In this document: positions 1 to 64,000 of the stretch, piece after piece
How positions within the stretch are numbered: the stretch's first letter is position 1
How the letters are laid out: every line of letters begins with the position of its first letter
Virus record (IMG/VR): IMGVR_UViG_3300045974_000283
Coordinates: 64,001-128,000 of that record
DNA length: 64,000 nt
Origin: a virus
Reading direction: 5' to 3' (one strand)
Position numbers and translations under genes: made by a program
The notes under the pieces: model-generated
Told to the model about the DNA's origin: nothing
Seen by the model: the letters and a program-made list of their open reading frames with translations, nothing else
Databases searched by the model: none

Positions 1-156
1 ACGCTCGGTCAGGTAGCTCCAGGTTCCATCACCTTTGAGAAAACTATCGGCATCGGGGGTCCCCGTCCCCAAAGATGCTGGAGTGAGGGTATCCCCCGAC
101 AGAACCCTGGACAGGTCGTTGTTACTGTCCAGAACGATCGGAGTTTGCTGAGCCAT
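1..156 (-). CDS. N-terminal part of a fibre/decoration-type structural protein (runs off the left edge; not in the ORF track)
   Basis: Hand translation from ATG at 156: MAQQTPIVLDSNNDLSRVLSGDTLTPASLGTGTPDADSFLKGDGTWSYLTER, open to the window edge. Shares LDSNNDL with the neighbouring 710-aa protein and has the fibre-type FL(K/R)GDGTW motif. Confidence 0.75.
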   Translation of the reverse strand, partial: MAQQTPIVLDSNNDLSRVLSGDTLTPASLGTGTPDADSFLKGDGTWSYLTER

Positions 157-171
157 AGACGAGACGGGATG

Positions 172-2304
172 TTAAGAGACGCGAACGATGAGCGAATCGG
201 AGCAGAGGACCATCTTCGTGGTGGAGAGGGCCTTGCCGACACGGACAACCCACCCGGTCGTCGGGGCGGTCGAGGTGAGCGCGCCAGCGGTAGCGCCGCT
301 GAGGTAGTAGAACGCGTCGGTCGTCAGACCGCCGGACTGACCCGTGACAACGTCCCACTGAACCGTGGTCAGCGTCAGAACGCCAGCCGTTGCGATCACA
401 CCCGGAGCAGCGTTCGCCACCGAAGCGTCGGTCTGCAGACCCGTGAACTTGCGCGTACCGACAGCGTTGGACTGCGCGAGTTTGTAGGTGCCCGAAGTGT
501 CAGAGTAGACCGCACGACCGCAGACGATGGCCGAACCTTGGTTGTTCGTCAAGGTCGAGACGGTGGCTTCCTGCGTTGAGGCAACCGAAGAACCACCCGT
601 GACGCGACCGTAGGTATCCACGGTCACCGAGTAGTAAGTGCCTGGAGTTGCGATGCCGGAAGCAAGGTCGAAAGTCGGATCGCCAGCGGTGCCCGCCGGA
701 TTCAAGATTGTGATACGGCCCGTGGAAGCAGTCGCCATCGAACGCTGAATCCAGTTGTCAGCGGAGATACGAGCACCGAAGCCGAAACCGCTGATGCCTT
801 CCAAAGCCGCCAAGTCGTTCGTCAAGGTGAACGTCGGGTTGCCTGCGACACCGTCAGCGTTGCCGATGCTGAAACCCGCAGCCGGAGCCGCCAGCGAACG
901 AGTCGCCGAAAAACCCGTGGCTGTGATGGCGTACAGACCCGTCGTGGCGATCGCAGCGAGGGCGGTCAAGTCTGAGTCAGCAGGTTGAGCACCGATGTCG
1001 GACGGAGTTGCCGTGGCACCAGCGGTCACACGACCGTAGGTATCAACCGTCAGCTTCGTGTAGGTGCCCGTCGTGACGATGCCGGAAGCGAGGTCAACAC
1101 CAGCGCCCGTGACCGTGATACGAGCTGACGAAGCCGTGTTCACAGAGACGGTGTTCGTGTTGATCAGGATACCGTTGCCTTGGACGAGGTCAGTACCTTT
1201 GTTCAACTGCGTGAACGGAATACCCGTGGTGCCGACCGTCACAGTGCCGACCGGGTTGCAGAGCCATAGCGAGTTCGCGTTGGCCGTGCCCGCGTTGCCC
1301 ACAGGAACGAAGCCACCGGAAAACTCGGTAGCGAGGTCCATGTCAGTGGAACGCGTCAAGACGTAGGCAGCGCCCGCAGAACCGGGATTGGTCACGACGT
1401 AGAGGCCGTTATTCTGCGTGGAAACTTCGTTCTTGACCAGGACCAACATGCCAGCCGTCGTAGCGACGGCGTCCACCGTCAGCAGCGCGTTGCCCGTTGC
1501 GGTCAACGTGGCACCGACGCCGGAAGCGCCGTTGCTGTAGGTGTTCGCAGGAAGAGCCGCCGTCGTGGCGAGGGTGGCCGTCTGCTTCGGGTCCAAGCCC
1601 TGGACGCTGTTGTCAACGTACTGTTTCGTCGCAGCCTGAAGCGCCGAGACAGGGTCCGCTGCGAGGGTCAGCGTACCCGTCATCGTGTCGCCGCCTTTTT
1701 GCAGGTAGCGAGTGTCGGTGATGGGACTGATGTCGCCGATCACGACAGAGGCGGTGCCAGAGACGCGACCGTAAGCATCGCGCGTGATCTTCAGGAGGGT
1801 GCCCGTGCCGGAGTCGGTCAGGGTTGCGAGGTCGAAGTCCGAGTTGCCCGCAGTGCCAGCCGGGTTGGAAATTGTGATGCGAGCGTTGGTCGCTGTGAGT
1901 GTTCGCTGAATCCAGTTGTCAGCAGAGATGCGGACACCGTAACCAAATCCACTGATGGCTTCCAAGGATGCCAAGTCATTGGCGAGTGCGAACACCGGAT
2001 CGCCGGTCGTGCTGTTCGAATTGCTGATGGTCAGGCCAGCGGCGGGCTGTTGAAGAGTGCGAACGGCGAAGGCGCCCGCACCAGTGCGGCCAAGGAAACC
2101 AGCGGTTGCAGGCAGAGCCGCGAGCGCATCCAAGTCGGCATCCCAAGCCTGGACGTTCGTGCCGATAGCGACACCGAGGTTCGTACGAGCCGTTGCGGCG
2201 TCATTGGCGCCAGTGCCGCCCGCCGTGATGTCAACCCAGTCCCCGGTCAGGAACGAGCAGAGGTCGTTGTTCGAGTCAAGATAAATTGGACGTTGCGTAG
2301 CCAT
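172..2304 (-). CDS. Tail fibre / virion fibre protein, 710 aa
   Basis: T/A/G-rich. Fibre motifs GDTMTGTL, AATKQYVD, VKNE..QNNGLYVV. Internal duplication NDL..LE.ISGFG.G.RISADNWIQR x2 and (V/I)T.D(T/A)YGRV x3. AAGGAA RBS upstream. Confidence 0.8.
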   Translation of the reverse strand: MATQRPIYLDSNNDLCSFLTGDWVDITAGGTGANDAATARTNLGVAIGTNVQAWDADLDALAALPATAGFLGRTGAGAFAVRTLQQPAAGLTISNSNSTTGDPVFALANDLASLEAISGFGYGVRISADNWIQRTLTATNARITISNPAGTAGNSDFDLATLTDSGTGTLLKITRDAYGRVSGTASVVIGDISPITDTRYLQKGGDTMTGTLTLAADPVSALQAATKQYVDNSVQGLDPKQTATLATTAALPANTYSNGASGVGATLTATGNALLTVDAVATTAGMLVLVKNEVSTQNNGLYVVTNPGSAGAAYVLTRSTDMDLATEFSGGFVPVGNAGTANANSLWLCNPVGTVTVGTTGIPFTQLNKGTDLVQGNGILINTNTVSVNTASSARITVTGAGVDLASGIVTTGTYTKLTVDTYGRVTAGATATPSDIGAQPADSDLTALAAIATTGLYAITATGFSATRSLAAPAAGFSIGNADGVAGNPTFTLTNDLAALEGISGFGFGARISADNWIQRSMATASTGRITILNPAGTAGDPTFDLASGIATPGTYYSVTVDTYGRVTGGSSVASTQEATVSTLTNNQGSAIVCGRAVYSDTSGTYKLAQSNAVGTRKFTGLQTDASVANAAPGVIATAGVLTLTTVQWDVVTGQSGGLTTDAFYYLSGATAGALTSTAPTTGWVVRVGKALSTTKMVLCSDSLIVRVS

Positions 2305-2333
2305 GAAGGTTCCTTAGAAAGGGGAAACGAGGT

Positions 2334-2720
2334 TTACGGTTCCACCGCAGGAGGCGGGGGAGCGACAGGAGGAGCGGGGATGACGGCCGCTTGGGGCTGA
2401 ACCGCCGACTGAGCACAGATTTGAACAAAGCTCATGTAGACCAGCGGGTGGACGAACGCGCGGATCACCAGAGGTGCGAGAAAGATCACGTCGTGCAGGT
2501 CAAGCTCGATGTGCGAGGCCTGCGAAATCTTGGCAGCGAGCTGCATTTTGTGCCGACGAACGTCCGGCGAGTCCTCCTTGTCAGACTCAGTGACCTGAGT
2601 GACGGCCGACATCAGGACGCCTGACATCTGGAGGATTTCGTTGCCGAAGAGCGCGGGCTTGCCGTTCCACTGGACGACGGGAGAGTCGAGGGGAATGGCG
2701 AAATAGACGGGGGGATTCAT
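2334..2720 (-). CDS. Small fibre-associated hypothetical protein (possible chaperone), Pro-rich tail
   Basis: 128-aa ORF co-oriented between fibre genes, with RBS. Function inferred from context only. Confidence 0.6.
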   Translation of the reverse strand: MNPPVYFAIPLDSPVVQWNGKPALFGNEILQMSGVLMSAVTQVTESDKEDSPDVRRHKMQLAAKISQASHIELDLHDVIFLAPLVIRAFVHPLVYMSFVQICAQSAVQPQAAVIPAPPVAPPPPAVEP

Positions 2721-2732
2721 GGTGAAGTTTCC

Positions 2733-3506
2733 TTAGGAGATGCGGACGGGAGGTTGGATTTCGATCTTGAATTCGACAGTGGAGAGGGCGTAGCCTACGC
2801 AAACGACGTAGAGGTTGGACACACCGTCAGGCGGTGATGTGCTCAGGCGCAGCTTGCTGACGACCTGAAAGTCAAGGTAGTAGCGGCGTCCGGCCACGAG
2901 ACCGCCGACGTTATCCGTTACGAGTTGCCATTCGGCGATGCTCTTGACCAGTGACCCTTCAATCTGAATCACACCGACAGAAGACGGTTCCAGAGAGTTG
3001 GAGCCCGTGTAGAGGCCGATGACATTCTTGCCGACGTTGTTGCCGATGGCCGGGCGGATGGCATCCAGGTTCGCACCCGACACCGGGCCTCCGGGCAGGA
3101 CGGGCTCCGACCCCTCGTTGCGAAGGGTGCGGAAAACGTCACCGGAGGAACCGCCGCCACCGCCGCCGGAACCGCCCGCTTGGAAAGGCGTGTTCAGTAC
3201 CGTATCGTCAGCTGCCTGATCGGCGTGAAGGTCGTAGGCGCCACCGATGGACTCACGGTAGAGCTCGTTTCTGTTGGCTGAGTACGCGATGATCTTCAGG
3301 TTGAGACCAGCACGGACCCAGATGTCAATCATCCCGTTGGCATCCGTGTTCATGGTGCCGTGGACGTTCACGGGGGAAACCGAATTCTGAGATTGATAGA
3401 GGCGAACCGGGGGACCGCCCTCTTCACGGATGCTGACCATCGTGTTGACAAGAGGGACAGCATCACGCGAGACAATTTTCCTTCGTAGACGGGCAAGTTC
3501 GTTCAT
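2733..3506 (-). CDS. Structural protein: head-binding-like N-terminus plus C-terminal domain shared with the 710-aa fibre
   Basis: Start moved to MNELARL (3506) because the longer ORF overlaps the upstream gene. PLVNT...YQS...TDANGMIDIW resembles tailspike head-binding-type modules. Contains a Gly linker. Confidence 0.7.
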   Translation of the reverse strand: MNELARLRRKIVSRDAVPLVNTMVSIREEGGPPVRLYQSQNSVSPVNVHGTMNTDANGMIDIWVRAGLNLKIIAYSANRNELYRESIGGAYDLHADQAADDTVLNTPFQAGGSGGGGGGSSGDVFRTLRNEGSEPVLPGGPVSGANLDAIRPAIGNNVGKNVIGLYTGSNSLEPSSVGVIQIEGSLVKSIAEWQLVTDNVGGLVAGRRYYLDFQVVSKLRLSTSPPDGVSNLYVVCVGYALSTVEFKIEIQPPVRIS

Positions 3507-3553
3507 GATGTTGTCTCGTGATGATACTAGCAGAGCACATAAAAGTGCTCTGC

Positions 3554-6016
3554 TCAAAGGTCGAAGATCGTGTACGGCCCGCTCGGCGGCGTGAAATTGC
3601 TCCCGTTGTAACCGTGACCGCCTGACTGATAGCGGAACTCGTCGAGCGAACTGCCGCCTCGGAGGTAGTTGGCAGCGGTCGTCGAAGCCGCGATGTAGAA
3701 GTCGTACGTTCCCGTGTCGGTGCCCATGGACTGAGTCTGCGAACCAAGGATGACGCCATCTGCCGCGAGATACCAAGTGCCCGCGAGGTAGAACACCGCG
3801 AGGTGAACGAAGGTGCCGTCGCCGCCCGGTTGCCACTGACTCTTGGGAAAGGTCAGTGTCGTGAGAGTTGAGCTAGGAACCGTCGCGACGTTCAGCTTCA
3901 GGTCGCCACCACCGCGAATTTCCAGTCGGCAGACCGGAGCGCTGCTTCCGCCTGCATAGACAGAGAAGAGCGAGTAGATCGTAGCCGAGGAGGCGTTCGT
4001 TTCCACCCATCGCGCTTGCATGTCCGCAGCGAAGTCGGCTCCAAGCGTGAACAGCGAACCGTCGGTGACCGCGAGCTTCCGAACCCGGAAACTGCTCGAC
4101 ACACCACGGATAGAGCCGCTGCCGAACTTGCCAGCGTTGAAGGCGTAACTTCCCGTGTCCCAAGAGATGAGGCCGCGTTCTTCCACGACGTCGTTGTTGA
4201 AGTGGAACAGCGCCTTCAGATACGGGTTGATCGTAGGAACTGTGACCGGGTCCACGAAAGCGTAACTCAGGCTCTCGGTGGCGAAGTGCGGCTTCGTGCC
4301 ACTGATGCGCGTATAACCCAGGAGTCCCACACGGTCGCGTCGCTCGAAGTCGTCGAAGTAGGCGACTGCGTGACCGGACGTTTCGTTGGCGATGCACAAC
4401 GCGAGCGCAGGCGCATCGTAGAAGCCGGAGGCGTTGTTGTTGAACAGGTTGTAGTTGACAGCGTCGAAGCTGTAGTGGAAAGACACCTGTCCAGTGTTGC
4501 TGTCGCGCAGAATCTTCAGCCAGATCGGATCAGACATTGTCTTGCCCGCAGCCGTGTGAATCTCCGACTCGGAAATCACCCCGTAATAGTTCGTCGGTGA
4601 GTTCCACGCGTCGATGGTCAACTTCCAGACGTAGGCCGAGCCGTCGTAGCGGCGCTTCATGCCAAACAAGAAGTATCCGTAGGTGCCGAAGTTGATCAGA
4701 GCAATCCCAGCGGTCGCGCCACCCACCGACTGAACGACCGCGAAGGTGAGTTTCACGCGGTATTCGTTGGCGGCTTCCATCACCATGTTCTGCTGAACAC
4801 CGCGCAGAGGATACGTCCCGCCCGGCTCGTCGAGCACGAGCTGACCGCCAGAGACAGCGGACGTCGCGGTCTCTTGATTGAACCAGTACCAAGGGATGGA
4901 GCCCGGACGCCGTGTGCCCGTAGTGTCGATGTCAGTGCCCACCGAAAAGCGGTCGGTCGCCGGGTCAACGTCCACTGTGGAGACCCAATCGAACTGCGCC
5001 AGCGAAGTGTCGTAGTCGTCCACAGCATTGTAGACACCGCTGCAAATCAAGTGCTGACCATCACGTGTCCACAGCGCTCGCCCGAGGCCGGAGCCGTTCG
5101 GCGGACCTGCCGTAACCTGCACCAGATTGTAAACAAGCTCCGACGTCTTGTGGAACAGGTAGAGTCGCTGCCAGAACGAGTTGGACGTTGACGTCACTGC
5201 GAGGTACTGTTTGTTCGGCGTCCACGCGACACCGCGAGAAGAACCAGAATCGCTCGGGCTCGGCAAGCCATTCAAGGCGATGTTCTGAAATGTGGAACCG
5301 TTGTAGTGGTAGGCGAAGGCGACGGCGGTCGCGCCGTTGTCGCCACCGACAGCGAGGTTCAGGCTGTCATCGCTCCACTCCAAAGCCCACCCACCGAAGG
5401 TCGGAAGGTCTTGCTTGAAGGTGAACGTGTCATTTCCGTTGACCGTGAAGACGCGACAGGTCGTCGAGCTCCACAGCATCGCTATGAAGTTTCCGTCCGG
5501 CGAGAAGGCCATCGCCTTGGCGGGGTTCAAGCCCGAACCGAACAAGTTGGCGGTCTTCACGTACTGACCGCCCGTCAAAAGGTACGACCAGATGTAAGGA
5601 GTGGACCCCGAGACAACGAGCCAGCGGCCGTCCGGGGATATGGCCGTGCTCAGGAAGTAGTCGTTCGAGTAGACGTAGTTGTCAATCGCGTCGTGGCCCA
5701 AGTTCTCCAAGACGCCGTTCGTGTGCGAGTAAAGCACGATAGACGGTGAATAGGTGTTTCCGTTTGCACTGATGTTGACGGAAGCCAACACGGTGCCACC
5801 TGGATTGAATCCACCAGAAACACGGTACAGATACGAGACGTTGCCTTGAGCGTAGGCCGGAGTGTCCATCAGTGTGTAGACATTCGGGGGATCAAATCGG
5901 TACAGGAAAAGGTTCTTGGTGCCGCCGCCAGACTTGTCCCCGAGGACGGCCAGATAGAAGTTCTTCGAAGGCACCGAAGCGCCCGCCTTGGAAGCCGTGA
6001 GCAGGAAGCCGAACAT
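3554..6016 (-). CDS. Receptor-binding/tip protein: beta-propeller plus lectin (LamG/ConA-like) domains, 820 aa
   Basis: WD-like repeats (AISPDGRWL, AFSPDGNF, WSDDSLNL, WTPNKQYL, WTRDGQHL). C-terminal ALFHFN...FGSGS...LDEFRY...NFTPP typical of LamG-like phage domains. Confidence 0.7.
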   Translation of the reverse strand: MFGFLLTASKAGASVPSKNFYLAVLGDKSGGGTKNLFLYRFDPPNVYTLMDTPAYAQGNVSYLYRVSGGFNPGGTVLASVNISANGNTYSPSIVLYSHTNGVLENLGHDAIDNYVYSNDYFLSTAISPDGRWLVVSGSTPYIWSYLLTGGQYVKTANLFGSGLNPAKAMAFSPDGNFIAMLWSSTTCRVFTVNGNDTFTFKQDLPTFGGWALEWSDDSLNLAVGGDNGATAVAFAYHYNGSTFQNIALNGLPSPSDSGSSRGVAWTPNKQYLAVTSTSNSFWQRLYLFHKTSELVYNLVQVTAGPPNGSGLGRALWTRDGQHLICSGVYNAVDDYDTSLAQFDWVSTVDVDPATDRFSVGTDIDTTGTRRPGSIPWYWFNQETATSAVSGGQLVLDEPGGTYPLRGVQQNMVMEAANEYRVKLTFAVVQSVGGATAGIALINFGTYGYFLFGMKRRYDGSAYVWKLTIDAWNSPTNYYGVISESEIHTAAGKTMSDPIWLKILRDSNTGQVSFHYSFDAVNYNLFNNNASGFYDAPALALCIANETSGHAVAYFDDFERRDRVGLLGYTRISGTKPHFATESLSYAFVDPVTVPTINPYLKALFHFNNDVVEERGLISWDTGSYAFNAGKFGSGSIRGVSSSFRVRKLAVTDGSLFTLGADFAADMQARWVETNASSATIYSLFSVYAGGSSAPVCRLEIRGGGDLKLNVATVPSSTLTTLTFPKSQWQPGGDGTFVHLAVFYLAGTWYLAADGVILGSQTQSMGTDTGTYDFYIAASTTAANYLRGGSSLDEFRYQSGGHGYNGSNFTPPSGPYTIFDL

Positions 6017-6615
6017 CAGACATGCGCTCCGTTGATGCCACGAGTCCCGATAAGAACACTGGACACGGGGTCGTGTGTGAAACTCACGACATCACGGTAT
6101 CCGGCAGTCGTAGACCAGACGGGTTCAGTGCCTCCGTCCCATCCAACGTAGGTGGGCCAAGTGTGCGTGAAGTTGCCACCTGAGATCATGTGCAGATGGT
6201 AGAGCCCACCGTCCATGAGGTTCGTGAAGTCCGTGAAGTCCACGTTCCCCGTGACGACGCACCGCATCACGTTGGATATGCCGAAGTCCAAAGTCCCGGA
6301 ACCGGACACGTTGCCGAAGTCGTGCATTGCTGTGGACTGCGCGTGAGTGAACGGCGAGGAGTTGGACAGCGTGATTCCGCCACCGCTCGTGAGGCCGTTG
6401 ACTTGCTTCTGGAGTTTGGCAAGCGCCTGAAGGATGGAGTCTGTGCTCGCAACGCTGCCCGAGGCCCCGCTGATGTCCAGCCCGTTCAGCACCGAAGCAA
6501 GGACACCAGGCTCGCTGAAGATGGTGATACCAAGAAGATTGATGACGGCGAGCTTTTGAGCTGTCGACATCGGGGTCCCTGCGCCTGAGCGCATTCCAAG
6601 TTCGAGAAGAGACAT
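6016..6615 (-). CDS. Fibre/adaptor protein, 199 aa
   Basis: DSILQALAKLQKQ fibre motif and C-terminal GN.....NL.DGG.Y.L....G....TWP..V.W..GT.P.W.....D..SF module. Stop overlaps the start of the 820-aa gene. Confidence 0.7.
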   Translation of the reverse strand: MSLLELGMRSGAGTPMSTAQKLAVINLLGITIFSEPGVLASVLNGLDISGASGSVASTDSILQALAKLQKQVNGLTSGGGITLSNSSPFTHAQSTAMHDFGNVSGSGTLDFGISNVMRCVVTGNVDFTDFTNLMDGGLYHLHMISGGNFTHTWPTYVGWDGGTEPVWSTTAGYRDVVSFTHDPVSSVLIGTRGINGAHV

Positions 6616-6623
6616 CGTAGTCC

Positions 6624-6866
6624 TTAGCCGGGAGATCCGACGGTTTTGCGTGGCAGGATTAGGTCGCTAGTCGCCGGAGCGGCCTTGAAATTCCGAATCG
6701 TTGGAATCGGAATCTTCAGGCCGGTCGCCAGAGGGTTCACCGACCCCGATCCAAGACTGAACGCTCTAGCGGGATTCGTGATCGTGGGCGTTGGGACAAC
6801 AGAAGACGTTGACCGTGGCCTGACGCTACCGGAGCCCAGATTGAAAGCCGAAACGAAGACGGTCAT
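6624..6866 (-). CDS. Small hypothetical structural protein with duplicated AF(N/S)LGSGSV.P motif
   Basis: 80-aa ORF filling the gap in frame with the operon, with an internal repeat. Confidence 0.6.
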   Translation of the reverse strand: MTVFVSAFNLGSGSVRPRSTSSVVPTPTITNPARAFSLGSGSVNPLATGLKIPIPTIRNFKAAPATSDLILPRKTVGSPG

Positions 6867-6869
6867 GGG

Positions 6870-7784
6870 TTACTCCCAGAGCATAGCCATCCCGTAGCGG
6901 GAAAGACCGTTCACCTCGGCGGCGCCGACCCATCCCAATGAGAGATAGGTTCGTGGCACGGAACCGACCAGAGGCAAGGACAGAGTTGAGCCCCGACCGA
7001 TCTCAGAGAGCAGGATGGTACACATGCCGAACACGGGGCTGACGCCAGGAGTCGTCATCCAGTGCATGTATGCCTGACGGTTGCCGTCTTCGTTCGTGGA
7101 GTCGGTGACTGCTCCTGGTACAACGCAGAAGCAAGCTGTCGTTGACAGCGTTGCCATCGTGCTCGGGTAGACTGCCGGGGCATTGGAGAACTTCAAACAT
7201 TGCCATTTGATGGAAGATCCAGAGGGTCCTGCGTATCCGGCGTAGAAGGCAGCCCCGATAGCCGTGGGAGCTCCAGTGGAGTCGCAGGTTCGACAGATTG
7301 CGAAGAACTTTCTTGTGTAGTTGGCGTCGGTGTTGTTCGGCCATGCTTTCCAGAGGAGTCCAAAGAAGCCTTCGTTGACGCAGAGATAGCTTGGATACGA
7401 ATCGCCGTTGACGGAAGGCTGACCACCGGCAGTCACGTTCCGGGTGGCAACCGTAGACGCCACTCCAGTGATCGTGCTTCCAGAGTACCCTGTTCCGACG
7501 GTGAGCCGTAGCTCAGGAGAACCTACGTCGTCACCGAGGCCGTACTCGAACTTGATGAAGATTGGAGCTGTCGCTTGCAAAGAATCGTTGAACCTCCAAA
7601 TCTGGAAGCCCGCGAAAGTATTGTAAGCGGCAGGATAAGAGACCGTCGTGAAGTCGATCTCGCCAAAAACGGTCTCCTTCACCAGACCCGCTTCCGCGAG
7701 ATAGGTAGCAAGGTCCGAGAAGACCGTGCGGAAATTGCTGTTGTTGCTGACGAACGCGGAAGACGTCCAGGTTCTGGTTGTCAT
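6870..7784 (-). CDS. Tail/fibre-associated structural protein, 304 aa
   Basis: Beta-rich ORF in the fibre operon with ATGA overlap. Motif GFQIWRFND.LQ.TAPIFIKFEYG. Confidence 0.65.
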   Translation of the reverse strand: MTTRTWTSSAFVSNNSNFRTVFSDLATYLAEAGLVKETVFGEIDFTTVSYPAAYNTFAGFQIWRFNDSLQATAPIFIKFEYGLGDDVGSPELRLTVGTGYSGSTITGVASTVATRNVTAGGQPSVNGDSYPSYLCVNEGFFGLLWKAWPNNTDANYTRKFFAICRTCDSTGAPTAIGAAFYAGYAGPSGSSIKWQCLKFSNAPAVYPSTMATLSTTACFCVVPGAVTDSTNEDGNRQAYMHWMTTPGVSPVFGMCTILLSEIGRGSTLSLPLVGSVPRTYLSLGWVGAAEVNGLSRYGMAMLWE

Positions 7785-8251
7785 GATTCAATCTCCAGTA
7801 AGAGAACTATTTGACGAAAATCGCTGCAAGAGACAATCTCGCCGATGAAAATATCCGAGTCTGCAAAGGACTTGGTCCAGCCTGACAGAACCAAGTCTTG
7901 GCTCTTGTAGTCGGAGACTATCGTGGGCGGAGTGGAACCGCAGATGCTGACTGGACTGGCGGAGCCGTAATCATTGTGAGAAACCTTCTTCACGTTGATT
8001 ACGCAACTTCCTGTTCCCTCCATTCCGTAGACCGCCGCACGAACGAGAGTTCCTGCCTTGGCGACAGGTCGTATCACGCGGTCAGCACCGACAGGGTCCA
8101 CGGCGAGTCCCTGATTGGACCAGGCCATGAGAATTGAATGGTATTTTGGACCAGCGGGTTCGGCCCCGAGGAGGGCCAGAACTGCCAGCCTCTGCGCTGT
8201 AGACAGCGGGATGCCCGCACCGGAGCGCATCCCTAGATTCAGCACTGACAT
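7781..8251 (-). CDS. Fibre/adaptor protein, 156 aa, N-terminus paralogous to 6016..6615
   Basis: MSVLNLGMRSGAGIPLSTAQRLAVLALLG versus MSLLELGMRSGAGTPMSTAQKLAVINLLG. Confidence 0.7.
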   Translation of the reverse strand: MSVLNLGMRSGAGIPLSTAQRLAVLALLGAEPAGPKYHSILMAWSNQGLAVDPVGADRVIRPVAKAGTLVRAAVYGMEGTGSCVINVKKVSHNDYGSASPVSICGSTPPTIVSDYKSQDLVLSGWTKSFADSDIFIGEIVSCSDFRQIVLLLEIES

Positions 8252-8260
8252 GTGAGGTCC

Positions 8261-10348
8261 TTAGGAAATCCAGTTGAGATTGAGAGCAGCGGCTCCGACG
8301 TGAAGCAAGTGCATCCAGATCCATTGGTTCTGCGTACCAAAGTCAGACGTCGCGCTATGAACACGGATGACATCGGTGGCCCCGTTCGGCCTGCGCCGCG
8401 TCCAGGTCACAATGTTTCCCTTCTTCGTGGCGCGCACGAGGTCGCCCTTAGCGGCCACCACAGAGGTCGCCGTGAAGGTTCCGTTCCGCGCGATATAGTA
8501 GTAGAGGCCTGAAGAGGCCACGATTCCGTCCTGGACATAAGCCGGGTTGGAGTTCCAGTTCGGAGACTCACCGCCCTCGACAGGATAGAGTCCGCAGTAG
8601 ACCAGAGTCGAACCGTCTATCTCACTGCCCACCGTGAACTCGAACAGGGCGTCAACTCCCTGAGAGAACGCGAGGCTGAGCTTACCGCCACAGAAAGAAA
8701 CATCCGTGGCAACGTAGCTGAAGCCGTCGTAGTCGTTCCCCGTCTCGGTGACGTTCTGGGGAATAGTGGGGAAGTTGCCACGCGATAGGTAAGGGCGAAT
8801 TTCCCCAGCCTTCTTGGTTTTGCCCAAGGGATAGTCGCCGATGTTCTTGTGGTAGAGTGCGCGAATCTGGTCAGGCGTCAGCACCACGTTGAAGATGTCC
8901 ATCGGGCCGACGTCTATCTGAGAGACGACTTCATTCGTGAAGTCGCCCGCGAGGCCAAGGATGGCGTTCGCATTCAGGGACACGTTGATGGCGCTGGAGT
9001 TGATGGCGCTGACCTGGAGCTTGTTGTCCACATACAGGGTCACGCGGCCGGAAGCCTTCTCGCGGGTTGCGACACCGAAGTGCCACCGACCGTCGTTGTA
9101 GGAGTTCGTCGTGCGAAGGGTCTCAGTGTTGGCACCGAAAGCGAACTTCCCGTTGTCGCATAGGGCGACACCGAAGTCAGGGGCGGCTCCGGCAGAGTCG
9201 CCTCCGTACAGCGGGAACCCGGCGTAGAACTCGGCGCCACCTCCCGTCTGGAGACTGCGGAACCAGATGCACAGGCTCATGTCGTCCTGCACAGGGCGCT
9301 GGATGGAGAAGCATCCTGAGCTGATGCCCATGCTGAAGTAAGGGCCGAGGTCCGTCGGAATCTTGAAGTAGGGAGTGCTGTTCGGGATGGCGTCGTAGGT
9401 CGAGCCGCCGGAACCTTCGTTGATCAGGTTGCTACTGACAATGGTATTCGTGTTCGAGAAGTGCCAAGGGTTGAAAGACACGATGCGCGAGGACACTGGG
9501 ATTGCGGTCTCGCTGATGCGCCCGGTTGGCGGCGAGAAGTTGGTCGTGCCGTAGGGACTGCCGAGTGAGTAGCGAAACTCATCCCATCCGGTGCCGGGGT
9601 CGCCGCTGCCGTTGCCGTTGAGGAACCAAGCGTCCTTCGTCACGGCGATTGTGTGCGTGTAGCTCGGGTCGTCACGGGTCGTCAGGTTGGTCGTGTTCAC
9701 CGGGTAGACGGTGCCGTTCACAGACAGGTAGAGCTTACCCGCCAGCATGTACAGAGCGAAGTGAACCAGTTGATTGACGGGAACGATGTTGCCCGAGTTC
9801 CACAGGCCATAGGAGTCACCGCCGTCCGGATAGTAGACGTCGATGCTGTTCCCGTTTTGCTTCAGTCCGTACTCGCCACGACTGTGCGTTCCACCACCGA
9901 AGGTGGGGATGCCGTTGGTCATCACCGAAAGTAGAACGCGATCGGTGTAGACCGAGTGAGCGAACTTGGTGATCTCCAGGCACCACTCTGCGCCCATAGC
10001 GGCGACTTCGAAGTAAGGGAACTTCGATCCGTCATTGTCTGCATAGAACTGCTGATTGGCACCGCCACCCAGAGCGTTCACTGTCGTGTACTGAGGCCCC
10101 GTGTTGGAGCCGATGGCGTTGTAGAGCAGGACGGTCGGTCCGCCCTCCACAGAGTTGTCGCAATTCCCGTCGAAGTGAAGAACGACTTGAGCCTGATACG
10201 TGTCAAGCTCGGCGATGAGGAAGTCGTTGTCCACGAACAGGTAGCCCTCGGCGTTGCCGCCGTCCCCGTCGTAGGAAAGGCGCAGCGATCCAGCCGGAGG
10301 CACCGCCACCGGGGTCACCGCCAGAAGTTGTTGGAGGAAGCTGCTCAT
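8261..10348 (-). CDS. Multi-LamG (ConA-like lectin) receptor-binding protein, about 695 aa
   Basis: Start at MSSFLQQLLA (ATGA overlap with 10345..11211). VVLHFDG...HFAL...LYLSV.G...WDEFRY and WHFGVATR...VTLYVDN...MDIFNVVLTPDQIRALY are LamG-like motifs. Confidence 0.75.
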   Translation of the reverse strand: MSSFLQQLLAVTPVAVPPAGSLRLSYDGDGGNAEGYLFVDNDFLIAELDTYQAQVVLHFDGNCDNSVEGGPTVLLYNAIGSNTGPQYTTVNALGGGANQQFYADNDGSKFPYFEVAAMGAEWCLEITKFAHSVYTDRVLLSVMTNGIPTFGGGTHSRGEYGLKQNGNSIDVYYPDGGDSYGLWNSGNIVPVNQLVHFALYMLAGKLYLSVNGTVYPVNTTNLTTRDDPSYTHTIAVTKDAWFLNGNGSGDPGTGWDEFRYSLGSPYGTTNFSPPTGRISETAIPVSSRIVSFNPWHFSNTNTIVSSNLINEGSGGSTYDAIPNSTPYFKIPTDLGPYFSMGISSGCFSIQRPVQDDMSLCIWFRSLQTGGGAEFYAGFPLYGGDSAGAAPDFGVALCDNGKFAFGANTETLRTTNSYNDGRWHFGVATREKASGRVTLYVDNKLQVSAINSSAINVSLNANAILGLAGDFTNEVVSQIDVGPMDIFNVVLTPDQIRALYHKNIGDYPLGKTKKAGEIRPYLSRGNFPTIPQNVTETGNDYDGFSYVATDVSFCGGKLSLAFSQGVDALFEFTVGSEIDGSTLVYCGLYPVEGGESPNWNSNPAYVQDGIVASSGLYYYIARNGTFTATSVVAAKGDLVRATKKGNIVTWTRRRPNGATDVIRVHSATSDFGTQNQWIWMHLLHVGAAALNLNWIS

Positions 10349-11211
10349 GGCGATACGAATTGATTCGCGACGTTCTTGGACTGGATGCTGAACGCGGGTG
10401 CCCAAGCCTGCTCACGGACGATGGTCGCAGTGTCGTCGTTGATCGTGGTCCCTCCTGCACACACGACGGATGTGGTGCCCTTCGGTTGGATGATTACGTT
10501 GAAGCCGATGGTCGTGGTGAGCGCCGCCGAGTTCAGCGTCAGGACGATGCCGTCAGTCGTGCAGCAGAGAGTCTTGCCGTTGTCGCTGTCCGCCAGAGTG
10601 CGTGAGGCGGTGACATCCAGGAGCACCACTGCGCCAGTCGGTAGGTTGTCGATCTGCGCTTGCAGTTGAAAGAAAGCCGCGCCTATGGCATCAAACTGAC
10701 CGATCCGGTCCGAGACCGTGGGATCCGGAGGAGCAGGAAGCGGAGTGTTCAGAACGCGGAGTTCGTCGAACCACAGATTCGCGGTCGGGTTGTCAGGGTT
10801 CTCAGGCAGCTCATCGGTGAAGCGCGGGCCGTTGTGACCCCACCGGAAGCCGTCGCGGTACTTGCTATCGCGGATCATCACCTCGCCATCTTGGGCGATG
10901 ACCGCGTGAGGAACGTCCAGCCCGGCCAGAAGTTGCCATTCCCAAGTCCCGTCTTCCAGGCGCATGATGCGAGCCGTCTGGTGACAGTGGATGGCCTGCC
11001 GTTCGAGGTCGATGGAATTGAGCGTGGCCCCCATCGCCGCTTGGATGTTCAGCAGGCCGTTCTGGCAGAGTGAGAGAACTTCGACGACGTATCCGGAGGG
11101 CCAAGTGACGCCCAGGTCACCTACGAACACCGTGTTGTTGTCGGGTTCTGTTGACTGAAGGCGAAGGCGTTTGCCGTTGTCGGCCAGTGTGAGCATTCGG
11201 GAAGCAGACAT
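10345..11211 (-). CDS. Fibre/adaptor protein, 288 aa, with two TLA(D)..NGK modules
   Basis: N-terminal LTLADNGKRL and C-terminal RTLADSDNGKTL...VVCAGGTTIN modules. Translationally coupled to the LamG gene. Confidence 0.65.
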   Translation of the reverse strand: MSASRMLTLADNGKRLRLQSTEPDNNTVFVGDLGVTWPSGYVVEVLSLCQNGLLNIQAAMGATLNSIDLERQAIHCHQTARIMRLEDGTWEWQLLAGLDVPHAVIAQDGEVMIRDSKYRDGFRWGHNGPRFTDELPENPDNPTANLWFDELRVLNTPLPAPPDPTVSDRIGQFDAIGAAFFQLQAQIDNLPTGAVVLLDVTASRTLADSDNGKTLCCTTDGIVLTLNSAALTTTIGFNVIIQPKGTTSVVCAGGTTINDDTATIVREQAWAPAFSIQSKNVANQFVSP

Positions 11212-11225
11212 TTGTTGTTCCTTGA

Positions 11226-12158
11226 TTAGTCGATGCCGTCAACGCGGGCATAGACGATACGTTCACCGTTCGTGGTATAGATGCCAACATGAGACACGTT
11301 TCGCATTCCTGGATGCGGGACACCTCGCTCAGAGTCGGCGACGAAGGTGTAGTTCAGTGTGACGTTGTTCGCCTGGAACGTGAGGTTGTTAGGCGCGCAC
11401 CAGACACCCATCGGCACAGGATTGGTCGTGTCGTTGAGGTCACGCGTGAAGGGGTCACTGCGAGCGATCACGAGCTCAGAGCCTTGGAGCAAGAAAGACA
11501 GGACCAGACGCGTCTGGGCTTCTCCAATCGGTTCGGAGTAGAAAACCCACCCGTTGCCCTGAAGGTCAAGGACCTGCATAGTCGCTCGAAGGTTCTGAGC
11601 GACGGTCGGTTCGATCGAAGACGGGATAACCCGCATCTGCATCGACATGAAGTTGTAGCCGGGGAGCTCCGGTCCGTTGAACCAGACGTTCGTGGTGGCC
11701 GCATCAAAGACCGCTTGGTCGCTTCCGGAACCTGCAAAAGAAAGAGGGTTGCCAAGCGAGAAGTCAAAGCTGCTCGTGTTCACAACCGTCGGGCTGTCAG
11801 CGAAGTGCCAAGCGTCATCGACGTTGATCGGGTCGAGGTAGCCGAAGTTGAACTGCGACTTCGGAACGAAGAGCCCAAGAGCTTCAGTGACATCGACGAG
11901 AGCGCTTCCGCCACCGCTGCTCGGCGTGGTGACGACATCCCAAGTTGAACCCGTCCAGCGGTACTCGGTGGACTCCGCCACGACGTAGACCACCATGCCC
12001 GTGTCCAGGCGCTGTGCGGTGATGGCATCTCGTGCAGTCAGATCGGCAACCGATCTGTATCCACCCTTCCCGTACTTGGCGTCATGAGTTTGATAGGCAT
12101 CATTCGTGTCGAACGGGACGATGCCCGCTGCGACATTGGTTCCAGCGATGGCTGTCAT
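11226..12158 (-). CDS. Virion structural protein, 310 aa
   Basis: N-terminal GTNVAAGIVPFDT.D.Y.TH....GKGG..SV.D...RDAI...R..GM.VYV motif, which I recognise from phage fibre-associated proteins. Confidence 0.65.
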   Translation of the reverse strand: MTAIAGTNVAAGIVPFDTNDAYQTHDAKYGKGGYRSVADLTARDAITAQRLDTGMVVYVVAESTEYRWTGSTWDVVTTPSSGGGSALVDVTEALGLFVPKSQFNFGYLDPINVDDAWHFADSPTVVNTSSFDFSLGNPLSFAGSGSDQAVFDAATTNVWFNGPELPGYNFMSMQMRVIPSSIEPTVAQNLRATMQVLDLQGNGWVFYSEPIGEAQTRLVLSFLLQGSELVIARSDPFTRDLNDTTNPVPMGVWCAPNNLTFQANNVTLNYTFVADSERGVPHPGMRNVSHVGIYTTNGERIVYARVDGID

Positions 12159-13609
12159 GCGAATACAACCGCGATGGCGGCTCCGTTCTGAAGGTTGTTA
12201 AAGCGGATCACGTAGTAAGCCTCGGTGAACCCGGAAGCGTTCGTGAACGACAGGTCGGTCTTGGTCCAGTCACTGAAAGAGAGGCCGTTGACGGTGACAT
12301 TGGGAAGGCCGAAGCTCGCCGGGTAGGCGTAGAAAACGTACCGACCGCCCGTGGCGTCGAATGTGACTGACTTGCCGCGCGAGCTTGCGAACTCGTTGGA
12401 CAACCCAAGGACGCCAGCGTTGTCGAGCGACGTACTGGCCGAGACACCCCAATAGCGCTTCTGACGGACGTTCAAGGGGGCGCTTGCGCTTGCAGTGACA
12501 GGCGAGCCGGAAGGCGGCGTGTCCACGACCGAGAGGCCCCACGAGATGCTCGTGGTGAAAGTTCCAGTGACCGTCTTGGTCAGGGTGCCCACCGTGATAT
12601 CACCGACGCCTTGGTCGATGGTCTGGCTCTCAGGGGTGTTGCCAGACAGCGTCCAGGTCAGCACCGGGTCTGTGAGCGAGGCCCCCTTCTCAATGGTGAT
12701 GGACGATGACCCGTTGATCAGGTAAGACGAGATGCCGGGTGCGACGTAGTTCAGGATCGAGTAGATGTTGGCGATCTGCTCCAGGAGATATGGGTGCGAG
12801 GCGTGGTCAGCGTTGTGAATCTCGATCGCGACGGCCGGGTCGAACTGAGGCCCGCCAAGAAGCGAGTCCAGAGGAGCCCACCGGAGCCCGGCGTCCACGT
12901 TGGAGTCGGAGACCAGGACGTAGCCCTCCGATCCAGCGGCGAATGGGTAGGGAGCGCCGTTCGCGTAGCCGACGAGGAAGACGCCCTTGCCGCCGCTGTA
13001 CATGGAGCGGCTGATCTTGGCTGAGAGCGCCGCTGCCTGAGGGTTGGACACAGGCTTGTCTTCGTCTCGCGTGTTGTCCACGTTATCAAGGCCGAAGAAG
13101 GACAGATTGGGAGTCGAGAAAGCCAGACCGCCTTCAACGTTCGGGTCTGAGATCAGAAACTGACCCTCGGTGCCCGGATTGATGACGATCGGGGTGCCAG
13201 CGGCGGACGCGCCCAGGAGCTGGCCCTTGGCAGTGAAGGTGCCCTTGCTGATCTTCTGCGCGTTGACGGCGGCCTGCGCCGTCGAGATAGGTTTGTCCGC
13301 GTCGGCAGTGTTGTTGACCTTGTCGAGACCCACGAAGGCGGGGTCAGCGGCCTGAGCGATGACAATCGAGGCGTAGTCGGTCAGGTAGGCTTTGACGAGG
13401 TACGGGTATCCGTCGGAAGCCCAGACGTCGATGAATCCGTTCGCGCCTGCAACGGTGCGCCCGATGCTACTGACGAGGGAACCGTTCTGCGCGTTGTAGA
13501 TGGCGACCGGAGCTCCGGTCAAGTGATTCACGACTTCCAGCGAAGTCCCCGGTGCGACAGGCTGATTGGCAGCGACAAGGACTTGCCGAAGCAAGCGAAC
13601 ATTACTCAT
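12155..13609 (-). CDS. Virion structural/fibre protein, 484 aa
   Basis: Head-binding-like N-terminus (GANGFIDVW). Two GLD.V.NT.D.DKP.S..Q repeats, Ig-like LTDPVLTWT segment, C-terminal YVFYAYPASFG motif. GGAG RBS. Confidence 0.7.
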   Translation of the reverse strand: MSNVRLLRQVLVAANQPVAPGTSLEVVNHLTGAPVAIYNAQNGSLVSSIGRTVAGANGFIDVWASDGYPYLVKAYLTDYASIVIAQAADPAFVGLDKVNNTADADKPISTAQAAVNAQKISKGTFTAKGQLLGASAAGTPIVINPGTEGQFLISDPNVEGGLAFSTPNLSFFGLDNVDNTRDEDKPVSNPQAAALSAKISRSMYSGGKGVFLVGYANGAPYPFAAGSEGYVLVSDSNVDAGLRWAPLDSLLGGPQFDPAVAIEIHNADHASHPYLLEQIANIYSILNYVAPGISSYLINGSSSITIEKGASLTDPVLTWTLSGNTPESQTIDQGVGDITVGTLTKTVTGTFTTSISWGLSVVDTPPSGSPVTASASAPLNVRQKRYWGVSASTSLDNAGVLGLSNEFASSRGKSVTFDATGGRYVFYAYPASFGLPNVTVNGLSFSDWTKTDLSFTNASGFTEAYYVIRFNNLQNGAAIAVVFA

Positions 13610-13643
13610 GGGTTATCTCCATTGGGAATTCGTTCGTCCAACG

Positions 13644-13683
13644 AAAAAGCCCCGTGTAAGTTTTTGAGTCCTACACGGGGCTT
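13644..13683 (-). terminator. Rho-independent terminator after the portal gene
   Basis: 12-bp arms aagccccgtgta (13647-13658) / tacacggggctt (13672-13683), followed by a T-run on the minus strand. Confidence 0.8.
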
Positions 13684-13727
13684 GATTTCTTGAAATGGAA
13701 GGACTACATAAAAGTGTCCACAGACGC

Positions 13728-15605
13728 TTAGAACGAGATGTTGGGGATGTGACCTTTCTTGGCGATAATGCTCTGCTTCACGCCTTCGTAGTGCCTTGGG
13801 TTGCTGAGATTCTTGGCCGCTTTCACGATCATCTCATGCTGTTTGCGACGAGCTCCACGTTCGTTGTAGACGGCGTGAACCGTGTTGCCGGACTTGCTCA
13901 TCTTGAGCGGAGTATCCATGGGGCTGCCGTCCGGGTGGACGAAGTTTCGAGCGAGCAGTGGAACACGACGGCTGGAGATACGGTCCTTGGCTGAGCGAAG
14001 TTCCAGATTGCGCGCTTGGTTGCGCAGTCGCTGCGATGCCGACGCACCCTCGAAGTCACCGCCACCAAAATCTTCTTCGCCACCAGTCTGGGAAGAATCA
14101 TCCGGCTTGACGCCTGTGATCTTTTGGATGGTGGCTCGAATCTTCTCGTCTTCTGCCAAGTCACCGAGCAGCATATCGAGCGACACATTGGAAGCCGCCG
14201 CCCACATTTTCAGCGGGACCGGGATGCCCTTCTCAGCGAGCTTGTCCAGGACATCGACCATGCCGGGGTCGTGGTTGTCCAGCGTCTTGTGCCACCGAAC
14301 TTCAGGAAGCATCAGGTTAGCGGTGTTGGACAGGTTGCGCAGAACTGCCTGGATGTTGGAGCCGCGCTCCGCCTTGGAGGGATCTTTGTAAAGAGAATTT
14401 ACAACGGCGATGAGCGGGAACAGCTTGTTCGTGAAGAACGCACGGGTCAACATACTACGGAAGAAGGCCGCGTTCTCGGTGAAGACCGTCATGGCGACTT
14501 CAGCCGTGGAATACGAGGCCTCGCCGGACAGGAAGGCTTCCGACACCCCGAGCGCTCGCAGCTTGTAGGGGACCATCGTGTCGATCAGGTCCGTCCACTT
14601 CCAGAAGTCGCCAGCGGTGCGGATGTCTTGCACACTGACGCCCTGACGCGTGACCACCCAAGCGCCCATCGGGTCGGCTTCGGACATTTGAAGCTGACCG
14701 AGCACTGTCATCATCTCGTCAGGCGTCGGCTCCCACAGGTCAGTGCCCACAGTGACGAGCGTGGTCGCCCTCATGCGACGCTGCGCTTCGAGCAGGGTGC
14801 CGCGATACAGGGTCTTTTCCAAGAGGTAGGCGGGGAGCACACGACGCAGATAGGAAACAGAAGCCTGATCGTGTGTGGAGCGACGAGGGATGTGAACCGT
14901 GGTCAACGGATCCAGTGGAGTGTTGCCTTTCAGGAACGCGTTCAAGAACTCGCGCGGATAGGAGTCGAGCACTGCCTTGTGGACAGGTGACGACGCGGCC
15001 TGCATGAACGCCTGAAGTTTCGAGGAAAGCCCGGTCGAGATGATCGGCTCGGCGTTGAAGAAGGGGCTCGGGGTGATTTTCAGGTTCAGCTTGTCATGCA
15101 CCAAGACGTCGGTGAACGTGTTGGTCTTGCCGTCGTGAACCAGAGAGCCCGTGAACGCACCGTCCACCATGTAGTCCATGGCGACCTGAGCCATCAAGGC
15201 ACGGGCATCCAGGCGAGCGCAGTTCTCGGTGAAGATGGTGAGCTTGTCCTGCTCCAGACCGACGAGCGTGTAGTCGCTGAACGGATAGGTGCATTGCATA
15301 TCCACCGTCGCTCCAGCCACCGAGTCGAAGTGGTAGCAGTCGCGGTAGTAGGTGATCAGACCAGCATCGTCTTCTGGCATCAGGCCCGTGAGGTACCGAC
15401 TCCACTGGACGCCGCCCGTGTCGTTGAGCTGGATAGGAGCGCCACCGAAAGCGTTGCCGAAGTTGGCGGTCACACGCGTGGATGGCTCACCGCCGATGGA
15501 TGCGAGCACGTTCTCGCGGGGTTGACGCATCGAAAGGCCACCGCTGGAGCGCGAGCCCATGACGCGGAGCGAGGAACTCTCGCCCGAGAAACGAGTCTTC
15601 AACAT
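13728..15605 (-). CDS. Probable portal protein, 625 aa
   Basis: Directly downstream of the terminase. Size and N-terminal YRDCYHFDSVAGATVDM...PFS fit portal proteins. Helical core with a charged C-terminal tail. Confidence 0.65.
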   Translation of the reverse strand: MLKTRFSGESSSLRVMGSRSSGGLSMRQPRENVLASIGGEPSTRVTANFGNAFGGAPIQLNDTGGVQWSRYLTGLMPEDDAGLITYYRDCYHFDSVAGATVDMQCTYPFSDYTLVGLEQDKLTIFTENCARLDARALMAQVAMDYMVDGAFTGSLVHDGKTNTFTDVLVHDKLNLKITPSPFFNAEPIISTGLSSKLQAFMQAASSPVHKAVLDSYPREFLNAFLKGNTPLDPLTTVHIPRRSTHDQASVSYLRRVLPAYLLEKTLYRGTLLEAQRRMRATTLVTVGTDLWEPTPDEMMTVLGQLQMSEADPMGAWVVTRQGVSVQDIRTAGDFWKWTDLIDTMVPYKLRALGVSEAFLSGEASYSTAEVAMTVFTENAAFFRSMLTRAFFTNKLFPLIAVVNSLYKDPSKAERGSNIQAVLRNLSNTANLMLPEVRWHKTLDNHDPGMVDVLDKLAEKGIPVPLKMWAAASNVSLDMLLGDLAEDEKIRATIQKITGVKPDDSSQTGGEEDFGGGDFEGASASQRLRNQARNLELRSAKDRISSRRVPLLARNFVHPDGSPMDTPLKMSKSGNTVHAVYNERGARRKQHEMIVKAAKNLSNPRHYEGVKQSIIAKKGHIPNISF

Positions 15606-15838
15606 CAGATTTCACCTTTGTTGCGGGCGGGGGCCACATGACGGTCGGAGTCGCAGAGGAAACACTCAACGCCACCAGAGATGACGGGGACCATGTCTTT
15701 CTTGCAGTAAGGGCAGACGGAGTCGGAGTCGATGTTCAGCGCTGACGTCTGTTTCTCGGCGACCGAGCTGACGACAGCTTGCGGTGCCGGATCGGACTTC
15801 CGAGCGAAGCGATCGAAGGCTTTGTTGATGTCATTCAT
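15605..15838 (-). CDS. Small Zn-ribbon protein between terminase and portal
   Basis: 77 aa, CPYC...CFLCDSDRH. AGGAG RBS. Stop overlaps the portal start. Confidence 0.7.
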   Translation of the reverse strand: MNDINKAFDRFARKSDPAPQAVVSSVAEKQTSALNIDSDSVCPYCKKDMVPVISGGVECFLCDSDRHVAPARNKGEI

Positions 15839-15889
15839 GGTGTTCTCCTGCAGAATGATTGCGTTGAGCTAAAAATGGCCGCATGGGTA

Positions 15890-18091
15890 TCAGCGCTTGG
15901 ACGCAATAGGACCTTGGAATCCTCGGAATCGTCCGGGCAGCAAAGTGCGCCCAGAGACGAGAATCGTGGCCTTCGCCGACTTGGCCTCGCGGTCGATGTA
16001 CGGATACTTGTCGAAGCGCTCCAAGACCTTGGGGTCACCGAATCGTGTGGCACCAACGAGCACAGAACGGAAGATGTCGTCCGTAGAGCCTGAGCCCTTG
16101 GTCAAGATGCCCTGAAACTCCTGGACTGTGCGAAACTGCCGATACAGGTGAGCGACCGGGTATGGCTTCAGTTCTTCCTTATAGTCGATGACGGTTTCGG
16201 CTTTGTCGAACTCTATCTCGTTGGTGGGGAACCAGATCTGCTTCGCGTTGACAAGCTGGATGAAGGCATCGCAATCCCGGCGAGTCGTAGTATGTTGATA
16301 TGCCTTGAGCTTTCCTCCGGAATCGACTTCAGCCTTGCGAAGAATAAAAACTGAGTTCCAACGGTCAGCGAAAAGCTCGCGAACGTTCCAACTAAGGATG
16401 ATCGGCTTGATGGCGTTTTCATAGAGGTAGTCATAGTCGACGATGGTGCCGTGTGAAGGGATCACCTCCATTATCCCGGTGACCTTGATGTGGCCGACCT
16501 TCTCTGGGATGCCGTCGCGCTCCGTAAGACGGTGCATAAGCGTCAGCGTGAACGAGTTGTTCGTCAGGCCAGCGTCGATGCTGAGCACGGCAGGCGGAAG
16601 TTTTGCTGGCTCACGCTGTGCGACGTACCGAGCCTTCGTGTGCTCCGCAGTGATCTCGTAGATCGTTGCGAAGTCATTCGTCCCTGTGAACAGTTCGCGC
16701 ACCTGAGCGCCGAAGACAGCCGACGCGAGCTTTGGTGGATTGGCACCGAAGTCACGCTCGGCTCGGCGAGGGTTGCGGTTGTAAGCACCCTTGATCACCG
16801 GATGGTCACGAGGGAACAGGGGCGTGATGTCCCAAGTGGGAGCACGGACACCGAACATCGAGTCCGATGTAGCGCATTCGCCGTAGAGCCGCATCACCTT
16901 GTCCTGCCACGACAAAGGCGAGGACACGCTCAAGTTCAGGGCCATCGGGTAGGTGAAGACGCCACGCGAGTACTGATGGAGTACTTCACCGCGCACCGTG
17001 GCAAGAGAGGTCGAAAGGACTTGGTGGACTTCGTCGGCGTTCGCGCGTTCCCGCTGACTTTCGTTGTCCTCGCCCTCGGTCAAGGGGTTGAAGGGAAAGT
17101 GTCCAAGCTCGTCGGTTGCTGCGAATACCCGCGTTGGACCGCGAAGGTTTCGCATGGAAGGACCGGCCGGGAAGGCGTCGATACCCTTGGTGAAGATGCG
17201 GAAGTAGGTTCCGGTGGGAGCGAACTGATACAACTCCTTGCCCTGCTGATGGCCGATCTGATCCATCAGAGCGAACCACTCCTTGAACCACGTCGAGTCG
17301 ACGATGGTGTCACGAGTAGGCATCCAGAGGAGCTTGTAGGCGTTGGTCACCGTCAGCGCCACGAACGTAGCCGTGAGCTGAGTGGACAGTTGAATGCCTC
17401 GTGCCACACGGCTGAGGCGCGGCGACATCAGCATCCGGTGGAAGACGTAGGTGGCGATCATGGCCGTCGTGGTGGACTTGCCAGCTCGCTGACCAAGGAC
17501 GAGGACAGCCTCGTCGTAGAGCTTCATTTGCTTGGCCTGGATGCAATCCCACTTGGTGGCACCACACTTGTGACAGATGCCGTGCTTGAAGAGGGTCAGG
17601 GCGTTCGCTAGGTCAGCCGGGTCCAAGTCCAGCGGGACATTATACATATCGAAGGCGCGGGTCTTCGTGCATCGCGGGCAGATCTCACCTAGAAGTATGA
17701 GGGATATCCACAGTTGCCGGGCGAACGGCCTCTTGATATCTTTCCCGATGATGTTCGCTACGAAGTCCCAGTAGTTCTCAGCGAATGGCAGGTGCGAGTC
17801 GTCGATGGAGATGTCCCGGACCATGTTGATCTTCGGGTCATACGCCTTCTGCATGGCGTCCCAGATGAAACCCTCCTCAATCGCCGGTACGTCAGGGGAT
17901 GACTTGGTAGTCGATTCCTGTTCGCCGCCGGGAACGAGGAGCGCGTGAGGGAAGTCCATTATCGACGTTACTTCGCCCTTCAGGGGCTGGAAGCGGTCGC
18001 ACCCGTACTTTGGGGTTGTTTTGAGCGGGTCGTTGCAGCTTAGAAATCGACTGCATCTCACGCATGATCGTTTGGAGATCATTACTGCCAT
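15890..18091 (-). CDS. terL: Terminase large subunit
   Basis: Walker A LGQRAGKS, Walker B FAATDE, coupling motif SSP, RNase H-like nuclease LSIDAG and C-terminal DDIFR. Zn-finger insertion CPRC...CHKC. Start uncertain because it overlaps the upstream ORF by 200 nt. Confidence 0.9.
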   Translation of the reverse strand: MAVMISKRSCVRCSRFLSCNDPLKTTPKYGCDRFQPLKGEVTSIMDFPHALLVPGGEQESTTKSSPDVPAIEEGFIWDAMQKAYDPKINMVRDISIDDSHLPFAENYWDFVANIIGKDIKRPFARQLWISLILLGEICPRCTKTRAFDMYNVPLDLDPADLANALTLFKHGICHKCGATKWDCIQAKQMKLYDEAVLVLGQRAGKSTTTAMIATYVFHRMLMSPRLSRVARGIQLSTQLTATFVALTVTNAYKLLWMPTRDTIVDSTWFKEWFALMDQIGHQQGKELYQFAPTGTYFRIFTKGIDAFPAGPSMRNLRGPTRVFAATDELGHFPFNPLTEGEDNESQRERANADEVHQVLSTSLATVRGEVLHQYSRGVFTYPMALNLSVSSPLSWQDKVMRLYGECATSDSMFGVRAPTWDITPLFPRDHPVIKGAYNRNPRRAERDFGANPPKLASAVFGAQVRELFTGTNDFATIYEITAEHTKARYVAQREPAKLPPAVLSIDAGLTNNSFTLTLMHRLTERDGIPEKVGHIKVTGIMEVIPSHGTIVDYDYLYENAIKPIILSWNVRELFADRWNSVFILRKAEVDSGGKLKAYQHTTTRRDCDAFIQLVNAKQIWFPTNEIEFDKAETVIDYKEELKPYPVAHLYRQFRTVQEFQGILTKGSGSTDDIFRSVLVGATRFGDPKVLERFDKYPYIDREAKSAKATILVSGRTLLPGRFRGFQGPIASKR

Positions 18092-18611
18092 TTTTCGATC
18101 CAGTCTGCAAGGAGAAGTCGACGAGCTTGAACAGAGCCTGTTCGTCAGGAGTCAGGTTGACCAGTCCAGCAATGAAGTTCACGGCGCGTATCCGCAAGGC
18201 CAGAGCAGACAGCCCGCTGAGCAGCGAGGACACGCGGGAAACATCCGGCGGCTCCTCGGTCACTTGCTTGATGACGTCGGCCGCATCGAGAATGCCGTCC
18301 TGCACCGAAGCCAGAAGCGGCAAAGCCTCGGTGAGAACGAATTCTCGTACCGAGGCCATGCGGGGTGACAGAAGCTGAGGCAGTTCTGCCTTGAATTTTG
18401 TTGCGCGATCGATAAGGTACTGATTGGCGGGTATGACCGTCTTCTTCATCGTGGAAGCCGCGATCAGGCTTTCCAGCGTCCGCTTGTTGGCGGCAGTCCA
18501 CCGCTTAGGAAGAGGGTTGACGACAGGTTCCTCAAGGGGGTTGAAGTCTTGAGGAGTGGGGACGGGGCCGTTGGGATGTCCCTTGAGTTTGCGGGGTTTT
18601 CGGGTAGCCAT
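17892..18611 (-). CDS. Hypothetical protein upstream of and overlapping terL
   Basis: 239-aa ORF coupled to the dnaB stop (overlap at 18611). Helical content. Confidence 0.65.
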   Translation of the reverse strand: MATRKPRKLKGHPNGPVPTPQDFNPLEEPVVNPLPKRWTAANKRTLESLIAASTMKKTVIPANQYLIDRATKFKAELPQLLSPRMASVREFVLTEALPLLASVQDGILDAADVIKQVTEEPPDVSRVSSLLSGLSALALRIRAVNFIAGLVNLTPDEQALFKLVDFSLQTGSKNGSNDLQTIMREMQSISKLQRPAQNNPKVRVRPLPAPEGRSNVDNGLPSRAPRSRRRTGIDYQVIP

Positions 18612-19972
18612 CAGGCGACCTCCAGTTCTGGGATGTTTGCGCCGGGAACCTTCTTGACCTTCTTGCCACCGAAGGCAGCTTGAGGAGCTTTTGATTGCGC
18701 GATGGCAGCGGCCTCAGCGGGTTCAAGGTCGCGGACGGTGGACGTAGCTTTGTCGATCTTGAGCGTGAAGCGGAACTGTTGTTGATTCCGGCCCTTGAGC
18801 ATGTCCATATCGACGTAGCCCTTTTCGTGGGACTCTTGCGTGGCAACGAAGCTGAAGGCCAGTGTCGCGTGTTCCTTGACGGTCTGCGAATATCGCAATC
18901 GACCGTCTTCGCCGACCTGTGCTGCAAGAACGACAGCCTTGTTGTGATTACCTGCGTAGACCTTGCCCTGACGGGCGATGCGCCCGAGTTGCTTCCACTG
19001 ATCGTCACCGTCAGCGCCAGCGAGCAGACCGATGTAGTCGATGTAGATGGCATCAGCACCGTAGGAGTGGACAGCTGCAAAGACTTCCTGGATGGTGACA
19101 TCGGACGAGGGCACGTATATGGTCAACCGACCACCGCGCGCCTCGACCATCTTCTGGAAGCGTCGGTATCGCCGGTAGATGAGAGCCTTCTCATCCTCGG
19201 TCAGCTTCTTCAGGTTGATGCGTAGGCTGTCAACGCCTGATGCGTTCGCGAGATAGCGCACCAGAGATTCGTTGCGCGACATCTCAAGCGGGACGATGAC
19301 CACCTTGTATCCAGCGCCCGCTTGCGTCTTGGACAGTTGAGTGACCATGTGAGACTTGCCCGCACCGGACGAGCCACCGATGATGGTCAGGCCACCGCGA
19401 GGCAGACCGCCGTTCCGTTCGTCGAAGATGTTCCACCCCGTAGGTATGAACTGGTCTTGATCCTCGCCGTACAGAATATCCTTGATGATGTCGTCAGCGT
19501 TGCCGTCTTTGCCTAGGTGCGTCAGCTGGTCCCGAAGCGACTTGCTGACCTGCATGGCTGCGATGCGGTCTTGCGACATGGCAAGAATTGACTGAAGGTC
19601 GATCTTGTCCCGCTGGAGCATCGACATGCCATCTGTGCAGAGGCTGTAGAAGATGCGAGTGCTCCGTAGGGTGCCAAGGCGCGACACGAGCTCTGCGAGC
19701 TGAGCCGGGTTGCGTGGAGCGGCGTCAGCTTCGGCCAGCATCTGTCTGGTGTTGACTGGGAGATCACGCGACTCGCATAGGTACTCAAAGGTCGGTGGCC
19801 GTCCTTTGTTCTCCACGAAACTCGTGATCGACGCGTAGGCTTCAAGGCACTCCTCGCCGTGGAAGTGCGACTGATCGAGTTGGCTGAGCAGGGAACCACT
19901 GAGCTTCGGGTTCGTCGAGCACATGCCACGGAGGGCGCGTAGCTGCAAAGGGGTGGAATAGAGTTTTGCCAT
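18611..19972 (-). CDS. dnaB: DnaB-like replicative (SF4) helicase
   Basis: GGLPRGGLTIIGGSSGAGKS (Walker A), VPLEMS, IYIDYIGLL (Walker B), VVLAAQV, KGRN arginine finger, and a DnaB-like N-terminal segment. Confidence 0.85.
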   Translation of the reverse strand: MAKLYSTPLQLRALRGMCSTNPKLSGSLLSQLDQSHFHGEECLEAYASITSFVENKGRPPTFEYLCESRDLPVNTRQMLAEADAAPRNPAQLAELVSRLGTLRSTRIFYSLCTDGMSMLQRDKIDLQSILAMSQDRIAAMQVSKSLRDQLTHLGKDGNADDIIKDILYGEDQDQFIPTGWNIFDERNGGLPRGGLTIIGGSSGAGKSHMVTQLSKTQAGAGYKVVIVPLEMSRNESLVRYLANASGVDSLRINLKKLTEDEKALIYRRYRRFQKMVEARGGRLTIYVPSSDVTIQEVFAAVHSYGADAIYIDYIGLLAGADGDDQWKQLGRIARQGKVYAGNHNKAVVLAAQVGEDGRLRYSQTVKEHATLAFSFVATQESHEKGYVDMDMLKGRNQQQFRFTLKIDKATSTVRDLEPAEAAAIAQSKAPQAAFGGKKVKKVPGANIPELEVA

Positions 19973-19975
19973 CTG

Positions 19976-20335
19976 TCACTTTGCCGGAATCAATGTCACG
20001 CGACCCTGAGGCGCGTATATCTTCTGCTTGCCGTCGTCGATCAGGTAGAAGTGTCCGAACACGAGGGGCGGCGGTGCGTCGAGCACGACGTCGAAGACGC
20101 TGACGCGCTGCGTGTAGGTTATCTCGAAGCTGCCCTCCTCGTCCTTGATGATCGAGTTGACGTCCGCCATGTGGATGTTCAGGTCATCGTCTTGGCCCCA
20201 ATGATCGTTGAGTTGCGGCGTCACGCATATCGTGCGGGCCTTCTCATCGAAGGTCACTGCCTTGGCCTGAATGACGATCGACTTGTAGACAGTCTGAAAG
20301 GCGCGGGTCTTCTGGGGTTTGGGAAGTTTGCTCAT
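19976..20335 (-). CDS. Hypothetical protein, 119 aa
   Basis: Co-oriented ORF with typical codon usage. GTTAAT motif just upstream. Confidence 0.65.
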   Translation of the reverse strand: MSKLPKPQKTRAFQTVYKSIVIQAKAVTFDEKARTICVTPQLNDHWGQDDDLNIHMADVNSIIKDEEGSFEITYTQRVSVFDVVLDAPPPLVFGHFYLIDDGKQKIYAPQGRVTLIPAK

Positions 20336-20482
20336 GTGAACATTAACCGGGCTGCGATGGTTTGCAACGGTACTCGCGGTGAAAGCCGAAGAGGGCCAGC
20401 GAGAACCACTGACCGCATCCGGGGCATGTACGCTGAGGCATCTGCAACTCAGCGTCTGGGCGCTTTCTGCGGGGCTTCATGT

Positions 20483-21196
20483 TCAGCGCGCCGACAACGC
20501 GGACCGGGAGAAGTAGATCTTCGACGGTTTCATCAAGAGCTTGCCCATACAGAAGGTGATCGGGTCCTCGCCCGAAGCCACGACGACACGCGGAACACCT
20601 TCGTAGGTGTCGAGCAGGTCGCGAACGTGCTCCAGCCGATACGGCGACATCGTCGCGTAGACACCGGTGAGCACGAGCATCGAGGCTGGCGTATCATTCT
20701 CGATCATCGAGGCGGTGATGGCTCGGTTCTTCAAGTGGTGCCACAGGACGCGGGCATTCGGGTTCCGCTTCAGGTGCTGCACCACGAGGTAGACCGCAAA
20801 ATACCGGGATTCGAGGTCGTCAAACTCGCCGGACACGAAGTAGAGCTGAGGGCTGACCGGGTCCTCGATGAAGTTCTTCAGCCCGGCTGTCTGAGAGCCA
20901 TCACTGATGAGCATCTGCTTGAACTGAGGCAGCTTGGCATCGTCACCCGCACGGCCGATCTCGAAAGGCTGAGGGTTGAACTTGAAGGCAGGGTGGCGGC
21001 GAACAGCGCCGGGTATTGCAACCCCACGAGAGTCGATCAGGTTCCAGTCCTTCGTGGTTATCTCGATCTTCAGGGTATCGTCTTCATCATCGTCGACCAC
21101 GATGCGTCGACCGCGACGACCGGCCTTGGGCTCGGCTTCAGCGTTGTCGTCAGCTTCGCGCGTGTGCCGAGTTTCGGTGGCTTCTTCTTGGCTCAT
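20483..21196 (-). CDS. Degenerate DnaC/IstB-like P-loop protein (putative helicase loader)
   Basis: Layout LYFVSG....SRYFA / MLVLTGV / DLLDTY...PRVVVAS parallels DnaC/IstB, but Walker A GKT and Walker B DD are missing. Close to dnaB. Confidence 0.45.
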   Translation of the reverse strand: MSQEEATETRHTREADDNAEAEPKAGRRGRRIVVDDDEDDTLKIEITTKDWNLIDSRGVAIPGAVRRHPAFKFNPQPFEIGRAGDDAKLPQFKQMLISDGSQTAGLKNFIEDPVSPQLYFVSGEFDDLESRYFAVYLVVQHLKRNPNARVLWHHLKNRAITASMIENDTPASMLVLTGVYATMSPYRLEHVRDLLDTYEGVPRVVVASGEDPITFCMGKLLMKPSKIYFSRSALSAR

Positions 21197-22758
21197 AGTT
21201 CTACTCGTTTTCCTCGAAGGGTTGAATCATCAGTCGGGTCTTTGCCTCCGAGCCATGACATGAACGTGGCTCGGGTCTTGGCGGTCATACGAGGGTTGAA
21301 TTGTTTGAACACGACTTGCCAGTATTCCTTCCGTCGCATGGCGCGCATGACCGTGGACTGGTCAAGGACGTAGACGATCTTGGGCATCGGCTTGCCCTCC
21401 ATCGGCGTCAGGATGCGGGCCGTGCGCTGTTGACAGTTGACGTCGTTGGCGGACGCTGCACACTCGATCAGGCAAGAAGCACGGGGGATGTTCAAGCCCG
21501 TGCTGAGTAGCTTCGTGTTGCCGATCAGAGCCTTGATCTTGCCCGATCTTGTATCCTGTATGGTTTGCTTCCGCAGCTTCTTGTTGATGCCGCCATAGAA
21601 CGGAGCCGCGACGTGAGCTTCCATGCGCTCGTTGATGAGACGCACGAGCGTGAGGGTTGCCTTGGTGCGCAGGAACGGGCAGAGCACTGTGTAGCCTGCT
21701 TCGATCTCCTGCACGATCCGGTCGGCGATCATCGCGGTCCGCTTCTTGTGGTACTCGATGCGATTGACGAAGGAGGTAAAAGTGCTCTGCCCTATCTCCA
21801 TCTCGATGCCCGTCACCAAGACCTCTACTTTCGGTTGGAGCTGAGGGACCTCGGCTGCGTAGAGCACCGGGCCGATGAGGTCCTCGATGATGGCGTAGAG
21901 GCCCTCTTGCTTTCGTGCGGGCGTACCCGTCAGACCGATGGAGTAAGTCGAGTTGAACCGCGATATGACGCGGGACGACTGCAAGGCCGGGAGCAGGTGG
22001 ATCTCGTCGGCAATCACCAGCGGGAACAGATTGCGGATGCGCTCCAGCAGGATGCGGCCGCTTGGGTTCATGAACTTCTGCACCGTGGACAGGCAGATGT
22101 CCGTGTCCCGGAAGTCTTCGAAGTTCTTGCAGATCTTGATCTGATGCGGCTTGGCGTTCGTGCAAGCCTCAGCCGTCTCGGAGCCGATATAGGTCTCAAT
22201 GAACTGCTCAAGCCAGTCGGTCTGCGCAGCCAAGATCAGCGTCTTGCAGCCGAGCTGGATGGTGAGGGCCGTAGCCCAGAGCGTCTTACCCGAACGCGGC
22301 GGAGCCTTGATGACACCGCGCTTCTTGGCAATGGCAATCGGGAGGGCTTCTTGCTGCCAGTCGTACAGGGTGATGCGAGGCAGCATCCGTATGGGACGCG
22401 ACAGCGGATGGTCTTCGACGGCGGGCGTCTTGTAGACCATCTCGGTCTCGCAGCGCAGCGACCGGATGAACTCCCGGAGCTTGAGGGCGTTGCCCTTGGG
22501 CAGCGACAGCATGACGGAACGATTCTTGCCGACCTCGACCAGCTTGGCGAGCTGCCGCTTGCCGTGGAAGGAAGCGCAGTTCTCACAGGTCTCGTTGTGA
22601 CGCTCGTGGCGGTTGTCGCACTTCTTGCACGACGCCTCGTCGTAGAGCATGTGGGAGAACATCTCCCGCGCCAGCGTAATGTCGTCGTCCGAGAGGAACC
22701 GTTCGGGGATAAGATATCCTGCCTCGCGGTAGATCTTGATGACTTTCTGTTCGGCCAT
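21193..22758 (-). CDS. SF2 (DEAD/DEAH, UvsW-like) helicase with N-terminal Cys cluster
   Basis: Q-motif LYDWQ, APPRSGKT, IADEIH, GLTGTP, STGLNIP, QRTARI. CKKC...CENC. Confidence 0.9.
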   Translation of the reverse strand: MAEQKVIKIYREAGYLIPERFLSDDDITLAREMFSHMLYDEASCKKCDNRHERHNETCENCASFHGKRQLAKLVEVGKNRSVMLSLPKGNALKLREFIRSLRCETEMVYKTPAVEDHPLSRPIRMLPRITLYDWQQEALPIAIAKKRGVIKAPPRSGKTLWATALTIQLGCKTLILAAQTDWLEQFIETYIGSETAEACTNAKPHQIKICKNFEDFRDTDICLSTVQKFMNPSGRILLERIRNLFPLVIADEIHLLPALQSSRVISRFNSTYSIGLTGTPARKQEGLYAIIEDLIGPVLYAAEVPQLQPKVEVLVTGIEMEIGQSTFTSFVNRIEYHKKRTAMIADRIVQEIEAGYTVLCPFLRTKATLTLVRLINERMEAHVAAPFYGGINKKLRKQTIQDTRSGKIKALIGNTKLLSTGLNIPRASCLIECAASANDVNCQQRTARILTPMEGKPMPKIVYVLDQSTVMRAMRRKEYWQVVFKQFNPRMTAKTRATFMSWLGGKDPTDDSTLRGKRVEL

Positions 22759-23300
22759 TAGACCACCTGATTCGGACGGGTGAGCAACTTCTGAAGGACG
22801 TTAACTGAGTTCGTCAGGTTGTATCCGGCCTTGTCGATGTCTTCGATGTAGACATCCAGAATCTCGATGAACTGCTGAAGCTCGCTGGCCGTGCGGGAAG
22901 GCTTCGCCAGGATGGCCTCAACCAGACGGTCGCGGTCGCGCTGCGTACCCGCGAGGTCGTTCAAATCCTCAGCGTACTTGACACTGAGGTAGGATTTGGT
23001 TTCCTTGACGGACTGCACCAGAGGCAGGTGCTCGTTCATTGCAGCGACTCGCAGCTCCACCAAACGCGAGCGAACGCGCAGGTCGTTGGCAATCGCTTCG
23101 TACAGTGGCGTAGGCTGCAAGGCGATGCGGTAGAGATTGCGGGAGGGCCGACCCGCGTGTAGTGCGGCCGCTTCTTGGCCCATGCGCTTGAAGTTGATGG
23201 TGGACTGGATGGTTTCCACCACCCCGAACAACGTGTTGATGACCTCGTCCTCGTTGAGGAGGCGCTTGAACGCCTTCAGGCCCGGTGCGCTCGTTGCCAT
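22758..23300 (-). CDS. Hypothetical helical protein, 180 aa
   Basis: Coupled to the helicase start. Coiled-coil-like. Confidence 0.7.
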   Translation of the reverse strand: MATSAPGLKAFKRLLNEDEVINTLFGVVETIQSTINFKRMGQEAAALHAGRPSRNLYRIALQPTPLYEAIANDLRVRSRLVELRVAAMNEHLPLVQSVKETKSYLSVKYAEDLNDLAGTQRDRDRLVEAILAKPSRTASELQQFIEILDVYIEDIDKAGYNLTNSVNVLQKLLTRPNQVV

Positions 23301-23301
23301 G

Positions 23302-23649
23302 TCATTTACTCAGGTGGTCGCGGAGTGCCTTCTTCTCGTGCTCACGGCCGAGATCGAACCCGGCCTTCATGGCCTGCTCCAGTGCGAGAGCGATTTCAGA
23401 CGCAGCAGGCTTCCCTGCTTGGGCACTGAAATCGAATCGGGCGACGGTCTGGGCGTCTTCGTTCCGAATGATCAGTTCCGTGACATCGAATTCCTGGCGC
23501 ATCATTCCGATGAGGCGGCGCTCACTGAGCGGGAACGGTGAGTGAAATTTGGTCAGGTCAAGCGGGCCCTCCACTAATGGGTGCTGGGACTTGAGTGCCG
23601 TGGGTGTTGGGTTGCGCTTGGATTCCAAGGGATGATTGTCGGAAGGCAT
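23302..23649 (-). CDS. Hypothetical protein, about 115 aa
   Basis: Start moved to MPSDNHP with GGAG RBS. The longer ORF overlaps the upstream gene. Confidence 0.65.
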   Translation of the reverse strand: MPSDNHPLESKRNPTPTALKSQHPLVEGPLDLTKFHSPFPLSERRLIGMMRQEFDVTELIIRNEDAQTVARFDFSAQAGKPAASEIALALEQAMKAGFDLGREHEKKALRDHLSK

Positions 23650-23657
23650 AAGAGCTC

Positions 23658-24173
23658 CTAAATGCAAGTGAGGACGTTGAACATGCGCTCGCCAAGGCGG
23701 GTGACCGCGATGGACGTGAGCATGGACGGGATGTGATGGACGACCAGATGCTGACTGCGGAACATCATCTGCGGTTTCATGTGCGGCACCTGATTGACGA
23801 TGGTATCCGAGCGCAGCCGCTTCAGGTCGAGTTGCGAAGCCCTCAGCTTGTTGACCGAGTAGAGCAGCGTCGGCAGGCACTCGAAGCCACGGATAGGCCG
23901 GAAGACGTACAGCTTCGGCAGCGCGTCGACGACGTCTTGCTTCTTCTTGGCGAGGAACGGCTTCGAGCCTTTCGGCAGCGCTTGGTAGATCTCGAAGTTC
24001 GGGGCGACATCACGCATCGCGCCGTACTCGTGAAGCTCGTACTCGCCGAGGGCCGGGGCCTCGTTCGGAGCGAACAGGACCGCTCGCTGTTCCGAGGGCA
24101 GCTCCGTCTGCACGAAGATGCCCGTAGGCATCTGCGCCAACAGGTTGAAGGGTTTGACGGAAGGGTCAGTCAT
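23658..24173 (-). CDS. Hypothetical protein, 171 aa
   Basis: In-operon ORF, typical codon usage. Confidence 0.65.
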   Translation of the reverse strand: MTDPSVKPFNLLAQMPTGIFVQTELPSEQRAVLFAPNEAPALGEYELHEYGAMRDVAPNFEIYQALPKGSKPFLAKKKQDVVDALPKLYVFRPIRGFECLPTLLYSVNKLRASQLDLKRLRSDTIVNQVPHMKPQMMFRSQHLVVHHIPSMLTSIAVTRLGERMFNVLTCI

Positions 24174-25338
24174 CGGACTCTTCCGTGTCTACGGTGTCAC
24201 CGGTCATGTCGGCCTGAAGCAGAGCGATGTAGCCGATAGCTCCCGATATACGAAGCGTTGAGAAGTCGTTGATGACATCAAACACCAGATGCGGGGCCGT
24301 CGCTTTGGACGTTGTCTGCTTGGCGACAGCGGTCGAGAGGAAAGTAAAGTCAATTGAGAACTCCTTGGCGTTGCCCGTCTTGGGCAGCATGAGGGAAGTG
24401 GAACCCGAGTTGGACTCGACGGTGAGCCGGGTAGACTCCTTGGGGCCGGGCTTGAAGCGAGCTGAGGCACCCTCAGAGGCCAGCGAGCGGCTATTCTCCA
24501 TGAACGCCTTGATGGTCTCGAAGCTGACCGACAGACTGTGCTCGGGCTTCGCCGCTGCGGACTCGCGAAGCATGGAGAAGACGTCGTCGGCGGACAGCGC
24601 CTCGCTCAGCATCGGCAGGGTTTTCCGGAGGCGGAATTTCTCAGCGGTGGCAACGAAGAACTCACCATCGACGTAGCACTTCGCGTTCGCCTCGGGAAGC
24701 CCCTTGACCAGAGAGAGGAACTCCATGTAAGGAAGTTCCAAGCGAACGGTCGGTAGAGGCGGCTCGCTTGCCTCACCTTTGGACTGGTGCTCCCGCTTGT
24801 AGCAGAGCTGGAGGCGGTCGAAGCAAGCCACGAACCGCGAGGTCGATGTGATGTCGACAAGAAGCTGAGGGTCGGACAGAGTTGAGTGCAGCTTGGTGAC
24901 GCTGACCATCGGTATGACCGTCTGGAGCCACTTCTGCAGAGGCGCTGTCAGGGTGAACGCCTTGACGTCTTCGCCTTCCGGCTTGAGAATCTTGGCTGGA
25001 GGTTCCGCCTCTGCGACGGGCATCGTAGCCGTGTAGCTGCCGGAACGAATCTTCAGCTGTTGCTCGCTGAGGCTTAGGGTGCCGGACTTGCGGCCCTTGA
25101 TGGCGGACTGCAAGGAAGACACGGCCACGGATACGGCGGAGTCGCCGTCGAGTCCTAGGTTGATGCCGTCCAGAACACACGACACCTCCGCGCCGGGTAC
25201 GACGGCTGAGAGCAGAGTGCGGTCGCCGTGGGCGGAGAAGATGACCTTCTCAACGGAGCCGCAAACGGCGATGATGATCTTCAAGGAGATCTCCAGAGAG
25301 GAGATATCGCTTGGTGGCTCGGGAGTTTTCTTGTTCAT
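24166..25338 (-). CDS. Putative DNA sliding clamp (Pol III beta-like), 390 aa
   Basis: Size and repeated helix/strand pattern resemble the three-domain beta clamp (e.g. SVAVSSLQSAIKG...LSLSEQQLKIRSGSYTATMP). Lies in the replication block. No diagnostic catalytic motif exists, so confidence is moderate. Confidence 0.5.
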   Translation of the reverse strand: MNKKTPEPPSDISSLEISLKIIIAVCGSVEKVIFSAHGDRTLLSAVVPGAEVSCVLDGINLGLDGDSAVSVAVSSLQSAIKGRKSGTLSLSEQQLKIRSGSYTATMPVAEAEPPAKILKPEGEDVKAFTLTAPLQKWLQTVIPMVSVTKLHSTLSDPQLLVDITSTSRFVACFDRLQLCYKREHQSKGEASEPPLPTVRLELPYMEFLSLVKGLPEANAKCYVDGEFFVATAEKFRLRKTLPMLSEALSADDVFSMLRESAAAKPEHSLSVSFETIKAFMENSRSLASEGASARFKPGPKESTRLTVESNSGSTSLMLPKTGNAKEFSIDFTFLSTAVAKQTTSKATAPHLVFDVINDFSTLRISGAIGYIALLQADMTGDTVDTEESDD

Positions 25339-27680
25339 ACGGTTGACCTTCTGGGTGCAGGCGCATTAACAGGGAGTGGCTGATACTTCGCGGGGCGTGA
25401 GCCAGTCTCGGCGCGTAGGGTGTTGACACGTTTCAAGGTCGCGTTGAATTCCTTGACCTGTTCGGAGGACAGTGTGGATTGCTTGGACATCTTCATGAGA
25501 CGTTCACTAAGTCGTTTGATGTCTTTGAACCTTGGGTCGGCGGCGCGTTCAGCGCGGAGCCGTCGCATGCGTTCGGCTGTAGTTTCCCGATTGGAGTCCT
25601 TCTGCCGGAGTTTCCGGTGTTGTTCTACCTCAGCTCTGGCGGCGGCCTTCTTCGCGATCTGTTCAGCTTTCTGAGAACTGGTGAAGTTGGTTTCGTCTCC
25701 GGACTCTCCCATGAAGGCGTTCCATGTGGAAGGCCATACGAATCGAGGTTCGTGTTCCATACCCGGAACTTCTCCTGGATCCCCCATAACGGTGGGTCGG
25801 CCGCCGAAGGCAGTCTTCAGGTGTTCCGCAGTGAAGACATCAGGCACGATGACGATCACTCTGTTTGTCGACCTGATGTCTCGTATGGAGGTGCGAGCCA
25901 CTGATTGGGCGCAGGCCGAGATCAGCATATCTTTGCTGATGTCAAAGGGGACGGCGGACTTCTTGACGTAGGGTATGTGAGCGGTCCTGGAGTTGAAGTA
26001 CTCCTTGATGAAGCTCGCCATCAACGGAGTGGGATTCAACGCCGAAAGGAACGTGATAGCGTTGTAACCCTTGAACTCGTTGAGCCCGTGGCTGTAAGAA
26101 CTGATCTCTTGAAATTTGCTGGATACTGGAGCAAGGTCCATTGTCTCGGCCTCGTAGTATCTCCAGTGAACGCCATCCATCCACGCTTTGCCTTTCTCCT
26201 TGCCTCGGGTCGCAGCTGCGTAACCTTCTTTCGGCTGGTTGAAAACCAGAAGGGACAGCTTATCTGTTTCGCCCGAAGTCTTTAGTCGCCAGTTCTCATC
26301 AGAGATGTTGGTGAAACGGTGGAGGATCTCTCCAGCAGTCTGAATGAACCAGGATAGGGGGCGGGTGTGAAGCTGATCAGGATTCGAAGGCGTCGTGTTC
26401 ACCTGTGTGGTTCTTGCGAGTTCGACAAACTTGTCGAGGTATTGTGTGTATGCCTTCGAAATATTCTTTGGGCGACGCGAGGAATTGGCGAACCCCGTTC
26501 TGGCGTAGGCTTCCAAGTCACCGAGGGTGTTGCGGTCTATCTTGAAGGTCTTTCCACGAGCGATACCCTTGAGCTTGTCGAAGGCCGAGAGACTGATCAA
26601 CACGCCCCGTTCCATTCTGGTGCGGCTCAATGGTTTCTCTTCCTGGGTCAAAGGGATGATATACATTTCATCAAGACGATCCTTCAGACGTTGCGCACGA
26701 GGCGAGCTTTTCATCTGCTGTCGTAGCTCGGGGTCACTACCGTCAAGCAAGTTGACCATGCGAACACGCGAGTCGCGGTTCAGGAGGTAGAACATTTGCG
26801 ACTCTTCGATCCATGCTGAGGCCAGCACGACACGGCGATACCCGAAGAACATATCCATCGGAACGGTGACGTGAACCAAGTCGGACAGTATATCAGGCGT
26901 TGGATTTTGTAAATTGTCTTTACTCATTCTCATGTAGACATGGGCACGGGCCGACCAAGACGCCTCGACCAGTCGGATTAGTGCTGCTCGGCTCAGGCGA
27001 GTGCGGCCTGCTGACTGGAAGCGGATCGACTTGTCCTTAAACATGGCATCGATGCGTTCGGGAGCTTCGTTCAAGGCTCGAACGCGAGCAAACCCCTTGG
27101 CGTCCGGAGCTAGGGCCGGATCTAGAAACTGCGCATCGGTTCCAAAGATATTTACGACCTGCTCGCTGGTCAAGGCGATGTTTGACGGTTCCATGGCGCA
27201 GGCCCGCATCTCGTCGAAGTAGACAGAGACATCCGAGGTCCACTGCTGACCAGATGGAAGGTGAGAAAAGGCTTCGTGGGTGATCAGAACGACCGAGCCC
27301 GGCTTCAAGGCGGGCAAACCCTCCTCGTCGGTTCCAGGCCGGGGCTTGGCTCCAAGCGCAATAGATATCTCACGATTCATCGTGACCTTGCGAAGGGTGT
27401 TCCTGGCCTCGTCGGTGATCGCGTAGATGTAGTCGTCAGCCTCTTGCTCGGTGAACAGACCAGCGGCTGTGGACTTCTCTCTGAGCGAATCGTGAACTTG
27501 ATTCAGCAGTCTGTAGGTTGGAGCGCAGAAGATAGTGACGCGAGTCTTCCTAGCATCTTCGTCTTCGTTGGCGTGATATGCCTCAAGCCAGCGCAGTATG
27601 GAGATCTCGATCCAGTGTGTCTTACCGGAACCGGGTAGAACCGATAGGTAGTGAATGACGGTTTCGGGTAGGCGTTTCAT
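25335..27680 (-). CDS. Large SF2-type P-loop helicase, candidate origin-binding/initiator protein
   Basis: Walker A LPGSGKT, motif Ia FCAPTYRL, ITHEAF, Walker B VYFDE. Basic C-terminal helix TTAERMRRLRAER. Alternative TTG start at 27734. Abuts the AT-rich palindromic region. Confidence 0.65.
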   Translation of the reverse strand: MKRLPETVIHYLSVLPGSGKTHWIEISILRWLEAYHANEDEDARKTRVTIFCAPTYRLLNQVHDSLREKSTAAGLFTEQEADDYIYAITDEARNTLRKVTMNREISIALGAKPRPGTDEEGLPALKPGSVVLITHEAFSHLPSGQQWTSDVSVYFDEMRACAMEPSNIALTSEQVVNIFGTDAQFLDPALAPDAKGFARVRALNEAPERIDAMFKDKSIRFQSAGRTRLSRAALIRLVEASWSARAHVYMRMSKDNLQNPTPDILSDLVHVTVPMDMFFGYRRVVLASAWIEESQMFYLLNRDSRVRMVNLLDGSDPELRQQMKSSPRAQRLKDRLDEMYIIPLTQEEKPLSRTRMERGVLISLSAFDKLKGIARGKTFKIDRNTLGDLEAYARTGFANSSRRPKNISKAYTQYLDKFVELARTTQVNTTPSNPDQLHTRPLSWFIQTAGEILHRFTNISDENWRLKTSGETDKLSLLVFNQPKEGYAAATRGKEKGKAWMDGVHWRYYEAETMDLAPVSSKFQEISSYSHGLNEFKGYNAITFLSALNPTPLMASFIKEYFNSRTAHIPYVKKSAVPFDISKDMLISACAQSVARTSIRDIRSTNRVIVIVPDVFTAEHLKTAFGGRPTVMGDPGEVPGMEHEPRFVWPSTWNAFMGESGDETNFTSSQKAEQIAKKAAARAEVEQHRKLRQKDSNRETTAERMRRLRAERAADPRFKDIKRLSERLMKMSKQSTLSSEQVKEFNATLKRVNTLRAETGSRPAKYQPLPVNAPAPRRSTV

Positions 27681-27719
27681 GGAGGTTTGAGGTTTGTGTT
27701 GCGGCCTATAAACATGGGG

Positions 27720-27965
27720 AGCGTGTTTGCGCAATTAACAAGTCGCGCTGGACAAACACGGTTGAATACCCAAAAGAAGTGTTTGCAGTGGGCATCGCTT
27801 ATTAAAAGTTCAAAACGTGTTTGGCCACCTTCCCCTATATAATATGTTTCTTATAGGGATTACTGGCCAAACACGTTTTCAACGTAGGGGCCGTTATAAC
27901 ACCCATTTGGAAGTATCCCTATACGGGGATTGTTTATAACACCTTTTCAAAATCAATCAAAATTC
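27720..27965. promoter_or_regulatory. Candidate replication origin: AT-rich tract, 16-bp inverted repeat, CAAACAC iterons
   Basis: Perfect IR aaaacgtgtttggcca 27812-27827 / 27864-27879 with inner ccctata/tataggg. CAAACAC/GTGTTTG at 27723, 27753, 27779, 27817, 27868. ttataacacc x2. Located at the strand switch. Confidence 0.55.
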
Positions 27966-28422
27966 TAACGACTGAGTCCCGTCAGGGCTCAGGCGCAATC
28001 ACCTGAGCGTAAGCGAAGGTGATGACGGAACGAATTCCGTATCCACACTCCAGTTGGGATGTGGGATCCTGGAAACCTGAGTATCGTTCATTTCGGCCTG
28101 CGGCCTCATTCACGCGCCTTCGGCCCTTCGGGACCTCAGTTGGAATTAGAAATTCTTTGGAAAGGATAAACCCTTCCCTAAGACAGAAACGATAGATTCC
28201 GCGATGCCAGCGATGTCCGCTGCAAACACTCCTGGATTCCAGGAAAAGATGCCCATTTTTCACCTGTATGGGCAAACCCTGCTAGACGCGGAAAACCCTT
28301 CGTTTTAGACCGTCCAGGAACGAATAGGACGTCTAGTTTGGTCTAACCCGCTGGCCGGAGGCCGAACCTAAACTAAGCCACCGGGCAAATCTGCCAAAAC
28401 CCCAGAAATATAGACAAAACCC

Positions 28423-28451
28423 TTGCGCTGATACTGTTTTGAGCGTATAAT
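28423..28451 (+). promoter_or_regulatory. Sigma70-type early promoter
   Basis: TTGCGC-17 bp-TATAAT with an A-rich upstream element, at the head of the plus-strand arm. Confidence 0.8.
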
Positions 28452-28514
28452 GAGCTCAGGGGGTCGTTTTGTCACGCACCACCCGTAAACTGCCCATTTT
28501 TGGAGCTTTGCACC

Positions 28515-28619
28515 ATGAAACCACGCACTCGCACCCGCTTGCTCGCGATTCTCGGCAACATCGCCGTTCTTGCGATCTTCGCCTTCATCGGCGTTCTCAT
28601 GGGTCTGGGGTTCCACTGA
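28515..28619 (+). CDS. Small single-pass membrane protein, 34 aa (not in the ORF track)
   Basis: MKPRTRTRLLAILGNIAVLAIFAFIGVLMGLGFH. GGAG RBS. TGATG coupling to the next gene. Confidence 0.65.
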   Translation: MKPRTRTRLLAILGNIAVLAIFAFIGVLMGLGFH

Positions 28620-28864
28620 TGAACGCCCCGACCGCCAAAACCGCGTTCCAGTCCACGTCGCCCTGCGGGGTCACCTGGACCAATCAGCGGGTCGCACTCC
28701 AGAAAGACATGGTCTTCGGCGTGTGCGTCCTGTCTGAAGAGGGTTGGAAGCCCCTCGCTTGGCTCAGCCGCGAAGACCTCGAAATGGTCCGCCGCCTGTG
28801 CGACCGTCACGCCGGGAACCCGTTCGCTGCTGATCTCGACCACGCGATCAAGGTGGCAACGTGA
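28619..28864 (+). CDS. Early hypothetical protein, 81 aa
   Basis: Start at MNAPTAK by TGATG overlap. GTGA overlap with the next gene. Confidence 0.65.
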   Translation: MNAPTAKTAFQSTSPCGVTWTNQRVALQKDMVFGVCVLSEEGWKPLAWLSREDLEMVRRLCDRHAGNPFAADLDHAIKVAT

Positions 28865-29067
28865 GCAAGCGGTTCAAGATGACCGCCGCCGAGCGCAAGG
28901 TTTGGAAGGCAGAGAACCCTCGCTATCAACGGCCTCCCGATCAGGTCTGCGCTCACTGCGGCGCTCGGGTTCCCGGCTCTGACCTTGGACTGCTCTCGCA
29001 AGCGATTCAAGGTCACAAGCCTGTCTGTTCATACGAGTGCAACAAGGCACTCGGTCAAGTCGAGTAA
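28861..29067 (+). CDS. Small Zn-binding early protein
   Basis: CAHC...H..VCSYEC, 68 aa. Confidence 0.65.
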   Translation: MSKRFKMTAAERKVWKAENPRYQRPPDQVCAHCGARVPGSDLGLLSQAIQGHKPVCSYECNKALGQVE

Positions 29068-29093
29068 TTCCGTCACGTCCCGAAAGGTTCACC

Positions 29094-29783
29094 ATGTCTA
29101 AAGATCACATCCGCGATCACACCATGTCCTCCCCCAAGTTCGACAAGAGCTTGCCCACGCCCAAGCACTGGATGACCGTCCCGTTTCCGTACGAGCACAC
29201 CTTGATCAGCTCGATCGAGGAAAAACGGCAGCGGCAAATCCTCGGGAACGGCAACGTCGGCAACCTGACCGACATCCTGTGGACCTTCCCTTTCGGAGAG
29301 CACCCCACCTGGACGGCGAACGCGACCGATGACCCGGTCGCTCTGATAATCCACTTCCCGGATCCGCTGAAGCGCTTCTCGCATTCGCTCGCCGATCTGC
29401 CGCTCCAGCGCGCTCGTCTTTGGGTTCGTGCGTTTCTGCGCTGGGAAACCGACCCGGCTCGCAAGACGCAGCTTCTCGAACTGAGCGAGAAGGTCCTTGA
29501 CCGGCGCTCGGCCGAGTACAAAGCGCACCGCGACTCCAATCGCGCTCTGCCCTTCGGCGGTGTTCTGTACTGCAAGGATTCCGCCACCGGCGAGTCCGAC
29601 CTCTGCGTCCAGTCCGAAGAATTCCCGACGCTCACCCCGTTCGAGAGTTTGAACCTGTCGCAGATGGACGACCACATCCGCCATGTGCAGCGCATCGCGT
29701 CGCTCATGATTACCAAGCGCCGTCTCGCTTGCGCACAGTTCGCGCAGAAGTGCGCCGACGGCTCCCTGTTCAAGTCGGTCTGA
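29094..29783 (+). CDS. Early hypothetical protein, about 229 aa
   Basis: Start moved to MSKDHIR with AAGG RBS. Typical codon usage. Confidence 0.7.
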   Translation: MSKDHIRDHTMSSPKFDKSLPTPKHWMTVPFPYEHTLISSIEEKRQRQILGNGNVGNLTDILWTFPFGEHPTWTANATDDPVALIIHFPDPLKRFSHSLADLPLQRARLWVRAFLRWETDPARKTQLLELSEKVLDRRSAEYKAHRDSNRALPFGGVLYCKDSATGESDLCVQSEEFPTLTPFESLNLSQMDDHIRHVQRIASLMITKRRLACAQFAQKCADGSLFKSV

Positions 29784-29789
29784 TCCACC

Positions 29790-29826
29790 GCCGCCCAAAA
29801 CCGTAAATCTGGGGCGGCTCTTTGTT
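29790..29826 (+). terminator. Probable terminator hairpin
   Basis: gccgccc / gggcggc stem followed by tctttgtt. Confidence 0.5.
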
Positions 29827-29855
29827 CCATCGTCACCATCCTTAGGAGAACCATC

Positions 29856-30143
29856 ATGGGCTCACGCATTTCCATCCCTCTCGTCAACCTGCTCGGCAAC
29901 CCGGAAGTTCGCGTCGAGCTTCGCACTCTTGCCGATCAGGACGCTCCTACCAATCTCGTCCACGAAGCCGTCATCCACTGGCCGAACAATCACCTGGAGT
30001 GGGTCATGAACTACTCGATCCACGAAGGCAAGATCGAGTTGGAAAGCGACTGCAACCTGATGCGCTACACCGAGGAAGAGCGCTTGGACTTCCTCGGTCC
30101 GCTGTTCCAGAACAGCGTCTCCTTCAACGTCATCGTCGGCTAA
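29856..30143 (+). CDS. Early hypothetical protein, 95 aa
   Basis: AGGAG RBS, typical codon usage. Confidence 0.75.
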   Translation: MGSRISIPLVNLLGNPEVRVELRTLADQDAPTNLVHEAVIHWPNNHLEWVMNYSIHEGKIELESDCNLMRYTEEERLDFLGPLFQNSVSFNVIVG

Positions 30144-30155
30144 GGAGCCCAAACC

Positions 30156-30587
30156 ATGGAAAGCCTTTTCGCCGATCCTCGCATCACTACCGCTGCCAGT
30201 CAGATCGCGTCTATGGTTCTTGGCGGTCCTTGGCCTGTCTACTTCAAGGTTTCGGGCCTGATGGAAAGGGTCATTCAGAAGCCCAAGCCCGTTGCGCCCA
30301 CTGAAGCCGAAATGGAGTTGATGGACCAAGACCCCGACGCCCTCGCCCCGCATGTCGTTTGCGAACGCGATCGTCTCATAAAGACCTTCGCTCGCAACAC
30401 GCGCGACTATCGCCACCTGAAGGAACACTTCATCGCGGCACTGACCGAGGCCCTGCAAGCGAAGTCCGTTCGTGAACTGTGCCCTTGCATCATCTCGCAG
30501 GTCGGCGCTATCCGCGAAGCCCACGACGAGGCCTACGTCGTGCTCCGCGAGCCCGAACAAAGCGAGTGCTACGTTCTGGCCCTGTAA
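30156..30587 (+). CDS. Early hypothetical protein, 143 aa
   Basis: AAGGAG RBS. Confidence 0.75.
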   Translation: MESLFADPRITTAASQIASMVLGGPWPVYFKVSGLMERVIQKPKPVAPTEAEMELMDQDPDALAPHVVCERDRLIKTFARNTRDYRHLKEHFIAALTEALQAKSVRELCPCIISQVGAIREAHDEAYVVLREPEQSECYVLAL

Positions 30588-30599
30588 ATTTCCCCCACG

Positions 30600-30617
30600 G
30601 CCCTTCGGGGCTTTCTT
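30600..30617 (+). terminator. UUCG-loop hairpin with U-rich tail
   Basis: gccc-ttcg-gggc-tttctt in the intergenic gap. Confidence 0.5.
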
Positions 30618-30638
30618 CATCATCACAGAAAGACCATC

Positions 30639-32075
30639 ATGTCCACATCCAAGCCCATGTCGCGTTTCATCCCCAAAGCCCGAGCTGAGGAGGATGCCGT
30701 TGCCAAGGTCTCCGCCAAAATGGAGCGCGAGCGCGTCCGCGCCGAGACCGCTCGCAAACACGCCTACGAATGGGAACTCGCCCGCTTGAAGGCCGATGAA
30801 TCCGTGATTCACTTGATCGAAGCTGTCAACACTCAGGCCAAGCGTTACGTGACGCTTTCCAAAGACAAGCGCGGGCTCCAGGCTTCCGTCCGTAAGACGG
30901 CCTTCATCACGGACATCGTCTTCTGGTGGCCGACTACTGCCCAAAATCGCAAGTCGCATCTGCTGAGCGACTTCACGATCACGCAGGGTCGCCGCATTCT
31001 GGCCGCGTTGACCCACTTCAACGGTGGACGCAAGCAACTCCTCAAGGAAGCTGCCGAGGCGGTCTTCGCTGTCAAGAAAGCCGAACTCGCTAAGAAGCGC
31101 GAGATCGCCGACTCGACTCAGGCTACTGAGCCCGCGAAGCGCAAGTCCGTCAAGATCATCCGTGGCACCCCGAAGGCTCCGGTCATTTCGCATCCGGACG
31201 AGGACGACAACCGCGACGGCGGTGGGATGCCTGCTGCCAAGCCTGCCCCGTTCGTGAACGCCTACGAAGAATCCAAGGCGTTCGTGAAGGAAGCTCTGAA
31301 AGTCATCAGTACTCCGCTTCCCGCAGATAGCCTGCCTCCGGCAGAGGGCAAAACCAAGGATGCCCCACCCAAGAAGTGGAGACACGGCTCTAAAGCTTCC
31401 AAGGAGTTCGTCGACATGGCCGACGCGGCCTTTGCTCGGCTCCGTGACGTGATCCGACCTGAAGACCGAGCGGACACCGACGTGATCGATGACAGCCACG
31501 ATCAGCAGGACGACGATCCGTCTGTTCCGCGCGACCCCTACGCGGAGGCGTTGTATCTCGCGACCCTCGCGAAGCGGCAAGGCAAAGCCCGCGAAACCAA
31601 GTTTGATACCTCGTTGATCCTGTCTCCATCGGAGTTCAGCGACATGGTCGACGAGATCTTCGCTCGGCTCAAGAACCACCGTCGTGATCATCCGGCCTAC
31701 CGATTCGTCACCTTCTTCTACGCCGCCTCGGGTCTCAAGTACGAGCGTTCGTGTGAAGTCGGGCTGCAAGCGCTCCCGCTGGAAGTTGTCGAAGTGACCA
31801 AACGGTACGTCGCGCTCTCGCACCCAGACCTCGACGTTGCGGTTCTGTACGAACGGGCGACCCGCGTCGTTCACATCAGCATCTCTGGAACCATGATGCG
31901 CGTCGAGGCGGGCGACCCGACCTGGAAAACCTTCGCTTCCTGGGAAGGCCCCAATCCGCGCAACGAATGGGTCCTGCTGCTGATCGACGACGGCACAGGA
32001 AAACGCACTTCCGAGCGCACCGTTCCGTGGATCTACACGCAACTCAAGAAGTCCGTTAGCTTCCAACTCTCCTGA
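30639..32075 (+). CDS. Hypothetical protein, 478 aa, with charged low-complexity linkers
   Basis: Long ORF with host-like codon bias. No recognisable motif. Confidence 0.8.
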   Translation: MSTSKPMSRFIPKARAEEDAVAKVSAKMERERVRAETARKHAYEWELARLKADESVIHLIEAVNTQAKRYVTLSKDKRGLQASVRKTAFITDIVFWWPTTAQNRKSHLLSDFTITQGRRILAALTHFNGGRKQLLKEAAEAVFAVKKAELAKKREIADSTQATEPAKRKSVKIIRGTPKAPVISHPDEDDNRDGGGMPAAKPAPFVNAYEESKAFVKEALKVISTPLPADSLPPAEGKTKDAPPKKWRHGSKASKEFVDMADAAFARLRDVIRPEDRADTDVIDDSHDQQDDDPSVPRDPYAEALYLATLAKRQGKARETKFDTSLILSPSEFSDMVDEIFARLKNHRRDHPAYRFVTFFYAASGLKYERSCEVGLQALPLEVVEVTKRYVALSHPDLDVAVLYERATRVVHISISGTMMRVEAGDPTWKTFASWEGPNPRNEWVLLLIDDGTGKRTSERTVPWIYTQLKKSVSFQLS

Positions 32076-32130
32076 CCCACCGGGGCTTCGGCCCCTTCCT
32101 CCACCATCACCTCACCACAGAAAGCGCATC

Positions 32131-32760
32131 ATGCCCAAAGCCACAAAACTCTCCGTCAAGCAGGCCCGCGACCAGGTTGAGTTCGACAAGGAACGCCACC
32201 TTCTGAACTCGTGGAGCTACCTCGACATGCGGTCGTTCGTCACGAATCGCTTGCAGGAGCTCTCGCGCTGCAAGATTGCCAAAGACCGGAAGCGCCTCGC
32301 TTGGGGGATGACGTTCACCAACAACGCCCCCGACATCGAGATTCACTTTCCGTCCAACGATGGCAACCACCAGTTCCATCTGCTGAGCGACTACAGCGTG
32401 ACGCGTGGCCGCATCATCCTGAAGGTTCTCGCCTCTTACGAAACGAGCCCGGCTCTCATCGAGCGCTTGCAATCGACGGCCAACGTCATCTTCGAATCCA
32501 AGCGCGCTGCTCGCAGTAAGAAGGTTCTGGTCACCGAGGCCACTTCTCCGCCTGTCGCTCCGCCTGCTTCGGCAGTCCAGGCGACCGAGACCACGACGCC
32601 GGACATGATCTCGATGGTTCTGAAGGTCAAAGCGAAAGCGGACCCGGCCTTCCCCAAGGACGCGACTGACCACGAGCAGGACCTGTTCGTCTCCGGCTAC
32701 ATCGCGGCTCTTCGTTCTGTCCTCTGCTTCATCCGGTTCGCCAGTAAGGGGGCAGCATGA
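32131..32760 (+). CDS. Hypothetical protein, 209 aa
   Basis: ORF follows a UUCG hairpin. ATGA overlap with the next gene. Confidence 0.75.
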   Translation: MPKATKLSVKQARDQVEFDKERHLLNSWSYLDMRSFVTNRLQELSRCKIAKDRKRLAWGMTFTNNAPDIEIHFPSNDGNHQFHLLSDYSVTRGRIILKVLASYETSPALIERLQSTANVIFESKRAARSKKVLVTEATSPPVAPPASAVQATETTTPDMISMVLKVKAKADPAFPKDATDHEQDLFVSGYIAALRSVLCFIRFASKGAA

Positions 32761-33248
32761 AAGCCTTCGACACTCTGAAAGACAACTGGCGGTTCTTGGC
32801 GGTCAACCTGACACCGACGGTGACCCTGATTCTGGCGACGCTCTGCACTCATGTTCTCTTCCAGGTTGAGTCGCCCGTTCTGGCTTTTAGCCTTCAGGCT
32901 TGGGTCTCGGTCCAGTGGCTACTTCACGGTCTGTCCATGAACAAGGTTCTGTTCTTCATGGATACCCGGCGAGCGCGTCGAAAAGAGACCCTCGAACGCG
33001 AGGTAGATTTCGCCGACATCGTCGAAGGGTTGAACGCGGCGCAAACAGAAATCGCGGTTCTGCTGGACGATCTTCTGCGCCTCACCACAGAGACGGGTGC
33101 TCTGCCCTCGGTTCAGGTCGCTATCGTGAACCGAGATGCCACCAAGCTGATCACAGCCTATCAACGCAAGATCATCGACCTGATCAACTTTGTCAACAAG
33201 AATCCCGACCCCAAGGTCTTCTATCGCTCCAAAGGCAAAGGAAACTGA
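32757..33248 (+). CDS. Membrane protein (two N-terminal hydrophobic helices plus coiled coil)
   Basis: FLAVNLTPTVTLILATLCTHVLF and LAFSLQAWVSVQWLLHGL hydrophobic segments. Confidence 0.7.
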   Translation: MKAFDTLKDNWRFLAVNLTPTVTLILATLCTHVLFQVESPVLAFSLQAWVSVQWLLHGLSMNKVLFFMDTRRARRKETLEREVDFADIVEGLNAAQTEIAVLLDDLLRLTTETGALPSVQVAIVNRDATKLITAYQRKIIDLINFVNKNPDPKVFYRSKGKGN

Positions 33249-33249
33249 A

Positions 33250-33510
33250 ATGCTTGATTGCATCCCCAAGTTCGAGAACACCGAACAGCAAGCCGAATTC
33301 GTGCAGGCCCTCAAGGCTTATCCAATTCCCACCACTGAAGAGTTGAAATCTGCGATGTCGTGGTTGAACACCCTGAGCAAACCCGACCGCTTTGAATTCA
33401 TCGAGTTCTACCGGGGTTTGTATCCAAATCACCACGGCACGGACGCCATCGGCGTTTCCCGCTTTTGGCGTCTGCGGGTTCGCCCCCTGCTCCCACAAAC
33501 CCCAGCCTGA
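33250..33510 (+). CDS. Hypothetical protein, 86 aa
   Basis: Start at MLDCIPK, AAGGA RBS. Confidence 0.6.
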   Translation: MLDCIPKFENTEQQAEFVQALKAYPIPTTEELKSAMSWLNTLSKPDRFEFIEFYRGLYPNHHGTDAIGVSRFWRLRVRPLLPQTPA

Positions 33511-33518
33511 AAATAAAC

Positions 33519-33548
33519 TGGCAAATACCCTGAATTCTGTGGTAAAAT
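33519..33548 (+). promoter_or_regulatory. Sigma70-type (extended -10) promoter
   Basis: TGGCAA-18 bp-TAAAAT with TG at the extended -10 position. Downstream sequence resembles the 28423 and 41964 promoters. Confidence 0.55.
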
Positions 33549-33657
33549 AACTACATGGGCAGGGTATTCTTTCCAACCCATATTTATGGCCCCGCCGCCC
33601 GGTTAATAACCCGGCAATTTCAGCAACCCGTTTTCATCCACCACCCCGGAGTTTTCC

Positions 33658-34362
33658 ATGGCATCCATCAAGCCCGTTCCCGCCAAAACCGCCAAGCCTG
33701 CTGCGAAAGTCGCAGCCAAGACGGCTGTGCCAGCTCCCGCTGTGAAGCGCGGATTCCCCGGTCGCAAGACTGCCGATGGCGAAGCGGTTCCCAAGAAGCC
33801 GCTGACCAAGGCCGAAGCCAAGGAGAAGGCCGAAGCGGCCGCTGCTCGCGTCGCTCTCGTCACGCATCAGGCACCGGACGGCTTCAAGTCCTGCACGTTC
33901 GATCTCAAGTTCCGCACCCTGCACGACGGCACCATTGACCCGCAAGTCAAGTGCGAGGCCATCTCGGGCAAGTGGGACAACCCCGAAGCGCGTCGCGTCG
34001 ACATGTCGTTGTACGACACCCAGACCATCATCGGCATTGTGTCACGTCTGTCGGCGATCATGTATTCGACGAACGCCACGCGCCGCCTCCCCGCTGACGC
34101 TGCATTCTCGATCATCGGTCGTTCGGGTGCGAACGGCGAAGGCAACCTCGTCTTCTCATTCCGTCAGGTCGCTCGCGGCAAGGCCACCAAAACGGGCATC
34201 ACGTGGGTTCCCTACACCGACAAGGCTGATCCGCTCTATCGAAAGTTCCGCCGTGCAACGCGATTGCTTCGCGGCGCGTTCGTGGACGCCAAGCCGATGC
34301 CTTCCATCACGGAAATGAAAGCGATGGCGAAAGCCAAGCTCGGCAAGGACGAATCGCTGTAA
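33658..34362 (+). CDS. Hypothetical protein with Ala/Lys/Pro-rich N-terminal arm, 234 aa
   Basis: GGAG RBS. KPAAKVAAK arm followed by a globular domain. Confidence 0.8.
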   Translation: MASIKPVPAKTAKPAAKVAAKTAVPAPAVKRGFPGRKTADGEAVPKKPLTKAEAKEKAEAAAARVALVTHQAPDGFKSCTFDLKFRTLHDGTIDPQVKCEAISGKWDNPEARRVDMSLYDTQTIIGIVSRLSAIMYSTNATRRLPADAAFSIIGRSGANGEGNLVFSFRQVARGKATKTGITWVPYTDKADPLYRKFRRATRLLRGAFVDAKPMPSITEMKAMAKAKLGKDESL

Positions 34363-34472
34363 AACGAATTGAAGGTGCGGTTAATAACCGTGTCACAATC
34401 GCAGCGTCAGCATAAGGGTCAACGCTGTGCATCCCATCCAAATCCCTTGCATCAACTACCTCGAGGTTTTCC

Positions 34473-35234
34473 ATGTTCAAACTCACCATTGTGGCCCTCT
34501 CGGCCCTGCGCGTCATCGCCGCTGCTCCCCAGCGTCTGCCCGGCAAAGGCAATGACCTCCGCGACGTCGGCGGTCAGCTCATTTCGGTCGACGACATCGT
34601 CGGCGTGGACAGCGACGGCAACACGCTCGTCGGTGGCGTCGCTTCGCTCAGCTACCTGTGCGAAAGCGTTTCCAAGATCGAAGGCGTCTACCAAGTCGAA
34701 CTCGCCGACGGCGGCAAGGCCAGCTTCAAGGAAGTCCCCGGCGTGAAGATCAGCGTCGAGACGGTCGAAGAGGCTGAGGAAGAAGTCGAGCCCGAGCCAG
34801 AACCCGCTCCGGTGCGCGGCAAGAAGCGCAAGCCTGCGCCGGAACCCGAGCCGGAAGAAGACCCGGACTTCGAGGACGACCTCGAAGAAGAACCCGCTCC
34901 GGTGCGCGGCAAGAAGCGCAAGCCTGCTCCCGAGCCGGAACCCGAGCTCGACGATGACCTCGAAGCCGATCCGGAAGACGACGACGGTGAAGGCAACGAT
35001 GACCTCGACGCCGAGGAAGACCTCGAAGAGGAAGAGCCCGCTCCGGTGCGCGGCAAGAAGCCCAAGGCCAAGACGGCTGTCTTTGACGAGGAACTGGACG
35101 ACGGCGAAGGCGACGATGACCTCGAAGAGGAACCCGCTCCTGTCCGTCGCGGTGCCAAGCCTGCTCCGGCTCCGGTTCGCGCTGCCAAGCCCGCTGCGAA
35201 GCCCGCTGGCAAAGCATCCCGCTTCGACTTCTGA
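34473..35234 (+). CDS. Protein with about 90-aa globular N-terminus and repeated acidic/basic disordered tail
   Basis: EE(E)PAPVRGKK(R)KP repeats alternating with D/E runs. Confidence 0.8.
   Translation: MFKLTIVALSALRVIAAAPQRLPGKGNDLRDVGGQLISVDDIVGVDSDGNTLVGGVASLSYLCESVSKIEGVYQVELADGGKASFKEVPGVKISVETVEEAEEEVEPEPEPAPVRGKKRKPAPEPEPEEDPDFEDDLEEEPAPVRGKKRKPAPEPEPELDDDLEADPEDDDGEGNDDLDAEEDLEEEEPAPVRGKKPKAKTAVFDEELDDGEGDDDLEEEPAPVRRGAKPAPAPVRAAKPAAKPAGKASRFDF
34800..34927 (+). repeat. 38-bp perfect direct repeat (intragenic), 90-bp period, with two degenerate downstream copies
   Basis: gaacccgctccggtgcgcggcaagaagcgcaagcctgc at 34800-34837 and 34890-34927. Variants near 35034 and 35129. Confidence 0.9.
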
Positions 35235-35303
35235 TCGGCATCACGGCGGCTAGTGAGGGCTTCGGCCCTCGCTCAACATCACCCATCCTTTGGAAGTTTT
35301 CTC

Positions 35304-35828
35304 ATGACCCCAAGTACCCAATCCGGCGATGCCGGTTCCAGCACCATCCTGCAGGCGGCGTCCGCCACGCTCGCCGCCTCGCTCGATGAAGTCCAATCCG
35401 ATCTCGAAGCCGACTCCGACGAGACTGACGAAGACGGCTCAGGCGAGCACACCACCGAGACCGTCAGTCTGACCTTCCCAACGGCGGTCACGCCTCCGAT
35501 GTCGTTCCTGGAAACGGGCGAACTTCACGAGCCGTGGTCCATCGCTTTCTACAGCCCGACGTGCTTGATCTGCACGGGCGTCAACCCGCTCGGCACCAAA
35601 CCCGTGGAACGCATGAAGTGCCGCCCCGAGAAGAACAAGCTCTGCCCGTCCGGTCAGGTCATGTTCGAGTTCACGGGCGCACGGCGGCTGGCTCTCAGCC
35701 GTCTGCAGAATGCCAAGGAAAGCAAGGACGCCATCGCCGTCATGGCGGAAGTCCAAGCCATCATGGGCAACGAGCGGCTCACCGAGGCCGACCGCAACTC
35801 CATCCTTTCCACCTGCGGGATCATCTGA
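35304..35828 (+). CDS. Hypothetical Cys4 metal-binding protein, about 174 aa
   Basis: CLIC...C......C motif after an acidic N-terminus. Start moved to MTPSTQ. Confidence 0.65.
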   Translation: MTPSTQSGDAGSSTILQAASATLAASLDEVQSDLEADSDETDEDGSGEHTTETVSLTFPTAVTPPMSFLETGELHEPWSIAFYSPTCLICTGVNPLGTKPVERMKCRPEKNKLCPSGQVMFEFTGARRLALSRLQNAKESKDAIAVMAEVQAIMGNERLTEADRNSILSTCGII

Positions 35829-35907
35829 TCCAGTGAACCTTCTGCCCGAGGCACCCGTTATGAGCGGGGCTCGGGCAATTTCATTTCCGCATCAACCAGG
35901 AACTATT

Positions 35908-36768
35908 GTGGCAACAAAGATTGAACTCGTTCGTGTGAATGGCGTCTGCTACCCGATGTCCTCTGCTGACATCGAAAGCCTCTCCGCCGCTGGATACCCT
36001 ATGTGCCGCATCTCGCAGACGGCGCTCGACGCCATCCGCGCGATGTTCAAGAAGTCCGATCTGGAGTTCGAGGTCTACCCTTGGGAAGACACCCACCCGG
36101 AACTCATCCGGCACTTCATATCCATGTGCGATCAGGACTTTGATCTCGCTGGCAAGGTCACCCTCGACCCAGCCTACGATCCGGTCAAGCCTTCGTTCCG
36201 CGTTTTTGTGCAGGAACAGGAACACGTTGAACCCGACACCCCCTCGATTGAAGAAATCGCCCGCACCCGCCTCGCTCGCAAAACCCAGAAGCACCCGATC
36301 CAGGTTCAAGACCTGAGCAAGGCCATCGCAGCGGCCAAGGCCGAGCAGGAACAACTCGTCGCGTCCAACGCTTTCGAGACCCGTCTCCTGCCTCGCCTTC
36401 AGCGGTACGTCGGTCAATACTGCTTCCGCCTCGTTCACACGAAAGCGTCCAAGCCACACGACGGTGGAACTCTCCATCAAGTCGATTTCCGGTACGAACC
36501 GGACATGCCCAATCACACCTTCTACTCATCCGCACCCGACATCAAGTCCGAAGCCTACCTACAGCTCGGCATGTACTATCGCGTTCGCTTCGAAATGAAG
36601 ACGATGGAAATCGACGGCAAGTTCAAGCGCGTCTTGGGCATCGCCGCTCAAGAGCACATCAATGGTGCATGGCAAGGCCCCATGCTCCCGCGCATGTTCC
36701 CCGTTCGCGACGTTGACCACGCCAGCGCCCGCGAACTCGTTTCCTTCATCATGGGGAATCTGCTGTGA
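35908..36768 (+). CDS. Hypothetical protein, about 286 aa
   Basis: GTG start behind AGGA. GTGA overlap with gyrB. Confidence 0.7.
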   Translation: MATKIELVRVNGVCYPMSSADIESLSAAGYPMCRISQTALDAIRAMFKKSDLEFEVYPWEDTHPELIRHFISMCDQDFDLAGKVTLDPAYDPVKPSFRVFVQEQEHVEPDTPSIEEIARTRLARKTQKHPIQVQDLSKAIAAAKAEQEQLVASNAFETRLLPRLQRYVGQYCFRLVHTKASKPHDGGTLHQVDFRYEPDMPNHTFYSSAPDIKSEAYLQLGMYYRVRFEMKTMEIDGKFKRVLGIAAQEHINGAWQGPMLPRMFPVRDVDHASARELVSFIMGNLL

Positions 36769-39290
36769 CCGCCATCAAGACGTCCGCAAAGGCGTATTCC
36801 GCGGAAGACGTTCAGCATCTGGCTGGCGCCGAGGTCATCCGTTCCAAGCCTGCCATGTATCTCGGCGAGCCCGGCCCGGCCTGCGCGTTCACAGTCGTGC
36901 GCGAAGTTGTGGACAACGTGGTTGACGAGGCCCTCAACGGTCACGCTTCTGCCTGCCTGCTCTACGTCGATACCACCGACAAGACGAAGGCTGTCTACAC
37001 GGTCGCCGACAACGGTCGCGGTATCCCGATCGGCATGTCCACGGTCACCGACGCGGTGTCCGGCACGACCCAGAAGCTGCCTGCGCTTCAGGTCGTCACG
37101 GGTCTGATCCACGGCGGTGCCAAAATGGGTCAAGCCGGAACCGCCTACGAGGTCAGTCGTGGCTCACACGGCGTCGGCATCAAGGGCACGAACTTCACCG
37201 CCAAGACGTTCGAGGTCTGGTCGTGCTTCAACGGGAAGTGGCAGTACATCGCCTATCGCAACGGCAAGCTCGTCGTTCCGGTCAAGGCGACGAATGCGCC
37301 TACCCTGCCGCACACCGCCAAGCCCGCAACCCGTGGCACCGTCGTGAAGTTCTCTCCGGACCCGGCCATCATCGGTGCGGATCGGTTCCCCCTCGTGATG
37401 TTCGAAGAGTGGGCGTCTGTCGCTGCCTACTTCACGGACGGCCTGACTGTGACCATCACCGGCAAGGGTATCGAGCGCAAAGACTGGAACTTTCCTGAAG
37501 GCCCGGCCACGTTCGTGTCGACCCGTGTCGGCGAACTGCAATCTGAGCTGATCGACAGCAAGATGCTGACGGTGCGTAACGCGCTCTGCGATGTCGTGCT
37601 CGGTTTCTCGAACTACGACGGCTGCGACTTTGCTGCCTTCACGAACGGCCTGCGCAACCCGGACAAGGGCGTCCACTTCGACGGGGTCTTTGGCTCGCTG
37701 ATGAAAGCCATCACGCCGTTCATCACTGCCCGCCAAAAGTTCGGACTGGCGGAGCTGAAGGAAGGCGTCGTGGGTCTGGTCAACGTCAAGCTGTCTGCCC
37801 CCAAGTTCTCCAGCCAGACCAAGGACAAGCTCGTCGATGAACGCGCTGGCAAGCCGCTGCGCGACCTGCTTGAGGTTGAGTTCGCTGCGTTCTTTGCTGC
37901 GAACAAGGCGATGGCCTCGCGCATCACAGCCAGATGCTCGGAGTTGGCAAGCGCCCGCGCAAAGTTCTCGATGACCAAGAAGGCGCTCATGGATGTCAAG
38001 AAGGCCATCAACGGCGCCCTGCCGTTCAAGGCCATGACCGCACCGCACGCCCGACCGGAACAGCGCGAGTTGTATCTGCTCGAGGGGGACTCGGCATCGG
38101 GAATTTGTCGCGAGGCCCGCAATCCCACGTTCCAGGAGGTCCTTCCTCTTCGTGGCAAGCTGAAGAATGCCTCTCGCACCGAAGAGGCCAAGAACCTCGT
38201 GTCGAGTTCCACTGTGCTCGATATCCTCACCATGCTCGGCTTCGATCCATCCAAGCCTGACTACATGGACCATCTGCGAGTCAAGAACAAACTTGTCATC
38301 CTCACTGACCCTGACCCAGACGGCCCGCTCAACGGCTCGGCCACGTTGCAGGTTCTCGTTCACTCGGACAAGAGCTGGCACACAGTCACGATGCGCGAGC
38401 TCCACGAGTCTCTGCTCTGGCAGGAACTTTCCTACTCGGTGGTGGCCTGGGATCACATCCACCAGAAGTTCGTTCTGGCCCCGGTCTCTGGCACGAATGC
38501 CGTTGACCTGAAGCCGACCGACGATGTCTGCCAAATCGACTTTGGAACCGCTCGGTACTGGACCACACCGAAGCATCGCTGGGTCGCAGCCCGCACTGAG
38601 ATTGCCCCCGTTCGCAACGTGAACTACGAAGGCCAGACTCCACACGAAGGTCAGCTTCAGTTCGTCACTTCCGACAACCTGAAGACTGGTCTCGGTGTTC
38701 TCGCCGCTCGTGAAGTTGGCCGGTACGGTCGCAAGGTGGAGCTGTTCCAACCCAATCACTTGCAGACCCTGTTGATTCCCAACTCCTACGGCACCGAACC
38801 AGACCTCGTGCGCAAGTTCAAGGTGCAGAAGGTTGGCGAACGCAACGACCTGAAGCGGCTCTACTGCCTACAGGTGCCGAAGTATCACAACTTCGTTCTG
38901 TCTTCTGGCGTCGTCTCCGGGAATAGTCACATCAGCACGTTGATCCTCAGCCTCATCTACAAGTTGATGCCTGAGATGTTCGCCAAGAAGATGGTCTATC
39001 AGTGCATCGCGCCGGAGTTCTACGCGATGGTCGGCAAGAAGGCGTTCTACGGCATGAAGGTCGGCGATCTGCGCACCAATCTGGCCGAGGCCGGAGCATC
39101 GCCCAAAACCGCCCTTCACCACATCAAGGGATACGGCGAGCTTCCGGCCAAGCAAGTCGAGGAGGTCGCGTTCAACCCGGCAACGCGCCGCATCATGCGC
39201 ATCGAGATCGTCAACACGGATTCCGGCGTTGAGTTCTTGAGGTTAATGGGCAAGGAAGTCTCGGCCCGCAAACTCCTCCTGGGAATCTGA
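36765..39290 (+). CDS. gyrB: Type IIA topoisomerase ATPase/TOPRIM subunit (GyrB/ParE-like) with intein
   Basis: GHKL motifs EVVDN..DE, DNGRGIP, G.HGVG. TOPRIM EGDSA, PLRGK, TDPDPDG/SHI, the last split by a 200-aa insertion. Confidence 0.95.
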   Translation: MTAIKTSAKAYSAEDVQHLAGAEVIRSKPAMYLGEPGPACAFTVVREVVDNVVDEALNGHASACLLYVDTTDKTKAVYTVADNGRGIPIGMSTVTDAVSGTTQKLPALQVVTGLIHGGAKMGQAGTAYEVSRGSHGVGIKGTNFTAKTFEVWSCFNGKWQYIAYRNGKLVVPVKATNAPTLPHTAKPATRGTVVKFSPDPAIIGADRFPLVMFEEWASVAAYFTDGLTVTITGKGIERKDWNFPEGPATFVSTRVGELQSELIDSKMLTVRNALCDVVLGFSNYDGCDFAAFTNGLRNPDKGVHFDGVFGSLMKAITPFITARQKFGLAELKEGVVGLVNVKLSAPKFSSQTKDKLVDERAGKPLRDLLEVEFAAFFAANKAMASRITARCSELASARAKFSMTKKALMDVKKAINGALPFKAMTAPHARPEQRELYLLEGDSASGICREARNPTFQEVLPLRGKLKNASRTEEAKNLVSSSTVLDILTMLGFDPSKPDYMDHLRVKNKLVILTDPDPDGPLNGSATLQVLVHSDKSWHTVTMRELHESLLWQELSYSVVAWDHIHQKFVLAPVSGTNAVDLKPTDDVCQIDFGTARYWTTPKHRWVAARTEIAPVRNVNYEGQTPHEGQLQFVTSDNLKTGLGVLAAREVGRYGRKVELFQPNHLQTLLIPNSYGTEPDLVRKFKVQKVGERNDLKRLYCLQVPKYHNFVLSSGVVSGNSHISTLILSLIYKLMPEMFAKKMVYQCIAPEFYAMVGKKAFYGMKVGDLRTNLAEAGASPKTALHHIKGYGELPAKQVEEVAFNPATRRIMRIEIVNTDSGVEFLRLMGKEVSARKLLLGI
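38325..38924 (+). mobile_element. Mini-intein (Hint domain only, 200 aa), class 3-like, Pro1
   Basis: Interrupts DG|SH. Block A PLNGSATL, block B TTPKHRW, block F LYCLQVPKYHNF, block G GVVSGN followed by Ser+1. No LAGLIDADG motifs. Confidence 0.9.
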
Positions 39291-39294
39291 CATC

Positions 39295-40941
39295 ATGGCT
39301 ACTCGTCCCGCTCCTCGTCCGGTCCGCCGGACGCAATCAACACCGACATCAGGCCGTCCGGCCGTCAAGCCCACCGAGCGCGTCGCTCGCCGCCGAACTG
39401 CCATCTCGGCTCACGAGGCTGAGATGAGCGAACGGCTGGAAGGCGTCCAGGACTTGCTGGAGTTTGCCAACGACGCCATCCTGCGCTACGGCACCAAGAC
39501 GAACGAAGACCGGGCCATCCCGGCCTATCAGGACGGATGCAAGCCTGTCCAGCGCCGTGCCATCTACGCGGCCCGCCGGGTCGTCAACACAAGGCAAGGC
39601 AAGACGGCTCGCTTGGTCGGTGAGGTCATCGGTACTCTGCACCCGCACGGCGACGCTTCTATCTCTGACGCCATCTCGACGATGGTCACTTCCGAGGTTC
39701 CGTGCTTCGAGGGGTTCGGGAATTGGGGCTCGCTCCTCGACCCGCCCGCTGCCATCCGGTACACTGAGCTGAAGCTCAGTGTCTACGGCCATCAGTTCCT
39801 TCACCCGAACTATCTGCCGGTGATACCGATGGTCCCGAACTACGACGACCAGGACACTGAGCCTGCCTTCCTGCCTGCGCTTCTGCCGAACATCCTGCTC
39901 CAACATGCTTGGGGCATCGGGACCGGTGTGAACACGATTATCCCCGCGTTCACGCCGACGTCGCTTCTCCCGGTCATCATCGACCGCATGAAAGGCAAGG
40001 AGTTCACAGCGGCGGAGCTGGTCAAGCGACTGGAGTTCATGTGGTCATGGGGCGGCAAGGCATCACGCGACAAAGCCAATCTGCAACGCATGGCGGCGCT
40101 GTTCACCGAGACGAACAGTGAGACCATCCACTACGTTCCGCATATCGAAGTGGACGAGGCCAAGCGAACCATCACCATGTTCGGCGCCCCACCGAACCTG
40201 AAGCTGGACACCTTCGTGAAGAAGGTGCAACTGCTGAAGCCAGTGGCTTCGGTGGGCGCCGACAAGAAGGGCGTCGCCTACACCATTCGGGTCAAGCGAG
40301 GCACCTCAGATCAGCTCTGGGCTTTGCTGGTCGCGCGAGTACGCGAACTCGCCAAGTCGAGTGTGTCCTACGCCATCTACGTGGCGAAGCGCACCCCTGT
40401 CGAGGAGACCAAGTTCAAGACGACCTTCCACCGGTTCTCGGTCATCGAACTCATCAACGCCTGGATCGAGTTCCGCCTCGTGCTCGAAGTGCGCTCGCTC
40501 ATGTACCGCATGGAACGTGTGAAGGCGCAAGTGACCAGGCTCAAGCTGATGATGCTCGCAGCTGACAACCTGACCAAGGTTTTTGCTGCGCTCAAGTCGA
40601 AGGACCCTGACACTCATCTGGTCGCCAGCATGAAGATCACGCTCGAAGAGGCAGGCATCATCTTGGGGATGCGTGTCCGTCAGCTGTCAACCCTCGACCG
40701 CAACAAGTGCGCCAAGGCCAAAGACGAACTCGTCGAAGCCTACGCTCAGTTGAAGGCCGCGACCAAGAACCCGGCCCCCGGTGTGATTGCCTATCTGCAA
40801 GCCGCCCTCCAGGCGTTCGAGCAGTCGCAGTACATCATCACGAACTGCGATCAGTGGCGTCTCAAGTCCAGCGCAGCAATGAACAAGGTTCTGTCGTTCG
40901 CCGACGGCACCGACCAAACCGAAGGAGAGCAAGATGACTGA
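39295..40941 (+). CDS. gyrA: Type IIA topoisomerase breakage-reunion subunit (GyrA/ParC-like), no C-terminal pinwheel
   Basis: RAIP..DGCKPVQRR, K.ARLVGEVIG.LHPHGD.S, GN.G, AAIRYTE catalytic Tyr. Only 548 aa. Confidence 0.93.
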   Translation: MATRPAPRPVRRTQSTPTSGRPAVKPTERVARRRTAISAHEAEMSERLEGVQDLLEFANDAILRYGTKTNEDRAIPAYQDGCKPVQRRAIYAARRVVNTRQGKTARLVGEVIGTLHPHGDASISDAISTMVTSEVPCFEGFGNWGSLLDPPAAIRYTELKLSVYGHQFLHPNYLPVIPMVPNYDDQDTEPAFLPALLPNILLQHAWGIGTGVNTIIPAFTPTSLLPVIIDRMKGKEFTAAELVKRLEFMWSWGGKASRDKANLQRMAALFTETNSETIHYVPHIEVDEAKRTITMFGAPPNLKLDTFVKKVQLLKPVASVGADKKGVAYTIRVKRGTSDQLWALLVARVRELAKSSVSYAIYVAKRTPVEETKFKTTFHRFSVIELINAWIEFRLVLEVRSLMYRMERVKAQVTRLKLMMLAADNLTKVFAALKSKDPDTHLVASMKITLEEAGIILGMRVRQLSTLDRNKCAKAKDELVEAYAQLKAATKNPAPGVIAYLQAALQAFEQSQYIITNCDQWRLKSSAAMNKVLSFADGTDQTEGEQDD

Positions 40942-41485
40942 CAAACCTAAAGACGAAATCCAGCCGATGGACGCCACGAATTGGGCACCGCTCACCGCGA
41001 TCCGTCCTGAATACGGGCCGGTCGGCCGCATCAACTTTGGACCACTGGACAAAGGCCCACGCTATCCGGAGCAGATGTCCAAGACCGTACAGGTCACAAC
41101 CGCTGGCGTCTGGCCCGGCACCATCGCCTCGGGAGAGATCGAGCGTCAGCAACGCGAAGCCGAGATGAAGGACCGCGCCAAAACCAGGATTGTCTGTGCG
41201 GCTATCCGGCTGCACGACGGCACCGTCCTTCTCGGTGCCCGTCACTACGACGGCCTGATGGTTGAGGCCTTTCGGTTATGGAACGTGGCGCAGTCTTCAG
41301 ACATTGAGTTCCGCAAGGATTACGCCCGGTCCCTGCGCGCTCTCTTGGCCGAAGAAGGCTTCGTCGATCAGCGCGGTGCCTTCTACGATCGCAAGGCTGC
41401 TCTGGAGATCGCCCAAGCCGCTGGTCAACTCCGCTGGCCTAAGCCGCACCCGGAAGACGGGCTCAACTCAACCGACCTCTACTAG
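40934..41485 (+). CDS. Conserved phage hypothetical protein
   Basis: CAA...G.RH...GF.DQ.G.F.DR..A..IA...GQ...L.S.DLY pattern, recognised from phage proteins of unknown function. Confidence 0.75.
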   Translation: MTDKPKDEIQPMDATNWAPLTAIRPEYGPVGRINFGPLDKGPRYPEQMSKTVQVTTAGVWPGTIASGEIERQQREAEMKDRAKTRIVCAAIRLHDGTVLLGARHYDGLMVEAFRLWNVAQSSDIEFRKDYARSLRALLAEEGFVDQRGAFYDRKAALEIAQAAGQLRWPKPHPEDGLNSTDLY

Positions 41486-41493
41486 GACCCACC

Positions 41494-41880
41494 ATGACCA
41501 AGATTACCGGACATCCTAACGACCTCATCATGCAACACTGCATGAACTGGATGGGCGCTCCCCGGCCTGAGTTCGTCTCGACGTCGCTGTTCGCTGTCAT
41601 TCGCCAAGACCTGATGAAACAGGCTGAGCTCCGCGAACGCGATCTCGCCAAAGCCGCAAAGGACTACATGCAGAACCTGCCGCCTCCACACAAACCTTTG
41701 GACGCCGCGCTCAACGTCGCTCGCTATGTAGCGGCTCAGCGTTCACGCTCTGAGAGCTCGCAAATCCACGTTTTTGGCGTCCGCGAGTGGAACGGCGAGG
41801 CCCGTGACCTGGAGCATGCTGCCGAACAGGCCAACGAAGAGGTTGAGGCTGCGAACGCTGCCGCCGACCCGGCGTGTTAA
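41494..41880 (+). CDS. Hypothetical protein, 128 aa
   Basis: AGGA RBS, co-oriented. Confidence 0.65.
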   Translation: MTKITGHPNDLIMQHCMNWMGAPRPEFVSTSLFAVIRQDLMKQAELRERDLAKAAKDYMQNLPPPHKPLDAALNVARYVAAQRSRSESSQIHVFGVREWNGEARDLEHAAEQANEEVEAANAAADPAC

Positions 41881-41963
41881 TGGCACCGTATCAACAACCC
41901 GAAACGGACCCTGTCTAGCCACCAACTTCAACACTTTTATTTCGCAAATTTCTCCAAAAAGAC

Positions 41964-41992
41964 TTGCACGCCCATGGATTTAGGCGTAAAAT
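41964..41992 (+). promoter_or_regulatory. Sigma70-type promoter
   Basis: TTGCAC-17 bp-TAAAAT with an A-rich upstream element. Confidence 0.8.
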
Positions 41993-42095
41993 GAACTCAT
42001 GGGGCAACCACAATCCCACCCCAAACCGCCAAACAAAGTCGCCGGGCTTTGCAAGGCACACCATCCCACCCGGCATCATCCCTCTGGAGTTTACC

Positions 42096-42569
42096 ATGTC
42101 GAAATCCCTCAACATCGCCCTTCGTGCTGTTTCCGCTGCTGCCGCAGCTCTGGTCAAGGCTGAAGCCGCCCTGAACGCCGCTCTCGGCACCGAAGTCGCA
42201 GCTCCTGCTGCCGCCAAGGTTGCCAAGGTTGCCAAGGCTCCGGTCGCCGAGGTCGTGGCCGAAAAGGCTCCGAGCAAGGCCGCTCTGCGTCGCGCTGCCA
42301 AGGCTGCTGAAGCCGAAGCTGAAGCCGCCGCTGCCGCCAAGGCTGAGCGCGTCGCCGCTCGCAAGACGGCCAAGGCCACCGCCGAGACCATCGAAGCCAA
42401 GCCTGCCAAGGCAGCGAAGGTCGCCAAGGCTCCGGTCGCCGAGGTCGCCGCTCCGGCTGCCAAGGTGGCGAAGGCTCCGAAGGTCGCGAAGGTCGAGGCT
42501 GCTCCCGCTGCCAAAACCGCCAAGACCGCCAAGTCGCCCGCCAAGGCGCAAGCCTTCCCTGGCTTCTGA
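42096..42569 (+). CDS. Histone H1-like (Ala/Lys/Pro repeat) DNA-binding protein, 157 aa
   Basis: AKVAK/AKAP repeats, mostly A+K. 25-bp direct repeat at 42231 and 42423. GGAG RBS. Confidence 0.75.
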   Translation: MSKSLNIALRAVSAAAAALVKAEAALNAALGTEVAAPAAAKVAKVAKAPVAEVVAEKAPSKAALRRAAKAAEAEAEAAAAAKAERVAARKTAKATAETIEAKPAKAAKVAKAPVAEVAAPAAKVAKAPKVAKVEAAPAAKTAKTAKSPAKAQAFPGF

Positions 42570-42571
42570 TC

Positions 42572-42634
42572 AACGGGCTTCGGCCCGTTTCCCACCCGCA
42601 CCCCGCGACGTCGAAAGGCGTCAGCGGGGTTTTT
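42572..42634 (+). terminator. Tandem hairpins: UUCG hairpin plus GAAA-loop terminator
   Basis: aacgggc-ttcg-gcccgtt (42572-42589) and ccccgc.gacgtc-gaaa-ggcgtc.gcgggg-ttttt (42601-42634). Confidence 0.75.
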
Positions 42635-42656
42635 CGTTTGTTCTGCGGAGAATTTC

Positions 42657-43541
42657 ATGCAATACGAAGCCTATGACGCCCAAGCTCGCGTTCAAGTCGC
42701 TCGGATCGTCACGCTCATTGTGGACGCGCAAAAGCCAGAATCCGCAGACCAGCTCGACGAAGCGGTCAAGAATCTGATGAGCACCGATGAGGGCTCGCTG
42801 CTCGGCGAGACGCCTTCGCTGCGTCGCAAGTTCATCGAACTTTGCAACAAAGCCAAAACCCTTTTCCGTGTCGCTGCTGGCAAAGAAGGCGACATCTCGC
42901 GCATGAAGGTGCAAGGCCGCATCATGCCGCTCCTCTCGGAGATTCTGCTTGAAGCAGACCACCTGCTGGAAAGCGAAGTCAACGAGGAATCGTCGGACGA
43001 CGAAGTCCACTTGCTGACGCAATGGCGTCAGTTCTCACGGAATCTGAGTTCGCAGCTCGTTGCGAAGGGCATCGCCTACGGCACCGCCCCACTCATCTGC
43101 CGATTCCCGTTCGATCGGTCAAAGCTCAAGCGCAAGAGCATACCCAACGAGTCGTTCTGCGGTTATACCGTGCTCACGAAGCAGAACGTGCTCGGCATCG
43201 GCCTGGCCTACATTCAGGCTGCAATCGACCGCGAGTGCGAGCTGAGCGGCGAGTCGAAGAAAGCCGCCACGGACAAAGACCGCGAGTCCATCATCAAGGA
43301 CATTCTCGACACCTTCATGCTGCGTCACCACGGCATGATTGTGCTCGGGGAGACCGGTCGTTCCTGGAAGGGTGGTCGCTGGTTCTGGCTGGTCGATTCC
43401 AAGGAACTTGCCATGCTGCGTCAATGCTCATACGGCAGTCCTTCGTCTTCAGGGCTCGGCTCCTGGGGATTTGCCTTCGAGGGCAAGGACGAGCTGAAGC
43501 GAGTGGCCCCTGCCTCGTCCCCGTCATCCACCTCGTTCTGA
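42657..43541 (+). CDS. Hypothetical protein, 294 aa
   Basis: GGAG RBS, typical codon usage. Confidence 0.8.
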   Translation: MQYEAYDAQARVQVARIVTLIVDAQKPESADQLDEAVKNLMSTDEGSLLGETPSLRRKFIELCNKAKTLFRVAAGKEGDISRMKVQGRIMPLLSEILLEADHLLESEVNEESSDDEVHLLTQWRQFSRNLSSQLVAKGIAYGTAPLICRFPFDRSKLKRKSIPNESFCGYTVLTKQNVLGIGLAYIQAAIDRECELSGESKKAATDKDRESIIKDILDTFMLRHHGMIVLGETGRSWKGGRWFWLVDSKELAMLRQCSYGSPSSSGLGSWGFAFEGKDELKRVAPASSPSSTSF

Positions 43542-43551
43542 GGAGCGCACC

Positions 43552-44007
43552 ATGAGCAACACCTTCAAGCTCGGTCGCATGACCGCGAAATGCGCTGAGG
43601 ATCTGTACGAGCTCACTCGCACTGCTCCGATTGAGTGCTACAAGGCACCATTCGCATTCTTGGAAGACCCCACGGCGCCAGGACCGCAGACTTCGGGGGC
43701 GCCTGCCATCGAGTCCTATCAGGTTGTCACAGGTCGAGCAGTGTTCCATGAGGACGCGCATCGCACGGAGTTCTGCATCATCTGCGAGCCCGTCATCCCC
43801 ACCGTCGATCCGTTCAAGCCGTACTTCATACTCGTTGTGGACCCGGCACGGTCATCGCGGGCGATGAAGTATCTGGTGGGGATTGTCAACGTGCTCGTGG
43901 CGCGCAAAACCGTGTTCCAGTTTGAGCCCGTCTACGCGGATGTCATTTCGAACTACGCCACGCTCTACAACCCCCTTGTCCAAGAGCCCTCGTCCGGAGG
44001 GTTCTAA
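43552..44007 (+). CDS. Hypothetical protein, 151 aa
   Basis: AGGAG RBS. TAATG coupling to the next gene. Confidence 0.75.
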   Translation: MSNTFKLGRMTAKCAEDLYELTRTAPIECYKAPFAFLEDPTAPGPQTSGAPAIESYQVVTGRAVFHEDAHRTEFCIICEPVIPTVDPFKPYFILVVDPARSSRAMKYLVGIVNVLVARKTVFQFEPVYADVISNYATLYNPLVQEPSSGGF

Positions 44008-44546
44008 TGGTCGTTCACACCGGTGACTTGCCACCACCTATCCCAGCAGACGTCAGGCTTGTCCTGCCGTTCTGCTGGATCTGCAAGAGACTCTTCACTG
44101 ACCCTGAGTCAATCAACAGAATCCCCAACCCTGTCGTAAAGCACACGCACCATGTCATCCCGCAAGCCGCTGGTGGAGAAGACGGTCCAACCGTCACTCT
44201 CTGCACCCACCATCACGACGTCCTCCATCGCATCGGAGAAGCCTGGACTTCATCAGTTCAAAAGACTGTCCAGTCAGGGCATACTCTGCTACACGCGCTC
44301 CCTTTACAAGAACGCCCCCGTGTGCTATACTTGGCGCAGGTCGTTGCGAGCGCGCTCGGAGCCGTTGCCAAAGACCCGAACCGTCGGTTCCCTGTTGGCA
44401 CGGAACTCACGCGAGAAGAGTCGCAGCGACTTAATCAGCTGAAGTCCTTCTACGGCGTTTCTTCCAGATCGGAAGCGCTTCGTCTCGCTCTGCGAGATGC
44501 TTACTCAACACGTTTTCCCTTGCTACCCACCGTCACTAGGAGATAG
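44007..44546 (+). CDS. HNH nuclease fused to a ribbon-helix-helix-like C-terminus
   Basis: CWIC...HTHHVIP...GG...T..LC..HH..LH. C-terminal PVGTELTREESQRLNQLK.FYG..SRSEALRLAL. Confidence 0.75.
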   Translation: MVVHTGDLPPPIPADVRLVLPFCWICKRLFTDPESINRIPNPVVKHTHHVIPQAAGGEDGPTVTLCTHHHDVLHRIGEAWTSSVQKTVQSGHTLLHALPLQERPRVLYLAQVVASALGAVAKDPNRRFPVGTELTREESQRLNQLKSFYGVSSRSEALRLALRDAYSTRFPLLPTVTRR

Positions 44547-44549
44547 ATC

Positions 44550-45293
44550 ATGGCATCATCAGCACCACGCGGCGTCCAGCGCAACGACAGCGAACGCGCC
44601 CTCAAGCAATCGGTCATCCGCATTCAGTGCGGAGACTGCTCGCACTTTCGAGGCTGCGCTCACCCGTCCATGGGAGCCCCGTGCAACACCCTCGGGATTT
44701 CCGAGTCCAGTCCCGCCCCTGATTGCTACGCTCCAAACATCGCGGTGTTCCGTTCGTTCCCGCCTGATGCAATCCGTACCCTCGCGGCGATGACAGCCGC
44801 CATGAGTCCGTCGCAGACACGGGTCTTCATGGGCCTGCTCCGCAACTCCGCTTCAGCTGAGAAGCGCGGGTTCAAACTCCTGCAGACAGTCTACTTCACC
44901 ACCGGGCAAAAGGAAACGCTGTCAGACTTCTACAAGGGATGGGTCTTCGGCGTGTCAGGTGATGGGATGGTGACGCTGGTCGGTCAGCAATACCTCGACT
45001 CCGGCCGCTCGGCCCTGACCGCCGTGCTGCACAAGTCGTCGATCTTCACCAAGAAACAGTTCTCGGCGATGGTGGCTGAACGCATCCGTCGCGGCCTCAT
45101 CGAGAACCCGATGCCTGACCTGTCGCCCAAGGAAGCTGCTATCGCATACGAACCGCCTACGCTTGACACCGCGCAGGAGTTCTTGGAGAGCAAGGCTGAC
45201 GAGACGATCAAAGGCAAGGTCAAGGCCAAGCGGAAACTTCCCGAAGACGGAACCCTCTTCTCCATCAGCCAAAAAGCCTACGAGGAAAACTGA
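44550..45293 (+). CDS. Cys4 Zn-finger hypothetical protein, 247 aa
   Basis: CGDC..F..C...PC...PDC N-terminal cluster. Confidence 0.75.
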   Translation: MASSAPRGVQRNDSERALKQSVIRIQCGDCSHFRGCAHPSMGAPCNTLGISESSPAPDCYAPNIAVFRSFPPDAIRTLAAMTAAMSPSQTRVFMGLLRNSASAEKRGFKLLQTVYFTTGQKETLSDFYKGWVFGVSGDGMVTLVGQQYLDSGRSALTAVLHKSSIFTKKQFSAMVAERIRRGLIENPMPDLSPKEAAIAYEPPTLDTAQEFLESKADETIKGKVKAKRKLPEDGTLFSISQKAYEEN

Positions 45294-46339
45294 TGTCCCA
45301 TCCTTTCCGGTTTCTGCATCGTCTGCCTGTGTGGACGCTTTCATCACCCACCGAGAAAAGGAACCTGTCGGTGTCGTACGCTCAGTACGCGCTGACCGCG
45401 ATATCCAGTCAAGACTGCCACGCCAAGATCAACGAAGTCTGTGTCGCCCACGGGCAGAAGCTTGTTGGTCTGGCGTCCCTCCACAAGTCCGTCCGATACA
45501 ATGGCGACCTCCTCAAGGATTTCAAGTCCGCAGTTTTTGCGCTCTGGTCTGTCTACCAAGGCACGACCGTACCGTTCGAGCTGCCGAAAGCGACGCAAGC
45601 CTACGTCAAGCTGACTGTTGCCGACCCGGCCACCGACCAGTTCTTGCGTGACTGTTGGGACTACGGATGCAGGCCGCTGACGCCCGCTGGCATGGATGAG
45701 CGGATGCTCTCAGCGCTGGAATCTGCGGACTTCAACACCTACCTGCGGAAGTTCATCTACCGCAAGATGCGGTTCATCCTGGACAGCTATGCGGTGACCG
45801 ATGAGCAGATCATTTCCGACCTGAAGAGTAGCGCGATCTTCAACATGCTCCGGGTCTATCCGCACTGGCGAAACCCAGGACACATGATCGCGATATCAAA
45901 GGTGGCGGCGCGCAATCGGGGTCACAACTTCATCAAAGAGATGGCGACCACCTCACGCAACCGTCTGATCAAGAACACTGATGGCACCCACTCCGCTGCC
46001 TTGATGTCGCTGGCACCTGAGGTCGCCGCCTCGCTGACCGGCTCAGAGGTCCCGGCCGCTTCCATGGACGGGTCGATGACACCGCAAGCCGAGCTCGACC
46101 TGCGTCGCAGCCTTTTGCAAGCTGTCGACGGCCTAGAAGGCTGGCAGAAAGCCTTCATCGAGGTATCCATCGGAATTCCCAACAAGGCGTTCTCTGAGTA
46201 CCTCGGCGGGGAAAACGACGAACTCGTCCACTCGCTGAACTTCGGTGAGTACACGGCTCACGCGGCCAACTTCTTCGGTATCACTCAGCGTCAGGTGTCA
46301 TCGCTGTATTCCGAGCTTCGCCAAAACGCTCTCTCCTAG
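45293..46339 (+). CDS. Putative phage RNA polymerase sigma-like factor, 348 aa
   Basis: Region-2-like DLK...F..L..Y...H...I.KVAARN...NFIK, and region-4-like LLQAVDGLEGWQK.FI...AANFFGITQRQV helix-turn-helix. Confidence 0.5.
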   Translation: MSHPFRFLHRLPVWTLSSPTEKRNLSVSYAQYALTAISSQDCHAKINEVCVAHGQKLVGLASLHKSVRYNGDLLKDFKSAVFALWSVYQGTTVPFELPKATQAYVKLTVADPATDQFLRDCWDYGCRPLTPAGMDERMLSALESADFNTYLRKFIYRKMRFILDSYAVTDEQIISDLKSSAIFNMLRVYPHWRNPGHMIAISKVAARNRGHNFIKEMATTSRNRLIKNTDGTHSAALMSLAPEVAASLTGSEVPAASMDGSMTPQAELDLRRSLLQAVDGLEGWQKAFIEVSIGIPNKAFSEYLGGENDELVHSLNFGEYTAHAANFFGITQRQVSSLYSELRQNALS

Positions 46340-46350
46340 AGGAACTCTGA

Positions 46351-46968
46351 ATGGTCCGCATACTCGGCCTTGACCCCGGCACGAACAACTTCGCTTACTC
46401 GGTTCTGTCGTCGGACGAAGAACTTGATGAGAATGGTCTACTCATCTACCGCATCGAGAAGAGGGGTCTGATCCTCTCCACGGTGCGTGACCTGCGTTCT
46501 GGGGCCATGCGGAAGCAGATGGCAACTTTCCACGAAGCCATCTCAGAGATACTCGCCGGTAACACCCTGGACTTGTGGATCGGCGAACGCTACATGATCC
46601 GTCGAGGTCAAGGGGGCTCTGCCATCGAAAGCATCAACCTGATGCTCGGTTCGCTGGTCGCTCTGCTGGATGTACCGTGCCGCGTGATGCCTGCATCCGA
46701 GTGGAAGAACACCGTCAACAAGATTGCTCCGCTTGAGGAAACCTACGAGGCCCTCAGTGCTGGAGGGGCTCAGTTGAAGACGGACCCGGATCGCATAACG
46801 GTTCACGAGGTAGACGCGGCCCATATCGCAGCGTTCGGCATCGGCAAGGCTCTGAGCGCCCCACCGAACTACTCAATCCTTCGTCAGCTTAACGGGTGCG
46901 CTCCCACACATCTAGGCCTGACCAACAGGATCGTCAAGAAAAAGAAAGTCAAAAGGAAACCAAAGTGA
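46351..46968 (+). CDS. ruvC: RuvC-like Holliday junction resolvase
   Basis: RILGLDPGT.NFAY, IGERY, P..EWK, HEVDA acidic catalytic residues. Confidence 0.8.
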   Translation: MVRILGLDPGTNNFAYSVLSSDEELDENGLLIYRIEKRGLILSTVRDLRSGAMRKQMATFHEAISEILAGNTLDLWIGERYMIRRGQGGSAIESINLMLGSLVALLDVPCRVMPASEWKNTVNKIAPLEETYEALSAGGAQLKTDPDRITVHEVDAAHIAAFGIGKALSAPPNYSILRQLNGCAPTHLGLTNRIVKKKKVKRKPK

Positions 46969-47345
46969 CCACACCAGATTGTCCTCTCATCAACGGCAAA
47001 ACCGTATCCGCCTGTCCGCTCGATCGCTGTATGCACAATGTCGACGGGAACTGCAAAGCCCGGATCGAGACAGATTCGCCAGAGGCTGTCGCTGTCCTGT
47101 ACGGGGTCTCTTCGCAGGAAGTTCTCTCCCGTGCTGACATGGTCTGTCGTGCGCTCGCTGCGGATACGTGGTTTGAACATGCCACGGGGCGAGGATTGAC
47201 GGATGGCACCGAGCGTCACTTTGCTGAAGCCACCAATCTGGAAAGAACTGAGGAGTTCAACGCCTGGAATACGTCTTCCTACACCTTCCCACAGATCATC
47301 TCGGTCATCGAATACATGCGTTCACAGGTAGGAACGCCCTGTTAA
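46965..47345 (+). CDS. Cys-rich hypothetical protein, 126 aa
   Basis: GTGA overlap. CP...CP...C.H...C. Confidence 0.65.
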   Translation: MTTPDCPLINGKTVSACPLDRCMHNVDGNCKARIETDSPEAVAVLYGVSSQEVLSRADMVCRALAADTWFEHATGRGLTDGTERHFAEATNLERTEEFNAWNTSSYTFPQIISVIEYMRSQVGTPC

Positions 47346-47387
47346 TATTCACGCCAACCACCTTTCACCATCAGCTCAAGGAATACT

Positions 47388-48134
47388 ATGTCCAAACCTT
47401 CCATCCGTTCGTTGTCGCTCGCTGAGCTGACTGCCGTGCGAACTGGCCCGATTTTCGTGATGAACACAGCGAGCTCGGTGGCCCCTCCCGGTGGCGACGT
47501 TCACATCAACGTCCCGCGCTCGGACGGCCAGTCGGCTCCTCCGGTCTCCATCCCGGAAACGTGGCTCCCCGTTGACCTGTGCGCCTCAGCTCCACGCGCC
47601 GCCATCCTTCGCTCGACTTCTTTCATGGGAGCCCTGAACAAGGGAACCATCATGGCGATCAGCGCCGAAGACGCTCAGCAACTGCTGAACTTGCCGAGCG
47701 CTGGCGTCGAGAAGGCCCGCCTCCGCCAGATCAGCGAAGCGCAGCGCGCCGCTCTTGCTGCTCAACGCGTCGGCCGCCAAGGCACAAGCCTCACCATCGG
47801 TGACACCACGACGTCCTCTGCCGACATGGCCGAAGACTCGAACCGCCACTCCAGCAACGACGGTGCGGCCTTCCTCGCGGGGAAGAGTCAACCCAAGAAC
47901 GCTCAGCCTCTGGCACCGCTGATCCCCTCCTTTGAGGAGGACACCCTCACGCCGAACTTCAAGGCCAAGGTCAACAAGCTGGCGATCATGACCGAAGCCG
48001 AGGCGGGCAACGCCCTGCGCAACATGGGTGAGCTGGAGTTCGATCAGGTGCGCTACGTCCTCAAGATGGCGAACCCGAAGCACAAACGCATCATCGCGTG
48101 GGCCAAGACCACGCTCGAAGAACAGGACGAATGA
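47388..48134 (+). CDS. Hypothetical protein, 248 aa
   Basis: AAGGA RBS. GTTAAT motif at 47341. Confidence 0.8.
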   Translation: MSKPSIRSLSLAELTAVRTGPIFVMNTASSVAPPGGDVHINVPRSDGQSAPPVSIPETWLPVDLCASAPRAAILRSTSFMGALNKGTIMAISAEDAQQLLNLPSAGVEKARLRQISEAQRAALAAQRVGRQGTSLTIGDTTTSSADMAEDSNRHSSNDGAAFLAGKSQPKNAQPLAPLIPSFEEDTLTPNFKAKVNKLAIMTEAEAGNALRNMGELEFDQVRYVLKMANPKHKRIIAWAKTTLEEQDE

Positions 48135-48152
48135 TGAACCGAGGAAACCTGG

Positions 48153-48344
48153 ATGCCGGAAGTCGTCGTTGACATCTATCGTGTGGGTCGTCGGTGGACT
48201 TGGCGCATCCGTGCTGGCACCGATGACAATTTGATCATACGAGCACAGTCGCCTCGTTCATTCAGGAACGAGCACTTGGCTTCGGAAGACTTCAACAACT
48301 TCCGAACAATTCTGGCCTCCTCCCAACCCCTGATCCTTTCCTGA
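48153..48344 (+). CDS. YegP/DUF1508-like small protein
   Basis: IY..G..W.WRI.A....II..S...F pattern. GAGGA RBS. Confidence 0.6.
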   Translation: MPEVVVDIYRVGRRWTWRIRAGTDDNLIIRAQSPRSFRNEHLASEDFNNFRTILASSQPLILS

Positions 48345-48397
48345 CCCTCCTCCCTCCGCGCTCGGTTTCCTCCCGGCTGTTTACGAGCGCGGCTTCC

Positions 48398-48450
48398 CGC
48401 CCCGGTGTTGATGATCGTGCAAGGTGTGATGCACCGGGGCGTCTTTTTAT
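48398..48450 (+). terminator. Rho-independent terminator
   Basis: cgccccggtg (48398-48407) / caccggggcg (48432-48441) followed by tcttttta. Confidence 0.7.
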
Positions 48451-48566
48451 TCGTTAATTCCTCATCGCCCCGTAGTGTCGAAAGATGCTACGGGGCTTTG
48501 TCGTTTCTGGGATGTCGTTGCTTCCGATTGCCATTTTTAGGCATCGTTTTCATACGGAGTTATGCC

Positions 48567-48881
48567 ATGTCTTTGACCGTTCTCGCCACCGCCAAACCCG
48601 TCACCTCCGCTGCCAAAGCTCAGTACCCGAAACTCCTCGAATTCCTCATGGAAGCCTGCTCGCCGGAAGCCATGGACTACGAAGGTGGCGTCAAGAAGTT
48701 CGAGGACGAAGCAGCGGCGATGCTTGACCGTATGGCCCAACAGAATGAAGGCGACTTCATCTTTCTTGACAAGATGCTTTCTTCTATTCCCAAGCCTCAG
48801 TGGGACTTGGTGAGCCCGGAGTTCCTGGAAGATGCAGGCCTCGCGCTGCGGAAGGTTCTCAAGCAAGCCGAGAAGATCTGA
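48567..48881 (+). CDS. Hypothetical (probably virion) protein, 104 aa
   Basis: Start at MSLTVLATAK, GGAG RBS. Confidence 0.7.
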   Translation: MSLTVLATAKPVTSAAKAQYPKLLEFLMEACSPEAMDYEGGVKKFEDEAAAMLDRMAQQNEGDFIFLDKMLSSIPKPQWDLVSPEFLEDAGLALRKVLKQAEKI

Positions 48882-48895
48882 TCGAGTCCTAGAAC

Positions 48896-50260
48896 ATGCC
48901 AATCAACTCACGGACCCGAGCGCGCACCCTCCCGCCGAACTACGGGTCTGTGGATGTTGCCGCTACCACGCTTCAAGATGTTCTGCCGACGCAGCGCCTG
49001 AAGTATCACAACGCTTTTCAGGTCAACGGCTTCACGGGCATCATCTACTTTCGCCTTCGCAGCGGATTGCAGTGTCACTGCCGGAGCCGTCGATCCACGT
49101 TCGAGTCACGCCTCAACGAGGACGGCACCGCGAAGCCCGGTTTCATGAACGAGCTGCTCGTTGGCGGTGAGCGCTTCGGTGTTCTGCCCTACGGAGACCG
49201 CTACGCTGATGTTCAGCCGGACGCTACGCCTCTCGGCTCGGCGGTCAACGCCATCCGCCAAGGCGCTCGCGTTCCGGTAGGATCCAAGAACGAAGGCCTG
49301 CTCTTCAGCATCGAACAACCGGACCCAGGACTGCCGAGCATCTTCGCCAGCAACGAGCCTGTCCCGAAGCAGAAGAACCAGTCGGCGATGTTCTCCGGTA
49401 CGGACTCGTTCACATCAGATCCGTCGCGTGCTCAAGGCACCACGGTCGTCGACTCCGGGCTCAGCCCCTCGACAGGCCCTATGAACGACTCGGAGCTGGA
49501 AGACGTCACCACCCTGATCGACACCGGATACGGCGAGGGTTTCAACGATCTGTCCTGCCCTATCTGCATGGGCGTCGGTTTCGTCGGAGGCTACTCGGTG
49601 CTGAACGGCCACCGTCTTGTGCTCACACATTCGACACCCGGCTGCGATCTTACGGATGCTGACCTCGACACGCTGCCTACGGTAGCGCTCATCACGGGGA
49701 CTCGTTCCGTCTACACCGCCATCCTTCCCGCTCATGTTCTCAGCGTCGACGCCCTTCGTCTTTGGAACGGCGCTCAGGTCATTGCGCCGCTCGCGCTCAA
49801 GGTGGACGGGTTCACTCTCGTTCAGCCTTCCGACCTGAGGCGCTTCTGCGACGGCCGCGTTCACACGTTCGACATCACGTTCGCCGAGCCAACCACCTAC
49901 ACGCACCTTGAGATCCAGCTGAACAGCGCCCAAAACCAAAAGCTGTTCGACCTACCCAAGACCACTGAGAGCGCTTCTCTGCAAGATCGCCTGGACAAGA
50001 TGCAGGACTTCTCGGTCCTGTTCTCGCCGATGGTTCCTGTGTTGCACCCCGGCGACCTGCTCGCTGAGACGACATACAACCGCGTCTTGCAGATTCTCAA
50101 CGTGTCCGGCCAGAACACCGCTCAGCGCTCTGTGCTCGGGTGGACGGCTGAGACCCGTGTGGTGCAACCGCAAGAACTTCTTTCGCTCCTCCCGCGCCAC
50201 CGCAAGGAGCAACCCAATTCACCGGTTCCCGCGATTCCCCGCCTCAACCGTGATCTTTGA
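48896..50260 (+). CDS. Probable neck/head-completion structural protein with Zn-binding motifs
   Basis: CHC...CPICMGVGFVGGY motif as in myovirus neck-type proteins. C-terminal beta domain LHPGDLL...W.AETR. Confidence 0.55.
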   Translation: MPINSRTRARTLPPNYGSVDVAATTLQDVLPTQRLKYHNAFQVNGFTGIIYFRLRSGLQCHCRSRRSTFESRLNEDGTAKPGFMNELLVGGERFGVLPYGDRYADVQPDATPLGSAVNAIRQGARVPVGSKNEGLLFSIEQPDPGLPSIFASNEPVPKQKNQSAMFSGTDSFTSDPSRAQGTTVVDSGLSPSTGPMNDSELEDVTTLIDTGYGEGFNDLSCPICMGVGFVGGYSVLNGHRLVLTHSTPGCDLTDADLDTLPTVALITGTRSVYTAILPAHVLSVDALRLWNGAQVIAPLALKVDGFTLVQPSDLRRFCDGRVHTFDITFAEPTTYTHLEIQLNSAQNQKLFDLPKTTESASLQDRLDKMQDFSVLFSPMVPVLHPGDLLAETTYNRVLQILNVSGQNTAQRSVLGWTAETRVVQPQELLSLLPRHRKEQPNSPVPAIPRLNRDL

Positions 50261-50277
50261 CTTCTCAAGAGACAACC

Positions 50278-53229
50278 ATGACCAAATCCCTTGTCACCGC
50301 TGATGACGTGAGCCAAGCAAACCCACGGGCTCTGGACGATATTCAACAGACCCTTGACCATGTCAACGAGGAGATCGACGCGCTGGAGGTTCAGTTCAAG
50401 GCGCAGATGAAGGTTATGTCGGCCCTCATGTTTGAGATCAATCAGACCGAGACGATGCAGTCGCCCACGCCACGGAGCCTGGCCGACCTCAACATCAAGG
50501 TGGAAGACCTCACCAAGCTGACCGAGAGCTACGAGATCATTGACGGTATGCAGGCCATGCTGAAGACGCTGACGGCCACCGCCTCGCAGCTTCAGGTCAT
50601 GTTCCCTGGCGACAGCGGCCCGGCCAAGAAGATGCTGTCCGAGACCCTGATCCTGCAGAAGAAGGTCAAGGACCGCATCAACGACGCTGCCAAGTTCATC
50701 TCCGGTCTGGCGGCTGACAAGGCCCCCAAGGTGTTCGACAAGTTCACCGACGGCATCGGCACCCTCATCGCTCGTTGCATCTCCTACGGCGACGTGGAGA
50801 ATTTCCTCTATATGTTCACCACGAAGGGTGGACAGGTGGCCTTCGCCCACTACTTCCGCATGCTCCGTGCGGTGGATGAGAACGGCAACGACTTCCCCGA
50901 GCTCTACATCGTCATCTCCATGCTCGTCGGTACTGCGCCCACGTTCTACATGACGACGCTGACCGAGATGGAAACCCCGTCGGAAATCCTCTTCGCCCGT
51001 CAGGTGAGCAACCTGCGCGAAGTGGCCCGGAGCCTGCACTCGCTGCTCGCCATGGACTCCTTCCAGAACACCATCGGTTCGACTCCTCTGCCGCTTATCA
51101 TCAAGAAGGAGAAGCTCACGCCGGAGATGTTCAACAGCGCCGAACACATCGACCGCGTCTATGTGGAAGAGGAACTCGGCACTCTGGTGTTCCGACTGAA
51201 GCCCACCATCAAGGACAAGGACAGCGATCTGGCTCGGTCCATCGTGGCTCAGCTCTACACCGATACCCTGAAGATCGTCAGCAAGTTCAACGGCAAGATG
51301 CGCCCGCGCTGCACCGAACGCGACGGCCGCGTCGAAGTCGTGTTCTGGGCTCAACGCGGAGCTGAGGCCCCTGCCGCTACGGCAGATGACCTGGAAGCCC
51401 TCCAGGTCCGTTTCAAGCTCGGTGATGTTGCCACCAAGAAGATCCTGCGCATCCTCAACCGTGAGAACGCCTCCGTCAAGGTGAAGGCGGCTATGACTGC
51501 GCCTGTCCGCAACGTCGTGGACACTCTGATGAAATCCATCAAGGGTGGAGACCTGAACGAAGGCAACGGTCAAGTCGGCGACTGGCCGATCGGCGTTGAC
51601 TTCATGGGTGTCTCAGAAGAACTGATCGCTCAGATCGATGCTCAGTTCAAGAAGCTGAAATTCGTTGAAGGCCCCGGTCGGCCCGGAAGCGGTCTGGTCA
51701 AGAAATTCAAGAACAAGGAGGGCACCGTCGAGGTCCTCGTCCACTGCCTGAATCCTCTTGGTGGACAACGCCTGCCCGGCTTCGATCTCCACAAGAACGC
51801 TCCGTCGACTGTCGGCATGAGCATCGTGACCGTGGACGTCATCAACACGTCGATGGCTGAGCCTGTGACGGCTGCGCGCGTGTCCTCGGCGTCCAAACCC
51901 AATTACCGTCCTTGCAGGACTCTGTCCGAACTCTCGGCGGAACTGCCCGGATCAGAGTGGGATGCCCCCTTGGATCGATACGTCGTGCCCTGCCAGAGCG
52001 CTGGCGCTCTGGTGGGAATCGTCCATATGCTCGCTCAGAAGAACTTCGAGACCTATTACTCGGCGGACGGCAACCGGGTAAACCTCATTGGACCCCACAA
52101 TTTCCGCGGATCTTTGTTGTGGTACAAGGAAGCTCGTAAGGTGATGCTCAGCGGAAAGGACATCCGAGGTGACGAGGTCAGCGAACCTACCCACGCGTCC
52201 GTCAGCAAGCGCGTCAAGGCCAACGTGTACGAGTGGCAGATGAAAGCCATCGACGTCGTCAAGAAGGCTTCGCGTTCCAAGGACTGGCAGATGGGCAAGC
52301 TGCGCACTCATGACTCAGTGTCGTGGGTCTGTTGCCCTACCGAGCGCCACCTGAGCGCCGAGATCTGCCTGGACTACGTCGTCATGTTCCTGTCCCAACA
52401 GTTCGGCAACCCGGTCTTCAATGAGAATTCCGCTGGGCAAACCTACAAGTGGACGATGCCCGATGCCACCGACAAGGGCTGCACGAACTTCGTCGTCATC
52501 CAGTCTAAGACCGCTGCCAAGGGTTGCCTCACCGCGACCTTCGGTCACACGCAGTCCGGCACCCGCCGCATGTCGTCGGTCACAGCCGCTGTCACCAAGA
52601 CCACCGAGCAAGCTCGCATCAAGGACAACGACGAATACATGTGGAGGCAGTACACGGGACCAAGCATCTCGCTGAACTTCCGTGGCAAGCCGCTTCCGCT
52701 GGAACGTGGCGAGAAGATCGGCCTGCGCCTGTCCTCGAATGGCAAGTCCAAGCGCATGGTGATCGAGCGCCTCGGCTTGACCCGTGTGTTCACGCTGGAT
52801 GAGAATCTTGAAAAGCAACTCATCCCCAATGTGAAGATCTGCAAGGCTCCTTCCATGCTCTTCGCCTCCACGGGCAAGAAGCTGACGGCGTCGGGCGAAG
52901 CAGCCCGTGCTTCCTACGGCGATGCGCTGGATGATCTCCAGGACGCGGTGGCCCCGATGAACGCCAAAGCCAAGAAAATGTTTGAGGGCATCAAGCACGG
53001 CGTCGGCTCGGACTGGTCGCTGGACTACACGCCCGGCAACATGGACGAAGACGCAGCGATCGTGTTCAAGAACCTTGGCAACCCCAAGAAGACCTTCACG
53101 GTCAACGTGATCATCGACGGCACCTTCTGCGTCGTGAGCCGTTCCGCGTCCGGTCAGCTGATCTTCAGTCCAAGTCTGAAGTCCGTTGCCGATCTCAACA
53201 AACTCATCGGCCCCAAGCTGCTCGGTTAA
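50278..53229 (+). CDS. Large multidomain virion (internal head) protein, about 983 aa
   Basis: Start at MTKSLVTA. Domains separated by V-x-A motifs. Structural gene context. Confidence 0.7.
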   Translation: MTKSLVTADDVSQANPRALDDIQQTLDHVNEEIDALEVQFKAQMKVMSALMFEINQTETMQSPTPRSLADLNIKVEDLTKLTESYEIIDGMQAMLKTLTATASQLQVMFPGDSGPAKKMLSETLILQKKVKDRINDAAKFISGLAADKAPKVFDKFTDGIGTLIARCISYGDVENFLYMFTTKGGQVAFAHYFRMLRAVDENGNDFPELYIVISMLVGTAPTFYMTTLTEMETPSEILFARQVSNLREVARSLHSLLAMDSFQNTIGSTPLPLIIKKEKLTPEMFNSAEHIDRVYVEEELGTLVFRLKPTIKDKDSDLARSIVAQLYTDTLKIVSKFNGKMRPRCTERDGRVEVVFWAQRGAEAPAATADDLEALQVRFKLGDVATKKILRILNRENASVKVKAAMTAPVRNVVDTLMKSIKGGDLNEGNGQVGDWPIGVDFMGVSEELIAQIDAQFKKLKFVEGPGRPGSGLVKKFKNKEGTVEVLVHCLNPLGGQRLPGFDLHKNAPSTVGMSIVTVDVINTSMAEPVTAARVSSASKPNYRPCRTLSELSAELPGSEWDAPLDRYVVPCQSAGALVGIVHMLAQKNFETYYSADGNRVNLIGPHNFRGSLLWYKEARKVMLSGKDIRGDEVSEPTHASVSKRVKANVYEWQMKAIDVVKKASRSKDWQMGKLRTHDSVSWVCCPTERHLSAEICLDYVVMFLSQQFGNPVFNENSAGQTYKWTMPDATDKGCTNFVVIQSKTAAKGCLTATFGHTQSGTRRMSSVTAAVTKTTEQARIKDNDEYMWRQYTGPSISLNFRGKPLPLERGEKIGLRLSSNGKSKRMVIERLGLTRVFTLDENLEKQLIPNVKICKAPSMLFASTGKKLTASGEAARASYGDALDDLQDAVAPMNAKAKKMFEGIKHGVGSDWSLDYTPGNMDEDAAIVFKNLGNPKKTFTVNVIIDGTFCVVSRSASGQLIFSPSLKSVADLNKLIGPKLLG

Positions 53230-53241
53230 GGACTTCTGATC

Positions 53242-54759
53242 GTGCCCCAATCCTCTGTCACCCAAATCTTCGTCAAGGACCTCGTCCCCAAGACAATCAC
53301 ACTCCTGGGTGACGCGGTCCTGGCCGACGACGAGACCTTCGTCTCCTGCAACCTTTCCACACTGACGCCTACCACGAGCCCTCCTCTGGCTCTCGTCGGC
53401 AGTCCAATTTTCGCGGGCGACTTCCGTTCCGTCGCCATCGACCTCACTGGCGGAACCCTCGGCACGACCTACGCGGTCAACTTCGAGCTGCAAACTGACG
53501 CCGCCCGGACAGTGATCATCACGGCGGCGGTGCTCGTCCAGCAGAACCTGATCTACCCGTACACGCAACCCGCACCGTCAGCGTTCCAGACGCTGATCGA
53601 CTCCATCCAAGCGGGCGACGCGGCCTCCGGCAAGGCGTTCTTCATCATGCCCACGGGCTCCACGCCTGCGGCCTCGGGCTACGTCACCTGGGACCTGGTT
53701 GATGTTCAAGGCACCGTCTTGGCGATGGGCAACGCCTACGACTACGTCTACACGGCCGGAAGCTTCAGCGACACCGTCGAAGCGAACGCTATCGTCGCGA
53801 TCCCGTCCACGGTGCCGCCTACCGAGCAGAACAGCCGCTATCAACTGCGGTGGACGCTGAATATCTCCGGTTCGGCCCCGGTTGTTTCGTACGAGAACAT
53901 CCGTGTGCTCGGTCTCGGCAACTCCGAGATCGGTCTCGGTTCACCTGATCTTGTGGAGATCCTTGGTGACGTCGCCCGTGCGGAACTGATCGTTGATCGT
54001 CCGTTCCCCGTTGTCTCCTTGGAGCTTTACCAATTTGATACAAAGGTGCTCGGGCCTCTCACCGTTCCCGCTGGTCAGCCTGTCTCTTCGGGCTGGCACT
54101 ACGCTACGGACGTCGCCCTGAACTCGGCTTTCGTCGCCTCGCTCGATCCGTACTCGGTCATCTGGCGGTGCGGCAACAACGCTCAGTCCTCGTCCTACTC
54201 CGAGCGCGTCAGCTCGAAGCTGTTCGTGGTGAGCCCATCAATGCTGCAAGCGGTGGACGACATCCGCTCGTTCGTGGCGAAGTCGCGCTCCACGCTCCGG
54301 GTGCAACACGACATCATGTTCGACCACGCGACGGTGATGACTTGGCTGCGTCGTGGCCGCGACTGGTTCAACGCTGCGGGCGGCATCGTCACCGAGTTCA
54401 ACATGACCCGTGCTACCGGGGCGATGCGCGAGTTCTGGCTGCGCTACGCTGAGGTCGCTGCCCTGCAAGCGCAATACCTTGCTGAAGGTGAGAAGACCTT
54501 CGAGTTCTCCGGACAGGACATCACCTTGAGCGTTGACCACGCTCAGTACTACGAGTCCATGGCGAACACCATCCGTGACGGCATCGCCGATGCGGTCAAG
54601 GATTTCAAGAAGTTTGTCCAGATCAAAGGCGTCTCGGGCGGTGACGGTGATATGACCGGAATCAGCGCGGGAACCTTCGGTCACATGGGCGGCGTCGGCC
54701 TGTCCCGAAACGTCCTCTCTCCTCGGTTCCCTGGACCGAACAACCGTTACAACTATTGA
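53242..54759 (+). CDS. Structural protein (adaptor-like N-terminus, neck/head-tail-like C-terminus), 505 aa
   Basis: AAGGA RBS plus GTG. GGTLGTTYAV...T...RT adaptor-type motif. C-terminal FEFSGQDITLSVD...Y. Confidence 0.65.
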   Translation: MPQSSVTQIFVKDLVPKTITLLGDAVLADDETFVSCNLSTLTPTTSPPLALVGSPIFAGDFRSVAIDLTGGTLGTTYAVNFELQTDAARTVIITAAVLVQQNLIYPYTQPAPSAFQTLIDSIQAGDAASGKAFFIMPTGSTPAASGYVTWDLVDVQGTVLAMGNAYDYVYTAGSFSDTVEANAIVAIPSTVPPTEQNSRYQLRWTLNISGSAPVVSYENIRVLGLGNSEIGLGSPDLVEILGDVARAELIVDRPFPVVSLELYQFDTKVLGPLTVPAGQPVSSGWHYATDVALNSAFVASLDPYSVIWRCGNNAQSSSYSERVSSKLFVVSPSMLQAVDDIRSFVAKSRSTLRVQHDIMFDHATVMTWLRRGRDWFNAAGGIVTEFNMTRATGAMREFWLRYAEVAALQAQYLAEGEKTFEFSGQDITLSVDHAQYYESMANTIRDGIADAVKDFKKFVQIKGVSGGDGDMTGISAGTFGHMGGVGLSRNVLSPRFPGPNNRYNY

Positions 54760-54773
54760 ACACTGGAACCACC

Positions 54774-55418
54774 ATGAAAATCCCTGCCCAAGTCTCCAAG
54801 GCCATCAAGAACGTCAACGAGTACCTCCAGTCTCGGGGCCTGAAGTGCGATACCTGGAACGGCGCGATGCCGCCCGTTCCACCGAACATCATCATCCAGC
54901 CGCTGAAGCCCTACTACACGGTTCAGTTGAACACGTCTGATGACCAAGGCACCACTTTGCGTGGACTGCGATCCATGATCAAGATGGGATTCGACAAGAG
55001 CCCGGCCACGGACTGTCTGTACACAAAGCACACGCCCGCTGGGACGGTGCAGGTCTGGTACTCGAAGACCAGACCCGGCGTCATCAGCATTGGGGTGCAG
55101 ATCGAGGACAAGACTCCTGAGTCCGTTCGCTTCTGGACGGCCATCAAGCTCCTCCCGGTCTGGAAAGATTCCAAGCCATCGATCAAGCAGAGAGAATCTG
55201 TCACGGTGTTTGAACGCGCCTGCGAAGAGTTCCGCGTGGGCTACGGCTCTGACTTGCTCGCCGTTGCCTTGAAGTACCTGATCGTCAAGGACACCACCGC
55301 AATCCGCAAGATCGCGGACACCGAAAATCAGTTCAACGAAGAAGCCGGTGAAGCTCCGAGCACTCCAGTTCGATGCGCTCAAGCTCTGTTGCAAGGCGTC
55401 TTCGCTTACATCGGTTGA
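54774..55418 (+). CDS. Hypothetical protein, 214 aa
   Basis: Start at MKIP, GGAA RBS. Confidence 0.7.
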   Translation: MKIPAQVSKAIKNVNEYLQSRGLKCDTWNGAMPPVPPNIIIQPLKPYYTVQLNTSDDQGTTLRGLRSMIKMGFDKSPATDCLYTKHTPAGTVQVWYSKTRPGVISIGVQIEDKTPESVRFWTAIKLLPVWKDSKPSIKQRESVTVFERACEEFRVGYGSDLLAVALKYLIVKDTTAIRKIADTENQFNEEAGEAPSTPVRCAQALLQGVFAYIG

Positions 55419-55430
55419 CCTGGAGCCAAC

Positions 55431-56213
55431 ATGGCCGACGCCTTTGACCTTTCCCGTTCCCAGCTCTTCGGCTGGAACAACCCTGCCAAGGGCGCTCGTC
55501 ATGTGGCGTCGCCCTTCGAGGGCTCTCTGGTTCACGACGAAGGCTCTACCTACACGAGCGCTCCGGGCGCGCTGGCCTTCGAAAACGAGCTCGCTGCTAT
55601 CTCGGACGCCTACCACATCTCTCCGAACCCGGCGGACTATTTCTTCCGCCCGGTGCCTGCGATCATCTCGGACATCCCGAATCGCAACGGCATCGGCTTC
55701 CCGCTGAAGTCCCTCACCAAGTGGAACGCTCAACAGGGTAGGCTCGCCTACATGACCTGGAAGGGCAAACCCATGTATGAGGAGCACGGGAAGTATCACC
55801 AAGACCCTGAGAACCCGGACATCACCAAAGCCCTCGGCGTCATCGTGGACGTTTCCCTGCGGCCCCTTCGCGGCTTCGGTGGCAACCGTCTGTGGAAGGT
55901 GATGATGCTCGCGGCCCTCGACCGCACTGCCAAGGAAAAGACCCACACGAAAGACCTCGTGGGGATGGTCGAGCGGCAAGAGGTTAATACCTACAGCATG
56001 GGAGCGCTCGTCAGCGCTTACACCTGCTCGATTTGCAACTCCGCCATCGGTCGCTGCACTCACGTCGACGAGGAAGACGCCACGTTCTTCCAAGTACAGA
56101 ACGGCGTGATCGCTCACCGCCTCTGCTGGGACATCGAGGGCTGCGAACTGTCTGTCGTCATGGACCCCGCTGTCGGTCTCGCTGCCAGTGACTACGTCCG
56201 CCTGAAATACTGA
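55431..56213 (+). CDS. Probable prohead (maturation) serine protease with Zn-finger insertion
   Basis: PNRNG.GF, GKPMYEEH (His), G.IVD, YSMG (Ser), CSIC...C.H, ELSVV.DPA. This order matches HK97/assemblin-type prohead proteases. Confidence 0.65.
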   Translation: MADAFDLSRSQLFGWNNPAKGARHVASPFEGSLVHDEGSTYTSAPGALAFENELAAISDAYHISPNPADYFFRPVPAIISDIPNRNGIGFPLKSLTKWNAQQGRLAYMTWKGKPMYEEHGKYHQDPENPDITKALGVIVDVSLRPLRGFGGNRLWKVMMLAALDRTAKEKTHTKDLVGMVERQEVNTYSMGALVSAYTCSICNSAIGRCTHVDEEDATFFQVQNGVIAHRLCWDIEGCELSVVMDPAVGLAASDYVRLKY

Positions 56214-56224
56214 CAAGGAACACC

Positions 56225-56971
56225 ATGATCCCGCAATACTTTCTCCCTGTCTCGACGCCGGACAACCGCGTCATCGGAACGGTCCCCATCAGCCTAACCA
56301 CCTTCGATGGCACCGAGACGAGCGTCACCGTCGGCGACGTCGTCTACCCCCTGAAGCGTACTCGGTTCGAGACGCCCCGCGTGCTTGGCAAGATCATCGA
56401 CTACATGGCGATTGCTGCCACGGTGACCGAAGAGCGCGCTGGCCGCTTCAAGAACTTCGCCAACTACGTCGCTCAGCAGTACGACCAGATTTGGATTCCG
56501 CTGAACAGCACGGTCAACGACCGGATGCAGACCAAGGGCGACCTGACCAAGCTGCTCGAAGGCATTCGCAAGTCATCGGCGACGTCCACTCCCGGCGTCT
56601 CGGTGCCCACACCCGGCGACCTCGCTGTGTCGTGGTATGGCAACGCACCGTTCGCCAACACGCCTCAGCAAACCTTCCTGGACCTCACTTGGGCTGCTCT
56701 GCTCGGCGTGTCCTCGGTGGATGTTCCGGCAATCGCTTCGGTCACGCTCGGCGACCTGTCCAGCCATCCCGGTTCGACCATCGACCTCCGTGCGGCGCTG
56801 GTATATCCGTCTGGCAACCCAACGATCCCCGGAGCGCCCGTTGCCACGCGAGTTCGCATCATGCGCCTGCGCCCCTCTGGTGTGACACCCGGCGACTACG
56901 TCTGGCCGCTGACGCTGACTTCCCCCACGGGTGACACCGTGACCATTACGATCACCCTGACCGTTGTCTGA
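56225..56971 (+). CDS. Structural protein, 248 aa (C-terminal Ig-like segment)
   Basis: AAGGA RBS. T/V/P-rich beta C-terminus. Confidence 0.7.
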   Translation: MIPQYFLPVSTPDNRVIGTVPISLTTFDGTETSVTVGDVVYPLKRTRFETPRVLGKIIDYMAIAATVTEERAGRFKNFANYVAQQYDQIWIPLNSTVNDRMQTKGDLTKLLEGIRKSSATSTPGVSVPTPGDLAVSWYGNAPFANTPQQTFLDLTWAALLGVSSVDVPAIASVTLGDLSSHPGSTIDLRAALVYPSGNPTIPGAPVATRVRIMRLRPSGVTPGDYVWPLTLTSPTGDTVTITITLTVV

Positions 56972-56979
56972 GGACCACC

Positions 56980-57582
56980 ATGAGCATTCAAGTTTACGCG
57001 ACGCGAGTCGTCGCTGCAGATTCCTCACTGAAGGACGCTGCGATCCAAGCGATGCTGTACCAGATGCGTCATGAGATGATGGCAAGCGCTATCACCCTCA
57101 AGAAGTTTTGTCAGCGTGGATTTGTTGAAGACGTCCTCGATGATGCGGCTCTTGTGGACGGCGGTCCCTTGAGTGTCGTTGCCAAGGATCCGTCTCTGAG
57201 AAAATCTTTTCTGGCAATACCTTTCGCCAAGTGGGACGAGTTCTACAAGAAGAAGTTCTCAGGAAACCTATCTTTCAAGGGTCTTCTGAAGCCTGAGGTC
57301 AAGCTCCTGAAGGAAATCACGTACCGAACGGGCTATACCATCGATGTGGAAGCCCTGTCAGGTGCCAACAACTCCAACCCAATCACCCTCAAGGTGATCT
57401 CGCCCAACAAGATCGCCATCGGTTCCGGCGGTCGCGGATGGGACAGCCCGGTCTTCACTGCGCAAGATCTCGCAAGCCTCGGCATGACCGTCGACTCTGT
57501 GAAGGAGATGTTTGCCAGGTTCGGCCTTGGAACCGCGAAGCGTGAAGTTCAGCGCAAGCCCAAGATGCTCGGTCCCGATTGA
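56980..57582 (+). CDS. Hypothetical virion protein, 200 aa, N-terminal RVVAA motif
   Basis: GAGGA RBS. Confidence 0.7.
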   Translation: MSIQVYATRVVAADSSLKDAAIQAMLYQMRHEMMASAITLKKFCQRGFVEDVLDDAALVDGGPLSVVAKDPSLRKSFLAIPFAKWDEFYKKKFSGNLSFKGLLKPEVKLLKEITYRTGYTIDVEALSGANNSNPITLKVISPNKIAIGSGGRGWDSPVFTAQDLASLGMTVDSVKEMFARFGLGTAKREVQRKPKMLGPD

Positions 57583-57596
57583 TACTGGAGCCCACC

Positions 57597-57908
57597 ATGT
57601 CCGAAACCACCTTGACCGACGGCTCGCCCGTCACGCCTGACCACCGCGAGATCAACCCCGCCACGGGTCAACAGAAAGCCTACGTCGTGCTCAGCGACGA
57701 GGAACGCGCGAAGGGTTTCATCCGCCCGGTACGTGACTCCTATGTCCACAATACCTGCGGCGCTGTGACCAAGATGGGCCGCACCATCGCGGAGACCTAC
57801 GCCCGCGACCCAAAGTTCTACGCTGGAACGTTCTGCTGCGTCTGCAGGGCTCACTTCCCGCTGATGCAGTTCAAGTGGGACAACACCGACATCGTTCTCG
57901 GAACATGA
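57597..57908 (+). CDS. Conserved small Zn-binding phage protein
   Basis: GQQKAYVVLS.EER.KGFIRPVR.SY.H..CG..T.M...IAETYARDP.FY..TFC..C. GGAG RBS. Confidence 0.75.
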   Translation: MSETTLTDGSPVTPDHREINPATGQQKAYVVLSDEERAKGFIRPVRDSYVHNTCGAVTKMGRTIAETYARDPKFYAGTFCCVCRAHFPLMQFKWDNTDIVLGT

Positions 57909-58120
57909 CCGATCCCCTGAAGTGCGCTATCGTCATTGATAGATGGAAGTTTGACATCTTCCATCGGGTGCTCACGCAGTCTGGATACACCTACGAGCAT
58001 ATGCAAGGTCCGGTTCCCAACACGATACTTCTCTCCGTGCTGACCAACAACGCGGTCGCTCTGAAGGAAGTTGTTACGCGAGCCAACGAAGAAGCCGCCC
58101 TCACTTGGAAGACGACATGA
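57905..58120 (+). CDS. Hypothetical protein, 71 aa
   Basis: ATGA overlaps on both sides. Confidence 0.6.
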   Translation: MTDPLKCAIVIDRWKFDIFHRVLTQSGYTYEHMQGPVPNTILLSVLTNNAVALKEVVTRANEEAALTWKTT

Positions 58121-58635
58121 CCAATTCAGGAACCCGCGTCGTGGCTGCGGAAAACGCCGCGAAGCCCGCCGAACGGGTTCTCCTCCTGTGGGATATCTAC
58201 TCGCCCACGCTGGAAGCCCGCCTCATCTCCGATCTGCTACGCCTCATCGGTACGCTGCCTCTAGGCTCGACCGTGTCAGTGATGAAAGGCGCGGCCAAGA
58301 CGAACGCCGGATCCGTCCAGCGTCTGGTAGAACGTCTCGGTTTCGAGTTCAGCTACTGGAAGCCCGGTCAGCCCCTCACGGCGATCATGCGGTACTTCAA
58401 GGACACCCCGCCTGACCTTCCCGACTACGACTACGGAACCGCCGTGTTCGATCGTCCGATGGGCGGTCCTCGGTTCGAGACCACGATGCACACGCCGGAC
58501 CCCGCGCCGCCCCCTCAGGTCTACGTGCCGATCAACGACCCCTATCCCAAGTTCCGCTCGCGTGTCCCTCAAGGCACTCCGTCCACCGGAAACCTTCCGT
58601 GGTGGGCATGGACCAATAACGTGGTGATCGAATAA
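58117..58635 (+). CDS. Hypothetical protein, 172 aa, N-terminal RVVAA motif, Pro-rich C-terminus
   Basis: ATGA overlap, then TAATG coupling to the next gene. Confidence 0.7.
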   Translation: MTNSGTRVVAAENAAKPAERVLLLWDIYSPTLEARLISDLLRLIGTLPLGSTVSVMKGAAKTNAGSVQRLVERLGFEFSYWKPGQPLTAIMRYFKDTPPDLPDYDYGTAVFDRPMGGPRFETTMHTPDPAPPPQVYVPINDPYPKFRSRVPQGTPSTGNLPWWAWTNNVVIE

Positions 58636-61148
58636 TGCAAATCGTCTACTCTGATTACATCCGTGGCATGAACGCGATGGCGGGTGGCAACTATGTCACC
58701 GCGTTCAGCATCCCTGGTCCGCTCGGCGCCTTCTTCAAGTCGGTCAAGTCGGAGCTGACCTCGCTCGCCAACGACATCAAGGTCGAGTTCAAGGACGTCC
58801 TCAAGTGCTTCGCCAACGGTGAAGCCTTCAAGCTGTTCAAGGCCCTGAAGTTCAGTCTGACGGCGCTGCTCAAGGGCATCCGCACGTTCGTGGCTCTGCT
58901 ACCTCGTGGCATCACGAGTTTCTTCCAAGAACTGCATGATGCAGGCTACGTCGAGAAGCTGCGCACAGGTGCAGTCAAGGTGGACGAGATTCTCCACAAG
59001 TATCCTGTCTTGAAGAAGCTCGCCGGACCTGTGATGGCTGGCCTACTCTTCTGGATGTGGACTTCGATGGCGTTCACGGGCGACCCGTGGACGGACTTTG
59101 ACGTCTCGCACATCGGTGATGCGATGCTCGGTCATTACAGCATTGAGACACTGTTCACGTCTCCTGCGGGCTTGACGGGTCTGGCGCTGCTCGCGGCTGG
59201 AATCACGATGCCCGGCCTGCCTATCTCGTGGCTTGGCGTCACCTTGTTCAACACGCTGATCGCCATCGCGTTCACGCTCGGGAAGAAGTACGCCCCAGCT
59301 GTCGCACCGAAGATCCGCACTTTGATTCCGAAGGGCAAGTTCGACAAGCGCGACACTTCGAGCCCGCCTCTTGAAACCGAAACCGCCAACGTGAAGGCCC
59401 GTATGTCCATTCGTGAAATGCAAATCGCTGCGCTGAGCCCCAAGGCTTATGCCATGTTCAAGGGAAAGATCGCCGAGCTCAACCAGGACCTCGTCGGCAT
59501 CTACCACATGATCAAGACGGACGGCAAGTTTCCGCCTCCGCTCTACCTCGTTCAGCAGGCCAACAAGCTGCGTCGCGTTGCCAACAATCCGGCGAACGTT
59601 CAGAACTTCAAGGACCTCATCAAGTTCATGGAAGTGACCCTTGGCACGGCGATGCTTAAGCGCAAGGTGCAGGCCGACGGCAGCATCTTCACGGTCGAGA
59701 TGCGTGACGCCGCCAAGCAGATGATGCGCGAGGCCACCAAACGGATCGAGGACTTCGCCAACGACATGGACAGCCTGGACGCTAACGGTCCGCAATCTTC
59801 TGTTCCGGCGCTGCTCACCTCGTATGTGGACTACTTCGTATATCAGCTGAGTATGTTGTCGATCAACGGCTTCATCATCAAGGCCGAGCTGACCAACGCC
59901 AAGAAAGTCGGCGTTCTGCTGGACAAGAACAAGACCCGTAGCGTCATCCCGCGGAAGGTCAAGGAACTCCTTGATGAGGGCACCCCGGCTCCCGCTTCCC
60001 CGCTCTCAGTACCCGGTCAGTCTCTTGTGACTCTGTACGCGGTGTTTCTGATGAACCTCAAGCAAAACGATCCCAGTGTCAGCAAGCCCCAAGCTGAATC
60101 GCTTTTCCACAAGTGCATCGGCCGACTCCGAAACGGAACCTATCTGGCCAACGAAACCGAGGCATTCCTGAGGACCATGTCCCCAGCAGAACGCCGTGAA
60201 TTTGCCTTGAACCCTGAAGATTCTCCGCGAGGTTCTGCCCGTGGGAACGCCAACGCGTTCTTGGATGAACTCGTCGAAGAGGCGATGGGTCTGATCGAGA
60301 GCGCGGGTGAGGACGAAGATGAAGCTCCGCGCAGCCTTTATCCACCGAAGCCCGCCGCCCCGGCCCCCGCCACACCTGCCAAGGTGATCAAGCCCTTCGG
60401 CCCTCCGTACCTTGACGCCAAGAGAGTTCCTTATCTCTCCCAGCTTGCGCACTACATTGTGCGCTATCTGTGGGAGGAAGACGATATCGATCGCGCAGCG
60501 GAAGCCATCGGGTGGGATGATGCCACTCTCAACGCCGAGTACAGGGAACGCGCTGAGCTGGAACTCGGTCTGGTCGCTCAGGATCTCTACACCTCGTTCA
60601 TACCCGCGCTCGTGGAACTGGACGCTCACCTCCGACGCGGCAGCGTCAACGGTGAGAAGGCCATCTTTGACTCTGTCAAGACCTCCAAAGACGGGATGCC
60701 TACCGATGAGGCTATAAACGCGAAGGTCAACCTCAAGAGGAACCCCCTCTCGGAGGCCGCGACCAAAATCTTGAAGCGGATGTTCACGGCCAAGAAACTG
60801 GTCATTGCAACCATCATGCTTCGCTTGAAGAAACAACAGAAGAATCCGGCGCTGGCCCCGAGTTTTGCGGTGGGCCTCCCCCTCACACCCGCGAATGTCT
60901 ATGAAACGCTCTCGAAGTCCAGCGGCCTGAACTGGTCTGATCTGCTCACCAGCATGGGGTACACGAACATCTACCGGAACCCAAATGAATTGGGTCTTCG
61001 TGGAAGCCTCGAGGACTGCCTCGAAAAGCTGCGGAAAGCTGGCAAAGTTCGCACGGAGTCTTACGCGGGCGAGGACACCGTCTTCATCGCTATCCAGCGG
61101 CCCGCTGCCCCCAAGAAACCGCCGTCTGGCAACATCCCCACCTTCTGA
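58635..61148 (+). CDS. Large multidomain protein with hydrophobic N-terminal helices (possible internal/ejected virion protein), 837 aa
   Basis: AGPVMAGLLFWMW and GLTGLALLAAGITMPGLPISWLGVTLFNTLIAIAF hydrophobic stretches. V-x-A linkers. Confidence 0.7.
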   Translation: MQIVYSDYIRGMNAMAGGNYVTAFSIPGPLGAFFKSVKSELTSLANDIKVEFKDVLKCFANGEAFKLFKALKFSLTALLKGIRTFVALLPRGITSFFQELHDAGYVEKLRTGAVKVDEILHKYPVLKKLAGPVMAGLLFWMWTSMAFTGDPWTDFDVSHIGDAMLGHYSIETLFTSPAGLTGLALLAAGITMPGLPISWLGVTLFNTLIAIAFTLGKKYAPAVAPKIRTLIPKGKFDKRDTSSPPLETETANVKARMSIREMQIAALSPKAYAMFKGKIAELNQDLVGIYHMIKTDGKFPPPLYLVQQANKLRRVANNPANVQNFKDLIKFMEVTLGTAMLKRKVQADGSIFTVEMRDAAKQMMREATKRIEDFANDMDSLDANGPQSSVPALLTSYVDYFVYQLSMLSINGFIIKAELTNAKKVGVLLDKNKTRSVIPRKVKELLDEGTPAPASPLSVPGQSLVTLYAVFLMNLKQNDPSVSKPQAESLFHKCIGRLRNGTYLANETEAFLRTMSPAERREFALNPEDSPRGSARGNANAFLDELVEEAMGLIESAGEDEDEAPRSLYPPKPAAPAPATPAKVIKPFGPPYLDAKRVPYLSQLAHYIVRYLWEEDDIDRAAEAIGWDDATLNAEYRERAELELGLVAQDLYTSFIPALVELDAHLRRGSVNGEKAIFDSVKTSKDGMPTDEAINAKVNLKRNPLSEAATKILKRMFTAKKLVIATIMLRLKKQQKNPALAPSFAVGLPLTPANVYETLSKSSGLNWSDLLTSMGYTNIYRNPNELGLRGSLEDCLEKLRKAGKVRTESYAGEDTVFIAIQRPAAPKKPPSGNIPTF

Positions 61149-61150
61149 TC

Positions 61151-61432
61151 ATGGCGAAGCGACCGTTCATCAAGCGGTCGGCTTCCGGGGTTTCACGCAT
61201 CACCCGCGACGAGTACGGGCCTGAATGGCGCTCCACTACCAAAGCGGTCGCCACTCGTGAGGGTCATTCGTGCTTTGACTGCGGGACGAAGCGCCCGGAG
61301 GACGGCCCCTACGAGACCCACCACATCATTCCGCTGAGTCGCGGTGGAACAACTACCAAGGCCAATTTGATATACCTGTGCAAGCGGCACCACGACAAAC
61401 GTCATCCCGGTCACACAATCAGGCGGCGATAG
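61151..61432 (+). CDS. Stand-alone HNH endonuclease, 93 aa
   Basis: W......R....CFDCG...HHIIPLSRGG....NL..LC..HH..RH. Confidence 0.9.
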   Translation: MAKRPFIKRSASGVSRITRDEYGPEWRSTTKAVATREGHSCFDCGTKRPEDGPYETHHIIPLSRGGTTTKANLIYLCKRHHDKRHPGHTIRRR

Positions 61433-61478
61433 CCTGTTAATGGGCTCGCCCGCTCTACCACTCACCAGGAACCCTCTC

Positions 61479-62192
61479 ATGGCCCTCGACGTTCTTTCCA
61501 CCACGCAAACCCAGAAGATCGACGACTCCGTTTCGCCGAGTGAAAATTTCTCCCACGTTGCCGACGAGTACCGTGTTGACTCTTCCACTGGCAACGTGAC
61601 CGCCGCCTCCGAAGGTGACGGCCAGGACGACGGTTTCAATCTCGGCGCTCCGGTCGATGACACTGCCCTGCTCCAGCTGATCAACGCTTGGCTGATGATC
61701 AACCCCGTGCCATCCGGCAATGAGGTCGTCTCGTTCATCATGTCCTTGGGCTTCGACTTCGAGCACGACTCGGAAGCCTTCAACAACATGATCGACATCG
61801 TGACTGACATGATCACGGGCGAAGGCCAGGACCTGTCAGACTCCGCACCTGAATCCGAATCGGATGACACTGCCTTTCCCATCTTCGATCCAGCAGACGG
61901 CCTCACTTTTGAGGACAGCGATTTCGGCGATGATGAAGACGAAGAAGACCTCGAACACGAGACTGACGGCGAGGGTTTCTTTATTGAGTCCGCTGCCGAC
62001 GACACGAACACCCCGGAACCCCGGGACACCGACACCACTGAAGACAACCCCTCACTCGAACTCGGCGCCGCCGAGCCAGACGCTCTGGCAGACGGCCTGA
62101 ACAACGACGGCACCACGGTCACGGGCGAAGACCCCGAAGCCGAAGCCCTCCGCAACGACGGCAAGCCTGTCCAGGACGCCGATCAATCCTGA
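61479..62192 (+). CDS. Highly acidic protein (possible scaffold/chaperone or DNA mimic)
   Basis: Very D/E-rich, almost no K/R. AGGA RBS before MALDVLS. Confidence 0.7.
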   Translation: MALDVLSTTQTQKIDDSVSPSENFSHVADEYRVDSSTGNVTAASEGDGQDDGFNLGAPVDDTALLQLINAWLMINPVPSGNEVVSFIMSLGFDFEHDSEAFNNMIDIVTDMITGEGQDLSDSAPESESDDTAFPIFDPADGLTFEDSDFGDDEDEEDLEHETDGEGFFIESAADDTNTPEPRDTDTTEDNPSLELGAAEPDALADGLNNDGTTVTGEDPEAEALRNDGKPVQDADQS

Positions 62193-62217
62193 TCCCTTTC
62201 TTTCCCAAGGAACCACC

Positions 62218-63045
62218 ATGTTTGCAACGATTCACGAACACTCGCCCGTCAGCCCCCGTCTGGCTCTCGTCACTGCCTCCTTCGTGGGTGGTGACGTTTC
62301 TCGTCAAGACGAAATGCTCGACGCCATCACTGCTTCCCTCGGCGGCTCTGCTGTCGCGGTGCGCGGAAGCTGGTCTTGGGTTGACCCTGAGCACAAAGAG
62401 ACCGCCATCGGCTTCGTCTCCTCGGCTCGCCAGACCGTGGTGATCGAAGGCCAAGAGCCCGACCCCTCCAAGTTCCACCGCGTCCAAGCCAATGTCTACG
62501 TTGACAAGGGCGACGAAACCGTCTGGAACATGGCCGAAGGCGCTGGCGGCAAGTACCTCACGCGCTCGGGTCAAGACGACCTGCGCTCCGTGCTGGAAGC
62601 CGCCCGTCACAGCCCGACGGGTTCGACCCCGCGTCTGGCTCGCATCAACCGCGCGAACGCTACCGTTCACGACGTCGTTGGCTTTGTGGCTGAAGGCCGC
62701 AACGTGGCCGAGATGGACTACGGCGTCGTCGTGGAAGTTGGCAATGGCGCGCTGATGGTCATGTCCACGCTGCAAGACGGCGCTTTGGTCACCGTGCCGG
62801 AAACCCATGTGGCTTCGGTCATGGAACTCACGCCCGAAGGTCGTCCGCAAGTCAGCGCCTCGGCTGTCACGCGCATCAAGGCCTCGCGCGTCACCGCTGC
62901 CGACGGCATGAACGACACCTCGTTTGATCGCAGTATGAACCCGGCTGGTCCGCTCACGCCCCAGGAATACTGGAAGCTGGCCTATCGCGACCAGAACTAC
63001 ATCAACATGATCCTCAAGCAAGTGGCGGAAGTCGCTGCTCTGTAA
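62218..63045 (+). CDS. Probable capsid-associated structural protein, 275 aa
   Basis: AAGGA RBS. RIKASRVTAAD motif. Followed by a strong terminator. Confidence 0.7.
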   Translation: MFATIHEHSPVSPRLALVTASFVGGDVSRQDEMLDAITASLGGSAVAVRGSWSWVDPEHKETAIGFVSSARQTVVIEGQEPDPSKFHRVQANVYVDKGDETVWNMAEGAGGKYLTRSGQDDLRSVLEAARHSPTGSTPRLARINRANATVHDVVGFVAEGRNVAEMDYGVVVEVGNGALMVMSTLQDGALVTVPETHVASVMELTPEGRPQVSASAVTRIKASRVTAADGMNDTSFDRSMNPAGPLTPQEYWKLAYRDQNYINMILKQVAEVAAL

Positions 63046-63067
63046 GGCGGTCGACATCGTCTCAATA

Positions 63068-63101
63068 CGGGGACGCTGCCTAACGGTGGCGTCCCCGTTT
63101 T
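63068..63101 (+). terminator. Rho-independent terminator
   Basis: ggggacgctgcc-taac-ggtggcgtcccc followed by gttttcgttt. Confidence 0.8.
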
Positions 63102-63117
63102 CGTTTCTGGGAACATC

Positions 63118-63981
63118 ATGCTCAAAGCTCGCGGCTTCACCGTCATCCAACCCAAACAAACCAAGCCACCCCTCCCCAAGAACAAGCCTCGTGTGGCGGA
63201 TCCTGATGAGGACGACATCCCGCCTTGGGAGTCGTCCGCCAAGAAGCGCCCGCCCAAGCGCACCATGAGCGATGTCGTTCCCAAGCTGGCCGCGAAGAAA
63301 GCCTCTGAGCCCACTCAACGCAAAGCCCGCCGAGCTGACCCTGTCGAAGACCTTGACCCCGATCCACCCTCACGACAAGTCCGGCCGCAACGCACAGCTC
63401 CCATTGTTCTCGCAGATCAGAGTGCTCCCCGTAGGAATGCAGTCGCACCGCGTCCTAAGCCTGTCGTGGTCCCTGATGCTCAGTTCGACCAGGAGAGCGT
63501 GAAGGCCCTAAAGTCGCGCTTCGGCAACAAGGCCCAGACCATTCTGGACATGCTGGATTCCGACGAGGAAACGGATGGCGCCGTGTCCCTGCTAAGCCGC
63601 TCGCTCGTGCAAACCCTCGTCGGCGTTCTGCCTATGGCGGAGAGCAACGTGCGCGAGTCCCGTGGTGCCAAGGGCATCTATCAGCTCAACCAACTCGTTT
63701 CGGGTATCCGCGAGATGATGGTGGACCTGCAAGCGCTGCGTGACAAGGGCAACCTCGGCCGCTCCGTCGTTGACCGTCATGTGCGCCCAGCCTACATGGA
63801 CATGAGCGTTCAGGTCATGCAGTCGTTCACTCTAATCGAGTCCTTTGCACAATCGCGGATGAAGAGCGCCGATTACAGGGAATTCCGGGCTCATGTGGAC
63901 GAAGTGAAGAAGAACCTCGCTGGATATCTCACAGCTCAATACGCAGACCTTCGAGAGGGTGTTGCGAGCTCGCTGACATGA
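63118..63981 (+). CDS. Hypothetical protein, 287 aa: basic disordered N-terminus plus helical C-terminal domain
   Basis: K/P/R-rich first half, amphipathic helical second half. Confidence 0.75.
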   Translation: MLKARGFTVIQPKQTKPPLPKNKPRVADPDEDDIPPWESSAKKRPPKRTMSDVVPKLAAKKASEPTQRKARRADPVEDLDPDPPSRQVRPQRTAPIVLADQSAPRRNAVAPRPKPVVVPDAQFDQESVKALKSRFGNKAQTILDMLDSDEETDGAVSLLSRSLVQTLVGVLPMAESNVRESRGAKGIYQLNQLVSGIREMMVDLQALRDKGNLGRSVVDRHVRPAYMDMSVQVMQSFTLIESFAQSRMKSADYREFRAHVDEVKKNLAGYLTAQYADLREGVASSLT

Positions 63982-64000
63982 CCAGCCTGTAAATGCGCCC

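Follow-up and report, generated by a model that had tools for sequence, protein, structure and literature searches.

The window, a 64,000-nt stretch of a viral contig of 177.8 kb that is only about 74% complete, contains the only divergent strand switch of that contig. Genes run away on both sides from a cluster of repeated words at this switch, as an earlier note on this DNA had described. The leftward arm, which carries replication genes, begins with an SF2 ATPase/helicase-like gene on the minus strand (25335-27680), defined by its ORF and translation and encoding 781 aa from the ATG. The start is most likely this ATG at 27680, judging by the equivalent ATG at which the homologue P0002 starts; a TTG at 27734 was considered and is probably not the start, since the ATG is kept in the relative. 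Directly downstream lie genes for a clamp-like protein, a second SF2 helicase, a polymerase-like protein and DnaB.

The encoded protein is a real but very divergent SF2 ATPase. The Walker A (LPGSGKT) and Walker B (VYFDE) sequences and the basic helical C terminus that the earlier note had read from the letters are all present in the ORF, and motifs I, Ia, II, III and VI are conserved over 72 family members (alignment A3; consensus PGxGKT, YVAPT, FDEARK, SAxFExSQM and QxVxRxSxRD), with D156, E157, Q592, R596 and R600 invariant. The hallmarks of the SF2 superfamily, namely GxGKT, Ia, DExx, III and the arginines of motif VI (QxxGRxxR-like), are thus found within two RecA-like lobes, which the family alignment, the AF2 model and fold searches place at residues ~1-640. 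A PDB profile search matched Brr2/NS3 at motifs I-Ia (E 4e-6), while the single protein sequence matched none of the PDB chains and a Pfam scan returned DEAD only, with an E of 1e-3 that does not reach the Pfam cut-off. The AF2 model is confident (pLDDT 82, pTM 0.81), and fold searches returned XPD/DinG/RIG-I-type SF2 proteins with Z of 10-11 over residues 1-640, which together with the motifs upholds the SF2 assignment of the earlier note. The best structural matches, XPD/DinG, resemble the protein in having two RecA-like lobes with large insertions (Foldseek E 5e-7; VIA-align Z 10.9 over 364 residues, rmsd 6.3), with a TM-score of only about 0.3. RIG-I/MDA5 and DdmD reach equal scores, so the likeness is one of the general SF2 fold only, and, unlike in XPD/DinG (Rad3) with their Fe-S cluster, no cysteine is found among the invariant or nearly invariant A3 columns. 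YonV-like helicases (Pfam PF27199, YonV_C) came up in the ESM Atlas as a look-alike lead only. Beyond the lobes, a basic helical tail (residues ~665-760) follows; the C-terminal tail is net positive in 72/72 family members (median +13), and no sequence-specific DNA-binding domain is recognisable in the protein.

The site cluster occupies the gap upstream of this gene. CAAACAC or its complement occurs at 27723, 27753, 27779, 27817, 27868 and 28223, six of the 13 copies in the contig thus lying within 27723-28229. Both copies of TTATAACACC in the whole contig belong to the cluster (27894 and 27934), and all three copies of CCCTATA fall within 27833-27923. The heptamers and the TTATAACACC repeats have the word WAACAC in common, of which seven copies lie in 27681-27960 (280 bp), where its frequency in the rest of the contig predicts 0.06. 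The cluster is far beyond chance and unique in the contig. The earlier note had listed these heptamers and TTATAACACC repeats, together with the inverted repeats described below, and all of them are where it had placed them; its grouping of the sixth heptamer (28223) with the other five did not hold, as this copy lies in a different, conserved element and behaves unlike the others.

Read rightward from the gene, the cluster opens with an inverted word pair (27723-27759), formed by CGTGTTTG at 27722-27729 and CAAACACG at 27753-27760, 43-80 bp upstream of the ATG. The pair overlaps a tentative leftward promoter that was read by eye and is weak (-35 at 27734-27729 with 3/6 matches, -10 at 27710-27705 with 4/6); the pair is a possible autoregulatory operator. 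A third word copy (27779-27785, minus strand) sits within the left arm of a long-range inverted repeat that pairs 27775-27799 with 28209-28233. The core palindrome (27808-27883) has word-bearing arms: a perfect 16-bp inverted repeat (27812-27827/27864-27879) extends to 32-nt arms with 81% complementarity (27808-27839/27852-27883) and encloses a nested CCCTATA/TATAGGG pair (27833-27839/27852-27858), with a 12-bp AT centre (27840-27851), TATAAT included, between its two halves. The DNA fold z of the palindrome is -4.3, and no perfect short-range inverted repeat in the contig is longer; one terminator-like hairpin, where the two arms converge, equals it in length. At 27772 begins the 200-bp stretch with the lowest GC of the whole contig (38% vs ~59%), which bears out the AT-rich tract of the earlier note; the second-lowest-GC spot, considered as a rival gap, sits inside a gene. 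From this arrangement, the palindrome is a candidate unwinding element between two inverted putative binding sites. To its right, two TTATAACACC copies on the plus strand (27894-27943), carrying the word variant TAACAC, flank a small hairpin (27915-27930). An Rfam search of the palindrome gave only a sub-threshold match to mir-H11 (E 0.42, 24 bits vs a 70-bit cut-off), which we treated as a chance likeness of hairpin shape.

The rest of the gap differs in character. The site cluster is separated from the early rightward promoter by a conserved, strongly structured block on the plus strand (27945-28420), about 89% identical to the nearest relative, L001, and non-coding, because 1-nt indels between the two rule out a coding function. 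Its RNA fold z is -5.6 on the plus and -4.0 on the minus strand, and it matches no Rfam family; it may be an RNA. A description of 27945-28515 as “ultra-conserved” was dropped, the ~89% identity being like that of the well-conserved genes around. A sigma-70-like promoter for the rightward early genes (28423-28451, plus strand; TTGCGC, a 17-nt spacer and TATAAT) is conserved in L001; it was inferred by reading the sequence and is absent from a stricter consensus scan. The first rightward gene starts at ATG 28515, with GGAG before the ATG.

We compared the locus with its counterparts in L001 and L002. Nucleotide identity to L001 is 0.89-0.99 left of 25350 and 0.59-0.77 across 25500-27950, and is ~0.9 again from 27945 in alignment A1, with MAFFT bins showing the rise from 28050. 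The low-identity block (about 60-75%) is exactly the SF2-like gene plus the repeat region, with 89-93% identity in the DNA to its left and right. Accordingly, the SF2-like protein is 68% identical between the two phages, vs 90-97% for the neighbouring replication proteins, and its lowest identity (23-30%) is at residues 661-705, the first basic C-terminal helix. In the homologous 300 bp of L001/L002 we found five WAACGG (0.18 expected) and no WAACAC, vs seven WAACAC and one WAACGG in the matching stretch of the studied phage. The 26 bp at the centre of the palindrome are identical in L001, where the arms carry the changed word, and a TTATAACACC-type module with TAACGG lies there on the other side of the palindrome. 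By these alignments, the SF2-like gene and the word co-vary between the two closest genomes. In any swapped segment, a gene co-diverges with its own promoter and operator; the co-variation thus proves a functional tie, not an origin.

The layout extends to distant relatives. The SF2-like protein matches phrog_2467 (PHROG E 1e-21), and tblastn found homologues with 21-26% identity over 80% of its length. The phrog_2467 proteins, phiRSL1 ORF295 and BcepSaruman gp194 (“DEAD type helicase”) are true homologues, and their genes likewise open an arm and follow a long gap; the studied protein is longer than these, with a larger tail. In 9/9 relatives with readable context (L001, phiRSL1, BcepSaruman, PhiXhv-15, Motura, L007, L008, L022 and L023), a divergent non-coding gap of 514-1319 bp is immediately followed by the homologue, and in L009 the 565 bp upstream of it are without a called gene. 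The homologue heads the replisome cluster in most relatives, while the genes across the gap vary (tail fibre, head protein, endonuclease, small ORFs). The gaps usually have a locus-unique word of their own in inverted copies, specific to the lineage: in PhiXhv-15, 7/11 genome copies of TAGAAATC are in the gap, in phiRSL1, 3/3 genome copies of GGTACATAAACC are at the gap, and L008 has a perfect 15-bp inverted word beside an AT-rich stretch. The order in phiRSL1 (word, nested inverted repeat, AT centre) is that of the studied phage. The earlier note had proposed to discard its reading if the palindrome were not kept beside homologues in related phages; beside the homologues in distant phages we found long gaps that have inverted words and palindromes of their own. 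Exact 8-mer repeats were not significant in shuffle tests in 2/11 gaps (L022 and L023). An nhmmer search with the whole gap against the loci of the distant relatives gave no match, and the gap sequence is therefore not conserved beyond L001/L002. In IMG/VR, a protein-based scan and a 20-mer from the conserved block found no relatives. Ten loci from 20-mer scans of metagenome and genome contigs were rejected as relatives because they have only a 20-29-nt word in common; they are 23S rRNA segments and unrelated coding DNA.

On these grounds we propose that 25335-27945 is a replicon-specificity cassette, made of a gene for an SF2-fold, ATP-driven DNA-binding protein and the cis site that this protein reads, and we put the probability of this reading at about 0.5. 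In the nearest relative the word has changed along with the gene, and distant jumbo phages show the layout as well; the gene and the palindrome are therefore probably a replication origin with its own initiator, here and in those phages. We infer that the protein reads the word, the AT centre melts, DnaB loads and replication starts there. The SF2-like protein would recognise WAACAC, probably via its basic, fast-evolving C-terminal helices, and occupy the seven sites; the two inverted arm sites bracket the most AT-rich DNA of the contig, and an ATP-dependent distortion would open the duplex there. The DnaB-type helicase and the replisome, encoded just downstream, would then be loaded at the opened palindrome for bidirectional synthesis. 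By binding the inverted pair upstream of the ATG, the protein would repress the promoter of its own gene, as many plasmid initiators do.

Sequence-specific binding of double-stranded DNA is rare among SF2 proteins. A known case is the origin-binding protein UL9 (OBP) of HSV-1, which binds two inverted boxes around an AT-rich spacer; OriS/OriL lie between divergently transcribed genes (PMC12543377). The likeness to this system is known from the DNA architecture, inverted words bracketing an AT-rich centre, and from the order of an SF2 ATPase core and a C-terminal region, which in UL9 reads DNA. The kinship with UL9 suggested by the earlier note does not go beyond the SF2 fold: Herpes_ori_bp (PF02399) has no match in the contig at E 10, and UL9/OBP is absent among the 50 best structural matches of two fold searches, in which the tail (640-781) was barely covered. 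Unlike UL9, the tail here consists of basic helices without an RVKNL-type motif, the site has seven copies of a 6-mer word vs three boxes, and the host replisome is of the DnaB-based type. The phage T5 protein D2, a UL9-like SF2 helicase proposed as an initiator on indirect grounds, is similarly encoded within a block of replication genes; it has a Herpes_ori_bp domain and a predicted HTH, both missing from the phrog_2467-type family, and no cognate site array is described for it (PMC3632103). A second likeness is to lambda O/ori, plasmid Rep/iterons and SaPI Rep/ori, where the initiator gene abuts its own repeated word, as the putative initiator gene does here. Features of iteron-type origins found at the locus are a locus-unique repeated word beside the putative initiator gene, an AT-rich element next to the words, an inverted pair on the putative initiator's promoter, and co-variation of word and protein between relatives, as in a specificity cassette. 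Unlike in those systems, the protein has an SF2 fold rather than that of a winged-helix Rep, lambda O or an SF3 helicase, and the words surround a palindrome in mixed orientation instead of forming a direct array.

The strongest competing reading, possible but in our view doubtful, is a control region for early promoters under autoregulation. Divergent early promoters (leftward for the SF2-like gene, rightward in the AT centre) would then have the words as their operators, read by the SF2-like or another early protein that times expression; the SF2-like protein itself would have its role at another point of replication, recombination or restart, with the origin at a different place or recombination-dependent. 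Another origin could indeed lie in the missing part of the contig, given its completeness. The SF2-like gene has a plausible promoter in overlap with the word pair (27722-27760), the palindrome centre conserved in L001 has a perfect TATAAT, early promoters are expected at the only divergent switch, and a gene swapped with its operator gives the same co-variation. The skew, proposed as a check by the earlier note, also fits: the predicted inflection exists, a cumulative GC-skew maximum at 27-28 kb, but it coincides with, and is inseparable from, the transcription switch, and compared with bacterial origins it has the reverse polarity: the sense strand, which would be the leading strand, is C-rich even in intergenic DNA (+0.11/-0.12). 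On the other hand, an operator would not need seven sites over 220 bp, two of which lie on either side of the most AT-rich DNA in 178 kb, the neighbouring genes showed no HTH or other regulator, and homologues mostly head replisome clusters. Moreover, apart from the SF2-like protein, nothing in the phage is recognisable as an origin-recognition protein, although it encodes a DnaB-type helicase: DnaA, lambda-O-type and DnaG_N searches gave no match in the contig. DnaA boxes are at chance level (7 in the window vs 5.5 expected; one 8/9 match in the gap), and the gap sequence does not hold the box cluster of a DnaA-dependent origin. A search for a T7-type RNA polymerase, prompted by the TATAGGG words, gave no match, but its control was silent too.

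Alternatively, the reader of the words could be a host protein or a small protein encoded among the hypervariable early genes of the phage's right arm, and the SF2-like protein a generic helicase that is only a neighbour of the site. Those genes (28.5-33.2 kb) are 49-72% identical between the two phages or absent, and one of them could have co-varied with the word; this would also suit an SF2-like protein in which no DNA-reading domain has been identified. (A 734-aa minus-strand ORF in this region, 29862-32066, is an antisense artefact by codon-position GC and weaker conservation than the plus-strand genes.) Yet ~89% identical DNA (27945-28500) bounds the low-identity block on the right, so that only the SF2-like gene is physically contiguous with the changed words. 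The gene stays next to the gap in 9/9 contexts while the genes on the far side differ, and a host factor would not explain a different word in each phage, making this alternative improbable. That the site serves packaging (pac/cos), partition or as a genome end is very improbable: it is unique, repeat-rich and AT-rich, and terminase large subunit and portal genes lie ~10-14 kb to its left, but these are not adjacent, no ParA/ParB-like genes were seen nearby, and relatives conserve adjacency to the SF2-like gene, not to packaging genes.

Taken together, the earlier reading of the locus as an origin with a dedicated initiator is partly supported. A broader idea, which we regard as a long shot, is that a family of SF2 origin-binding initiators not recognised so far, which would have converged with herpesvirus UL9, starts replication in phiRSL1-type jumbo phages and their uncultured relatives, that lineage-own words prevent cross-activation between co-infecting relatives, and that the block at 27945-28420 is an RNA from the palindrome's central promoter, acting as a primer or R-loop in initiation. 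In the literature searched, no paper names an origin or initiator for phiRSL1, Saruman or Motura-type jumbo phages. An initiator role of the SF2 family is already open to bench tests, because four cultured phages (phiRSL1, BcepSaruman, Motura and PhiXhv-15) have the same layout. If the SF2 family is the initiator, it would provide a mapped origin for these jumbo phages and, independently of UL9, a second SF2 protein that binds an origin, and would explain the conserved, unannotated gene phrog_2467, while the natural specificity swap between AACAC and AACGG would make the protein-DNA code directly testable.

The window covers bases 64001-128000 of a single linear IMG/VR virus contig of 177,837 bp (~59% GC; ~74% complete by CheckV estimate), which resolves into two arms in a codon-position-GC gene map. 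One arm, on the minus strand, occupies the stretch between contig position ~28.9 kb and window position 27,734. The other, on the plus strand, starts at window position 28,469, continues to the contig end and resumes at the contig start as far as ~28.4 kb. The gap at 27.7-28.5 kb in the window is therefore the only divergent switch of the contig, with genes oriented away from it on both sides, as the earlier note had claimed. Where the arms converge, outside the window, contig positions 28831-28867 hold an inverted repeat of 16 perfectly paired bp around a 5-nt loop, with A/T runs on both flanks, which looks like a bidirectional terminator. According to Pfam and PHROG matches, the left arm is headed by a replication block, whose first gene encodes the 781-aa SF2-like protein (25335-27680, minus strand) and which also includes a 390-aa clamp-like protein (weak match to phrog_947), a second SF2 helicase (ResIII and Helicase_C), a DnaB-type helicase and a 237-aa protein (20483-21196, minus strand) that matches phrog_20094, annotated "DNA polymerase" (E 1e-14), and has no match in Pfam. 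Terminase and portal genes come after this block. The right arm starts with small unknown genes, with GyrB and GyrA homologues further on. A 734-aa minus-strand ORF at 29862-32066 was discarded as an antisense artefact; the plus-strand ORFs of that region (29856-30143, 30156-30587 and 30639-32075) are better supported, showing the normal GC3>GC1>GC2 pattern and better conservation in L001, a contig of the nearest relative.

The features listed earlier for the SF2-like gene and the site cluster beside it all lie at the coordinates given, among them the perfect 16-bp inverted repeat (27812-27827 and 27864-27879) of the palindrome at 27808-27883. CAAACAC occurs 13 times in the contig, six of them within 27723-28229, and the cluster holds every contig copy of CCCTATA (3/3) and of TTATAACACC (2/2). 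The 200 bp from 27772 have the lowest GC of the whole contig (38%), the inverted repeat of the palindrome is tied as its longest perfect one with the terminator-like hairpin at the arms' convergent end, and 27715-27960 folds as single-stranded DNA with z = -4.3. WAACAC, the core common to the heptamers and the TTATAACACC repeats and hereafter the word, has seven copies in 27681-27960 compared with 0.06 expected from the rest of the contig. The cluster is not due to chance. An inverted pair of words (27722-27760) overlaps the tentative promoter of the SF2-like gene.

In the nearest relative (contigs L001, L002 and L003), the homologue P0002 is 68% identical and synteny is kept on both sides. 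Its gap retains the architecture, namely a palindrome with perfect 26-nt arms, a 26-bp palindrome centre identical to that of the window, and the TTATAAC module, but the latter on the opposite side of the palindrome. The words, by contrast, have all changed: the relative's gap has five WAACGG compared with 0.18 expected, and no WAACAC, while WAACGG occurs only once in the window. Identity between the two phages is 96.9% for the clamp-like protein, 96.5% for a 171-aa protein, 95.6% for the second helicase, 95.1% for the terminase, 93.8% for DnaB and 68.1% for the SF2-like protein. At the nucleotide level, identity is 0.89-0.99 up to 25350, 0.59-0.77 over 25500-27950, and ~0.9 again from 27945 (as read from an alignment) or from 28050 (MAFFT bins), so that the low-identity cassette comprises exactly the SF2-like gene and the word-bearing DNA. 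The least conserved part of the protein (residues 661-705, 23-30% identity) is its first basic C-terminal helix. The gene has a GC3 of 0.64 compared with 0.77-0.80 in its neighbours, and local GC goes down to 52-55%. This composition would fit a cassette of mosaic origin and suggests acquisition or exchange. For five to seven dispersed sites to change in concert, a trans-acting reader must have altered its specificity, and the SF2-like protein is the only protein encoded in the cassette; we infer that this protein reads the word.

The ATG at 27680 is the better choice of start for the SF2-like gene, and P0002 begins at the equivalent position. Pfam returned only DEAD, sub-threshold and at the N terminus, and the PHROGs assignments, phrog_2467 and phrog_31024, are both without known function. 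HMMER, run exhaustively, picked up 222 cluster representatives at E <= 1e-3, and a 72-member alignment of the family displays the complete SF2 motif set: PGxGKT, YVAPT, FDEARK (D156 and E157 invariant), SAxFExSQM and QxVxRxSxRD (Q592, R596 and R600 invariant). The AlphaFold model is confident (pLDDT 82, pTM 0.81). Its best Foldseek matches were XPD/DinG/DdmD, then RIG-I/MDA5 (E about 5e-7, TM about 0.3), and VIA-align ranked XPD first (Z 10.9, 364 residues aligned, rmsd 6.3), with LGP2, DinG and DdmD tied to within 0.2; the predicted fold is that of SF2 helicases generally, with no single subfamily. The earlier note, which had proposed structure prediction, was thus right to call the protein SF2-type. 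Its comparison with herpes UL9 does not extend to kinship past the SF2 fold: the Herpes_ori_bp profile has no match even at E 10, and by sequence the protein lies outside the UL9 family. The C-terminal ~140 residues form basic helices, a tail that is net-positive in 72/72 members (median +13) and not conserved in sequence. In the libraries and records searched, the family (phrog_2467, phiRSL1 ORF295) has no assigned function.

In all nine relatives whose upstream gene is known, no gene separates the homologue from a long divergent non-coding gap: L001 (866 bp), phiRSL1 (ORF295, 536 bp, at about 204.4-205.0 kb), BcepSaruman (gp194, 567 bp), PhiXhv-15 (803 bp), Motura (555 bp), L007 (865 bp), L008 (615 bp), L022 (514 bp) and L023 (1319 bp). 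The gene across the gap varies (endonuclease, small ORFs, head protein, tail fibre). The relatives' gaps contain words of their own, for the most part in mixed orientation and close to the gene. The PhiXhv-15 gap contains 7 of the 11 genome copies of TAGAAATC, including a palindrome with 21-nt arms, and all three phiRSL1 copies of GGTACATAAACC lie at its gap, two of them making a palindrome with 22-nt arms around a nested repeat and an AT centre of 16 bp, a design shared with the window. L008 has a perfect 15-bp inverted word adjoining an AT-rich stretch, the BcepSaruman, L007, L009 and Motura gaps have weaker words of three copies each, and those of L022 and L023 have no word at the exact 8-mer level. 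By the earlier note's own check, a palindrome not conserved next to homologues in related phages would refute the origin reading; applied to these gaps, the check did not refute it. Separately, AGCGAAGC and its complement are common to the gene-distal gap halves of three distant relatives (L008:5520-5700, L009:185-315, L021:3930-4135), in loops or arms of mutually complementary hairpins. They form a second conserved element, which may act as DNA sites or as kissing RNA loops.

The cumulative G-C curve has its maximum at 27-28 kb, as the origin proposal anticipated, and this inflection does not support an origin. The peak coincides with the only strand switch, making transcription and replication effects inseparable. 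Both arms have a C-rich sense strand (about -0.1 overall, in the whole contig and in window 1-64000), with skews of -0.15 to -0.28 at codon positions 2 and 3, and the asymmetry extends to intergenic DNA (+0.11 and -0.12 on the plus strand). It reverses the usual pattern, in which the sense or leading strand is rich in G. Bacterial origins have a G-rich leading strand, and judged in that way the switch would resemble a terminus. Confounded and reversed, the skew counts for nothing in favour of the origin reading and slightly against it. DnaA boxes form no cluster here, and the contig yielded no homologue of DnaA, lambda-O or DnaG_N, with perhaps a quarter of the genome missing from it.

A conserved, strongly structured block (27945-28420, plus strand) separates the site cluster from the early promoter. 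It is ~89% identical to L001 compared with 60-75% for the DNA on its left, and non-coding, given its 1-nt indels relative to L001. Its RNA fold z is -5.6 on the plus and -4.0 on the minus strand, several G-U pairs and GC-to-GU changes are consistent with the plus strand, and one stem is altered on both sides (GCC/GGC to GGAC/GTCC). Rfam gave no family match, and the block may represent an RNA whose synthesis starts in the palindrome region. A loop-stem 20-mer (28002-28021) has identical segments in unrelated coding DNA and in several metagenome contigs that, from their flanks, look like 23S rRNA genes; with only 20-29 nt matched, we consider these coincidence. A 25-nt long-range inverted repeat (27775-27799 and 28209-28233; 88% complementary, 409 nt apart), kept in L001, encloses the palindrome and half of the block; its CAAACA core does not track the AACAC-to-AACGG switch, marking it as a separate element. 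The minus strand of the palindrome weakly matches Rfam mir-H11 (E 0.42; 24 bits for a cut-off of 70), a microRNA precursor family derived from the HSV OriL palindrome; the match was attributed to hairpin shape rather than homology.

Based on these analyses, we give a probability of about one half to an initiator-origin cassette that would work like UL9 on OriS (PMC12543377), with a protein outside the UL9 family, and also like iteron replicons whose autoregulated initiators are encoded alongside. A phage precedent is T5 D2, a UL9-like SF2 helicase proposed as initiator (PMC3632103), of a different family. In the literature searched, no paper was found that names an origin for phiRSL1-, Saruman- or Motura-type phages. 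Alternatively, these sites could have no role other than as operators of divergent early promoters: a perfect, conserved TATAAT lies at the palindrome centre (27840-27851), and exchange of a gene along with its operator would give identical co-variation. We regard this restricted role as somewhat unlikely, and the two readings are not mutually exclusive. It is doubtful that a factor other than the SF2-like protein, the sole product of the cassette, reads the words, and a packaging or partition site is very improbable.

Under the initiator-origin reading, the protein, bound to the inverted words of the two palindrome arms, would use ATP to open the AT centre and then make way for the DnaB-based replisome of the neighbouring genes. 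The inverted pair on its tentative promoter would allow autorepression, as in iteron plasmids. The origin with a dedicated phage initiator proposed earlier is thus partly supported, and the sequence features behind it are confirmed. The strongest new facts are that the words switch in concert, that the low-identity cassette has sharp bounds and that throughout the family the gene sits beside word-bearing gaps.

Follow-up and report, generated by a model that had tools for sequence, protein, structure and literature searches.

A Pro1 mini-intein with class 3-type features in the TOPRIM metal-binding motif of a phage GyrB-like topoisomerase

An interrupted topoisomerase gene

The window analyzed here is a stretch of 64,000 nucleotides (positions 64,001 to 128,000) from the IMG/VR virus record IMGVR_UViG_3300045974_000283, which is 177.8 kb long. 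It carries the two genes of a type IIA topoisomerase, and the source of the GyrB-like gene is a jumbo phage. The following features lie at the locus:

36765..39290, plus strand: GyrB-like type IIA topoisomerase ATPase/TOPRIM subunit, precursor open reading frame (ORF) of 841 aa including the intein, from the translation
36765..38324, plus strand: N-extein of 520 aa, whose last residues are the TOPRIM metal-binding motif DPDPDG
38325..38924, plus strand: mini-intein, Pro1 to Asn200, 600 nt or 200 codons (ORF codons 521-720), a HINT splicing domain
38925..39290, plus strand: C-extein, 121 aa plus stop, starting SHISTLIL
39295..40941, plus strand: GyrA/ParC-like partner subunit with the breakage-reunion domain, 548 aa, 4 nt downstream of the GyrB-like ORF

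The precursor matches the Pfam families DNA_gyraseB, Toprim, HATPase_c and DNA_gyraseB_C, and the NCBIfam GyrB and ParE models match it in two pieces, stopping at residue 520-521. Read directly, the EGDSA, QTK loop and GHKL motifs of the N-extein are all intact. With splice junctions marked by a slash, the translation reads ...LVILTDPDPDG/PLNGSATL...VVSGN/SHISTLIL, and removal of the insert restores DPDPDG-SHI, the same uninterrupted motif found in the intein-free relatives P0159 and P0162 (DPDPDG/SHIN). An earlier note on this DNA had proposed that a 200-codon insert splits the TOPRIM DxD motif, and the exact boundaries, 38325-38924, bear this out. The partner subunit, which needs the spliced B subunit, matches Pfam DNA_topoisoIV (E=5.6e-61, residues 73-492), with no Pfam match to a C-terminal DNA-wrapping domain. 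Pfam searches of the eight ORFs flanking the gene gave no match, so no adjacent homing endonuclease was found; a scan of the whole record found no second intein, and megablast of the gene against phage records returned no match.

Several lines of evidence identify the insert. NCBIfam TIGR01443 (intein_Cterm) matches it at 25 bits, above the cut-off of 15.6, and at 30.3 bits in the genome scan. Pfam Intein_splicing falls under its gathering score for the window copy (25.7 versus 35.8) and is above threshold in relatives. A profile built from the insert together with its relatives matches solved inteins in the PDB (Pho RadA, E=1e-6), while a phmmer search of the PDB with the single intein gave spurious top hits and weak matches to the C-terminal part of the DnaE intein. 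The AlphaFold model of the insert has a mean pLDDT of only 68.5, with the core above 80, and superposes on the Pho RadA intein along its whole length, residues 1 to 200 (157 aligned residues, Z 17.4, rmsd 2.3 A). In that structural search 81 chains reached a Z of at least 8, the 50 listed entries being without exception inteins or related HINT domains; class 1 inteins rank above the solved class 3 ones (Z 16-17 versus 13.9-14.4). A low-confidence loop at about intein residues 130-156 is the site of the HNH_3 endonuclease in long relatives. That domain is absent here, where Pfam matches the splicing domain alone within 200 aa, in agreement with the earlier note. By these profile matches and the predicted fold, the insert is confirmed as a genuine HINT mini-intein at the TOPRIM DxDxDG/xHI site.

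The blocks of the intein are A, PLNGSATL; B, TTPKHRW; F, LYCLQVPKYHNF; and G, VVSGN/S. Their key residues, whose coordinates were verified by direct count from the window sequence, are as follows:

38325..38327, plus strand: Pro1, block A1, non-nucleophilic, codon CCG; block A is PLNGSATL
38565..38582, plus strand: block B, T-P-K-H-R-W; Thr81 is B7
38574-38576, plus strand: His84, B10, within block B
38580-38582, plus strand: Trp86, B12, two residues past His84
38862..38888, plus strand: block F, Y-C-L-Q-V-P-K-Y-H, containing Cys181 and His188
38865-38867, plus strand: Cys181, F4, proposed nucleophile in block F
38886-38888, plus strand: block F His188
38916..38927, plus strand: block G, S-G-N/S; Ser198 is G5 and Gly199 is G6, with no penultimate His
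38922-38924, plus strand: Asn200, G7, followed by Ser+1, the first C-extein residue

The count upholds the earlier placing of Pro1, His B10, Trp B12, Cys F4, Ser G5 and Gly G6. In the alignments, Pro1 falls opposite Cys1 of L014 (CLDGDTRI) and shares its column with the Pro1 of 64 family members carrying Cys F4. Cys181 occupies the place of Asp F4 in the Ssp DnaE and Pho RadA inteins and, in the family HMM, that of Cys F4 in MP-Be, the class 3 prototype.

Inteins at the GyrB TOPRIM site

At the DPDPDG/xHI site, 81 inteins were found in phage topoisomerases. The window intein thus belongs to a large family of phage inteins, and its proposed mechanism is not new. Detection depended on the query: tblastn with the intein alone (E<=0.01) misses the homologues in phages phiRSL1 and BcepSauron, which a whole-protein search finds, and the related-locus search gave nothing with the single intein and worked with an alignment. 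The phiRSL1 (Ralstonia phage, BAG41779) and BcepSauron (Burkholderia phage, QBQ74549) inteins, both 179 aa with Pro1, occupy the identical site. They share His B10, Cys F4, Ser G5, the lack of a G6 His and the terminal Asn with the window intein and differ from it in Phe B12 and Cys+1, at only about 23-25% identity. Their GyrB records name a type IIA topoisomerase and mark no intein. The part of the literature covered yielded no description of an intein in a phage topoisomerase II, in phiRSL1 or in BcepSauron, and the two GyrB accessions do not appear in the accessible portion of the list of 1702 class 3 inteins (PMC7891396).

Conservation within the family is concentrated at the catalytic positions. 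Cys F4 is present in 72/74 alignable inteins and His B10 in 70/70; among the same 70, B12 is Trp in 51, Phe in 18 and Leu in 1. G5 is Ser (62) or Thr (8) and nothing else, His is never seen at G6, and Asn G7 is invariant. Ser G5 and the missing penultimate His of the window copy are thus typical of the whole family and no sign of decay. Of the members with Cys F4, 64 start with Pro and 8 with Cys. Residue 1 has changed between these two more than once: inteins with Cys1 branch from within the Pro1 members of this site in the tree, and a single Pro1 clade is rejected (AU p=0.0096). Pro1/Cys1 pairs, such as P0020 and P0090, reach 63% identity. That Cys F4 is near-invariant while residue 1 toggles implies that residue 1 is dispensable and Cys F4 is not. 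The GyrB-site Pro1 inteins are compact (155-200 aa), and long family members carry an HNH homing endonuclease; the intein DNA of the window would be a long-resident descendant of this mobile family.

A second lineage has also entered the site. Two class 1 inteins, P0033 and P0043, lie at the same phage topoisomerase position as the window intein (D.D.DG/...N/SHI) but start with Cys1, have Asp at F4 and keep the penultimate His (IHN in P0033, VHN in P0043). They cluster with class 1 outgroups in the tree and are a separate lineage that came to occupy this GyrB position.

Intein-free alleles, which the earlier note had proposed to look for, are plentiful. Among the nearest GyrB relatives, 25 have an intein at the site and 36 are empty. 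All 25 intein alleles have Cys or Ser at +1; in the empty alleles any of eleven residues is possible, and only 7 of the 36 have Ser (Fisher p=4e-11). This pattern points to selection for splicing.

The candidate splicing route

Class 1 and class 2 readings were rejected on residue 1, F4 and +1. Class 1 inteins have Cys, Ser or Thr at position 1, where the window intein has Pro, and the Ala1, Asp F4 and Cys+1 of KlbA-type class 2 inteins are replaced by Pro1, Cys F4 and Ser+1. The features of class 3 are found: a non-nucleophilic residue 1 (Pro1), Cys F4 (Cys181) and Trp B12 (Trp86). The strict WCT signature is incomplete because G5 is Ser198 in place of Thr, which keeps the hydroxyl. Ser G5 departs from the strict class 3 signature and not from the broadened one, as the catalogue of 1702 class 3 inteins includes both WCS and FCS triplets, WCS 3 times (PMC7891396). 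Cys F4 by itself is not diagnostic of class 3, since Cys1 relatives with a T/V-H-N/C ending also have it. In the Pro1/Ser+1 subclade to which the window intein belongs, Cys F4 is the sole thiol at a catalytic position, and class 3-type splicing is accordingly the best reading of the sequence, with a probability of about 0.75.

By this route, translation would yield a precursor of 841 aa, with 200 residues separating DPDPDG from SHI, and the intein would excise itself, joining Gly520 to Ser721 in a 641-aa active subunit. With Pro at residue 1, the N-S acyl shift that normally opens splicing cannot take place there. Instead, Cys181, activated by His84 and Ser198 and packed by Trp86, would attack the Gly520-Pro1 peptide bond and become linked to the N-extein by a thioester, in the block F branched intermediate. 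Transfer of this N-extein to the Ser+1 hydroxyl would next produce the block G branched intermediate. Cyclization of Asn200 would free the intein, probably with the aid of block F His188, whose help is proposed because the penultimate residue is Gly, and an O-N shift would form the native peptide bond.

Each unusual element of this scheme has a precedent. Pro1 with Cys F4 is known to splice (PMC2807308), and penultimate Gly occurs naturally in phage inteins (PMC5050341). Fast class 3 splicing is known from an MCT intein that has neither the G6 nor the F13 His, and the T(G5)A mutant of AceL (T144A) still splices (PMC7891396). AceL NrdHF, a class 3 split intein (PDB 6ZGQ, PMC7891396), resembles the window intein in departing from WCT (MCT), in lacking a G6 His and in its HINT fold (Z 14.4 to the model), and its efficient use of the class 3 route has been shown experimentally. 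Unlike the window intein it is naturally split, with Thr G5, Met B12 and a ribonucleotide reductase-related extein, and the block F His that the window intein keeps (His188) is missing. The Burkholderia vietnamiensis Bvi IcmO class 3 mini-intein (PMC5222942, PMC2807308) likewise has no N-terminal nucleophile and splices via block F and block G branched intermediates, the route only proposed here. Its Cys+1 is that of most GyrB-family members rather than the Ser+1 of the window copy, and it differs further in its full WCT triplet and IcmO extein.

The prototype itself, MP-Be (PMC2807308), shares Pro1 (PLALNTEV versus PLNGSATL), Cys F4, the terminal Asn, His B10-x-Trp B12 (SHGW versus KHRW; the family HMM aligns SASHGW) and a hydroxyl at +1 (Thr in MP-Be, Ser in the window). 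It has Thr G5 and His G6 (LTHN/T) where the window intein has Ser and Gly (VSGN/S) and, unlike the latter, is 341 aa long with an endonuclease domain and a terminase host. Though called a "DnaB" intein, MP-Be was located in the terminase gene of AY500153, at 7680-8702 (L017); the Bethlehem "DnaB-like helicase" gp62, considered as its host, has no intein. A non-helicase host, which the earlier note set against the helicase hosts it associated with the class, is in any case familiar for class 3 inteins, known in terminase, RecB, IcmO and NrdHF (PMC5050341, PMC5222942, PMC7891396). A phage intein in a TOPRIM active-site motif is also found in the mycobacteriophage BillKnuckles primase gp54 (PMC5050341; L018). 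It has Cys F4 (VYCVSVP), Gly G6 and Asn as in the window, with Thr G5 (VTGN/C), and differs in its Cys1 and its 312 aa with an inserted domain; it sits at the primase TOPRIM Glu motif (AEGE/../CD) rather than the topoisomerase DxD motif.

The family comparison strengthens the mechanistic side of the class 3 assignment, through the near-invariance of Cys F4, the toggling residue 1 and the Ser+1 of the window copy. MP-Be, the one canonical class 3 sequence compared, scores 7.3 bits with the family HMM, against 57-87 bits per domain for class 1 phage inteins, and hhalign of the family profile with MP-Be found nothing. "Class 3" thus describes a proposed mechanism here rather than a demonstrated clade. 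A possible explanation, which we hold tentatively, is that the class 3 route was acquired separately from the actinobacterial/mycobacteriophage WCT clade, from Cys1 class 1-type phage inteins with Cys F4. The HMM scores favor it, as do the nesting of Cys1 among Pro1 members and the occurrence, at other sites in topoisomerases and primases, of inteins that combine Cys1 with Cys F4. Against it, the comparison includes that single canonical sequence, and a helicase P-loop intein, P0096 (Pro1, Cys F4, T-H-N, Thr+1), lies in the same search neighborhood, so that the family may be connected to canonical class 3; the deep branches of intein phylogeny are also poorly resolved. A class 3 mechanism was reportedly described by Tori and Perler in 2011 for a TOPRIM intein of Nocardioides.

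Much less probable than class 3-type splicing is that the insert is a decayed intein, a permanent, non-splicing HINT insertion in a topoisomerase that tolerates a 200-aa loop domain or is inactive. The non-nucleophilic residue 1, the lack of a penultimate His and of an endonuclease, and the sub-threshold Pfam score would fit such a state, and the HINT termini are close enough together for a loop insertion to be sterically conceivable. The intein also evolves about ten times faster than its exteins: identity to P0003 is 98.5% in the N-extein, 95.9% in the C-extein and 78% in the intein. Yet the substitutions relative to P0003 avoid blocks A, B, F and G, leaving all catalytic blocks unchanged, and His B10, Cys F4, Asn G7 and the +1 nucleophile are kept in members only 20-32% identical to the window copy (nine compared, eight Pro1 and one Cys1). 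The +1 position varies only when the intein is absent, and the enzyme, well conserved elsewhere, has its DxDxDG-xHI metal-binding element interrupted by the insert.

[quoted passage not shown]

Consequences for phage topoisomerases and intein evolution

Splicing is predicted to be an obligatory maturation step of this phage replication enzyme, because the unspliced topoisomerase has a broken metal-binding loop. The further idea, in the earlier note, of a conditional switch on phage replication is speculation that nothing in the sequence supports. An intein that goes unrecorded in dozens of phage "GyrB" genes, among them those of the cultured phages phiRSL1 and BcepSauron, means that their protein lengths and domain maps are wrong.

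The WCT clade of class 3 inteins is monophyletic, with a single-event origin proposed for the class (PMC4031507), and conversion of class 1 to class 3 has been held too improbable to have occurred (PMC7664689). The TOPRIM-site inteins of phage topoisomerases might, with some doubt, represent a second class 3 origin or a transition between class 1 and class 3 preserved in living members; Cys F4 would have been fixed first in Cys1 inteins and residue 1 then repeatedly swapped between Cys and Pro at one site. This reading, if true, would contradict both views, and the natural Cys1/Pro1 pairs would allow the dispensability of residue 1 to be tested. With compact Pro1 inteins that have Ser G5 and no penultimate His, and close natural Cys1/Pro1 pairs at one site, the family offers a test bed for how a block F cysteine replaces residue 1, and for deciding between a single and a repeated origin of class 3 chemistry.

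Host gene and insertion site

The 200-residue insert in the GyrB-like protein is, judging from its sequence and that of its relatives, a real mini-intein with Pro1, of class 3 type and almost certainly functional. The features concerned are as follows.

36765-39290, + strand: GyrB-like ORF, 841 aa, with GHKL ATPase, transducer, TOPRIM and C-terminal GyrB domains
38325-38924, + strand: intein, 200 aa, between TOPRIM DPDPDG and SHI
39295-40941, + strand: GyrA/ParC-like partner, 548 aa, beginning 4 nt downstream of the GyrB-like ORF
37164-38759, - strand: 531-codon open frame antisense to gyrB, crossing the 5' part of the intein

The protein reads LVILTDPDPDG/PLNGSATL at the upstream junction and VVSGN/SHISTLIL at the downstream one, and the NCBIfam GyrB and ParE models each split into two matching pieces with the break at residue 520/521. 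The limits of the insert can be placed exactly at Pro521 and Asn720, because the intein-free database relatives P0159 and P0162 (637 aa; N-extein identity 48-50%) read an uninterrupted DPDPDG/SHINSL. Such intein-free alleles, which the earlier note had proposed seeking, account for 36 of the 61 nearest GyrB relatives scorable at the site, the other 25 carrying an intein. The variable x in DxDxDGxHI is here filled by Ser721. A direct count agrees with the codon positions first proposed for His (38574), Trp (38580) and Cys (38865), and the location in the metal-binding loop makes obligatory splicing for activity a sound inference; nothing was found in support of the further suggestion of a conditional switch on replication.

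The source virus record is 177.8 kb, with a completeness estimate of 74%, and the closest cultured relatives of the GyrB-like gene are in jumbo phages, namely phiRSL1, BcepSauron/Saruman and Rhizobium, Xanthomonas and Pseudomonas jumbo phages. A two-subunit phage-type topoisomerase II, as in the window, has been described for jumbo phages (PMC7824862). The GyrA-like partner matches only the PF00521 breakage-reunion domain (residues 73-492), and no C-terminal DNA-wrapping domain was found in its 548 residues; this is probably a phage topoisomerase II that relaxes or decatenates DNA, not a true supercoiling gyrase. High GC3 in the sense frame is the most likely reason for the antisense open frame.

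Intein identity, family and mobility

Identity of the insert as an intein with a Hint fold is borne out by several comparisons. NCBIfam intein_Cterm scores 25 bits (30.3 bits in the genome scan) against a cut-off of 15.6; Pfam Intein_splicing is sub-threshold for the window copy and passed by relatives. A profile of the insert and nine homologues matches solved inteins, led by Pho RadA (1e-6) and followed by PolII, NrdJ-1, DnaB and DnaE. An AlphaFold model built on the same alignment (mean pLDDT 68.5, core 75-90) finds exclusively HINT domains among the PDB matches listed, aligning with the Pho RadA intein from first to last intein residue (Z 17.4) and with solved class 3 inteins at Z 13.9-14.4. 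In the alignments, Cys181 falls on Asp F4 of class 1 inteins.

Same-site inserts of the same kind are present in GyrB of phiRSL1 and BcepSauron, where GenBank leaves the intein unannotated, and in nine further IMG/VR jumbo-phage contigs. A profile search over 1.84 billion representatives gave 836 matches, and a sample of 81 same-site inteins was taken from the best 150 of these and the nearest GyrB homologues. This is a large family in phage topoisomerases, of which we found no description in the searchable literature.

Residues at splicing positions in the sample of 81 same-site inteins
B10: His 70/70
B12: Trp 51, Phe 18, Leu 1
F4: Cys in 72/74 alignable; exceptions P0033 and P0043, Asp
G5: Ser 62, Thr 8
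G6: Ser, Gly, Lys or Ala; His in none
G7: Asn in every member
Residue 1/+1: Pro/Cys 59, Pro/Ser 5 (the window's subclade), Cys/Ser 6, Cys/Cys 2

The two exceptions, P0033 (intein 1295-1446) and P0043 (intein 910-1050), are Cys1 class 1 inteins at the same DxDxDG/SHI site; with Asp F4 and a penultimate His, they cluster with class 1 outgroups in the tree. Two unrelated intein lineages have invaded this one topoisomerase site. Residue 1 and +1 are nearly complementary in raw counts that ignore shared ancestry (Cys+1 with 59 of 64 Pro1, Ser+1 with six of eight Cys1), the window's Pro1 and Ser+1 subclade being the exception. A second Cys in the window intein (38538-38540, DDVCQIDF) is kept and doubled in the closest relative, P0003 (DEVCCVEF), and is not conserved in the wider family.

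The window copy lacks a homing endonuclease, as the earlier note stated. Long family members of 422-453 aa exist, with an HNH_3 endonuclease inside the intein in three of five scanned with Pfam, and the low-confidence loop in the model of the window's intein coincides with its location. The family is, or once was, mobile, with the window copy a mini form. In phiRSL1 (locus L001), an HNH-AP2 endonuclease gene (ORF332, L001:2381-2923) immediately precedes the gyrB that carries the intein, and the small ORF334 (L001:5580-5933) lies between gyrB and gyrA. The HNH-AP2 gene may encode a free-standing homing endonuclease for the intein, which lacks one; in the window, eight ORFs flanking gyrB gave no Pfam match and no counterpart was seen. 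Some phage GyrB proteins of 1115-1444 aa (P0013, P0016, P0031, P0158, P0188 and P0193) have two or three inteins, the extra sites being in the GHKL domain (SRG/C...N/THG) and at the EGDSA motif (ELYI/C...THN/CEGDSA), and some of these inteins contain HNH_3 endonucleases.

Probable splicing chemistry and relation to class 3 inteins

Among the scorable relatives, +1 is Cys or Ser in all 25 intein alleles (Fisher p=4e-11), and S, A, H, Y, F, W, K, Q, L, D or E in empty ones; the +1 nucleophile is retained only where an intein requires one. Identity to P0003 is 98.5% and 95.9% in the exteins and 77.7% in the intein, where the differences spare blocks A, B, F and G. In base composition the intein differs little from the host gene (GC3 0.745 versus 0.79-0.84), which points to a long-resident element.

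In the maximum-likelihood tree, same-site Cys-F4 inteins form one group (SH-aLRT 97) in which Pro1 and Cys1 members are interleaved, and a single Pro1 clade is rejected (constrained tree, AU p=0.0096). Pro1/Cys1 pairs are up to 63% identical, and the window intein shares only 20-32% identity with nine other members, eight of them Pro1. Across these sequences residue 1 can be exchanged and Cys F4 cannot. In the window's subclade Cys F4 is the sole plausible first nucleophile, since neither Pro1 nor Ser+1 is a thiol. Taken with what has been published on how Pro1/Cys-F4 inteins react (PMC2807308, PMC5222942, PMC4031507), the sequence evidence supports a class 3 route, in which a block F thioester branch would form, transfer onto Ser+1 and be followed by Asn cyclization and an O-N shift.

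The departures noticed at first, Ser at G5 instead of the Thr of the WCT signature and no penultimate His, run through the whole family, and precedents exist for them. The 1702 catalogued class 3 inteins include WCS and FCS triplets, and the AceL NrdHF intein splices fast with neither of the assisting histidines and splices nonetheless when its G5 Thr is changed to Ala (PMC7891396). Some phage inteins naturally have Gly as the penultimate residue, and changing it to His slowed splicing (PMC5050341). The topoisomerase host was correctly recognized but is less special than implied, as the GyrB-site family is large and other nonhelicase hosts of class 3 inteins are known, including terminase, RecB, IcmO and NrdHF (PMC5050341, PMC5222942, PMC7891396).

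The window element would work like a class 3 intein, and may either belong to the canonical WCT clade or have a separate origin. With a 70-sequence family HMM, the MP-Be intein of phage Bethlehem, which is the prototype of class 3, scores 7.3 bits, versus 57-87 bits per domain for class 1 phage inteins, and hhalign of the family against the prototype gives no match. The prototype (L017:421-1443), named a DnaB intein, is located in the large terminase gene of Bethlehem (AY500153), annotated there as a hypothetical protein; no intein was found in the DnaB-like helicase gp62 (L016:12500-13321), whose P-loop is intact. Cys F4 is also present in related Cys1 inteins with T/V-H-N/C endings at the topoisomerase EGDSA site. 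The TOPRIM intein of the mycobacteriophage BillKnuckles primase gp54 (L018), with Cys1, Cys F4 and a T-G-N/C ending, resembles the family in blocks F and G. Two gp41/DnaB-like helicase P-loop inteins fall in the same search neighborhood: P0096 (about 203-604) has Pro1, Cys F4, T-H-N and Thr+1 (triplet H-C-T), and its Cys1 counterpart P0064 (about 206-446) has Trp B12, Cys F4 and S-H-N/T. This pair, which shows the same Pro/Cys toggle at residue 1, might link the family to the canonical class 3 inteins.

The finding of longer-lasting value concerns the family, whose residue 1 switches between Cys and Pro while the block F Cys is near-invariant.
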